DNA of 19,692 nt from a virus. Taxonomy: Duplodnaviria; Heunggongvirae; Uroviricota; Caudoviricetes. The notes below the pieces were generated by a model that was not told the origin of the DNA, did not search any database, and worked only from the letters and a program-made list of their open reading frames with translations. The stretch covers positions 1-19,692 of the IMG/VR virus record IMGVR_UViG_2778261637_000010. The stretch is one strand, 5' to 3'. This document shows positions 1-19,692 of the stretch, piece after piece; position 1 is the first letter of the stretch; every line of letters starts with the position of its first letter. Both the position numbers and the translations under genes were made by a program.

Positions 1-243
1 ATGGCAGAGATTATTCCCATGACTGAAGAACAGAAATTCCAGTTAGAGATTTACAAACTGGTCATGAACCAGAACGCAGCCGCAGAAGAAGCATTTCAGT
101 TCATTGGTACTGACGAGTTGAAGCTTGAGCTATTCAAAATTCACTTCCAGTCAGGTGGCGCTAATTCAGATATCACGACCCGAACTATCGAAGCGGTGCG
201 TAAATCGAAGGAAGCGTTAGACCTGTTCACCACCGGAGCATGA
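1..243 (+). CDS. Hypothetical 80-aa protein upstream of small terminase (position of P22 'orf80' as I recall it); window starts at its ATG so an upstream extension cannot be excluded
   Basis: ORF of 80 codons, ATG at 1, TGA at 241-243; length and position match the small ORF preceding gene 3 in P22. No recognisable motif. Confidence 0.45.
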   Translation: MAEIIPMTEEQKFQLEIYKLVMNQNAAAEEAFQFIGTDELKLELFKIHFQSGGANSDITTRTIEAVRKSKEALDLFTTGA

Positions 244-278
244 TGCTCAACCTGAAATAACAACTAAGTGAGATGAAT

Positions 279-767
279 ATGGCAGCACCAAAGGGCAACC
301 GATTTTGGGAGGCCCGCAGTAGTCATGGGCGAAATCCTAAATTCGAATCGCCTGAGGCGCTGTGGGCTGCTTGTTGTGAATACTTCGAGTGGGTGGAAGC
401 TAACCCGCTATGGGAGATGAAGGCGTTCTCGTATCAGGGTGAAGTGATACAAGAGCCTATCGCCAAGATGCGAGCGATGACACTCGCCGGGCTGTGCTTA
501 TTTCTCGATATTTCTGATGAAACATGGCGAAGATTCCGCGCGGATGAAGGTTTTTGTGGAGTCACTACGCGAGCGGAGAAAGTCATCTACGACCAGAAAT
601 TCTCTGGCGCAGCCGCTGACCTTCTCAACGCTAACATCATCGCCCGTGATTTGGGCCTCAAAGAGCAGTCGCAAGTTGAAGACGTGACACCTGATAAGGG
701 AGATCGCGATAAGCGACGCTCTCGTATCAAGGAGCTATTCAACCGTGGAACTGGACGCGATTCTTGA
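279..767 (+). CDS. 3: Terminase small subunit (P22 gp3-like), 162 aa
   Basis: Track ORF 273..767; ATG at 279 has better spacing to the GTGAG Shine-Dalgarno-like motif and gives 162 aa, the P22 gp3 length as I recall. Lies immediately upstream of and overlaps the large terminase start; contains a pac-like sequence at the expected codon position. Confidence 0.85.
546..573 (+). other. Candidate pac (packaging initiation) site inside the small terminase gene
   Basis: GAAGGTTTTTGTGGAGTCACTACGCGAG resembles the P22 pac sequence as I recall it (GAAGATTTATCTGAAGTCGTTACGCGAG); begins at codon 90 of gene 3, as in P22. Confidence 0.45.
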
Positions 768-2247
768 TAACTTGAGCGACGAAGAGCAAATCGAATTGCT
801 CGAGCTACTCGAAGAAGAAGAGAACTACCGTAACACACACCTGCTATATGAATTTACGCCATACAGCAAACAGCGTGAGTTCATCGACGCCGGGCATGAC
901 TATCCAGAGCGCTGTTTTATGGCTGGTAACCAGCTTGGTAAGTCATTTACTGGTGCTGCTGAAGTCGCGTTTCACCTTACCGGGCGTTATCCGGGCACAA
1001 AAGGCTATCCTGCTGATGGTAAATATGGCGGTGAGTGGAAAGGTAAGCGTTTTTATGAGCCTGTTGTCTTTTGGATTGGTGGCGAGACAAACGAGACTGT
1101 AACCAAAACGACTCAACGCATCCTGTGTGGTCGCATCGAAGAGAATGGTGAGCCAGGCTACGGTTCCATACCGAAAGAAGACATCATTAGCTGGAAGAAG
1201 TCTCCTTTCTTTCCGAACCTTGTTGATCATCTTCTGGTTAAGCATCACACGGCTGATGGCGTTGAAGATGGCATTTCAATCTGCTACTTCAAACCATACT
1301 CGCAAGGCCGTGCTCGCTGGCAGGGTGACACAATCCACGGCGTGTGGTTTGACGAAGAGCCACCATACAGCATTTATGGCGAAGGTCTTACCCGTACCAA
1401 CAAATACGGGCAATTCTCAATCCTGACGTTTACCCCGCTGATGGGGATGTCTGACGTTGTTACCAAGTTCCTGAAGAATCCCAGCAAGTCGCAGAAAGTG
1501 GTCAACATGACCATCTACGACGCTGAGCACTACACAGACGAACAGAAAGAGCAAATCATCGCATCTTATCCTGAGCATGAGAGAGAGGCGCGTGCTCGCG
1601 GTATTCCTACGATGGGTAGTGGTCGAATCTTCCAGATACCGGAAGAGACTATTAAGTGTCAGCCGTTCGAGTGTCCTGATCACTTCTACGTGATTGGCGG
1701 GATGGATTTCGGATGGGATCACCCACAGGCTCAGGTTCAGCTTTGGTGGGATAAGGACGCAGACACAATCTACGTTTCACGCGTGTGGAAGGCGAAAGAA
1801 AAAACAGCTGTTCAGGCATGGGGGGCTGTTAAATCATGGGCGCATAAAGTGCCAACCGCATGGCCTCATGACGGAAACCAGCATGAGAAGGGCGGCGGTG
1901 AGCAGCTCAAAGGGCAGTATGCAGACGCTGGATTTATGATGTTACAGGAGCATGCGACATGGCCTGATGGCGGTAATGCTGTTGAGCCTGGCATCACTGA
2001 ATTGCGCGACATGATGCTCGATGGTCGCTTCAAAGTATTCAACACCTGTGAGCCATTCTTTGAGGAGTTCCGCCTCTATCACCGTGATGAAAACGGGAAA
2101 ATCGTCAAGCTTAACGACGACGTTCTCTCAGCCGTTCGCTATGCATACATGATGCGCCGCTTCGCCAAAATGATGCGCGACATCAAAAAACCAAAAGAGA
2201 AAAAGATACCAGCCCCAATCAGGCCCATCGCACGGTCAACAAGATAG
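745..2247 (+). CDS. 2: Terminase large subunit (P22 gp2-like), 500 aa, GTG start
   Basis: 500-aa ORF starting [25 protein letters not shown]; Walker A-like GNQLGKSF; GTG at 745 preceded by AAGGAG (729-734); overlaps end of gene 3. Matches P22 gp2 in length and sequence as recalled. Confidence 0.9.
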
Positions 2248-2256
2248 ATACTGTTG

Positions 2257-2757
2257 TTACGGCTTGAGAAATTCAGAGGCAGCGGAATTCAGAGCGTTAA
2301 TAAATGCTACCTTATGCTTGTATGCATCTAATGCTGTAGCGAATCCGCTTTTTGTGTATTTCTTGCCTTCTACCACAAATTGCCACATGTAGTTATTTGT
2401 GTCCTTGCGATAGGAAACTCCTTTGTATCCAGTTGAATTGTCGCAATCCATGCCACGGTTTAGTCCGTTCAACTGCTTATTGGCATCTCTAAGATTACAG
2501 ATGCGGTTATCAGCACGGTTTCCGTTTATGTGATCTACTGCTTCGGGCCAGTAACCATAGTAGTGCGCAAAACAAATTCTGTGCACGTAGTACAGTTTTT
2601 TACCAAGCCTTACATCAAGGTATCCGTTTCCATGCTGGCACCCAACGGGCTTGCCGTTAAGGTCTGTCCTCCTTGTGCGATTAGCCGCGTACAAAATTCC
2701 GGTTTCAGCATCGTATGTGAAATTTTTCCTTATATCTTCTATAGATGGATGGCTCAC
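2257..2757 (-). CDS. HNH homing endonuclease with C-terminal AP2-type DNA-binding domain, 166 aa
   Basis: HNH_3-type motifs (CQHGNGYLDVRL, YYVHRICFAHYYG, VDHINGNRADNRICNLR) followed by an AP2-like segment (GYKGVSYRKDTNNYMWQFVVEGKKYTKSGFATALDAYKHKVAF). GTG start at 2757 with AGGAG 8 nt upstream. Opposite strand to flanking terminase and portal genes, which are directly adjacent in P22. Confidence 0.7.
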   Translation of the reverse strand: MSHPSIEDIRKNFTYDAETGILYAANRTRRTDLNGKPVGCQHGNGYLDVRLGKKLYYVHRICFAHYYGYWPEAVDHINGNRADNRICNLRDANKQLNGLNRGMDCDNSTGYKGVSYRKDTNNYMWQFVVEGKKYTKSGFATALDAYKHKVAFINALNSAASEFLKP

Positions 2758-2807
2758 AATAGAATCTCCTGTTGAAGTTGTCCCATTGATTTTATCACGG
2801 TAAAGTT

Positions 2808-4976
2808 ATGACTGACAACGCAGAGCGATTAAATAAGATACTGCAAGCATTCGATGTTGATTGGATGTCTTCCGACGAGGCGAGAACAGAAGCTTCTAAC
2901 GATTTATACTTCAGTCGCATAAGCCAATGGGATGACTGGCTATCAAACTACACCACCCTGCAATATCGCGGACAATTCGATGTTGTCCGCCCGGTGGTCA
3001 GGAAGCTGGTCGCAGAGATGCGCCGGAACCCTATCGACGTTCTCTTCCGACCAAAAGACGGTGCTAATCCTGATGCAGCCGATGTATTGATGGGTATGTA
3101 TCGTACTGATATGCGCCATAACACGGCAAAGATTGCCGTTAACGTTGGAGTTCGTGAGCAGATAGAGTCCGGAGTTGGTGCATGGCGTCTGGTCACCCAG
3201 TACGAAGACAACGACCCAACAAGCAACAATCAGGTAATCCGACGCCTTCCAATCCATGAAGCCTGCTCACACGTCATATGGGACGCCAACAGCAAGCAGA
3301 TGGATAAGAGCGACGCTAAGCACTGCACGGTGATTAACGCCTTGTCGCGCAATGGCTGGAAAGAGTTCGCAGAGGATTACGGTATTGATCCTGACACCCT
3401 GCCATCTTTCCAGAATCCGAACGACACATGGCTGTTTCCGTGGGTATCGAATGATGTCGTCTACGTCGCTGAGTATTACGAGGTAGAAGAGAAGAAGGAG
3501 AAAGTCTTCATCTACCGCGACCCGTTGACAGGTGAGCCAGTCAGCTATTACCAGCAGGATATTAAAGACGTTATCGACGACCTGGCTAATCGTGGATTCA
3601 TTAAGGTAGCAGAGCGTAAGGTCAAGCGTCGGCGTGTGTATAAGTCGATCATCACCTGCACGCAGATACTGAAAGACCGCGAGAAGATAGCTGGAGAGCA
3701 TATCCCAATCGTTCCTGTGTACGGCGAATGGTCATTCGCTGGTGACAAGGAGTGCTACGAGGGCGTGGTAAGGCTGACGAAAGACGGTCAACGCCTTCGT
3801 AACATGATCATGTCGTTCAACGCCGATATTGTTGCTCGTTCACCGAAGAAGAAACCGACCTTCTTCCCTGAGCAAATCGAAGGCTACGAATACATGTACG
3901 GTGGAAATGATGACTATCCGTACTATCTGCAGAACAGGACCGATGAAAACGGTAACGACCTGCCGATTGGTCCAATCTCCTACATGGAAAACCCTGAAGT
4001 GCCGCAAGCCAACGCTTACATGCTTGAGGCTGCCACCAACGCAGTGAAAGAAGTGGCTAGTCTTGGCGTGGATGCGCAGGCGGCAAATGGTCAGGTCGCT
4101 TTCGATACCGTCAATCAACTGAACATGCGGGCAGACCTTGAGACATACGTGTTTCAGGATAACCTGGCTACCGCAATGCGACGTGATGGCGAGATTTATG
4201 CCTCAATGGTCAACGATATTTATGACGTTCCTCGTCATGTAACGCTGACACTTGAAGATGGAAGCGAGAAAGACGTTCAACTCTACGCGCAAGTTGTAGA
4301 TTACCAGTCCGGTAATGTGGTCACACTCAACGACATTCGCGGTCGCTATGAGTGCTATACAGACGTTGGGCCATCCTTCCAGAGCATGAAGGAACAGAAC
4401 CGCGCAGAGATTCAGGAATTGCTCACTAAGGTTCCGCAAGGTACTCCAGAGTTCCAGATGCTGATGCTGCAATACTTCACGCTGCTTGACGGTAAAGGCG
4501 TCGAGATGATGCGAGAGTACGCTAACAAGCAACTGGTGATGATGGGGCTGAAGAAACCAGAAACACCTGAAGAGATGGAGATGGTACAGCAGGCTCAACA
4601 GCAGCCGCAGCAGCCATCAGCAGAGCAAATTCAGGCGCAGGGTATCCTTCTGCAAGGTCAGGCTGAATTGCTCAAGGCAGAGAACCAACAGGCGCAGATT
4701 CAGGTTGAGGCCGCCAAGGTTGAAGCCCAAAACCAACTCAACGCCGCGAAGATTGCGGAAATCTTCAACAATATGGACCTCGACAAGCAGGCAGAACTGC
4801 GTGAGTACCTCAAGCTCGTAGGTCAATTCCAGCAACAGCGCAGCAAAGATGCTCGTGCTAACGCTGAGCTGCTTCTTAAAGATGCAGACCAGACTCATTC
4901 ACAACGCATGGATTTCGCGAATCTTATGCGTCAAGTTCAAATCCCCTCCGGCGGAGTAGCCGAGACACCTCAATAA
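2808..4976 (+). CDS. 1: Portal protein (P22 gp1-like), 722 aa
   Basis: 722-aa ORF; long stretches match P22 portal as recalled ([64 protein letters not shown]); Q-rich C-terminal barrel region. Confidence 0.9.
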
Positions 4977-4989
4977 GAGAGAGTTAACC

Positions 4990-5901
4990 ATGGACCAAAC
5001 CACCGACATTCAGGCTTCTGAAGAATTAACCCTGCCCGGAAATCATGCAGCGGCATCTGCTGATGGCTTAGTTGTCGATAATGCCAACGACATCGCAGGT
5101 CAGGAAGAAGGCTTCGAGATTGTCCTGAAAGACGATGAGAAACCAAAACAAGACCCGGCAACTAATGCTGAATTTGCCCGTCGCCGCATCGAACGCAAAC
5201 GCCAGCGTGAGCTTGAGCAGCAGATGGAAGCGGTTAAGCGTGGAGAGTTGCCGGAGCACCTGCGGGTGAACCCTGAGTTACCAAAACAACCAGACCCTAA
5301 CGATTATCTTTCCGAAGATGCGCTGGCTAAGTACGACTATGACCAGAGCCGCGCACTGGCTGCCTTCCAGCAGGCAAACAGTGAATGGCAGATCAAGGCT
5401 ATGGACGCACGAAGCCAGGCTGTCGCCGAGCAGGGTCGCAAAACTCAGGAGTTCACCCAGCAATCAGCGCAATACGTCGAGGCAGCCCGTAAGCACTACG
5501 ACGCAGCGGAAAAGCTCAATATCCCTGACTATCAGGAGAAAGAGGATGCATTCATGCAACTGGTGCCGCCAGCAGTCGGTGCCGACATCATGCGCCTCTT
5601 CCCGGAGAAATCCGCTGCTCTCATGTATCACCTTGGTGCTAATCCTGAGAAAACACGCCAGTTGCTGGCGATGGACGGGCAATCCGTGCTGATTGAACTC
5701 ACTCGACTGTCAGAACGTTTAACTCTCAAGCCTCGAGCCAAGCCTGTTTCAGAAGCCCCGTTACCTGATGAACCCATTCAGGGACACGCTGTTGCTGCAA
5801 ATATCTCTGCGATTGAAAAGCAGATGGAAGCGGCAGCAAACAAAGGGGATGTAGAGACGTACCGCAAGCTCAAGGCGCAACTGAATAAAGGAATTCGATA
5901 A
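4990..5901 (+). CDS. 8: Scaffolding protein (P22 gp8-like), 303 aa
   Basis: 303 aa, the P22 gp8 length; charged/helical composition; ATG at 4990 after AGAGAGAG; stop overlaps coat start (TAATG at 5899-5903). Confidence 0.85.
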
Positions 5902-7196
5902 TGGCATTAAATGAAGGTCAACTGGTCACGTATGCTCTGGATGAAATCATCGAAACCGTCCAGAACCTGACGCCAATGGCGTCCAAAGTGACAAAATACA
6001 CCCCTCCGGCAGAATCCATGCAGCGTTCAAGCAACACCGTGTGGATGCCTGTTGAGCAGGAAGCGCCAACGCAGACTGGCTGGGATTTAACTGGCAACGC
6101 AACTGGGATTCTGGAGCTGTCCGTGAAATGCAACATGGGCGATCCGGATAACGATTTCTTCGAGCTTCGTGCAGATGACCTGCGTGATGAGCGTTCTTAC
6201 CGTCGCCGCATCCAGGCATCCGCCAAAAAACTGGCGAATAACATTGAGTCAGCAATTGCCAAACAGGCAACCGAAATGGGCTCACTTGTTGTTCACGATA
6301 CCCGCGCAATTGGTCCATCTACTGGCCTGTCTGGCTGGGATTTTGTGTCTGATGCAGAGCGCCTGATGTTCTCCCGTGAGCTAAACCGCGATATGGGCAT
6401 CAGTTACTTCCTGAACCCTGACGATTACCGCAAAGCAGGCCGCAACCTGGTAGATGGTGACATCTTCGGGCGCGTTCCTGAAGAAGCGTATCGCAACGGT
6501 ACTATTCAGCGTCAGATTGCTGGCTTTGATGAAATTCTTCGCTCACCGAAACTTCCGGCAGTTACCAAGTCAACCGCGACTGGTGTAACTGTTTCTGGTG
6601 CGCAGAAGTTTAAGCCGCAGGCATACACCCTTGATACCGATGGTAACAAAGAGAACGTCGACAACCGTGTTGCAACGGTGACCGTATCCTCCACCACCGG
6701 GTTTAAGCGCGGCGACAAAATCAGCTTCACTGGTGTGAAATTCCTGTCTCAGATGGCGAAGAACGTGCTGACTGATGATGCTACTTTCTCAATCACCCGT
6801 GTGATCGATGGTACTCACATCGAAATCACGCCGAAGCCGATTGCGCTTGATGACTCTTCACTGACAAAAGAAGAGAAGGCTTACGCTAACGTAAACACCT
6901 CTCTTGCTGATTCCACTCCGGTAAACGTTCTGAACGTGGAAACAACCACCGCTAACGTGTTTTGGGCTGATGACTCAATCCGTCTGCTGTCTCAGCCGAT
7001 CCCGGTAACCCATGAACTGTTTGCTGGCATGAAAACTTCTTCCTTCAGCATTCCTGGCATTGGTGTTAACGGCATCTTCGCAACGCAGGGTGATATCAAC
7101 ACTCTGTCTGGTAAGTGCCGTATTGCTGTGTGGTATTCAGCATGTGCTGTACGACCAGAGGCAATTGGTGTTGGTCTGCCTAACCAGACCGCGTGA
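5901..7196 (+). CDS. 5: Major coat protein (P22 gp5-like), 431 aa
   Basis: 431-aa ORF starting [20 protein letters not shown], ending GLPNQTA; length and sequence match P22 coat as recalled; followed by a strong intrinsic terminator. Confidence 0.9.
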
Positions 7197-7203
7197 TAAC
7201 CAT

Positions 7204-7228
7204 AGGGAGCTTCGGCTCCCTTTTTTAT
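7204..7228 (+). terminator. Rho-independent terminator/stabilising hairpin downstream of coat gene
   Basis: AGGGAGC-TTCG-GCTCCCT stem with TTCG tetraloop followed by TTTTTTAT, starting 8 nt after the coat stop. Confidence 0.6.
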
Positions 7229-7240
7229 CTGGAGACAAGC

Positions 7241-7520
<280 letters not shown>

Positions 7521-7543
<23 letters not shown>

Positions 7544-8021
7544 TTTAGTTCTTGCGGCATTACGTAAGCTCGGTGTGGCATCAAATGCCACGTTAACCGA
7601 TGTCGAACCGCAGTCTATGGAAGACGGCGTCAACGACCTTGAAATGATGATGGCGGAATGGCTTGGCGGTGATGCGTCACCAGGTATCAACGTTGGCTAC
7701 ATTTTCGCTGATGCAGATGTCGCTCCAGATCCGGGCGATGAGCACGGTTTATCAAATAACGCTATCAATGCCATCATTTTCAACCTTGCCTGCCGCATTG
7801 CACCGGATTATGCGCTGGAAGCACCTGCAAAACTTATAACCACTGCCAGATACGGGAAAGAGCGACTCGTCAAACTATCTGCAATGGACAGAGCAAAAGC
7901 CGCTAAATGTAAGTCCGGTTATCCAAACCGTATGCCTGTTGGTAGTGGTAACCAGTTGGTGAAGTTGAACGGTTGGAATTACTTCCACCGAAAGGAACCT
8001 TGCGATAACGGGAGCGAATAA
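7521..8021 (+). CDS. 4: Head completion / tail accessory protein (P22 gp4-like), 166 aa
   Basis: ATG at 7521 gives 166 aa (P22 gp4 length) starting [33 protein letters not shown]; the track ORF 7380..8021 is an upstream extension through the repeat. Stop overlaps gp10 start (TAATG). Confidence 0.8.
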
Positions 8022-9439
8022 TGCCGATTCAGCAACTTCCGCTTATGAAAGGTGTCGGCAAAGATTTCAGAAACGCCGACTATATCGACTATCTGCCAGT
8101 GAATATGTTGGCTACACCCAAAGAAATCCTGAACAGCAGCGGATATCTTCGCTCATTCCCGGGCATTGCCAAACGTTCTGATGTGAACGGTGTATCACGA
8201 GGCGTCGAGTACAACATGGCGCAGAATGCTGTTTATCGCGTGTGTGGTGGCAAACTGTACAAAGGAGAAAGTGAAGTCGGTGACGTCGCCGGAAGTGGTC
8301 GCGTATCAATGGCGCATGGTCGGACATCTCAGGCTGTAGGCGTTAATGGTCAACTGGTCGAGTATCGCTATGATGGCACGGTTAAAACCGTCTCAAACTG
8401 GCCTACAGACAGCGGATTCACACAGTACGAGTTAGGTTTAGTTCGCGACATTACGCGCTTACGTGGGCGCTATGCGTGGTCAAAAGACGGAACTGATTCA
8501 TGGTTTATCACTGACCTTGAAGACGAATCGCACCCTGACCGATACAGCGCACAATATCGCGCAGAGTCGCAGCCTGACGGCATCATCGGCATCGGAACAT
8601 GGCGAGACTTCATCGTCTGCTTTGGCTCATCGACGATTGAATATTTCTCCCTGACTGGTGCAACCACAGTTGGTGCTGCTTTGTATGTCGCACAGCCATC
8701 ACTGATGGTGCAAAAAGGCATCGCCGGGACTTACTGCAAAACGCCATTCGCTGATTCTTATGCGTTCATCAGCAATCCGGCAACGGGTGCGCCGTCTGTG
8801 TATATCATCGGCTCTGGTCAGGTGTCACCAATCGCCAGCGCGAGCATTGAGAAAATACTACGCTCCTACACGGCTGATGAACTGGCTGATGGCGTGATGG
8901 AATCGTTGCGCTTTGATGCTCATGAGCTGCTGATTATCCACCTGCCGAGCCACGTCCTAGTGTATGACGCATCTTCAAGTGCTAATGGTCCGCAATGGTG
9001 TGTACTGAAAACAGGCCTGTATGACGATGTGTACCGCGCTATCGACTTCATTTACGAAGGCAATCAGATAACGTGCGGCGATAAGCTGGAATCCGTGACC
9101 GGGAAATTGCAATTCGACATCAGCAGCCAGTATGGGCTACAGCAAGAACACCTGTTGTTTACACCACTCTTCAAAGCTGAGAACGCCAGATGTTTTGATC
9201 TGGAAGTTGAATCATCGACTGGTGTCGCTCAGTACGCTGACCGCCTGTTCCTCTCTGCAACCACTGACGGCATAAACTGGGGAAAAGAGCAGATGATTGA
9301 GCAGAATGAACCGTTCGTTTACGACAAGCGCGTTTTGTGGAAGCGTGTCGGGAGAATCAGGAAAAATGTCGGCTTCAAACTTCGCGTTATCACGAAGTCA
9401 CCTGTCACTCTGTCTGGCTGCAAGATAAGGATTGAGTAA
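8021..9439 (+). CDS. 10: Tail hub / head completion protein (P22 gp10-like), 472 aa
   Basis: 472 aa, the P22 gp10 length; position between gp4 and gp26; start overlaps gp4 stop and stop overlaps gp26 start. Confidence 0.85.
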
Positions 9440-10140
9440 TGGCTGATTCGAATCTCAATGTGCCGGTAATCATTCAGGCTACGCGGCTCGATACATCAAT
9501 CCTTCCACGCAATATCTTCTCGCAGTCGTATCTGCTTTACGTTATCGCACAGGGCACTGATGTTGGTAACGTGGCTAACAAAGCCAACGATGCCGGACAG
9601 GGCGCTTATGATGCACAAGTCAGGAACGATGAGCAGGACGTCGAACTGGCAGATCACGATTCAAGAATCACCGCAAACACAAAAGCGATAAATCTCCTTG
9701 AGGTCAGGTTAACAACCGCCGAAGGGAAGATAGTCGTACTGCGTAGCGATGTTGATTACTTGCTGGATGAGGTTATCGATATTCAGGCGCATCTGGTCAC
9801 TGTTGACAAAAGACTGGATGGCGTAGAAAGCGATGTATCTGACATTAAGAGTGATTACGTATCGAAAACAGTAACCGAATCGCAGTCTCTTGCGTCACCG
9901 CTGGATGTAAAAACATCATATTCAGTTGATGGAATTCAGGTTGTTGGAGCAAGAAATACCGGATGGACTGCAGCCACAGGTACGCCACTTCTCGGCGCAT
10001 TCAACGCTAACCAGGCATACACGGTCAGTACCACGTATACGCAGTCTGAAGTTTCCGCTATGGCTACAGGTTTACAGCAGGCGCGGCAGCGCATCAAAGC
10101 ACTGGAAGACGCCTTACGAACACATGGATTAATCAACTAA
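9439..10140 (+). CDS. 26: Tail needle / plug protein (P22 gp26-like), 233 aa
   Basis: 233 aa, the P22 gp26 length; conserved N-terminus ([37 protein letters not shown]) and coiled-coil-like middle. Confidence 0.8.
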
Positions 10141-10616
10141 TGCACATAAAGCTCATCGATAATCCGGTGAAGCTTGCAGAATTCCTCAACAATCCGGCAA
10201 ACACGGGAAATATCGTAGACAGTGGAGATAAATACTACATCAAGCCTGATGCGGTATATCTCGGCATCTACGAAGGATTAGTGATGGCTGGCGTTCATGA
10301 AGTGCGTAACTTCTGGCATAGCGTTGTTGAATGCCATGCGGTGTACGACCCCGGATTCCGTGGTGAATATGCACTGCAAGGGCATCGATTATTCTGCAAA
10401 TGGCTTCTCGAAAACTCACCATTCCTTAACAGCATCACCATGGTTCCTGACACAACGAAATACGGACGGGCAATTATCCGTTTGCTTGGCGCTACCCGTG
10501 TTGGTCACCTTGATGATGCTTATACCAGCAATGGAAAGCCTGTAGGCATCACGATTTATCAGTTACCGCGCTCAAAATACGAGGAGCTAACGAATGTTAA
10601 TTTTCCAGATTGCTAA
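10140..10616 (+). CDS. 14: Head completion protein (P22 gp14-like), 158 aa
   Basis: Syntenic position between gp26 and the ejection proteins; start overlaps gp26 stop. Confidence 0.7.
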   Translation: MHIKLIDNPVKLAEFLNNPANTGNIVDSGDKYYIKPDAVYLGIYEGLVMAGVHEVRNFWHSVVECHAVYDPGFRGEYALQGHRLFCKWLLENSPFLNSITMVPDTTKYGRAIIRLLGATRVGHLDDAYTSNGKPVGITIYQLPRSKYEELTNVNFPDC

Positions 10617-11268
10617 TAAGCACCTCAGCAAAGCTGTTTACTGCAAAGGTGGCAGTGATGGAGGTTCAAAGGCACAGGCACGCGCAACTGAAAAGGGCAT
10701 CGAATTGCAGCGTGAAATGTGGCAGACGAACATGCAAAACCTTGCACCGTTCACTCCACTCGCTCAGCAGTATGTATCAGAGTTGCAGAATCTTTCCTCT
10801 CTTCAGGGGCAAGGTCAGGCGCTTAACCAGTATTACAACTCCCAGCAGTACAAAGACCTTGCTGGTCAGGCGCGTTACCAGAGTCTGGCAGCAGCAGAGG
10901 CAACGGGTGGATTAGGCTCTACAGCAACAGGAAACCAGTTAGCAGCAATCGCACCTACACTCGGTCAAAACTGGCTGTCAGGTCAGATGAACAACTACAA
11001 CAATCTGGCAAATATCGGCCTTGGCGCTCTTACAGGTCAGGCAAACGCCGGGCAGAACTATGCCAACAACGTCAGCCAATTGTATCAACAGCAGGCGGCA
11101 GCATCTGCGGCGAATGCTAACCGACCATCAGGATTGCAATCAGCTTTGGGCGGTGCCATGAGCGGTGCGGCATCAGGGGCGATGATTGGCTCTGTGGTTC
11201 CTGGAATAGGTACAGCTGTTGGCGCTATTGGTGGCGGTATTATCGGTGGTCTTGGATCATTGTTTTAA
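10594..11268 (+). CDS. 7: Ejection (E) protein gp7-like, 224 aa
   Basis: ATG at 10594 after GAGGAG; Gly/Ala/Gln-rich low-complexity protein ending in a glycine-zipper-like hydrophobic tail (GAMSGAASGAMIGSVVPGIGTAVGAIGGGIIGGLGSLF); synteny with P22 gene 7. Confidence 0.7.
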   Translation: MLIFQIANKHLSKAVYCKGGSDGGSKAQARATEKGIELQREMWQTNMQNLAPFTPLAQQYVSELQNLSSLQGQGQALNQYYNSQQYKDLAGQARYQSLAAAEATGGLGSTATGNQLAAIAPTLGQNWLSGQMNNYNNLANIGLGALTGQANAGQNYANNVSQLYQQQAAASAANANRPSGLQSALGGAMSGAASGAMIGSVVPGIGTAVGAIGGGIIGGLGSLF

Positions 11269-11277
11269 GGTGGGAAT

Positions 11278-12690
11278 ATGGCTACTTGGCAACAAGGAAT
11301 CAACTCAGGCGGCTTTCTTGCCGGTATCGGTGGGCAAAACTCAAATGCGCCAAAGGCAAGTGATGTAAGTGAGGCGTTGGCCTATATTCGCCAGAACAAC
11401 GAAATGGAGCGTTCAGGTCGCAATAACATCGGCCTTCAGGCGTTGCAGGGACTTGGTAGTGTCGCTCAAACATATCAAGCTGCAAAGCAACAGGAAGCGG
11501 ATGCTGCATTCCAAAAAGAATATGCGGCAGCCATCCAGTCCGGTGATCGACAGCAGGTTCGAGATCTGATGACCAAATATCCTGGTCAATTAGAGAAGAT
11601 TCAGTCTGGTATGAAGTGGGCAGACGAAGACCAGCGCAATTCTATCGGCACCTTAGCGGCTGGCGCACGCCTTGCGTCATCGTCTCCAGAAGCAATGCAA
11701 TCATGGCTGCAAAACAACGCCAAGGAACTGACTCGCGTCGGTGTTGACCCTAACAGCGTTGCTCAGATGTATCAGCAGAACCCTTCAGGATTTGGTGAGT
11801 TTGTTGATCACCTTGGGATGGCTGCGCTTGGTCCGATTGACTACTTCAATGTTCAGGACAAGATGGCTGGTCGTGAGATTGACCGAGGCAGGCTGGCAGA
11901 GACAATCCGCAGCAATCAGGCTGGTGAAGCACTTCAGGCGAGAGGGCAAAACCTTTCCTATCAGTCAGCAATGACTGGGCACAATATCGCAGCACAACGC
12001 TTGGCTCTGGATCAGCAAGAGTTCGGGTTTAAGATGCAGCAAGCGCAGGAAAAGGCTCAGCAGTTGATTAGCGAAGCACCTAAGCTGTCAGTAAACATGG
12101 AAAAAGGCATCGAGACGGCTGTAAACAATGCTACAGCATCATCAAACTCAGCCAATTCTATGAGTGCGCTTGCTCAACAGTTCAGAGCAGAAAAACCAAC
12201 GACAGGTTTGTTCGGTAACGCACAGAACATGTTCGCAAAACTTACCGGAAGCGATACAACATTGCGTGATTTGCGCATTCGCCAAAATGCCCTTGTTAAC
12301 AGTCAGGTTCTTAAATTCCTACCTCCCGGCCCAGCAACGGATAAAGACGTTGAGATCGTTCGACAGGGTGCGCCAACTGACATGGATAACCCTGAGACGG
12401 TCGCAAGATGGCTTGATGCAATGGCAAACCTTGAGCGACGAAACGCGCAGTTTAATGAGTTTAAAGCCGAGTGGATGAGCGCGAATGGCAACCCTGGACA
12501 ATCGCGTAATGGCGGTCAGATATTGGGGTTGGATGTTAAAAAAGGTGAATCATTGGGGAGTGCCGTTAAGCGGTATATGTCATTGAATACTGACGCAGCG
12601 CCAGCACAAGATTCGACACCTTCAGGAGAACCACGGAATCAGGTTGGATCATATACCTCAAAATCAGGCATTCAATTTACGGTGGAATGA
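11278..12690 (+). CDS. 20: Ejection (E) protein gp20-like, 470 aa
   Basis: 470 aa (P22 gp20 is 471 as recalled); ATG at 11278 after AAGGTGGGAA; synteny. Confidence 0.75.
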   Translation: MATWQQGINSGGFLAGIGGQNSNAPKASDVSEALAYIRQNNEMERSGRNNIGLQALQGLGSVAQTYQAAKQQEADAAFQKEYAAAIQSGDRQQVRDLMTKYPGQLEKIQSGMKWADEDQRNSIGTLAAGARLASSSPEAMQSWLQNNAKELTRVGVDPNSVAQMYQQNPSGFGEFVDHLGMAALGPIDYFNVQDKMAGREIDRGRLAETIRSNQAGEALQARGQNLSYQSAMTGHNIAAQRLALDQQEFGFKMQQAQEKAQQLISEAPKLSVNMEKGIETAVNNATASSNSANSMSALAQQFRAEKPTTGLFGNAQNMFAKLTGSDTTLRDLRIRQNALVNSQVLKFLPPGPATDKDVEIVRQGAPTDMDNPETVARWLDAMANLERRNAQFNEFKAEWMSANGNPGQSRNGGQILGLDVKKGESLGSAVKRYMSLNTDAAPAQDSTPSGEPRNQVGSYTSKSGIQFTVE

Positions 12691-14693
12691 TGAAAGTTAC
12701 TGCAAACGGTAAGACATTTACCTTTCCTGATGGTACGAGCACCGAAGATATTGGCACCGCCATTGATGAGTATTTTGCTGGTCAGTCAGCACCAACACAA
12801 CAAGGTGTGCAGCAATCGCCAGCAGACAACTCACTTGCATCAGGATATGCACAGCTTGCCACTCAGCAGAAGGAAGGACTAGATCGCTCTGCTGAGCAAG
12901 GGGCTGTTTTAGGTGCTGCAATGCGCGATGCCGTTACCGGTGAAAGCCGAATGACACCAGAAATGGAGAGACTGCAAAATGTTGGGTCTGCTCCAGAGCT
13001 TAATAGCTTAAGCACTGATGCGCTGCGTGCTGGATTGGGACAGCTATTTGGTTCCGACGCTTCACAGGAGAAAATACTGCAAAGTATTGGCGGGAAAATC
13101 CGGAAGGATGAGAAGGGAAATTCCATCGTCACCCTTCCTTCAGGGGAATATGCACTTAACAAGCCTGGTTTGTCACCGCAGGATATAACGTCATTCTTGG
13201 CAAATGCTCTTGCATTCACTCCAGCAGGTAGAGCTGCGTCTGTTGTAGGTGCAACACTAAAATCAGGCGCTACTGATTTAGCTTTACAGGGTGCCACTAA
13301 GATCGCTGGCGGTGAGAATGTTAATCCAGTTCAAACTGCAATTTCTGCTGGTCTTGGTGGGGTACTGAAGGGTGTAGAAAACACCGCAAGCGCAGTGTCT
13401 CGTTCTGCTATGGGTAAGATTGCTCCTGAAAAACAAGCTCAGATTGACTTTGCCAAGCAGAACAACTTGCCACTGATGACAACAGATCTTGTGGAACCGG
13501 GAACGAATATTGGTAAGCAAGCACGAGCTATGGCTGAGCGAATCCCAATAGCCGGAACAGGTGGGATAAGAAATGCACAGCAAAAGGCCAGGGAAGATTT
13601 AGTTAGAACATTTAGCGATAATGTTGGTGGAATATCTGACGCACAACTTTACCAATCAGCTACTCGTGGTCAGCAGCAATTTATTCAGGCTGCTGGCAAG
13701 CGGTACGACAGGATCATCAGTTTGATGGGGGATACTCCTGTTGACATCACTGGAACAGTGAAAGCAATTGATGAGCAGATTTCCAAGTTAACTCGCCCAG
13801 GAGTATCGCAAGACCGCTCAGCTGTTTCTGTCCTTCAACAGTTTAGAAATGACATCACCAGCGGTCCAAATAACCTGCAATTAGCTAGAGAAAACCGTAC
13901 AAACTTACGTAAGCGCTTTATGGCAGCACCTGACGAGGTCGATAGAGATACGCTGGAGAAAGCTGCGCAGTCTGTTTATAACGCATACACAACAGACATG
14001 AAAAAAGCGGTTGGCGCAAAACTAGGTGCGAAGGAAGCGCAAAACATGTCGCGTGTTGATCGTTCTTGGGCAAAGTTCAACGACATGATGAGCAATACAC
14101 GTGTCCAAAAAGCTATTCAGAGTGGTAAAACAACGCCAGAAGATGTCACTAAACTAGTATTCAGCCAAAGCCCAGCGGAAAGGGCGCAACTTTATCGATT
14201 GCTTGATGATAGTGGGCGTCAAAATGCTAGAGCAGCACTTGTTCAGCGTGCAATGGATAAGGCGACAAGCGATTCAGGAAAGCTTAGCGTTGAGAAGTTT
14301 ATTAATGAAATGAAAAGGAATCGGAAGCAGGCTGAGACGTTCTTCAGAGGAGAGCATGGGAAACAGCTTGATGGGATAATGAAATATCTTGATTCCACTA
14401 GACAGGCAGCTACTGCTGCCGCAAGCCCACTAACAGGGCAAATGGTAGCTGGTCCAGCAGCGCTGATAACAGCTCTTGCGTCTGTTACAAATCCAATGTT
14501 TGCAAAAGTTGCGGCAGTTGGAGCTGGTATCGGTATGGCTGGCAGGGGCTATGAGTCACGCGCGATGAGGAACGCATTACTAAAGTTAGCAAACACGCCA
14601 AAAGGAAGTACTGCTTATGATAGAGCGATCAGACGGGTATCTGAAACTCTTACACCTCTAATTCAGGCTTCAAGTGAGAAAGCCCAGCAGTAA
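12687..14693 (+). CDS. 16: Ejection (E) protein gp16-like, 668 aa
   Basis: ATGA overlap with gp20 stop; last gene of the rightward late block before the strand switch; synteny with P22 gene 16 but about 60 aa longer than I recall for P22 (609 aa). Confidence 0.75.
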   Translation: MMKVTANGKTFTFPDGTSTEDIGTAIDEYFAGQSAPTQQGVQQSPADNSLASGYAQLATQQKEGLDRSAEQGAVLGAAMRDAVTGESRMTPEMERLQNVGSAPELNSLSTDALRAGLGQLFGSDASQEKILQSIGGKIRKDEKGNSIVTLPSGEYALNKPGLSPQDITSFLANALAFTPAGRAASVVGATLKSGATDLALQGATKIAGGENVNPVQTAISAGLGGVLKGVENTASAVSRSAMGKIAPEKQAQIDFAKQNNLPLMTTDLVEPGTNIGKQARAMAERIPIAGTGGIRNAQQKAREDLVRTFSDNVGGISDAQLYQSATRGQQQFIQAAGKRYDRIISLMGDTPVDITGTVKAIDEQISKLTRPGVSQDRSAVSVLQQFRNDITSGPNNLQLARENRTNLRKRFMAAPDEVDRDTLEKAAQSVYNAYTTDMKKAVGAKLGAKEAQNMSRVDRSWAKFNDMMSNTRVQKAIQSGKTTPEDVTKLVFSQSPAERAQLYRLLDDSGRQNARAALVQRAMDKATSDSGKLSVEKFINEMKRNRKQAETFFRGEHGKQLDGIMKYLDSTRQAATAAASPLTGQMVAGPAALITALASVTNPMFAKVAAVGAGIGMAGRGYESRAMRNALLKLANTPKGSTAYDRAIRRVSETLTPLIQASSEKAQQ

Positions 14694-14701
14694 AAAGTTG
14701 G

Positions 14702-15022
14702 TTAGCGGTTGATGGTTGCTTTTTTCGGGTCATACCATCTCGGCCATTCTTTCAGGAATGGGAATGAGTCGGGAGCGTGGTTCTTTTTGTACGATTTAAG
14801 CAGCCTTAACCGCTCAATCGCACACTCATAAACCTCTTGTTGCCCTGTAGTCATCTCGGTCCATGAAAGGTGATCCATTGATAAGACAACGTTTTCAGCT
14901 TCTTTTATGAGGGCGTTTTTATTTCTCACCGCAGCAGCATGGCTGACAGAGCAATCCTGCCATATTCTTAAAAGCCAAATAGCTAAGCAGATGAAAAAAA
15001 TGGTAGAGAGCGATATGTACAT
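14702..15022 (-). CDS. Hypothetical signal-anchored small membrane protein, 106 aa (accessory cassette gene 3)
   Basis: ATG at 15022 with AAGGAG 6 nt upstream; N-terminal hydrophobic helix (ISLSTIFFICLAIWLLRIW) then soluble domain; stop 8 nt from the convergent gp16 stop; AT-rich. Confidence 0.55.
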   Translation of the reverse strand: MYISLSTIFFICLAIWLLRIWQDCSVSHAAAVRNKNALIKEAENVVLSMDHLSWTEMTTGQQEVYECAIERLRLLKSYKKNHAPDSFPFLKEWPRWYDPKKATINR

Positions 15023-15046
15023 GCCGATCTCCTTAGATTTATCAAT

Positions 15047-15081
15047 GCTGCATGATTTTCAACAGACATCAATCATGCAGC
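15047..15081. promoter_or_regulatory. 11-bp perfect inverted repeat GCTGCATGATT-N13-AATCATGCAGC upstream of the 106-aa ORF
   Basis: Read directly; lies in the 80-bp intergenic gap just upstream (on the minus strand) of the AAGGAG RBS of the 106-aa ORF. Confidence 0.4.
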
Positions 15082-15102
15082 TATAGGTAATAAATCAAGA
15101 AA

Positions 15103-15615
15103 CTATTGAGAACGTTTGTCTTTTTGAGACTCTAATATAGCCAATACCTTATAAAGAGATTGGTTTGTTGAGTCTAATTTTTGATCAGTGTTATCAATCC
15201 TTGACTGTAATACTGATTGGTTGTTTTGGATAGTAGCCATTATCTCTGCCTTACTGGTTTGGATGTTTCCTGTTAGCTCTTGTCGTGATGATTCAACTTT
15301 TTCATCTATAGTGCCTCGAATCGTCCATGTGGCGGCAACGATAGAACCAATGATAGCAACTGCAACCCCGTATAGCTCTAAACGTTTCACGGTATCACGA
15401 CCTTCTTCTTTGTGTTGCTCTTCTTGTAGGCTAAATATTTGTGGTTCCTTTGACGGATTTCTGCCAGTTGGTCTGTAATACTCTGAATATTTAGCGTTTT
15501 CTATTGAACTCCATAACGATTTGTCAAAGTCAAGGTTTTCATGTTGGCTTTGAGCATCTCCATAAATACTAGGTGATTTATTGTGAACATGTTGGTCAAA
15601 CATTATCTCCATCAC
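15103..15615 (-). CDS. Hypothetical single-pass membrane protein with C-terminal coiled-coil-like domain, about 167-170 aa (accessory cassette gene 2)
   Basis: Track ORF starts at GTG 15615; in-frame ATGs at 15612 and 15603 are alternative starts. One predicted TM helix (LELYGVAVAIIGSIVAATWTI, residues about 79-99) preceded by basic residues; C-terminal about 70 aa Q/N/S/T-rich with heptad-like spacing. 5' end overlaps the 3' end of the upstream ORF. Confidence 0.55.
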   Translation of the reverse strand: MMEIMFDQHVHNKSPSIYGDAQSQHENLDFDKSLWSSIENAKYSEYYRPTGRNPSKEPQIFSLQEEQHKEEGRDTVKRLELYGVAVAIIGSIVAATWTIRGTIDEKVESSRQELTGNIQTSKAEIMATIQNNQSVLQSRIDNTDQKLDSTNQSLYKVLAILESQKDKRSQ

Positions 15616-15943
15616 CCTTTACGAATTTTCCAGAAGAGATATTTTCACTAACTTTGTTTAAACTAAAAAAGTGGAAGAAACCGCAAGTGGTGCATTGCAT
15701 GGCTACCATGTTAAGACTATCGTTGCTATAAGTATCTTGATTAACAGGATTATTAGGCAAGCTTTTACCTGGTATGGATGGTCCTATAACTTCAACACCA
15801 TCATCTTTTTTAAGATGCTCCGGTGCTAAAAGAGTCCAGTTTGTATTGCTGCATATTGGGCATACATAAGTTTTTTTGAATGAAGTCAGGTAATTACTAA
15901 AAGACTCAAAAGTAACTTTTAAGTATTGCTCCTTACTGCTCAT
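15596..15943 (-). CDS. Hypothetical CxxC...CxxC (zinc-ribbon-like) protein, 115 aa (accessory cassette gene 1)
   Basis: ATG at 15943 overlaps the mnt stop (TAATG); motifs CPIC and CTTC about 55 residues apart; AT-rich coding sequence. Confidence 0.55.
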   Translation of the reverse strand: MSSKEQYLKVTFESFSNYLTSFKKTYVCPICSNTNWTLLAPEHLKKDDGVEVIGPSIPGKSLPNNPVNQDTYSNDSLNMVAMQCTTCGFFHFFSLNKVSENISSGKFVKGDGDNV

Positions 15944-16182
15944 TATTGGCCTCGAATCTTCTTAAGTACGCTAATTGCAATATCCATTGCTTCCTTCTCT
16001 GTTTTTGTGAGATCTTGAGATGTCGATGGTATGACCTTTTCTCTGTTAATCTTAATCCATAGCTGTATTGCAGCTATGATTTCAGCATTGATAGAGCGCC
16101 TGTTTGTTGCCGCAATGTGAGTAAGCTGCTGCTTGATTTCACTTGGCATTCTTACGTTAAATTGTGGATCGTTTCTAGCCAC
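15943..16182 (-). CDS. mnt: Mnt-like ribbon-helix-helix repressor, 79 aa, GTG start
   Basis: N-terminus MARNDPQFNVRMPSEIKQQL closely resembles P22 Mnt N-terminus (MARDDPHFNFRMP...) as recalled; GTG at 16182 with AGGAG 6 nt upstream; divergent from arc as in P22 immI. Confidence 0.75.
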   Translation of the reverse strand: MARNDPQFNVRMPSEIKQQLTHIAATNRRSINAEIIAAIQLWIKINREKVIPSTSQDLTKTEKEAMDIAISVLKKIRGQ

Positions 16183-16275
16183 GTCGCTCTCCTGTTATTT
16201 GTTGACATGCTAGAACGGTAGTAGTACGCTTTCAATAGTAGTACGGTGCTATCATTTAATGGAGTGGAGTGGAAT
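16183..16275. promoter_or_regulatory. Divergent mnt/arc-ant control region (Pant and Pmnt with operators)
   Basis: Rightward: TTGACA (16202-16207), 17-bp spacer, TACGCT. Leftward (minus strand): TTGAAA-N17-TAGCAT. Direct repeat TAGTAGTACG at 16219-16228 and 16236-16245; imperfect palindrome TAGTACGGTGCTA at 16237-16249. Confidence 0.55.
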
Positions 16276-16437
16276 ATGCAAGGCGCAAGAAAAATGCCGC
16301 AGTTCAATTTGCGGTGGCCTAAAGAAGTATTGGATTTGGTACGCAAGGTGGCGGAAGAGAATGGTCGGTCTGTTAACTCTGAGATTTATCAGAGAGTAAT
16401 GGACAGCTTTAAGAAGGAAGGGCGCATTGGCGCGTAA
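16276..16437 (+). CDS. arc: Arc repressor, 53 aa
   Basis: [53 protein letters not shown] differs at only 5 of 53 positions from P22 Arc ([53 protein letters not shown]); ATG at 16276 after GGAGTGGAGTGGAA. Confidence 0.92.
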
Positions 16438-16440
16438 AGT

Positions 16441-16510
16441 TGAAGCCCCAACTGCGGGAACAGTCAGGGCTTCGGTTGTCGGTAAATTCGTGGAGAAAAA
16501 CCAACATGAA
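16441..16510 (-). ncRNA. sar: Candidate sar-like antisense RNA covering the ant ribosome-binding site
   Basis: P22 makes an approximately 69-nt leftward antisense RNA (sar) from within the start of ant, ending in the arc-ant spacer. Here a hairpin (GAAGCCC 16442-16448 / GGGCTTC 16467-16473, inner ACTG/CAGT) sits about 65 nt left of the ant ATG, and the minus strand has TATACT just inside ant. No convincing -35 element or U-run found. Confidence 0.3.
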
Positions 16511-17441
16511 TAGTATAGCAATTTTAGAAGCAGTGAACACCTCTTACGTGCCTTTCAATGGTCAGCAGATTTTAACCGCTGTGGCTGCCGGAGTGACTTA
16601 TGTAGCGATGCGTCAAATTGTGGAAAACATTGGTATCGACTGGACTGGTCAATCTGTTAAGTTGCGTAAAATGAAGGACAAATTCAACTGTAGAGATATC
16701 TCTATGGTTGCTGCTGATGGCAAGTTACGTAAGCTTTTATGCATCCCGCTGAAGAAGTTAAATGGATGGCTGTTCAGCATCAACCCTGAGAAAGTTCGTG
16801 CTGACATCCGTGATAAACTGATTCAGTACCAGGAAGAATGCTTTAGCGTGCTGCATGACTACTGGACTAAAGGTCATGTAGTTAACCCACGCAAAGCTAA
16901 AAAGGCGTTGCCGGGTAAAATCACCACTGAACAGCAGGAAGCCATTAAACAACTCGTCATGAGTCGCGGTCAGTCTCTGCCAAAGGAAAAACAGGCTAAG
17001 GCGATGATCACCATGTGGTCGTCACTGAAATCTCATTTTGGGTGTTCATACAAAGAAATCAGTGAGGAGCAGTTTGCCGAAGCACTGTCACTTGCAGCTC
17101 GAGTTCCACTTGAAGGCGAGTTCATCGGCAAACAAGAGAAGAAAACCGACGAGCTTTCTGCAAAAGAAGCAAACAGCCTTGTATGGCTATGGGATTATGC
17201 CAACCGCTCACAGGCATTATTCCGCGAACTGTATCCGGCGCTGAAACAAATTCAATCGAACTATTCAGGAAGATGTCATGACTGCGGTTATGAGTTCTCC
17301 CGTATTATCGATATGGCGAGAGACGTTTTAATCAATCACACACGAGATGTTGATATCAATGAGCCAGACGGACCAAAGAATCTTTCCGCATGGATGAGAC
17401 TTAAGAATAAAGAATTACCTCCTTCAGTACATAACTACTGA
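16506..17441 (+). CDS. ant: Antirepressor Ant, 311 aa
   Basis: ATG at 16506 after GGAG (16492-16495); starts [41 protein letters not shown]; position immediately after arc as in P22 immI. Track ORF begins at an upstream TTG (16440) that I reject. Confidence 0.8.
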
Positions 17442-17459
17442 CAGATAACCAACGCAACG

Positions 17460-17483
17460 ACCCAGCTTCGGCTGGGTTTTTTT
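17460..17483 (+). terminator. Rho-independent terminator between ant and tailspike
   Basis: ACCCAGC-TTCG-GCTGGGT followed by seven T (17477-17483); same TTCG-tetraloop design as the post-coat terminator. Confidence 0.65.
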
Positions 17484-17541
17484 ATGCCCAAAATTCACCG
17501 TGGCCACGCTGCGGCGATTCATTGTATCTGGAGCAAATTAA

Positions 17542-19692
17542 ATGACAGACATTACAGCCAATGTGATCGTATCGATGCCTTCGCAACTCTTCACTATGGC
17601 GCGTTCTTTTAAAGCGGTTGCCAATGGCAAAATTTATATCGGAAAAATTGACACTGACCCGGTAAATCCTGAAAACCAGATTCAGGTTTATGTGGAGAAC
17701 GAAGACGGCTCTCATGTTCCCGTTTCGCAACCAATCATCATTAACGCTGCTGGATATCCGGTATATAACGGGCAGATTGCCAAATTCGTAACTGTGCAAG
17801 GCCATTCTATGGCTGTATATGATGCATATGGCACTCAGCAGTTTTATTTTCCTAATGTGCTGAAGTATGACCCTGATCAACTACGGCAGCAATTAGAAGA
17901 CCCGGATGGAGCTAAAAAATATCCTGAATTGCAGATATCTCGGTGGAGGGACGATTGTGATGTAAGAGGGTGGGGGGCAAAAGGCGATGGTATAACAGAT
18001 GACACATCTGCATTGATCTTGGCTGCAGAATATGCACGAGAATCATCCAGAACATTACGAGCGGAAGGTAATTTTATTATTACGGAGACATTAAATCTTC
18101 GTAATGTCAGCCTCGAAATGACCAATGCTGTTTTTACCATATCCCACTCAGGAATAGGGGTATTGCTTGGCGGGAATGCATCAAACCCTAACAACCCAAG
18201 ACAAAACTTCGGAACGATTATCAGAAATTCTGGTATTTCATCTGAAACGACACCGGATATTCGTATTATTGGGGCAAAAGGGCAGCATATAAACATTGAG
18301 CGTTGCGACTACTTACAGTTATATGCAAATTATAATGCTTCGGTGGCATCGACGGATTATTCAATAGCATACTCAACCTTTAACCTGAAAAAGGTCGATA
18401 CAATTCATTTTCTTGGAGTTGAGAACGGATGGATAAATGAAAACTATTTTTATCTGAATCGTACGAATAATATCATTTTCGCTGATAATCCATATCATCA
18501 TAACCACAATAAGTTTTATGGTGGAACTATGGAGGGGGCAGGTAAAATTGATATTCAAAGAGGTGATAACAATTACTTCTACGGGTTTCGTTTTGAACGA
18601 TATCCATCATCCCCAACTAACCAACAGTTGATAATTAACTTTGGTGAATATACGTGGAATAACTCAATTGAGGCTTCATGGTTAAGTTCTCCTTACTATA
18701 CAAATGAACCATACAATCCATCACCTTACACTTATGTAGAGGTAACTGATAATGGCAAGGGGAATGCAGTATTTCATGTTCAGGAAAATATATCCGATGA
18801 AGTAACATTGTTTTCTTTAAATGCTAACACCCCATTTATATCCAGTGCCAACAATGGAGAAGTTGGTGTATTAGCATATCAAACAGATGTAGATGGTTTA
18901 TATAATATCCGTCACCTAGTTTCTTCTAAGTTTGCTTTTATGCGGAATTTTGGGTTGTTATGGGAATCTGGAGATGTACCAGTAAGAAATGGTGATATGT
19001 TTACATTCTCAGCAGATACGGCATCGTTTCGCATTTACCTGTATGCATTAGATGGAGATGGGAATGTCATAACTTCACAAACAGAAGCAATAACTTCTTC
19101 TATGCAATGGGATTCATCTAACCATAGATATGCTACTGTTGCTAACATTTCTTCCATTAAGATCATGATTAATAATGAAGGGGTTCCAGTTAGTGCAATT
19201 CGTTTAGCTGTGTATTCTGGTGGTAATGTAGCGAATACTGCATTTTCATGGCTATGCTTAACTGGTAGATATTACAAAAATAGCACATCCTTACCAAGGA
19301 AAAGCAAAGATAACTTCACCTTAAAACAAGGAAAAGCAATTACTTATTATAGTGATACTGATATTAGTATGGCTAACATTGGTTCAGGAATTACCTGTTA
19401 TAAAACCGATTTATCTGAAATCAAAATTAATCTTGTAAGGGGCAGGTATGTAGTGAAATCAATTTCAGGCAGTGAAATATATGTATACCAAGGAACAGCC
19501 ACTTATTACCCTCCATTCAGTGATGTCAAATTGGTATATACGGATGGGGTTGAAAATAAATTATTAGATGTGCAAAACATCTCTTCAGGAAAGATTACTC
19601 TTGCAGATACAGTACCATCAGCTATATCTGCAGGTGATTTTGTAGATGTTATTGTTACGAAGACGAAGTCTATTTTATCCAGTGCGCCGTAA
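17542..19692 (+). CDS. 9: Tailspike protein, 716 aa: P22 gp9-type N-terminal head-binding domain fused to a divergent right-handed beta-helix receptor-binding domain
   Basis: N-terminal about 112 aa ([46 protein letters not shown]...NVLKYDPDQ) matches the P22 tailspike head-binding domain as recalled; downstream sequence is unrelated to P22 and contains [17 protein letters not shown] typical of pectate-lyase-fold depolymerases; ATG at 17542 after GGAG; TAA at 19690-19692 is the window end. Confidence 0.85.

Follow-up and report, generated by a model that had tools for sequence, protein, structure and literature searches.

A putative free-standing HNH_3-AP2 homing-endonuclease gene within a sharply bounded cassette at the terminase-portal junction of P22-like phages

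Between the large terminase and portal genes of a P22-like (Lederbergvirus-type) phage or prophage, we identified a gene that very probably encodes a free-standing homing endonuclease combining an HNH_3 and an AP2 domain, with DNA cleavage and homing as activities predicted from sequence. The gene lies in a 19,692-nt stretch of a Caudoviricetes virus (IMG/VR record IMGVR_UViG_2778261637_000010), referred to here in its full length as the window. An earlier note on this DNA, made from its letters without database searches, had proposed a free-standing homing endonuclease between two conserved genes, and the proposal is upheld by the HNH_3-AP2 architecture of the protein, by the presence or absence of the gene at a precise site and by its discordant history.

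The large terminase ORF (745..2247; Pfam Terminase_6N and Terminase_6C) stops at 2247 and the P22-type portal ORF (2808..4976; P22_portal, E=1e-160) begins at 2808, leaving a gap of 560 bp (2248..2807). The sole long ORF in this gap, which is intact, is the nuclease ORF, located on the minus strand at 2257..2757 and encoding 166 aa, with a GTG start at 2755-2757 and a stop at 2257-2259. A Shine-Dalgarno sequence AGGAG on the same strand (2766..2770), read from the sequence as CTCCT on the plus strand, lies 8 nt upstream of the GTG. These exact coordinates agree with the 560-bp gap, the 166-aa ORF and the AGGAG ribosome-binding site given in the earlier note. The ORF had also been described there as convergent, which is correct relative to the terminase gene, whose stop codon lies 9 nt from that of the ORF, whereas relative to the portal gene it is divergent. 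In the Escherichia coli carrier prophage CP191548, the 661-nt region around the nuclease gene is 99.7% identical to the window, and RefSeq annotates the junction gene there as WP_024623278.1, 'HNH endonuclease signature motif containing protein'. Scanning positions 1900-3200 with Rfam for introns and other RNAs gave no family, group I and II introns included, at E<=1; given this result and the complete terminase and portal ORFs on both sides, an intron-encoded endonuclease was rejected. No NCBIfam family matched the nuclease protein, and a search of the PADLOC defence library yielded only a weak match to a 'homing endonuclease' model (E=1e-4) and no sign of a defence system.

The protein consists of an N-terminal I-HmuI-like HNH domain followed by a C-terminal AP2 domain. 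HNH_3 (PF13392) matches it in Pfam at E=2e-13, with 50.1 bits against a cut-off of 24.8, and is matched by all 98 aligned homologues; PHROG_99, 'HNH endonuclease', matches at 4.7e-50. Among the 98 homologues, the catalytic Asp-His pair (D75 and H76) is invariant and the metal-binding Asn (N97) nearly so, while N84, N88 and N100 are also invariant. D75, H76 and N97 align with D74, H75 and N96 of I-HmuI, which the family profile matches at 1.4e-8 over profile positions 33-105, and the protein has the expected beta-beta-alpha-metal fold. The AP2-like DNA-binding domain (approximately aa 105-166, 2260..2445 on the minus strand) comprises three strands followed by a helix. A direct Pfam AP2 scan of the nuclease protein remained below the gathering score (13.6 bits versus 33.3, E=0.083), while 65 of the 98 homologues passed AP2 individually in the same C-terminal region. 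At profile positions 108-160, the family profile matches solved AP2/ERF domains, namely those of WRI1 (7e-9), TEM1 (4e-6), ERF096 (1e-3) and AtERF1 (8e-3), and predicted structure and family profile both favour a C-terminal AP2 with its three-strand-plus-helix fold. Of the two motifs claimed from the letters, HNH_3 is thus confirmed outright, whereas AP2 fails the direct Pfam scan and stands at the level of profile and fold. A complete lack of HNH or AP2 profile matches, which had been named as evidence against the proposal, is not what was found.

I-HmuI nicks one strand only and binds DNA at its C-terminus through a helix-turn-helix module. This C-terminal part is not AP2, unlike that of the window protein, and I-HmuI (PDB 1U3E) is encoded in a group I intron of Bacillus phage SPO1, whereas the window gene is free-standing with no intron-like RNA nearby. 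The combination of HNH and AP2 defines a described homing endonuclease class known from phages, cyanobacteria and protists; plant AP2/ERF domains have been proposed to derive from it, and it includes the 'IPA-HNH' genes of ICP1-like phages (PMC10448857). Members of this class tend to lie next to essential genes, terminase among them, and at boundaries of genetic exchange (PMC10448857). The window protein shares with the ICP1 class the N-terminal HNH, the C-terminal AP2 and a placement beside essential genes such as terminase. It differs in matching Pfam HNH_3 clearly, for which the ICP1 proteins are too diverged, and in belonging to a subfamily that, unlike the ICP1 class, is bound to a single site, the P22-type terminase-portal junction. 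Outside the P22 group, its nearest relatives from isolated phages are the multi-copy HNH endonucleases of T5-like phages (Epseptimavirus and Tequintavirus; 'H-N-H-endonuclease P-TflX'), which belong to the same PHROG_99 family and show 36-40% identity over nearly the full length; their genes occupy other insertion sites in other genomes and have low sequence identity to the window gene.

The closest described case is that of the Salmonella phage SEN22 (Lederbergvirus), whose orthologue was reported as a homing endonuclease and as a unique insertion separating the terminase gene from the portal gene (PMC5261728). Both proteins have 166 aa and are 68.7% identical, and both genes lie antisense at the same junction. 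The two loci also have a conserved intergenic motif in common, and in both the right boundary of the inserted cassette falls at the portal block CAATGGGATGACTGG. SEN22 nevertheless represents a separate lineage, with approximately 67% nucleotide identity to the window and saturated dS, and its background is a Salmonella phage of the L type, whereas that of the window is of the E. coli IME10 type. Given the SEN22 orthologue at the same junction and the known HNH-AP2 class, the window gene adds a new lineage to a known kind of gene at a known site.

Comparison of the junction across relatives, as suggested in the earlier note, showed that insertion-free alleles form the large majority. The nuclease gene is missing from all eight phage records with alignments on either side of the junction; they represent six phages (HZ41, APC_JM3.2, Dewey, CurroJimenez, IME10 and Louie), with flanks 96.6-97.9% identical to the window, and match it in two pieces with approximately 566 bp absent between them. 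The contiguity of terminase and portal genes stated for P22 in the earlier note holds in these relatives, where stop and start abut: the terminase TAA is directly followed by the portal ATG in IME10, HZ41 and Dewey, in which the empty junction reads TAA-ATGGCCGAC, and stop and start overlap as ATAATG in phage L. Phage L and ST64T, relatives of the SEN22 lineage, also lack the nuclease gene. In a set of 5,426 complete E. coli genomes, 217 contained this terminase-portal region, and the nuclease gene was present in two of them; in IMG/VR, it was found in seven of the 80 nearest relatives of the portal. Presence of the gene at this junction in all close relatives, which would have spoken against a mobile element, is therefore contradicted by both datasets. 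The distance from the terminase tail GCACGG to the portal block CAATGGGATGACTGG was 123 nt in 73 of the 80 IMG/VR loci and 689 nt in the other seven, with no intermediates. A scan of GTDB species-representative genomes with the subfamily alignment gave no confirmed locus.

The empty junction is itself unusually uniform. Across the 73 nuclease-free loci (L026-L098), the 123-nt segment from GCACGG to CAATGGG showed a mean difference of 0.63%, compared with 4.8% and 2.9% in the 500-nt flanks, and this low diversity extends to synonymous sites. Such nucleotide conservation may reflect translational coupling or RNA structure.

The alignments define the unit of insertion as a 689-nt cassette spanning 2236..2924, in place of which the empty alleles have 123 nt, corresponding to the last 9 nt of the terminase gene and the first 114 nt (38 codons) of the portal gene. 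The insertion proposed in the earlier note is thus larger than the 560-bp gap given there; the unit also replaces the terminase end and the portal start. Identity to empty alleles is approximately 97% up to 2235, absent or approximately 56% over 2236-2924, and 96-97% from 2925 onwards, so that the mosaic edges at 2235/2236 and 2924/2925 are sharp. Behind a rewritten terminase end, the cassette carries the nuclease gene and, after an intergenic region of 50 nt, a replacement portal start. The remodelled terminase 3' end (2236..2247, plus strand) reads Ser-Thr-Arg-stop in place of Arg-Thr-stop in the alignment with HZ41, IME10 and Dewey. The recoded portal start (2808..2924, plus strand; 39 codons, 117 nt) is cassette-borne and shows 56% nucleotide and 72% amino-acid identity to IME10, compared with 96% nucleotide identity over the following 900 nt. 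The GC content of the cassette is 42.4%, versus 49.8% and 51.0% in the flanks; taken separately, the recoded portal segment has 42.7% and the nuclease gene 43.5%, against 48.0% in the replaced segment and approximately 50% in the flanks. In composition, the cassette is foreign.

The recoded portal segment and the nuclease gene occur together. None of 50,697 phage records contained the recoded segment, and among the 5,426 E. coli genomes the segment was present in two, both of them carriers. An independent comparison, that of SEN22 (carrier) with phage L (empty), placed the right edge at the same portal block. The left junctions differ: in SEN22 the terminase stop is retained and the edge lies directly after ATGGC, a remnant of the old portal start, whereas in the window the last three terminase codons are rewritten. 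No terminal repeats or target-site duplication of the transposon type were found at the cassette ends, and the left junction resembles the intergenic region in CCCAT...CACGG over too short a length for interpretation.

Differences at the portal start separate carriers from non-carriers. In 250 of 258 nuclease-free loci, which comprise many portal lineages and 93 distinct alleles, the portal gene starts with ATGGCNGA (Met-Ala-Asp/Glu), with the terminase stop and a Shine-Dalgarno sequence, GAGG or GGAG, directly in front of it. This start was found in none of the 15 carrier loci and was absent also from the other carrier lineages L007, L099 and L101; the recoded segment begins with ATGACTGAC instead. 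The terminase-stop/portal-start junction is the only region that differs systematically between carriers and non-carriers, and it is unusually invariant among the latter, and we therefore predict the recognition or cleavage site to lie in the empty junction or in the first portal codons. This is consistent with the guess, made from the letters, that the cut site would be in the corresponding insertion-free junction of related phages. At 2794-2810, the carrier portal gene lacks the GGAG/GAGG Shine-Dalgarno sequence and the overlap of terminase stop and portal start seen in nearly all nuclease-free alleles. With both the Shine-Dalgarno sequence and the stop-start coupling lost, portal translation must therefore begin differently in carriers, and, given a recoded portal segment with no obvious Shine-Dalgarno sequence, the insertion may carry a cost.

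The mechanism that we propose is that of a homing endonuclease. The AP2 domain and the N-terminal strands of the protein would mediate DNA binding, and its I-HmuI-like His-Me finger (D75, H76 and N97) would nick or cut the conserved terminase-stop/portal-start junction of related genomes without the gene. Recombinational repair from a carrier would then copy the 689-nt cassette into the broken genome, the cargo comprising the nuclease gene with a putative promoter and a ribosome-binding site of its own, as well as the recoded first 38 portal codons. Carriers would be immune to their own nuclease because their genomes would lack the target, removed by the remodelled terminase end together with the recoded portal segment, which is a candidate for conferring resistance to self-cleavage. 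The fixed right edge of the cassette may likewise be explained by the divergence of the recoded segment, since homologous repair would resolve no earlier than the first conserved block.

The diversity of the cassette is discordant with that of its flanks. Between the window and 10 other carrier loci, the cassette differs at 0-4 of 689 nt (0-0.58%), whereas the terminase genes of the same carriers are 3.5-5.6% and the rest of the portal 2.2-2.8% different, and the flank haplotypes vary from carrier to carrier. In pairwise comparisons among carriers, the mean difference was 0.46% for the nuclease ORF versus 2.9-3.2% for the 500-nt flanks, approximately a sixfold contrast. Flanks diverge by 3.1-3.9% from carrier to non-carrier, just as much as within either class, and, together with the low diversity of the cassette, this indicates that the cassette sits in a shared pool of flanks and is younger than the variation in that pool. 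The portion of the contrast that concerns the portal start may reflect local constraint, the empty junction itself being at 0.63%; such constraint leaves the low diversity of the nuclease ORF unaccounted for.

A sharper instance was found in a sister lineage (protein P0003). In its two loci L007 and L008, a block of approximately 760 bp, consisting of the nuclease gene with approximately 150 nt of portal and approximately 60 nt of terminase, is 100% identical. Outside this block, the portals are 89-96% identical nearby, and the terminases, at approximately 57%, are of different types: one set comprises a 485-aa large subunit with an Sf6-type small subunit, the other a 502-aa large subunit with a gp3-type small subunit. 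With an identical cassette beside unrelated terminase sets, the nuclease gene thus pinpoints exactly where the exchanged terminase module gives way to the portal. Every relative that shares 66% or more protein identity and whose context was fetched lies antisense between a large terminase and a P22-type portal gene, and these site-faithful relatives adjoin three different small-terminase families. They were found in Salmonella and Obesumbacterium isolates and in metagenomes, and the window's own lineage was found in E. coli prophages.

The main alternative, which we consider unlikely, is that the gene currently does no homing and is a passenger, a fixed remnant left by one old insertion and spread by ordinary recombination alone. 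The genomes of P22-like phages are highly mosaic (PMC11990801), and the shuffling of flank haplotypes between carriers and non-carriers fits this explanation; ordinary homologous recombination after a single ancient insertion could produce both the low cassette diversity and the flank mixing. What speaks against a passenger is the state of the gene, since decay should bring frameshifts and stops: the ORF is intact in every copy, and intact ORFs of 164-166 aa were present in all eight sequences compared, covering seven lineages, with the catalytic residues conserved. For SEN22 versus L009, the one unsaturated pair, dN/dS was 0.058; in the remaining lineage pairs, dN was 0.08-0.27 with dS saturated, and the NG86 dS was incomputable for most lineage pairs on account of this saturation at synonymous sites. 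These values indicate that the nuclease ORF is under strong purifying selection and, with the intact ORFs, that the gene is no decaying remnant. The sixfold lower diversity of the ORF relative to its flanks, and the sister-lineage block identical in two very different backgrounds, also count against a passenger.

A second alternative is that the gene is kept mainly for the benefit of the phage or prophage, by attacking incoming phages with an empty junction in a form of exclusion or defence. The long-term purifying selection, the occurrence of the gene in integrated prophages, the weak PADLOC match and a predicted target in an essential, conserved junction of competitors would all fit such a role. 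Exclusion is, however, compatible with homing and requires the same nuclease activity; no partner genes of a defence system lie nearby, and the rarity of the gene, carried by 1-9% of relatives, argues against a strong general advantage. As the principal reason for the maintenance of the gene, we therefore regard exclusion as very improbable.

P22-type phages package their DNA by the headful (pac) route, which is not known to use a gp74-like factor; this counts against a packaging accessory nuclease of the HK97 gp74 type, cutting DNA together with the terminase. The gene does directly adjoin the large terminase gene, and terminase-adjacent HNH proteins are known packaging components (PMC10448857), yet this explanation is scarcely credible and was excluded in practice: the gene is not conserved across the phage group, being missing from roughly 95% or more of close relatives and from viable isolates (IME10, HZ41, Dewey, Louie, CurroJimenez, APC_JM3.2, phage L and ST64T), it lies antisense to the late operon, and its product combines an AP2 DNA-binding domain with an I-HmuI-type HNH_3 fold.

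Returning to the homing endonuclease reading, we searched for signals that might control expression of the gene. A promoter-like site on the minus strand (2789..2818) has a -35 hexamer TTGTCA (2818-2813), an 18-nt spacer and a TG-extended -10 hexamer TAAAAT (2794-2789); it scored 10/12 plus TG in a consensus scan and overlaps the portal start codon. A pattern scan also detected a terminator-like hairpin on the minus strand (2211..2225), just downstream of the nuclease stop, in the 3' end of the terminase gene and outside the cassette, and in phage L a minus-strand terminator is annotated at the equivalent position. The counts of promoter-like and terminator-like sites in the region were not above the shuffled expectation, and the putative nuclease promoter and terminator are weak leads. 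A further hairpin followed by a T-run (2579-2595, plus strand) lies inside the antisense nuclease gene, where it would face late transcription heading toward the portal gene; such sites were likewise not above chance.

Between the nuclease and portal starts, an alignment of seven lineages revealed a conserved 20-nt motif, TCCCATTGATTTTATCACGG (2781..2800), kept in lineages that are otherwise approximately 65% identical and including the promoter-like -10 hexamer. Within the motif lies one arm of an inverted repeat, in the form of an inverted copy of the portal block CAATGGGA; the other arm is CAATGGGATGACT at 2925-2937, the invariant portal block that marks the right cassette edge. It may act as the nuclease promoter, as an operator, as both, or as an RNA pairing element around the portal start. 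We tentatively propose, as a possibility that is on balance doubtful, that the nuclease and the synonymously recoded 38 portal codons form an obligate unit. The codons would then provide immunity and explain the right edge at CAATGGGATGACTGG, and the target would be the junction formed by the Shine-Dalgarno sequence, TAA and ATG-GCN-GAY, which is nearly universal and unusually invariant in nuclease-free P22-like phages. The intergenic motif would be a possible operator for autorepression of the nuclease, by analogy with I-TevI, which represses its own promoter.

The cassette adds a well-delimited homing endonuclease unit with exact boundaries to the well-studied P22 group and leaves the current understanding of homing endonucleases unchanged. 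In phages of E. coli as well as of Salmonella, both empty and occupied alleles are plentiful and, with a specific target prediction and existing phages (Dewey, Louie, IME10 and SEN22), they offer a convenient system for studying homing, co-conversion and marker exclusion. The cassette also illustrates how the start of an essential gene can be rewritten and the translation of the portal uncoupled from that of the terminase.

The E. coli carrier prophage CP191548 (L005) contains two extra HNH_3 genes in its head module. One, on the minus strand at 23703-24218 of L005, separates the scaffold gene from the coat gene, and its product shares 41% identity with the window protein over 85 aa; the other, a NUMOD4+HNH_3 gene on the plus strand at 26861-27445, splits gp10, the N-terminal fragment of which is annotated as a pseudogene. 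Both are missing from the window, in which scaffold and coat genes abut (4990-7196) and gp10 is intact (8021-9439). The terminase-portal, scaffold-coat and gp10 insertions therefore amount to at least three separate landing sites in P22-like head modules.

Follow-up and report, generated by a model that had tools for sequence, protein, structure and literature searches.

ORF106, which is found at positions 14702-15022 on the minus strand of the window (the whole stretch of DNA analysed here, 19,692 nucleotides in length), appears in the ORF list as an ATG-initiated gene and encodes a 106-aa protein identical to RefSeq WP_000275950.1. It is convergent with a homologue of gene 16, encoding an ejection protein (12687-14693, plus strand). 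The gp16 TAA, ending at 14693, and the ORF106 TAA (14702-14704) are separated by an 8-nt spacer, AAAGTTGG (14694-14701), in which a consensus scan finds no terminator-like site, in agreement with the initial annotation of this DNA. The absence of a terminator between the two stops is ordinary, because late transcripts of P22-like phages traverse the "ant moron" and reach the tailspike gene (PMC2629481).

The translation initiation region of ORF106 (15023-15035, minus strand) comprises AAGGAG at 15029-15034, or UAAGGAG if position 15035 is counted, and a 6-nt spacer (15023-15028). This is the longest Shine-Dalgarno (SD) match among the four leftward genes of the window, and the earlier description of ORF106 as having the strongest ribosome-binding site (RBS) of the cassette is borne out. 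CTAAGGAG is the sole upstream sequence common to all ORF106 contexts, and the start codon agrees in position with those of homologues, which begin at the same codon (ATG or GTG). ORF106 is a genuine, separately translated gene with a strong SD of its own. A 59-aa plus-strand ORF (14907-15086) overlaps the start region of ORF106; in the overlap, the frame that is conserved and under selection is that of the minus strand.

The leftward operon begins with a gene for an mnt-like repressor of the Arc family (15943-16182, minus strand; PF03869, E 5e-13), which shares 34-50% identity with Mnt proteins encoded at related loci. It is followed by an independent cargo module of two minus-strand genes, ORF115 (15596-15943), which is zinc-ribbon-like (CxxC ... 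CxxC) and whose ATG overlaps the mnt stop codon (TAATG), and ORF170 (15103-15615), which encodes a membrane and coiled-coil protein. The true start of ORF170 is probably the ATG at 15603, which would give a product of 166 aa; phrog_24865 aligns from residue 5 of ORF170, and the RefSeq annotation is also 166 aa.

The four leftward genes have a single sigma-70-like site upstream of them, a Pmnt-like promoter, TTGAAA-17-TAGCAT (16207-16235, minus strand). A consensus scan, which reaches consensus-like rather than weak or non-consensus promoters, detects no further site of this type from Pmnt to ORF106, and inspection by hand of the 80-bp gap between the ORF170 TAG and the ORF106 ATG (15023-15102) reveals TTGAAA and several weak -10-like hexamers, none with workable spacing. 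Co-transcription from Pmnt is thus the simpler reading. ORF106 would most likely be the fourth cistron of a Pmnt transcript (mnt-ORF115-ORF170-ORF106), expressed in the prophage and translated from its own strong RBS. The claim that ORF106 is separately initiated consequently stands for translation, given its own SD and a start shared with homologues, but is not supported for transcription, as the scan calls no promoter-like site after Pmnt.

Topology, conservation and contexts of ORF106

The ORF106 protein has a single transmembrane helix (YISLSTIFFICLAIWLLRIW; codons 2-21, 14960-15019, minus strand) at its extreme N-terminus, where no charged residue precedes it; a helical domain of approximately 85 residues comes next. 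Residues 2-18 have a mean Kyte-Doolittle value of 2.27 and form the sole such hydrophobic segment in the protein, and in the AF2 model (pLDDT 86) a helix spanning residues 5-48 continues from the transmembrane segment. A charged N-flank is absent in 15 of 15 family members, and the C-flank is net positive in 14 of them; outside the 17-residue best hydrophobic window, none of the 15 has a K or R in the N-flank, though the L009 member (P0018) begins with MK. Application of the positive-inside rule to these 15 members predicts an N-out/C-in protein with a cytoplasmic helical domain. A signal anchor followed by an exported domain had been proposed at first; the N-terminal hydrophobic segment is present, but the charge pattern predicts that the C-terminal domain is cytoplasmic rather than exported. 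By the same rule-based analysis, a periplasm-facing signal anchor is not supported, the n-region being without positive charge and the C-flank mostly net positive. Most family members contain a single Cys in the C-terminal domain.

The profile search suggested in the initial annotation returned a full-length match to phrog_10450 (E 3.2e-52; residues 1-103 against profile positions 1-98 of 98), and a family of homologues at 29-99% identity was recovered by this type of search. The family alignment is full-length, with K35, I39, E41, A42, A68, L72, W93 and P94 invariant. The family is small, with approximately 12 cluster representatives among 1.84 billion. The exact ORF106 protein is found on at least 999 contigs, and the gene is found in 57 of 5426 E. 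coli genomes; in the phage collection only two records carry ORF106 at high identity, and most P22-like phages are without it. Between the window and E. coli K71-77 there are no nonsynonymous changes (pS 0.06), and distant pairs have pN of 0.20-0.25 versus pS of 0.76-0.94, a substitution pattern indicating that the family is under purifying selection. Scans of ORF106 and all 14 family members against Pfam, NCBIfam and PADLOC gave nothing above noise, a sequence-profile search of the PDB gave no match at E <= 1, and a Foldseek search of the PDB and BFVD with the AF2 model gave none at E <= 0.001, returning generic helical hairpins only. All database names for the family are "hypothetical protein." A literature search on the accession numbers and the PHROG identifier found no paper mentioning the family, and papers that name the phage mEp043, which carries a distant member, are silent on that protein, gp49.

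The identical ORF106 protein is found behind at least four different upstream contexts. In the window and in 41 E. coli genomes, ORF170 and a palindrome lie upstream; in K71-77 the upstream gene is divergent and hkcC-like; in UTAK-1, ORF106 follows a 375-bp spacer adjoining a Panacea gene; and in HB37 it follows an HTH gene. Diverged homologues follow mnt directly (L006), a different gene pair (L007) or a Rap1a-like gene (L009). Gene 16 is convergent with ORF106 in the window, K71-77, UTAK-1, HB37, L006, L007 and L009. A further set of subfamily members (mEp043 gp49, P0019 and P0021) is found 4-14 bp downstream of an S24 cI repressor gene, in mEp043, which is a lambda-like siphovirus, and in L011 and L012. 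Like other morons, ORF106 is present or absent among syntenic relatives and exchangeable at its site. By this comparison of contexts, ORF106 is an autonomous cargo gene, inherited independently of the genes upstream of it.

The sieA slot and the possible role of ORF106

The ORF106 slot lies between genes homologous to 16 and 9 of P22, adjoining and convergent with 16. In P22 the corresponding layout is gene 16, 22 nt, sieA and then the annotated sieA promoter, with sieA reading leftward like mnt. In E. coli K71-77, ORF106 takes over from sieA precisely at the GTG start, with the promoter and RBS of P22 sieA lying ahead of it; the 127 nt upstream of this copy of ORF106 are approximately 96% identical to the P22 sieA upstream region, and homology stops at GTG(T). 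In P22, 85 bp of this upstream region are enough for functional single-copy expression of sieA (PMC10883804). The same upstream platform is followed by sieA in approximately 50 phages, by hkcB in HK620 and, in 8 E. coli genomes, by ORF106, and the slot next to gene 16 is therefore an exchangeable one, holding sieA, hkcB or ORF106. No occupant other than SieA has, to our knowledge, been characterised, and how SieA works became clear only in 2024 (Leavitt et al. 2024, PMC10883804). The K71-77, UTAK-1 and HB37 contexts have in common a TATCAT hexamer and a candidate extended -10 (TGGTATCCT); the consensus scanner calls neither.

The replacement of sieA with its promoter, RBS and start codon retained, together with the occurrence of relatives at the rex position, makes ORF106 a candidate exclusion or defence protein, and its genomic position suggests that its role is probably exclusion or defence. 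ORF106 would sit in the inner membrane in the N-out/C-in orientation, with its helical domain in the cytoplasm, and would protect the lysogen against incoming phage. The most likely mechanism would be the hindering of DNA delivery at the inner membrane, as in the case of SieA, by means of an unrelated protein. A point against this reading is that the family, being shared by podoviral and siphoviral prophages, cannot be tuned only to P22-type ejection proteins. Of the functions first offered for ORF106, that of an independent exclusion factor is the one favoured by the comparative data (the sieA slot, the platform and the independence of the gene), with exclusion itself argued from position. 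We give a probability of about one half to this reading as a whole, in which ORF106 is an autonomous cargo gene of the variable ant moron of a P22-like (Lederbergvirus) prophage, located in the sieA slot behind a junction hairpin and protecting the lysogen. A broader and more doubtful proposal is that the family represents a new class of exclusion or defence protein of approximately 100 aa, held in the inner membrane by its N-terminal helix and with its helical domain towards the cytoplasm, used from both the mnt operon of P22-like podophages, where it replaces sieA from the start codon onward, and the cI operon of lambda-like siphophages, and that PsieA-SD-GTG is a site of cassette exchange. 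At such a platform, unrelated small membrane proteins (SieA, HkcB and ORF106) would be swapped, changing the exclusion spectrum.

Protection of the lysogen could also occur after DNA entry, with ORF106 acting as a prophage membrane defence through abortive infection or depolarisation, in the manner of RexB or SieB. Distant members at the rex position downstream of cI are consistent with such a role, the predicted cytoplasmic domain could sense an intracellular phage product, and the family's presence in podoviral as well as siphoviral prophages speaks for a target not restricted to one type of virion. However, a lone transmembrane helix forms channels poorly unless oligomerised, ORF106 is found without a partner gene whereas RexB works with RexA, there is no PADLOC match for ORF106, and the precise exchange of sieA for ORF106 under one promoter points to entry exclusion as the niche. 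A post-entry defence is consequently unlikely.

We also consider it unlikely that ORF106 is a lysogenic-conversion or housekeeping gene unrelated to phage defence, for example one whose product modulates, from the cytoplasmic side, a host stress pathway or an inner-membrane protease or transporter. The use of two lysogeny operons and the exact replacement of a proven exclusion gene form a classic, albeit circumstantial, signature of superinfection cargo. Against this must be set the many unrelated genes of evidently varied function held by the ant moron (PMC2629481), the lack of similarity between ORF106 and any defence protein, and a conserved helical domain with a Trp/Pro-rich tail that could bind a host membrane protein.

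Prophage exclusion genes shape the phage susceptibility of E. coli and Salmonella, among them the STEC lineages in which this prophage is found, and ORF106 is a concrete and cheaply testable candidate for a new exclusion or defence protein. The same findings point to a defined site of cassettes, in which further such proteins could be sought. If it has no phage phenotype, ORF106 would be an ordinary gene, one more of the variable genes of the ant moron.

The hairpin upstream of ORF106

As the initial annotation reported, the 80-bp gap contains a perfect 11-bp inverted repeat, GCTGCATGATT / AATCATGCAGC (15047-15081), with arms at 15047-15057 and 15071-15081 and a 13-nt loop. Apart from this palindrome, the 19.7-kb window has no perfect inverted repeat of at least 11 bp (loop 3-30). 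When the window is shuffled by mononucleotides, the mean is 0.16 such repeats, with at least one in 12% of shuffles, and an 11-bp repeat in the pre-specified 80-bp gap is well beyond chance. The palindrome forms the core of an extended imperfect RNA hairpin (15027-15103, minus strand) that reaches from the last base of the ORF170 TAG to 2 nt beyond the SD of ORF106, with lower stems rich in AU and GU. Its minimum free energy is -25.9 kcal/mol (z -2.8), equalled by 2 of 200 shuffles. The antisense strand folds at -19.4 kcal/mol and is without the extra G-U pairs of the sense strand, and this asymmetry of 6.5 kcal/mol points to an RNA-level element. In the predicted fold, the SD of ORF106 is mostly paired, with UUUCUU directly after the ORF170 stop codon. 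Since the hairpin base pairs with the RBS, it may tie translation of ORF106 to ribosomes terminating at ORF170. This coupling is speculative, and the idea is weakened because the SD is predicted to pair with the first codons of ORF106 even when the hairpin is removed.

The gap and ORF106 are identical across all 41 E. coli copies and all five IMG/VR copies, so that the hairpin shows no covariation. A search of Rfam with the extended hairpin gave only a sub-threshold match to a generic hairpin. Among public viral contigs, the palindrome is found only within the same module. One unrelated match in a Desulfuromonadaceae genome was taken as chance, and the palindrome was rejected as a dispersed repeat, this locus being the sole match beyond the module. 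The palindrome is missing from every other ORF106 context and travels with the upstream ORF115/ORF170 module. Given this distribution, it is not a conserved regulator of ORF106; the palindromic upstream element first described is a feature of the window, but its assignment to ORF106 is not supported. The palindrome is a local hairpin at the junction of two modules that move independently, rather than a conserved control element.

In lambdoid prophages, the homologues of ORF115/ORF170 carry an intrinsic terminator at the relative position of the palindrome. The hairpin of the window resembles these t_imm-like terminators in beginning 0-4 nt from the stop of the second gene. It differs from them in its AT-rich 11-bp stem, its 13-nt loop and its lack of a U-tract, in failing the terminator scan, and in having a base that overlaps the RBS of the next gene. 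The palindrome itself was rejected as an intrinsic terminator: none is called on either strand, 5 of the 11 stem pairs are G-C, and the tails (sense strand, AUUGAUAAAUCU; antisense strand, UAUAGGUAAUAA) contain no U-tract. In the absence of a U-tract, transcription should continue through the junction hairpin.

The palindrome might instead be a DNA operator or part of a promoter, giving ORF106 its own regulated transcription start. A perfect 11-bp repeat is improbable by chance in an 80-bp gap, the P22 gene in this slot has its own promoter, and a TTGAAA hexamer is located within the loop and 3′ arm. Yet the scan calls no promoter of acceptable spacing, and the half-sites are 24 bp apart, centre to centre. 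Half-site recurrence near Pmnt/Pant or elsewhere is not beyond chance (11 matches elsewhere in the window versus 9.8 expected), and a repressor operator was rejected on this count. With the search settings used, there is no inverted repeat at Pmnt/Pant. Both the absence of the element from all other ORF106 contexts and the sense-only G-U pairs also argue against this reading, and an operator is decidedly improbable.

ORF106 had also been offered as a partner of the upstream pair, or as its immunity or antidote component. The genes are adjacent and co-oriented in the window, and ORF170 and ORF106 both encode membrane proteins. However, at least six contexts have ORF106 but lack the pair, the identical protein is combined with unrelated neighbours, and the homologues of ORF115/ORF170 downstream of cI in lambdoid prophages are followed by a terminator, without ORF106. 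As either can be present in the absence of the other, the two are not partners, and since the identical ORF106 protein also exists where this pair is not upstream, a role as its antidote, immunity protein or structural partner is very unlikely. It is equally hard to credit that ORF106 acts with gene 16 in the infection cycle of the phage itself, for example as an accessory to the ejection protein: it always adjoins gene 16 in P22-like prophages and diverges in parallel with it (gp16 85, 69 and 38% versus ORF106 67, 70-72 and 37%), but tight physical linkage alone predicts such parallel divergence, ORF106 is oriented like mnt and opposite to the late operon, it is absent from most P22-like phages, and members are found in lambda-like siphophages without gene 16.

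Comparison with known systems

ORF106 shares with P22 SieA its genomic slot and orientation, being located between genes 16 and 9, convergent with 16 and downstream of mnt, and in K71-77-type prophages also the GTG start codon, the RBS and the region of the promoter. An inner-membrane location is predicted for both proteins, each with a first helix at the N-terminus followed by a positive, helical, cytoplasmic stretch. The two differ in size (106 aa for ORF106 versus 164 aa in P22, in a SieA family of about 160-200 aa) and in membrane segments, ORF106 having one transmembrane helix and SieA being described with several predicted segments (PMC10883804). ORF106 relatives, in addition, occur in lambda-like siphophages. 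The SieA family has a cytoplasmic motif, FxRYPxEAxxFNK (PMC10883804); no RYP or FNK motif is found in the ORF106 sequence. BLASTP gives no alignment of P22 SieA (type A) with ORF106 at E <= 100, and hhalign with the 14-sequence profile gives a probability of 0.5%. Neither in sequence or profile nor in fold does ORF106 resemble SieA or any solved or viral predicted structure, so that it is from position that an exclusion function is argued.

HkcB of HK620, a homologue of which is present in epsilon34 (PMC2629481), occupies the same slot behind the same upstream platform, with the same GTG start. It is close to ORF106 in size (109 aa) and likewise starts at its N-terminus with a transmembrane helix, after which comes a helical domain of approximately 90 residues. 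The two proteins are without sequence or profile similarity (hhalign probability 0.7%).

The remote ORF106 members located after cI and before PL/N occupy the position of lambda rexA/rexB, as do homologues of ORF115/ORF170. The likeness to RexA/RexB is one of position only, ORF106 being a single small protein and not a two-component system.

A further precedent is HK97 gp15, a small, moron-encoded inner-membrane protein that is expressed from the prophage, reportedly faces the periplasm and blocks DNA entry. Going by this general description, ORF106 would be a protein of a similar kind, although it is predicted to face the cytoplasm instead.

A conserved membrane protein gene convergent with gene 16

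The stretch from 14600 to 16250 is approximately 99.6% identical to Escherichia phages N7 and HZ41 (Lederbergvirus, P22-like). Homologs of gene 20 (11278-12690, +) and gene 16 (12687-14693, +) are followed on the opposite strand by ORF106 (14702-15022, −), ORF170 (15103-15615, −), ORF115 (15596-15943, −), and an mnt-like Arc-family repressor gene (15943-16182, −), beyond which lie arc, ant, and the tailspike gene (+). An Rfam match (94 bits) to the P22 sar antisense RNA at 16438-16505 (−) indicates a canonical immunity-I region. In 2008 the interval between genes 16 and 9 in P22-like phages was characterized as the hyper-variable "ant moron"; its genes differ from phage to phage and are mostly unknown, and it is crossed by the late transcripts that reach the tailspike gene, gene 9 (PMC2629481). 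Since these transcripts must reach gene 9, it is normal here that no terminator-like site was called in the 8 nt separating the gp16 and ORF106 stop codons.

The gp16 homolog comprises 668 aa versus 609 aa in P22 and clearly resembles P22 gp16 only in its first 34 residues (85%), the remainder showing roughly 12–41% identity per alignment block; its C-terminal region is of a different type. The P22 mutations that escape SieA map to the gp16 C-terminal region. ORF106 and the neighboring gp16 diverge in parallel across P22-like prophages, and tight linkage is a sufficient explanation. The best PHROG matches of the mnt-like gene (phrog_2685 and phrog_795) are labelled "partition protein ATPase," as is mnt in the RefSeq records of P22 and phage Emek, a label that has evidently spread by misannotation, the protein being an Arc/Mnt ribbon-helix-helix repressor.

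ORF106 aligns along its entire length with phrog_10450 (unknown function; E = 3e-52) and matches nothing in Pfam, NCBIfam, or PADLOC, and it is named "hypothetical" in every source. The exact protein, RefSeq WP_000275950.1, is found on at least 999 contigs of E. coli and Salmonella, and Morganella also carries family members. A search of 5.8 billion proteins returned 14 relatives down to 65% identity, and 1.84 billion cluster representatives, searched exhaustively by profile, gave 13 matches, one of them a spurious eukaryotic repeat protein, so the family is small. Fourteen sequences, with identity down to 29%, align end to end, and K35, I39, E41, A42, A68, L72, W93, and P94 are invariant in all of them. 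Every difference between the window gene and ORF106 of the E. coli K71-77 prophage is synonymous (pN 0, pS 0.06), and distant pairs show pN of 0.20–0.25 with pS saturated at 0.76–0.94; ORF106 is under purifying selection. A remote member of 114 aa (P0017, locus L008, 5975-6319) neighbors P22 gp7-like and truncated gp20-like genes as well as T6SS Hcp and Tlde1 genes, in what appears to be a rearranged or decayed P22-like prophage remnant.

The sequence-level statements of the initial annotation were all correct, and its interpretation was partly right. The ORF106 start codon, ATG at 15022-15020, follows a UAAGGAG ribosome binding site (15029-15035) after a 6-nt spacer, and its Shine-Dalgarno (SD) match is the longest among the four leftward genes. 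Comparison confirms this start, as the gene begins at the same position in other contexts, with GTG behind TAAGGAGGT.

An AlphaFold2 model run on a 6-sequence alignment (mean pLDDT 86) predicts a continuous helix over residues 5–48, in which the membrane anchor runs into a long helix, a second helix at 59–77, and a conserved KKNHAP...WP.W tail; no meaningful match was found among solved or predicted viral structures. A single strongly hydrophobic segment occupies residues 1–19 in all 15 members examined. The N-flank outside the best hydrophobic window holds a charged residue in none of the 15 (one member begins MK), and the 15 residues after the segment are net positive in 14. Under the positive-inside rule these flanks predict an N-out/C-in anchor, so that the 85-residue domain, proposed earlier to be exported, should be cytoplasmic. 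The C-terminal domain contains a single cysteine in 10 of the 15 members.

Independence from the upstream module

The identical ORF106 protein is found behind four different upstream neighbors. In 41 of 5426 complete E. coli genomes, as in the window, ORF170 and the palindrome precede it, and identity in these 41 is 99% or higher; in K71-77 the neighbor is a divergent hkcC-like HExxH gene with the sieA promoter region, in UTAK-1 a 375-bp spacer next to a Panacea-domain gene, and in HB37 an HTH-domain gene. Diverged homologs are preceded by mnt alone (locus L006), a different two-gene set (L007), or a Rap1a-like gene (L009, Morganella), with gene 16 convergent in each. ORF115 and ORF170 have homologs (34% and 40–45% identity) in lambdoid prophages, where an overlapping pair of 125 and 155–161 aa lies directly downstream of cI and is followed by a canonical intrinsic terminator and then PL/N; no ORF106 relative was found at these cI loci. 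ORF106 and the pair each exist without the other, which contradicts the suggestion that ORF106 is a partner or antidote of the upstream genes.

The pair itself looks like an uncharacterized two-gene system at the rexAB position. ORF115 overlaps both mnt (TAATG) and ORF170. The former encodes a CxxC...CxxC zinc-ribbon-like protein and the latter a central transmembrane helix and coiled coil (15103-15943, −; comparison loci L020–L025), and neither matched in PADLOC or Pfam. The ORF170 start is ambiguous (15596-15615, −) among GTG 15615, ATG 15612, used in the N7 GenBank record, and ATG 15603, which gives 166 aa, is favored by the PHROG profile and RefSeq, and overlaps the ORF115 stop as ATGTTTGA.

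The 80-bp gap between the ORF170 TAG and ORF106 contains the only perfect inverted repeat of at least 11 bp in the window (shuffled windows average 0.16), GCTGCATGATT at 15047-15057 pairing without mismatch with 15071-15081 across a 13-nt loop. It had been taken for an upstream element of ORF106, a role at odds with the gene's other contexts, all of which lack it upstream; public viral and genomic collections contain it only within this module, and its half-site does not recur beyond chance. In the sense RNA the repeat tops a longer hairpin (15027-15103), which begins with the final nucleotide of the ORF170 TAG and pairs the UUUCUU directly after that stop with the ORF106 AAGGAG, and GAUUUAUUA with UGAUAAAUC. 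This hairpin has an MFE of −25.9 kcal/mol (z = −2.8), a stability attained by 2 of 200 shuffled sequences; no Rfam family matches it above threshold, and its copies show zero sequence variation. Several of its pairs are G-U in the sense RNA only, which leaves the fold of the complementary strand weaker by 6.5 kcal/mol. An intrinsic terminator was rejected, given the AT-rich stem, the 13-nt loop, and the absence of a U-tract; lacking that tract, the hairpin should allow read-through into ORF106. Its position is that of the terminator in the lambdoid ORF115/ORF170 homologs, which begins 1–4 nt after the stop, and we read the palindrome as belonging to the 3′ end of the upstream module and marking the seam between two independently acquired modules. 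With low confidence, the hairpin might stabilize the upstream message or make ORF106 translation depend on ribosomes finishing ORF170; this caution reflects its weak lower stems and the prediction that the ORF106 SD still pairs with the first codons when the hairpin is truncated.

A second, imperfect palindrome (15006-15031; GAGAGCGATATGTAC / GTACATGCCGATCTC, 80% complementary) is centered on the ORF106 start codon and is not conserved in GTG-start contexts. RNA folding places the SD against codons 5–7 through this element, so access to this strong SD may be poorer than the sequence implies.

The description of ORF106 as separately initiated holds for translation, given its own ribosome binding site; for transcription it is unproven. 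The four leftward genes have a single sigma-70-like site upstream, a Pmnt-like TTGAAA-17-TAGCAT (16235-16207), and the P22-type sieA promoter region is missing before the window ORF106, with only CTAAGGAG in common. The simplest model would be a four-gene Pmnt operon with independent translation initiation at ORF106. At L006, one diverged prophage, a G+C-rich hairpin (6441-6461) lies between mnt and the ORF106 homolog, 10 nt before its ribosome binding site. Only the late-operon strand gives it a terminator score, which suggests that it limits late transcription into mnt/tailspike more than mnt-operon read-through.

The sieA site, the cI operon, and possible function

In P22, 22 nt separate gene 16 from the leftward sieA, behind which come its annotated promoter and, some 380 bp further on, the mnt terminator, orf59a, and mnt. 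The DNA preceding the K71-77 copy of ORF106 is approximately 96% identical to that upstream of P22 sieA, including the annotated promoter, the TAAGGAGGT ribosome binding site, and the GTG start, and the two sequences diverge one base past the GTG. A query joining 127 nt of this platform to 120 nt of ORF106 matched about 50 phage records, and the whole query matched 206 E. coli genomes; among the matches listed, platform homology ends at query position 124–134, most often at 130–131, the start codon. Behind the platform, P22 and its relatives carry sieA, HK620 carries hkcB, and eight E. coli genomes carry ORF106. ORF106 is an alternative cassette at the SieA site; membership in the SieA family was rejected, as neither BLASTP nor profile comparison found similarity to P22 SieA. 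With only 85 bp of its P22 upstream region, sieA gives full exclusion from a single chromosomal copy (Leavitt et al., PMC10883804).

In P22, the gap of ~380 bp that separates sieA from the mnt terminator holds an intact opposite-strand ORF divergent from sieA (L013, 2862-3235). This hkcC homolog (121 aa, HExxH motif), whose 5′ end includes the annotated sieA promoter, has no CDS at its position in the P22 RefSeq record. Homologs are also found in K71-77 (L003, 5404-5769, +; RefSeq WP_000757526) and HK620 (L026, 2232-2597).

The remotest ORF106 relatives (mEp043 gp49, P0019, and P0021; 29–37% identity) are found 4–14 bp behind an S24-type cI gene, in the same orientation, and precede PL/N. In lambda, rexAB occupies this position; mEp043, a lambda-like siphovirus, has a tape measure and a Cor gene. 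Family members thus lie in two operons that remain active in a lysogen, that of mnt in P22-like and that of cI in lambda-like phages. Variable ant-moron cargo is already known as a general phenomenon; to our knowledge, no description exists of the ORF106 family, of its replacing sieA exactly at the start codon, or of its presence in both operons.

ORF106 is a real, autonomous, uncharacterized single-pass membrane protein gene at the sieA cassette site of a P22-like prophage, with relatives at the rex position of lambda-like prophages. Placement in two lysogen-on operons is the main, positional ground for proposing prophage expression and a superinfection-related role. Our best guess, from position only, is a prophage-expressed exclusion or defense protein at the cytoplasmic face of the inner membrane, a proposal that is cheap to test. 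We put the probability that it blocks DNA entry at about 0.35. Abortive-infection-type defense would be less likely, and another lysogenic-conversion role about as likely as that.

In HK620, hkcB (L026, 2628-2957) abuts the gene 16 stop with zero gap and sits on the same PsieA-SD-GTG platform as sieA and ORF106, its product being unrelated in sequence to both. Although homology to ORF106 is not detectable, HkcB (109 aa) likewise has an N-terminal transmembrane helix followed by a helical remainder.

What the first reader, a model, noticed from the sequence alone, without database searches (positions are those of the whole stretch)
15103..15943. Mnt-coupled two-gene module (CxxC protein plus single-pass membrane coiled-coil protein) at the sieA-equivalent slot: candidate lysogen-expressed exclusion/defence system
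Seen directly: the 115-aa ORF start overlaps the mnt stop (TAATG at 15941-15945) and the next ORF overlaps the first, so both should be co-translated with the maintenance repressor Mnt from Pmnt. The DNA is AT-rich (about 28-40% GC in sampled 60-nt stretches against about 47% in the structural genes), pointing to horizontal acquisition. Protein 1 has CPIC and CTTC motifs about 55 residues apart; protein 2 has a cytoplasmic N-domain, one TM helix and a periplasmic Q/N/S/T-rich coiled-coil-like tail. Established: in P22 the region between gene 16 and mnt carries the lysogen-expressed superinfection-exclusion gene sieA. Inference: this is a prophage-borne module acting against incoming phage DNA entry or as an abortive-infection pair; I recognise no named family, but cannot exclude that one protein is a diverged SieA homolog.
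Basis: partly seen in the sequence, partly recalled or inferred. Interest (0 to 1): 0.75.

Follow-up and report, generated by a model that had tools for sequence, protein, structure and literature searches.

The report
Repressor-linked prophage zinc-ribbon/membrane gene pair
Two overlapping genes behind the mnt repressor gene of this P22-like phage form a conserved, unnamed cassette (a four-cysteine protein plus a single-pass membrane protein) that other prophages carry directly behind their main repressor gene, which makes it a good but untested candidate for a new lysogen-expressed anti-phage system.

Summary
On the minus strand, mnt (16182-15943), a 115-aa ORF (15943-15596) and a 170-aa ORF (15615-15103) overlap head to tail behind a Pmnt-like promoter. 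The DNA is about 37% GC against about 48% in the flanks.

The comparative result is new. The two ORFs form a conserved cassette. In 23 of 26 related loci, a homolog of the 115-aa protein (four invariant Cys) is directly followed by a homolog of the 170-aa protein. That partner has a disordered tail, one TM helix and a roughly 70-residue amphipathic helix.

In 20 loci the cassette sits directly behind a CI-type (HTH + S24 peptidase) repressor gene, on the same strand, and usually ends in an intrinsic terminator. This is the lambda rexAB slot. Identical cassettes follow unrelated CI genes, so it behaves as a mobile moron wired to lysogenic transcripts.

It is not SieA: it has one TM helix instead of three, lacks the SieA motif and shows no sequence similarity. 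It matches no PADLOC, Pfam, NCBIfam, PDB or annotated PHROG family.

Strictly, it fills the cargo slot downstream of mnt (orf59a in P22). The neighbouring orf106 occupies the sieA position.

Function is inferred only. The best guess is a membrane-acting superinfection exclusion or abortive-infection pair.

The parts
16207..16235 (-). Pmnt-like sigma-70 promoter (TTGAAA, 17-nt spacer, TAGCAT) 25-53 nt upstream of the mnt start codon
   Evidence: It lies at the same position relative to mnt as the annotated P22 Pmnt. This is a consensus match only; no transcription data are available.
15943..16182 (-). mnt homolog (79 aa, GTG start), an Arc/Mnt-family ribbon-helix-helix repressor and the first gene of the operon
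   Evidence: Pfam Arc at 4.8e-13. 48% identity to the P22 Mnt N-terminus. arc, sar RNA (Rfam, 94 bits, 16438-16505) and ant follow on the other side.
15596..15943 (-). orf115, a cytoplasmic four-cysteine (zinc-ribbon-like) protein. Its start overlaps the mnt stop (TAATG).
   Evidence: It matches phrog_4293 (unknown function) at 4.7e-31. It belongs to a small family: 16 hits at E<=1e-3 among 1.84 billion representative proteins. C28, C31, C84 and C87 are invariant. The AlphaFold2 model has mean pLDDT 68.6 with a confident core over residues 10-40 and 78-105.
15851..15862 (-). First Cys knuckle, CPIC (residues 28-31 of orf115)
   Evidence: Both Cys are invariant in alignment A1. The knuckle precedes strand 36-39 in the model.
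15683..15694 (-). Second Cys knuckle, CTTC (residues 84-87 of orf115), followed by an invariant Gly
   Evidence: Invariant in alignment A1. It lies in the turn between strands 79-84 and 90-94 of the model.
15103..15615 (-). orf170, a bitopic inner-membrane protein. It has a disordered, variable N-terminal tail (residues 1-61), a TM helix and a conserved C-terminal amphipathic helix. Alternative starts are at 15612 and 15603. It overlaps orf115 by 8-20 nt.
   Evidence: It matches phrog_24865 at 1.2e-115. Homologs directly follow the orf115 homolog in 23 of 26 loci. The model shows a single helix over residues 62-169.
15319..15375 (-). Transmembrane segment of orf170 (residues 81-99, LYGVAVAIIGSIVAATWTI)
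   Evidence: Mean Kyte-Doolittle hydropathy is 1.92 over 19 residues, and it is the only such segment. A TM segment is found at the equivalent place in all 16 aligned sequences.
15106..15318 (-). C-terminal helix of orf170 (residues 100-170), the most conserved part of the family (consensus TWTISNxIxDKxNxSRQELxGNIQxSKxE...RIDRxEDKxDS). It has an 11-residue hydrophobic repeat and is predicted to be periplasmic.
   Evidence: Alignment A6. pLDDT is 89-98. The hydrophobic period is 3.6-3.67 in all members and exceeds the 95th percentile of shuffles. The topology is inferred from the K/R bias.
15030..15101 (-). Long RNA hairpin at the 3' end of the cassette, between the orf170 stop and the orf106 start. 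Its outer stem pairs with the orf106 Shine-Dalgarno. It has no U-tract.
   Evidence: MFE is -25.9 kcal/mol with z = -2.81. The similarity to E. coli prophages that carry only orf106 ends at window position 15040-15041, so most of the hairpin travels with the pair.

Best explanation
This is a mobile two-gene prophage cassette that is transcribed in the lysogen as cargo of a repressor operon. Here the operon is Pmnt-mnt-orf115-orf170. In lambdoid prophages it is cI-ZnR-TM-terminator, where ZnR is the orf115 homolog and TM is the orf170 homolog.

**Proposed roles**
- orf115 is a small cytoplasmic zinc-ribbon-type protein.
- orf170 is anchored in the inner membrane by one helix. Its disordered tail faces the cytoplasm, and a rigid amphipathic helix of about 70 residues (about 10 nm) faces the periplasm.

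**Proposed mechanism**
The pair protects the lysogen against superinfecting phages at the inner membrane.
- The zinc-ribbon protein acts as the cytoplasmic sensor or regulator and docks on the tail of the membrane protein.
- The membrane protein is the effector.
- Favoured version: it is triggered to compromise the membrane, giving Rex-like abortive infection.
- Less favoured version: it obstructs DNA passage.

**Shown**
- Gene structure and translational coupling.
- Conservation of the pair as a unit.
- Its repeated placement behind many different repressor genes.
- Its cassette-like mobility and low GC.
- Its predicted architecture.
- Its lack of relatives in any named family.

**Inferred**
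- Expression in lysogens.
- Membrane topology.
- Zinc binding.
- Interaction between the two proteins.
- All anti-phage activity.
For: **Coupling in the window**
- The 1-nt mnt/orf115 overlap and the 8-20-nt orf115/orf170 overlap.
- A Pmnt-like promoter, and no terminator before the end of orf170.

**The pair is a unit**
- HMMs built from alignments A1 and A2 find the orf170 homolog directly after, or overlapping, the orf115 homolog in 22 of 25 loci plus the window. The same arrangement is seen in Klebsiella spallanzanii.
- Sequences not used to build the model score 1e-26 to 1e-35.

**Lysogenic wiring**
- The same-strand upstream gene carries a Peptidase_S24 domain in 21 of 22 upstream proteins scanned, and 18 also carry HTH_3.
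- That gene is divergent from cro, cII and replication genes.
- No plus-strand terminator lies between cI and the cassette in the three loci scanned.
- GC-rich stems with U-runs follow the cassette in nearly all lambdoid loci.

**Mobility**
- A 100% identical cassette follows three CI proteins that are only 24-29% identical to each other.
- The same cI gene (97% identical) occurs in 615 E. coli genomes without the cassette.
- Cassette GC is below flank GC in every locus.
- The remaining copies sit at prophage or island edges: next to smpB, next to an integrase, or next to the end of a structural-gene module.

**Precedent**
Genes co-transcribed with repressors are typically exclusion genes: RexAB, Stk and Hex (PMC3564112). 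The region between genes 16 and 9 of P22-like prophages houses sieA (PMC10883804).

**Architecture**
Against: - No experiment and no expression data exist for this cassette.
- No similarity to any known defence protein was found. The defence role therefore rests on position alone, and prophage cargo in such slots can have other roles. For example, 434 Hex also dampens induction (PMC3564112).
- Gaps of 65-340 nt separate cI from the cassette in lambdoid loci, so co-transcription there is plausible but unproven.
- Topology evidence is weak.
- Known entry blockers are single proteins and known Rex-type effectors are polytopic, so neither mechanistic analogy fits fully.
- Defence catalogues newer than PADLOC 2023 could not be searched. 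This includes Brenes and Laub 2025, which is not held in the library.
Confidence: 0.45

Rival explanations
1. The pair is a DNA-entry blocker that works like SieA, Imm or Sie2009. The long periplasmic helix of orf170, probably as an oligomer, sits at the inner membrane. There it prevents incoming phages from forming or using their DNA conduit. orf115 only assists its insertion, stability or stoichiometry.
For: - The pair lies between gene 16 and the tailspike gene, the region where P22-like prophages keep sieA (PMC10883804).
- orf170 is a predicted N-in/C-out bitopic protein with a rigid extracytoplasmic helix of about 10 nm.
- The most conserved part of the family is the membrane-proximal segment of the predicted periplasmic helix, including its polar surface residues. 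This suggests a conserved partner outside the cytoplasm.
Against: - Characterised entry blockers (SieA, T4 Imm and Sp, HK97 gp15, Sie2009) act as single proteins (own knowledge; for SieA, PMC10883804).
- Here a cytoplasmic Cys4 partner is conserved and translationally coupled in 23 of 26 loci.
- The cassette occurs in lambdoid prophages of Providencia and Klebsiella as well as in a P22-like podovirus. A target specific to P22-type ejection proteins is therefore unlikely.
Confidence: 0.2
2. The pair is not a defence system. It is a lysogeny accessory that tunes maintenance or induction of the prophage, or alters host envelope physiology (lysogenic conversion). One example would be a zinc-ribbon regulator tethered to or released from the membrane in response to envelope stress.
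For: - The cassette is linked specifically to repressor genes (CI or Mnt) rather than to any lysogen-expressed promoter.
- 434 Hex, co-transcribed with cI, reduces RecA-mediated repressor cleavage (PMC3564112).
- A small zinc-ribbon protein paired with a membrane anchor that has a disordered cytoplasmic tail resembles membrane-sequestration regulatory pairs (own knowledge; analogy only).
Against: - An identical cassette serves CI repressors that are only 24-29% identical, and here it serves a repressor of a different fold, Mnt. A specific repressor partner is therefore unlikely.
- Some copies sit at element edges with no adjacent repressor (L003, L006/L007, L023).
- The patchy, swap-in/swap-out distribution is more typical of conflict genes.
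Confidence: 0.2
3. The pair is an addiction or toxin-antitoxin-like pair. orf170 is a membrane-damaging toxin and orf115 is its antidote, and together they stabilise the prophage rather than sense phages.
For: - The two small genes overlap and sit on a mobile cassette.
- The membrane protein has a long amphipathic helix, with faint similarity to a PHROG annotated as hemolysin (phrog_937, E = 0.094).
Against: - The gene order and sizes fit no described TA family.
- No TA-family hit appeared in Pfam, NCBIfam or PADLOC.
- The faint hemolysin hit is below any meaningful threshold.
- TA-like and abortive-infection roles are not mutually exclusive, so this rival overlaps the best explanation.
Confidence: 0.1

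Closest known systems
Lambda RexA/RexB (with 933W Stk and 434 Hex as further accessory genes co-transcribed with cI)
   Same: - Cargo sits directly behind the maintenance repressor gene, on the same strand, and ends at a terminator.
- It has two genes, one cytoplasmic and one inner-membrane.
- It is dispensable and patchily distributed among related prophages (PMC3564112).
   Different: - There is no sequence similarity. The PADLOC search, which covers known defence systems, found nothing at E<=1.
- RexB is polytopic with four TM helices, and RexA is a 279-aa protein that is not a zinc ribbon (own knowledge). Here the membrane partner is bitopic and the soluble partner is a 115-aa Cys4 protein.
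- No phenotype is known for this cassette.
P22 SieA (types A, B and C)
   Same: - It lies between gene 16 and the tailspike gene of a P22-like prophage.
- It is a predicted inner-membrane protein of about 165-170 aa.
- It is expected to be expressed in the lysogen (PMC10883804).
   Different: - SieA has 3-4 TM helices and a cytoplasmic FxRYPxEAxxFNK motif, acts alone and has its own promoter next to gene 16 (PMC10883804).
- orf170 has one TM helix and lacks the motif.
- BLASTP gives E = 4.6 for orf170 and no alignment for orf106.
- orf170 is paired with a Cys4 protein and lies in the mnt transcript.
P22 orf59a and the phrog_23516 protein of other E. coli P22-like prophages (other cargo of the slot downstream of mnt)
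   Same: They occupy the same slot, immediately downstream of mnt inside the mnt transcription unit.
   Different: The sequences and architectures are unrelated: a 59-aa protein and a 193-aa soluble protein. Neither has a known function.
Zinc-ribbon proteins (TFIIS/Rpb9 C-terminal ribbons, NrdR N-terminus, MqsA/YgiT-type)
   Same: - There are two CxxC knuckles at beta-hairpin turns.
- The weak structural and profile matches are all to this class.
   Different: - The knuckles lie about 55 residues apart, with a poorly predicted insert between them.
- An N-terminal helix (consensus ITFxEFAxYL) is specific to this family.
- No match reaches significance, so only the general class can be assigned, not a family.
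Phage i-spanins (Rz-type)
   Same: orf170 is a type II inner-membrane protein with a long helical periplasmic domain, as in i-spanins (own knowledge of Rz).
   Different: - orf170 has a cytoplasmic tail of about 80 residues.
- There is no partner lipoprotein gene.
- It is not in the lysis cassette, and it is transcribed with a repressor rather than late in infection.

Membership tests
SieA superinfection-exclusion proteins | Three (type A) or four (types B and C) transmembrane helices | tested here: not met
   orf170 has a single hydrophobic segment (residues 81-99) and orf106 has a single N-terminal one. The model shows one helix over residues 62-169. The feature is taken from PMC10883804.
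SieA superinfection-exclusion proteins | [quoted passage not shown] | tested here: not met
   P22 SieA carries FGRYPGEANGFNK. None of the three window proteins carries this motif. BLASTP gives E = 4.6 against orf170 and no alignment against orf106.
SieA superinfection-exclusion proteins | Located between the homologs of genes 16 and 9 in a P22-like prophage | tested here: met
   However, the pair lies inside the mnt unit rather than next to gene 16.
SieA superinfection-exclusion proteins | Blocks DNA injection by P22-like phages when expressed alone | not testable with these tools
   This needs plating and potassium-efflux assays.
RexAB-type abortive infection | Homology to RexA and RexB | tested here: not met
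   The PADLOC-DB v2.0.0 scan of all four proteins gave 0 families at E<=1. No annotated PHROG matched either.
RexAB-type abortive infection | Co-transcribed with the maintenance repressor in the lysogen | tested here: inconclusive
   Position and overlap fit in the window. In 20 loci the cassette lies directly behind a CI-type gene. In the three loci scanned there is no intervening terminator. No transcript data are available.
RexAB-type abortive infection | Membrane depolarisation and growth arrest on infection | not testable with these tools
   This needs infection assays at low and high multiplicity of infection and membrane-potential dyes.
Zinc-ribbon fold class | Two CxxC knuckles that are conserved across the family and placed at beta-hairpin turns | tested here: met
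   C28, C31, C84 and C87 are invariant in 13 sequences. Strands 36-39, 79-84 and 90-94 flank the knuckles. Model confidence is moderate.
Zinc-ribbon fold class | Significant match to a curated zinc-ribbon family or a solved structure | tested here: not met
Zinc-ribbon fold class | Binds zinc | not testable with these tools
   This needs metal analysis of purified protein.
Known anti-phage defence systems (PADLOC 2023 catalogue) | Match to any component model | tested here: not met
   Newer catalogues could not be searched. The RefSeq accessions of the three proteins were not found in the full-text library or in the DefensePredictor supplements.
i-spanin/o-spanin lysis pair | Located in the lysis cassette with a partner outer-membrane lipoprotein gene | tested here: not met
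   The partner is a cytoplasmic Cys4 protein with no hydrophobic segment comparable to a signal peptide (maximum 19-residue hydropathy 1.09). The pair lies in the immI region, not next to holin or endolysin genes.

The most novel reading that the evidence does not exclude
The cassette is a new family of prophage-borne anti-phage system, unrelated in sequence to any known one. A zinc-ribbon sensor controls a bitopic membrane effector whose roughly 10-nm periplasmic 11-residue-repeat helix acts on the envelope. It spreads as a plug-in module for repressor operons of heteroimmune lambdoid and P22-like prophages across Enterobacterales.
Probability: 0.4. Interest if true: 0.7.

Novelty: new variant of a known kind. 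Interest (0 to 1): 0.55.

Why it matters
Prophage genes transcribed with the repressor are among the few phage genes expressed in every lysogenic cell. They have repeatedly turned out to be exclusion systems, as with RexAB, Stk, Hex and SieA.

This cassette adds a clearly bounded, two-gene, about 0.85-kb candidate with no relatives among known systems. It has a simple, testable architecture: four cysteines, one TM helix and one long helix. It also comes with a natural comparison, because the same cassette lies behind CI in lambdoid prophages and behind Mnt in a P22-like phage.

It is carried by P22-like prophages in 41 of 5,426 complete E. coli genomes, whose strain names and sources (human, bovine and pig isolates) suggest clinical and livestock lineages. 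It could therefore affect the phage susceptibility of strains that matter for phage therapy and surveillance.

If it is a defence system, it would also show that the cargo slot downstream of mnt in immI, and not only the sieA locus, is a defence hotspot of P22-like phages.

Tried and rejected
**Diverged SieA homolog: rejected.** BLASTP against P22 SieA, the TM count and the motif all fail. I also asked whether the 193-aa gene that follows mnt in another E. coli P22-like prophage (L030) is type B SieA. That would have made the slot a true sieA slot. It is a soluble, unrelated protein.

**Word-index protein searches: nearly nothing.** They returned almost only near-identical sequences. The exhaustive phmmer search was needed to find the family.

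**tblastn against 50,697 phage records: only two phages.** Phages N7 and HZ41 were the only hits.

**Searches that failed or returned little**
- The search for related loci with the full alignment failed because no stretch was conserved enough. Sub-alignments worked.
- The genome-contig scan returned only one locus because of its narrow search pattern.
- The afdb50 fold library was unavailable.

**Profile searches for named relatives: nothing significant** against PDB sequences or NCBIfam.

**Literature**
- No paper mentions these accessions.
- They do not occur in the DefensePredictor supplements.
- Brenes and Laub 2025 is not held in the library.

**Classical heptad coiled coil: rejected** in favour of an 11-residue repeat.

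**Intrinsic terminator after orf170: not found.** The window has only a U-less hairpin there.

**The Rfam mir-2013 match to that hairpin is chance** (24.9 bits against a gathering score of 70).
Full report
**1. What the window is**

The window is a P22-like (Lederbergvirus) genome segment, 99.6% identical to Escherichia phage N7 over the region examined. The module region (14700-15945) also occurs at 99% identity or more in prophages of 41 of 5,426 complete E. coli genomes.

Gene order around the finding is as follows:
- Ejection-protein gene 16 ends at 14693 on the plus strand.
- On the minus strand come orf106 (15022-14702), orf170 (15615-15103), orf115 (15943-15596) and mnt (16182-15943).
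- On the plus strand come arc and ant, with the sar antisense RNA between them (16438-16505, minus strand, Rfam 94 bits), and then the tailspike gene.

**2. Checking the observation**

Every descriptive point was verified.
- The mnt stop and the orf115 start share one base (TAATG, 15941-15945), and a GAGG lies 6 nt upstream.
- orf170 overlaps the end of orf115 by 8-20 nt, depending on which of three in-frame starts is used. GenBank and PGAP differ on this.
- A promoter-like site at 16235-16207 occupies the position of P22 Pmnt. No terminator-like site lies between mnt and the end of orf170.
- GC falls to 0.35-0.40 over 15000-16050, against 0.44-0.51 upstream.
- orf115 carries CPIC (residues 28-31) and CTTC (residues 84-87).
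- orf170 has one hydrophobic segment, residues 81-99.

Two refinements are needed.
- First, in P22 the sieA gene abuts gene 16 and has its own promoter, whereas the mnt transcript carries orf59a and then terminates. The pair is therefore in the orf59a-equivalent cargo slot of the mnt unit, and orf106 is in the sieA-equivalent position.
- Second, the C-terminal helix of orf170 has a hydrophobic period of 3.6-3.67 (11-residue repeat) rather than 3.5. This holds in all family members and lies above the 95th percentile of shuffles.

**3. The two proteins**

*orf115.* It matches only phrog_4293, a family of unknown function (4.7e-31). All its Pfam hits are zinc-ribbon or zinc-finger models well below their cut-offs. 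An exhaustive phmmer search of 1.84 billion representative proteins found only 16 hits at E<=1e-3. These were mostly proteins of 104-133 aa at 30-35% identity. In their alignment, C28, C31, C84, C87 and G88 are invariant, and an N-terminal helix (consensus ITFxEFAxYL) is conserved.

The AlphaFold2 model has mean pLDDT 68.6. It has a confident core (residues 10-40 and 78-105) in which the Cys pairs sit at strand turns, and a poorly defined insert over residues 45-75.

No structural neighbour is significant:
- Foldseek against PDB gave best E = 0.33.
- Foldseek against the viral library gave best E = 0.0095, to a 'putative zinc binding domain'.

The weak hits are nearly all zinc ribbons (TFIIS, Rpa12, NrdR). 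The fold class is plausible, but no family can be assigned.

*orf170.* It matches phrog_24865, made of near-identical proteins of unknown function. Its model shows residues 1-61 as disordered and one uninterrupted helix over 62-169, with pLDDT 89-98 in the C-terminal 70 residues.

Across 16 aligned relatives:
- The tail is variable apart from a weak S-[YF]-x(0-2)-P motif.
- The end of the TM helix and the following roughly 45 residues are strongly conserved, including polar positions (consensus TWTISNxIxDKxNxSRQELxGNIQxSKxE...RIDRxEDKxDS).

K/R residues are consistently more frequent just before the TM helix than just after it. Together with an N-terminal region of 60-90 residues that has no signal peptide, this favours an N-in/C-out orientation. 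This is an inference.

**4. Comparative genomics (the main new result)**

Using the distant orf115 homologs, I retrieved 26 loci from genomes, metagenomes and viral contigs.

*The pair is a unit.* HMMs built from alignments A1 and A2 show that the orf115 homolog is directly followed by, or overlaps, an orf170 homolog in 22 of 25 loci plus the window. Sequences not used to build the model score 1e-26 to 1e-35. The Klebsiella spallanzanii locus has the same pair. The three most distant orf115-like genes (L024-L026) pair with other small proteins made of a TM helix and a coiled coil.

*It follows repressor genes.*
- In 20 loci the gene directly upstream on the same strand is a CI-type repressor.
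- Of the 22 upstream proteins scanned, 21 have Peptidase_S24 and 18 have HTH_3. The exception is an integrase.
- One of the 21 (L026) is separated from the cassette by one gene.
- The repressor gene is divergent from cro, cII and O/P or DnaB-type replication genes. This is the slot that rexAB occupies in lambda.

*It looks like the end of the repressor operon.* In the three loci scanned, no plus-strand terminator separates cI from the cassette. Nearly every lambdoid copy ends in a GC-rich stem followed by a U-run.

*It moves independently of immunity type.*
- A cassette that is 100% identical at protein level follows three CI proteins only 24-29% identical to one another.
- The cI gene of locus L015 occurs at about 97% identity in 615 E. 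coli genomes without the cassette.
- Cassette GC is lower than flank GC in every locus.
- The remaining copies sit at element edges: next to smpB, after an integrase, or beside the end of a structural-gene module.

*The window's own slot is variable.* P22 has orf59a there. Another E. coli prophage has a 193-aa soluble phrog_23516 protein that overlaps the mnt stop. orf106 occurs without the pair in 19 E. coli records.

**5. Interpretation**

The repeated, independent placement of one cassette in transcripts that maintain lysogeny is the strongest available evidence that it acts in the lysogen. Those transcripts are cI operons of at least ten CI types, and here the mnt operon, whose repressor has a different fold.

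Accessory genes on repressor transcripts are classically exclusion functions: RexAB, 933W Stk and 434 Hex (PMC3564112). The region between genes 16 and 9 of P22-like prophages is where SieA resides (PMC10883804).

My best explanation is therefore a lysogen-expressed, membrane-acting anti-phage pair. The conserved, translationally coupled cytoplasmic partner tilts me toward a sensor-plus-effector (Rex-like abortive infection) mechanism rather than a simple entry block, because known entry blockers act alone. However, the highly conserved extracytoplasmic helix keeps the entry-block model alive.

Two further rivals cannot be excluded: a lysogeny or induction-tuning role (precedent: Hex) and a toxin-antidote role. 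None of this has been tested. Expression, topology, zinc binding, interaction between the two proteins and phenotype are all inferred.

**6. Comparison with known systems**

- *SieA.* Membership fails on TM number, motif and sequence similarity (PMC10883804).
- *RexAB.* Membership fails on homology and on the architecture of the membrane partner, although the wiring is the same.
- *Known defence systems.* No PADLOC model matches. Neither the accessions nor the PHROG identifier appear in the searchable literature or in the DefensePredictor supplements. Catalogues later than 2023 and the Brenes and Laub 2025 screen could not be checked.

I therefore rate it a new variant of a known kind (repressor-linked prophage exclusion cargo). 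It is not a member of any named family.

**7. Verdict**

The finding is real.

Interest is moderate to high (0.55). The cassette is well delimited, is conserved across several enterobacterial genera, has no known relatives, and is directly testable. Against that, uncharacterised prophage cargo is common, and no phenotype is known.

Noticed in passing
window 14702-15022 (minus strand): orf106 is a 106-aa protein with an N-terminal TM anchor (residues 3-21) that matches phrog_10450 (unknown function). It abuts gene 16, the position sieA occupies in P22. It occurs without the zinc-ribbon/membrane pair in 19 other E. coli records, so it is a separate cargo gene and a second candidate exclusion protein.
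   Followed up: partly
window 15030-15101 (minus strand): A long RNA hairpin lies between the orf170 stop and the orf106 start (MFE -25.9 kcal/mol, z = -2.81). Its outer stem pairs with the orf106 Shine-Dalgarno, and it has no U-tract. Lambdoid copies of the cassette end in canonical terminators instead. It may limit orf106 translation from read-through transcripts or stabilise the 3' end of the upstream RNA.
   Followed up: partly
window 16438-16505 (minus strand): The sar antisense RNA (Rfam RF00262, 94 bits, full length) lies between arc and ant. This confirms a complete immI region.
   Followed up: yes
L030 4041-4622 (E. coli NZ_CP082824 prophage): Another P22-like prophage carries a 193-aa soluble protein in the slot downstream of mnt. 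It matches phrog_23516 and has no Pfam hit. Its start overlaps the mnt stop by 4 nt. It is a third, unrelated cargo type for this slot.
   Followed up: partly
L024 4278-4583; L025 4200-4559: In GC-rich lambdoid loci, the most distant orf115-like genes also lie behind a CI-type repressor. There they pair with a short protein of inverted layout, with a coiled coil first and a C-terminal TM helix (consensus LEARVARLETHVEYIRRDLD...). This hints at a wider superfamily of pairs made of a zinc-ribbon protein and a membrane-helix protein.
   Followed up: no
L004 6922-7128; L011 4884-5063; L014 4907-5125 (minus strand in locus coordinates): A small convergent gene (59-72 aa, phrog_3975, unknown function) recurs just downstream of the cassette terminator in several lambdoid loci.
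   Followed up: no
L004, L008, L009 and L010, 5785-5958: Providencia loci have a called 44-codon ORF between the CI gene and the cassette. It has no family match, and it is unclear whether it is a real gene.
   Followed up: no
window 15943-16182: The GenBank annotation of phage N7 starts mnt at an internal Met (68 aa). The GTG start gives 79 aa and restores the MAR(N/D)DP N-terminus shared with P22 Mnt. Only the N-terminal 40 residues align with P22 Mnt, and the C-terminal half is different.
   Followed up: partly
window about 18150-19692: The C-terminal part of the tailspike gene drops to about 35% GC, against about 43-46% for its N-terminal head-binding part. This fits a swapped receptor-binding domain.
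   Followed up: no

What the first reader, a model, noticed from the sequence alone, without database searches (positions are those of the whole stretch)
17542..19692. Mosaic tailspike: conserved head-binding domain joined to an AT-rich beta-helix receptor domain
The first 112 or so residues match the P22 gp9 head-binding domain up to the NVLKYDPDQ junction (about nt 17870-17880). Beyond it the sequence is unrelated to P22, much more AT-rich (about 38% GC in a sampled stretch) and carries [17 protein letters not shown], a hallmark of pectate-lyase-fold polysaccharide depolymerases. This is a classic module swap at the known tailspike recombination joint and implies a different surface-glycan receptor (O-antigen or capsule type) from P22.
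Basis: partly seen in the sequence, partly recalled or inferred. Interest (0 to 1): 0.45.

Follow-up and report, generated by a model that had tools for sequence, protein, structure and literature searches.

The report
Prophage tailspike aimed at chondroitin-type capsule
This is the tailspike gene of a P22-like E. coli prophage: its virion-attachment end is conserved and its receptor-cutting end is swapped, an ordinary kind of mosaic, but the swapped end probably targets K4-type (chondroitin-like) capsules rather than an O-antigen.

Summary
ORF 17542-19692 encodes a 716-aa tailspike. Residues 1-113 are a P22/Sf6-type head-binding domain (Pfam PF09008, E 1e-66). Nothing after residue ~118 resembles P22.

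The remainder models as a right-handed beta-helix followed by beta-rich C-terminal domains (AF2 pLDDT ~89-90).

Two refinements. First, the RGWGAKGDG motif lies in a stretch (aa 1-158) that is 93% identical to the CUS-3 endosialidase tailspike, so it marks a second shared joint and is not evidence for the downstream fold. Second, GC falls about 400 nt after the head-binding junction, at a further recombination break.

The receptor module also occurs on at least three other N-terminal anchors. It is homologous (31% identity, full length) to Dep-ORF8 of Pasteurella phage PHB02, an experimentally active type-A capsule depolymerase.

Of 15 complete E. coli genomes carrying the module, 14 have a kps locus encoding a KfoC-type chondroitin polymerase (K4 or relatives). 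The background is 110 of 5426 genomes. Their O-antigen clusters differ.

Best reading: a capsule depolymerase for chondroitin-type K antigens. Whether it is a hydrolase or a lyase is unresolved. It is a new member of a known kind.

The parts
17542..19692 (+). Tailspike gene, 716 aa. It is the last gene at this end of a P22-like prophage.
   Evidence: ORF list and translation. The same gene is annotated 'phage head-binding domain-containing protein' in 11 E. coli genomes at 95.6-98.4% identity. It follows ant and precedes intS/argW or torT.
17542..17880 (+). Head-binding (tail-hub-binding) domain, aa 1-113, ending in NVLKYDPDQ.
   Evidence: PF09008 E 1e-66. PDB matches: Sf6 gp14 and P22 gp9 N-terminal domains. 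87-94% DNA identity to many P22-like phages over nt 1-338 only.
17881..17964 (+). Helical neck/linker, aa 114-141 ([28 protein letters not shown]). It is shared with tailspikes that carry other catalytic modules and with PF18668-type anchors.
   Evidence: Model helices 111-138. 93% aa identity to the CUS-3 endosialidase tailspike over aa 1-158. The same linker occurs in the 757-aa PF18668 proteins P0003/P0008.
17965..18015 (+). [17 protein letters not shown], aa 142-158: the N-terminal cap of the beta-helix and the second recombination joint.
   Evidence: The 771-aa proteins of E-1246, fS10a, JNE070796 and S87 become 96-99% identical from gene nt 433. The family profile hits the N-caps of GH55, GH28, alginate epimerases and tailspikes. 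There is a weak PF12218 End_N_terminal hit.
18016..18831 (+). Right-handed parallel beta-helix body, aa ~159-430. It carries the invariant polar residues R187, Q221, R228, K246, Y277, W297, N299, E300, R307, Y318, H320, N321, N323, E331, N344, R350 and E352, and is the presumed substrate groove and catalytic site.
   Evidence: AF2 pLDDT >90 with regular strand rungs. Foldseek hits to K2-2 TSP, Dettilon TSP, CBA120 TSP4, DpK2 and Depo32. Conservation across 37 homologues.
18286..18355 (+). Internal break: the GC change point (43% to 35%) coincides with the point where the 20AR0300 tailspike drops from ~100% to 60-80% DNA identity.
   Evidence: Change-point analysis and sliding identity.
18832..19689 (+). 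Beta-rich C-terminal domains, aa ~431-716, with invariant R497. This part is replaced in some relatives: the 20AR0300 variant is 35-50% aa identical here, and E. marmotae P0009 aligns only to aa 594.
   Evidence: Model secondary structure. Per-segment identities. Only about 13 of 453 representative homologues cover this part.

Best explanation
This is the tailspike of a P22-like (HK620/Sf6/CUS-3-type) temperate podovirus. By analogy with P22 and Sf6, the protein is expected to form a homotrimer. The N-terminal domain (aa 1-113) docks the spike on the tail hub. A helical neck (aa 114-141) leads into a right-handed beta-helix (aa ~142-430) and C-terminal beta domains (aa ~431-716). Together these bind and cleave a surface polysaccharide, so the virion can work its way down to the outer membrane.

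The receptor module was acquired by recombination at conserved joints. One joint is the end of the head-binding domain. Another is the GAKGDGxTDDT cap motif. The same module circulates among several phage types.

The most likely substrate is the group 2 capsule made by KfoC-type chondroitin polymerases, i.e. K4 and related K loci with a GlcA-HexNAc backbone. It is probably not an O-antigen.

What is shown: domain identities, mosaic boundaries, predicted fold, homology to an experimentally active capsule depolymerase, and the host-capsule association. What is inferred: trimer formation, enzymatic activity, the substrate, and the chemistry. On chemistry I lean slightly towards an endo-glycosidase using the invariant carboxylates E300/E331/E352 (about 55%). 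The alternative is a beta-eliminating lyase using K246/R228/H320/Y318, with the Glu/Asn residues neutralising charge (about 40%).
For: Head-binding domain.

P22-like context: terminase, portal, coat, gp4, gp16, Arc and ant lie upstream, and the window is ~95% identical to phages Louie, APC_JM3.2 and IME10 up to nt 17873-17879.

Beta-helix fold: AF2 pLDDT 81 for the full protein and 89 for the receptor part, with tailspike depolymerases as best structural matches.

Module mobility: the same receptor part (91-98% aa identity) is fused to a 192-residue unrelated N-terminus (771-aa proteins), to PF18668 Tail_spike_N (757 aa), and at 42-48% to PF12571 and short Vectrevirus-type anchors.

Homology to an active enzyme: 31% identity over aa 133-711 to PHB02 gp17. 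That protein has the size of Dep-ORF8, which cleared lawns of all 31 type-A P. multocida strains tested but not capsule mutants (PMC6090149). phrog_18162 matches at 1016 bits.

Host association: 14 of 15 complete genomes with the module carry a kps region 2 with a KfoC homologue. Nine have one locus at >=99.9% identity that occurs in only 18 of 5426 genomes. Two have true K4, two have an 87%-identical variant, and one (S87) has a KfoC-like gene at 56%. Background is 110 of 5426 (hypergeometric 1e-23, not corrected for clonality).

O-antigen clusters differ among carriers: O166 versus an rml/wecB type, with the same tailspike allele in both.

Independence: carriers have the module in P22-like prophages at two attachment sites and in an unrelated prophage.

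Diverged relatives: the tailspike variants of 20AR0300 and N1131 also sit in KfoC-type hosts.
Against: No enzymatic or adsorption data exist for this protein.

One carrier (W46) has an unrelated, glycerophosphotransferase-type kps locus.

The association is among lysogens, which are partly clonal, and the K type of the window's own host is unknown.

The PHB02 relative is only 31% identical, and its substrate was not chemically defined in the paper.

No solved chondroitinase or hyaluronidase family appears among sequence or fold matches, and fold matches are weak (TM 0.2-0.33).

Pfam PF12708 is not detected in the protein itself.
Confidence: 0.7

Rival explanations
1. An O-antigen-specific tailspike, as in P22, Sf6 and HK620. 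On this view the beta-helix cleaves the O-polysaccharide of the lysogen's LPS, and the capsule association is a by-product of lineage structure.
For: Most characterised P22-like tailspikes are O-antigen endoglycosidases (established knowledge; structures matched). Three carriers (E200086, 100117, 100248) share a rare O-antigen polymerase found in only 13 of 5426 genomes.
Against: The same allele (identical score, 95.6% to the window) occurs in O166 strains AST240/AST20 and in the rml/wecB-type strains 100117/100248, whose O clusters have unrelated gene content. The only functionally tested relative acts on a capsule. No O-antigen-modifying genes follow the tailspike.
Confidence: 0.15
2. A spike that targets some other widely shared glycan (colanic acid, ECA, or a KfoG/GT446-made side structure), or that binds without cleaving.
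For: All carriers examined have colanic acid clusters. The most conserved shared kps genes among carriers are the UDP-glucose dehydrogenase and the 446-aa glycosyltransferase (94-98% aa), not KfoC itself (56-74%). phrog_8280, annotated 'colanic acid degradation', matches, but only aa 1-202.
Against: A ubiquitous receptor would not produce 14 of 15 carriers in a 2% capsule class. The phrog_8280 match covers only the shared N-terminal part. Invariant carboxylates and basic residues line the helix in all 37 homologues, as expected for an active enzyme.
Confidence: 0.1
3. A decaying prophage remnant whose tailspike no longer functions, in which case receptor inference from hosts would be meaningless.
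For: The window ends at the stop codon, so the prophage end is not visible. Some relatives sit beside IS elements and a CTX-M-15 insertion.
Against: The ORF is intact. It is identical on 16 contigs and 95.6-98.4% conserved in 11 genomes without frameshifts. The full set of P22-type structural genes lies upstream.
Confidence: 0.05

Closest known systems
P22 gp9 / Sf6 gp14 / HK620 gp9 tailspikes (P22-like podoviruses)
   Same: N-terminal head-binding domain (PF09008; 94% identical to Sf6 gp14 and ~70% to P22 gp9 over aa 1-117), the same genome position after ant, and a predicted right-handed beta-helix body.
   Different: No sequence similarity after aa ~118. Those are O-antigen endoglycosidases, whereas host typing here points to a capsule. 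Fold matches to them are weak.
CUS-3 endosialidase tailspike (K1-specific P22-like prophage at argW)
   Same: 93% aa identity over aa 1-158, including the neck and the GAxGDGxxDDTSAL motif. Both are prophages of encapsulated E. coli whose spike is aimed at the host's group 2 capsule, and some copies use the same argW/intS site.
   Different: After aa 158 CUS-3 continues into an endosialidase with no similarity. Here there is a beta-helix of the PHB02 type, and no capsule-modifying gene such as neuO lies downstream.
Dep-ORF8 (gp17) of Pasteurella phage PHB02 and relatives in Pmp1, ZA29, Pa7 and F108 (phrog_18162)
   Same: Homologous over the whole receptor part (aa 133-711; 31% identity, tblastn E 1e-69 to 5e-71). 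The best viral fold match is F108 (E 4e-15). The substrate class is the same: PHB02 acts on the type-A capsule, which is hyaluronan (GlcA-GlcNAc) by established knowledge, against chondroitin-type GlcA-GalNAc here.
   Different: Different N-terminal anchors (T7-like gp17 against P22 head-binding), different host family, low identity, and exact linkage specificity unknown for both.
Pectate-lyase-fold depolymerases (Pfam PF12708, Pect-lyase_RHGA_epim)
   Same: The N-terminal cap motif and a right-handed beta-helix. Homologues P0035 and P0010 hit PF12708 (E 2e-15 and 3.5e-4), and the family profile hits GH28, GH55 and AlgE caps.
   Different: The window protein itself gives no PF12708 hit, and similarity is confined to the first ~50 residues of the helix.

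Membership tests
P22-type tailspike (PF09008 head-binding family) | N-terminal head-binding domain above Pfam's gathering score | tested here: met
   222.6 bits against a cut-off of 24, covering profile 1-113 of 113. Matches the solved Sf6 and P22 N-domains.
P22-type tailspike (PF09008 head-binding family) | Gene position at the end of the virion module, after the immI (arc/ant) region of a P22-like genome | tested here: met
   Arc at 15943-16182, ant at 16440-17441, tailspike at 17542. P22-type gp4, gp16, portal and terminase lie upstream. Integrase or bacterial genes lie downstream in relatives.
P22-type tailspike (PF09008 head-binding family) | Right-handed parallel beta-helix receptor domain | tested here: met
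   Prediction only: AF2 pLDDT >90 across aa 140-430, with Foldseek best hits to tailspike beta-helices.
P22-type tailspike (PF09008 head-binding family) | Homotrimer with endoglycanase activity | not testable with these tools
   Only monomer prediction is available, and no biochemistry.
P22 gp9 endorhamnosidase catalytic module | Sequence similarity of the receptor domain to P22 gp9 residues ~120-666 | tested here: not met
   Alignments to 2xc1, 8tvr and 5gai stop at residue 116-117.
Pfam PF12708 Pect-lyase_RHGA_epim | Match above the gathering score (27 bits) | tested here: not met
   No PF12708 hit at E<=0.1 on the full protein or E<=10 on aa 131-430. Only homologues P0035 (57.7 bits) and P0010 (20.9 bits) hit it.
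PHB02 Dep-ORF8-like capsule depolymerase module (phrog_18162) | Full-length homology of the receptor module | tested here: met
   phrog_18162 at 1016 bits over aa 135-712. PHB02 gp17 is 30.8% identical over aa 133-711. tblastn E 1e-69 to 5e-71.
PHB02 Dep-ORF8-like capsule depolymerase module (phrog_18162) | Capsule-specific depolymerase activity | not testable with these tools
   Shown for Dep-ORF8 only (PMC6090149). Here it is inferred from the host kps association.
Endosialidase tailspikes (CUS-3, K1F type) | Sialidase catalytic domain after the N-terminal extension | tested here: not met
   Identity to CUS-3 falls to background after aa 158. Only a 12-bit PF12218 hit on the motif.
Known chondroitin/hyaluronan-degrading enzyme families (PL6, PL8, PL16 HylP, GH56 and others) | Sequence or fold similarity to a solved member | tested here: not met
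   None appears among PDB sequence hits or among the 50 best Foldseek hits listed for either model.

The most novel reading that the evidence does not exclude
The receptor module and its Pasteurella relatives may form an undescribed family of phage-borne beta-helix enzymes that cleave glycosaminoglycan-like capsule backbones: hyaluronan in P. multocida type A, and chondroitin-type K4 and related K antigens in E. coli. On this reading the present protein would be the first identified tailspike specific for K4-type capsules, with a catalytic centre unrelated to the known chondroitinase and hyaluronidase families.
Probability: 0.45. Interest if true: 0.6.

Novelty: new member of a known kind. Interest (0 to 1): 0.38.

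Why it matters
Modular tailspikes are textbook, so the mosaic itself is ordinary.

The added value is a concrete, testable receptor assignment. If the module cleaves chondroitin-type capsules, it would be useful in several ways. It would give a typing and decapsulation reagent for K4 and related K loci, which occur in ExPEC and in diarrhoeagenic O166:H15-type strains. It would give a candidate enzyme for making defined chondroitin oligosaccharides. It would also provide a second example, besides CUS-3 and K1, of a P22-like prophage tuned to its host's group 2 capsule.

The locus also illustrates that tailspike exchange uses several nested joints, not only the head-binding boundary.

Tried and rejected
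1. Full-length megablast against 50,697 phage records: only the first 338-470 nt match, and no phage record has the receptor part at the DNA level.

2. NCBIfam: no family. Pfam on the split receptor part: only noise-level hits.

3. O-antigen as the shared receptor: rejected after finding two unrelated O clusters under the same tailspike allele.

4. Fold searches to separate hydrolase from lyase: both the full and the receptor-only models gave only fold-level matches (TM 0.2-0.33) to hydrolases, lyases and epimerases alike.

5. Literature: searches found nothing on phage PDP21P3/P6 and no paper describing a K4- or chondroitin-specific phage spike. Several searches failed on the 3-character rule for 'K4'. 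I could not name the K4-like loci in the kTYPr paper.

6. The first guess for the AST240 O-antigen position was wrong, because that prophage sits at a different site.

7. The CUS-3 'bsq1 boundary sequence' proved to lie upstream of the gene, not at the internal joint.

Full report
**What is there**

The interval 17542-19692 is one intact ORF on the + strand: ATG start, 716 codons, with the stop as the last three bases of the window.

The window upstream is the virion module of a P22-like temperate podovirus:
- large terminase at 745-2247
- portal at 2808-4976
- scaffold and coat
- P22 gp4-type tail accessory factor at 7380-8021
- ejection proteins
- an Arc repressor at 15943-16182 (minus strand)
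- a P22-type antirepressor at 16440-17441

The window is about 95% identical to phages Louie, APC_JM3.2 and IME10. In every case the similarity stops at window nt 17873-17879.

In E. coli genomes the gene is the last prophage gene. It is followed by intS and tRNA-Arg (argW) in E200086 and 20AR0300. In the contigs that carry the exact window protein it is followed by torT/torR/torC.

**Checking the observation**

Residues 1-113 match Pfam PF09008 (Head_binding) end to end (E 1e-66). They align to the solved N-terminal domains of Sf6 gp14 (aa 1-118, E 6e-65) and P22 gp9 (aa 1-117, E 7e-51). No alignment continues beyond that.

NVLKYDPDQ is aa 105-113 (nt 17854-17880). The motif [17 protein letters not shown] is aa 142-158. 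Megablast against phage genomes finds only gene nt 1-338, or at most 1-470. The head-binding claim and the 'unrelated to P22' claim are therefore correct.

The composition claim is correct in direction but not in position:

| Segment | GC |
|---|---|
| Whole window | 47.2% |
| Structural genes | ~50% |
| Head-binding part (gene nt 1-339) | 43.1% |
| Gene nt 340-470 | 48.1% |
| Gene nt 471-750 | 40.7% |
| Gene nt 751-2151 | ~35% (GC3 down to 0.25) |

The likelihood change point is at gene nt 745-814.

**The mosaic has several joints**

- Joint 1 is the end of the head-binding domain.
- Joint 2 lies at or just before the GAKGDG motif. Four genomes (E-1246, fS10a, O166:H15 JNE070796, S87) have a 771-aa protein in a different prophage, next to a holin/GH19 endolysin cassette. 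It is unrelated over its first 192 residues and 96-99% identical from gene nt 433 onward.
- Proteins of 757 aa with a PF18668 Tail_spike_N anchor share the neck and everything after it at 91-94%.
- Conversely, the CUS-3 endosialidase tailspike is 93% identical over aa 1-158, motif included, and unrelated afterwards.

A faint PF12218 'endosialidase N-terminal extension' hit falls on the same residues.

- Joint 3 coincides with the GC change point. The 20AR0300 tailspike is ~100% identical up to gene nt ~750 and 60-80% from there to ~1300. Over the rest DNA identity is roughly 45-65% (35-50% at the protein level).
- The C-terminal part (aa ~431-716) is also separable. E. marmotae P0009 aligns only to aa 594. 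Only about 13 of 453 representative homologues cover the whole receptor part.

**Fold**

AlphaFold2 with a 41-sequence alignment gives pLDDT 81 overall and above 90 for most of aa 140-716. A receptor-only model reaches 89.3. The head-binding domain is poorly modelled as a monomer (27-55).

The model shows the following elements:
- a helical neck (aa 111-138)
- a capping helix (aa 155-168)
- regular three-strand rungs to aa ~430
- beta-rich C-terminal domains

Foldseek returns tailspike depolymerases: Klebsiella K2-2 TSP, Dettilon gp208, CBA120 TSP4, DpK2, Depo32, Phi92 colanidase and Sf6 TSP. These come at E 1e-7 to 1e-4 but with TM only 0.2-0.33. The best viral match is a Pasteurella phage F108 protein (E 4e-15).

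A profile of the family matches the N-terminal cap of many solved beta-helix enzymes (GH55, GH28, alginate epimerases, CBA120 TSP3, phiAB6 TSP). PF12708 itself is not detected on this protein.

**Relatives with known function**

tblastn against phage genomes finds the whole receptor part in the following:
- unannotated Vectrevirus genomes PDP21P3/P6 (48%)
- Pasteurella multocida phages PHB02, Pmp1, ZA29, Pa7 and F108 (30-34%)
- Vibrio phages (partial, 28%)

PHROGs places aa 135-712 in phrog_18162 (1016 bits).

The PHB02 hit is gp17, the 968-aa tail fibre. Its size agrees with Dep-ORF8 (109.6 kDa). Recombinant Dep-ORF8 produced translucent spots on all 31 capsular type A strains and not on capsule-deficient mutants (PMC6090149). 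The type A capsule of P. multocida is hyaluronan (established knowledge, not stated in that paper).

**What the spike is probably aimed at**

Fifteen complete E. coli genomes carry the receptor module at 95.6% identity or more.

Their O-antigen clusters are not the same:
- E200086, 100117 and 100248 have an rmlBDAC-wzx-wecB-type cluster whose polymerase occurs in 13 of 5426 genomes.
- AST240, AST20 and JNE070796 are O166.
- The very same tailspike allele occurs in both groups.

Their capsule loci, in contrast, agree. The kps region 2 of AST240 encodes the following:
- a GalE/KfoA-like epimerase
- a coiled-coil protein
- a 689-aa GT2 that matches the solved E. coli K4 chondroitin polymerase KfoC (PDB 2z86, 1129 bits) and is 73.5% identical to the K4 enzyme of 23CRST013
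- a UDP-glucose dehydrogenase
- a 446-aa glycosyltransferase

| kps region 2 type | Frequency in 5426 genomes | Carriers of the module |
|---|---|---|
| AST240-type locus at >=99.9% identity | 18 | 9 (AST240, AST20, JNE070796, E-1246, PS_131_S11, fS10a, E200086, 100117, 100248) |
| 87%-identical variant with an added pyruvyl transferase | 27 | EC11, MS14385; also 20AR0300 and N1131, which carry diverged versions of the spike |
| True K4 gene order, KfoC scoring 1455 bits against 2z86 | 20 | 23CRST013, PEC011 |
| KfoC-like gene at 56% identity, with the same dehydrogenase and 446-aa transferase | not counted | S87 |
| Unrelated glycerophosphotransferase-type locus | not counted | W46 |

Thus 14 of 15 carriers belong to a capsule class found in at most 110 of 5426 genomes (nominal hypergeometric P 1e-23). 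That figure overstates independence because some carriers are clonal. Even so, the carriers span several O types, two phage backbones and three integration sites.

KfoC polymerises the GalNAc-GlcA chondroitin backbone of K4 (PMC7764085 abstract). This differs from hyaluronan only in the hexosamine epimer, which fits the homology to a type A Pasteurella depolymerase.

**Mechanism**

Shown here:
- domain identities
- joints
- predicted fold
- homology to an active capsule depolymerase
- host association

Inferred by analogy with P22, Sf6 and CUS-3: the protein trimerises, docks on the tail hub through aa 1-113, and uses the groove of the beta-helix to bind and cut capsule chains. This lets the virion descend to the outer membrane.

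Across 37 homologues the following residues are invariant or nearly so: R187, Q221, R228, K246, Q248, S274, Y277, S278, W297, N299, E300, N301, R307, Y318, H320, N321, N323, E331, N344, R350, E352, N374, D403, N408, and R497 in the C-terminal part. The many basic residues suit a polyanionic, uronic-acid substrate.

Three invariant glutamates fit a glycoside hydrolase. A conserved Lys/Arg/His/Tyr set with Glu/Asn would equally fit a beta-eliminating lyase. Fold matches include both classes, and I could not inspect coordinates. I lean slightly to a hydrolase, but this step is open.

**Rivals**

- An O-antigen spike is the default for P22-like phages. It conflicts with the same allele sitting under unrelated O clusters.
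- A ubiquitous glycan receptor would not give the capsule association.
- A dead prophage remnant is unlikely given the intact and widely conserved ORF and the complete virion module.

**Comparison and novelty**

In kind this is a standard modular tailspike. Its closest analogue in biology is CUS-3, a P22-like prophage of encapsulated E. coli whose spike is specific for the host's group 2 capsule, and with which it shares the first 158 residues.

In sequence the receptor part belongs with the PHB02 Dep-ORF8 group, for which no structure or reaction chemistry is known. I found no paper describing a phage spike for K4 or chondroitin-type capsules in the searchable library, but that library is incomplete.

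I therefore rate it a new member of a known kind with a specific, testable and moderately interesting receptor prediction.

Noticed in passing
window 2257-2757 (- strand): A 166-aa HNH endonuclease ORF (PF13392 E 2e-13; phrog_99 E 5e-50) lies antisense in a 560-nt gap between the large terminase (745-2247) and portal (2808-4976) genes. It looks like a homing-endonuclease-type insertion in the packaging module.
   Followed up: partly
window 14702-15943 (- strand): Three small AT-rich ORFs of unknown function (phrog_10450, phrog_24865, phrog_4293; GC 0.34-0.43) occupy the slot between ejection protein gp16 and the Arc/ant immI region. In the related prophage of 20AR0300 the same slot holds a Rap1a/Tai immunity protein (L004 2115-2450), so this is a variable moron slot.
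   Followed up: partly
L017-L020 (6731-10151) versus L001 (8462-9855): The exact window tailspike lies at a prophage end abutting torT/torR/torC/torA on four independent contigs. Copies 98% identical sit next to intS and tRNA-Arg (argW). So the same spike rides on P22-like prophages at two attachment sites.
   Followed up: no
L013 1365-9477; L014 196-13642; L016 7094-13638: E. coli has a family of K4-related kps region 2 loci. One is a short five-gene form (18 genomes). One is an 87%-identical form with a pyruvyl transferase (27 genomes). True K4 occurs in 20 genomes. S87 has a form without an epimerase, whose KfoC homologue is only 56% identical. The UDP-glucose dehydrogenase and the 446-aa glycosyltransferase stay 94-98% identical across all of them.
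   Followed up: partly
L015 14674-20124 (E. coli W46): W46 carries the tailspike at 96.2% identity but has a glycerophosphotransferase-type kps region 2. It is the single exception among the 15 carriers. A possible explanation is capsule switching after lysogeny.
   Followed up: no
L002 1-3800 (E. coli E-1246): In E-1246 the prophage that carries the 771-aa version of the spike is interrupted by an ISEcp1-blaCTX-M-15 unit and a Tn3 fragment a few kb upstream of the spike gene.
   Followed up: no
L005 4001-5710 (Vectrevirus PDP21P6, unannotated): A lytic K1E/K1-5-type podovirus genome encodes a 48%-identical copy of the whole receptor module on a short (~30 aa) adaptor-type N-terminus. The module therefore also circulates in virulent Autographiviridae. 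The host of that phage is not recorded.
   Followed up: no
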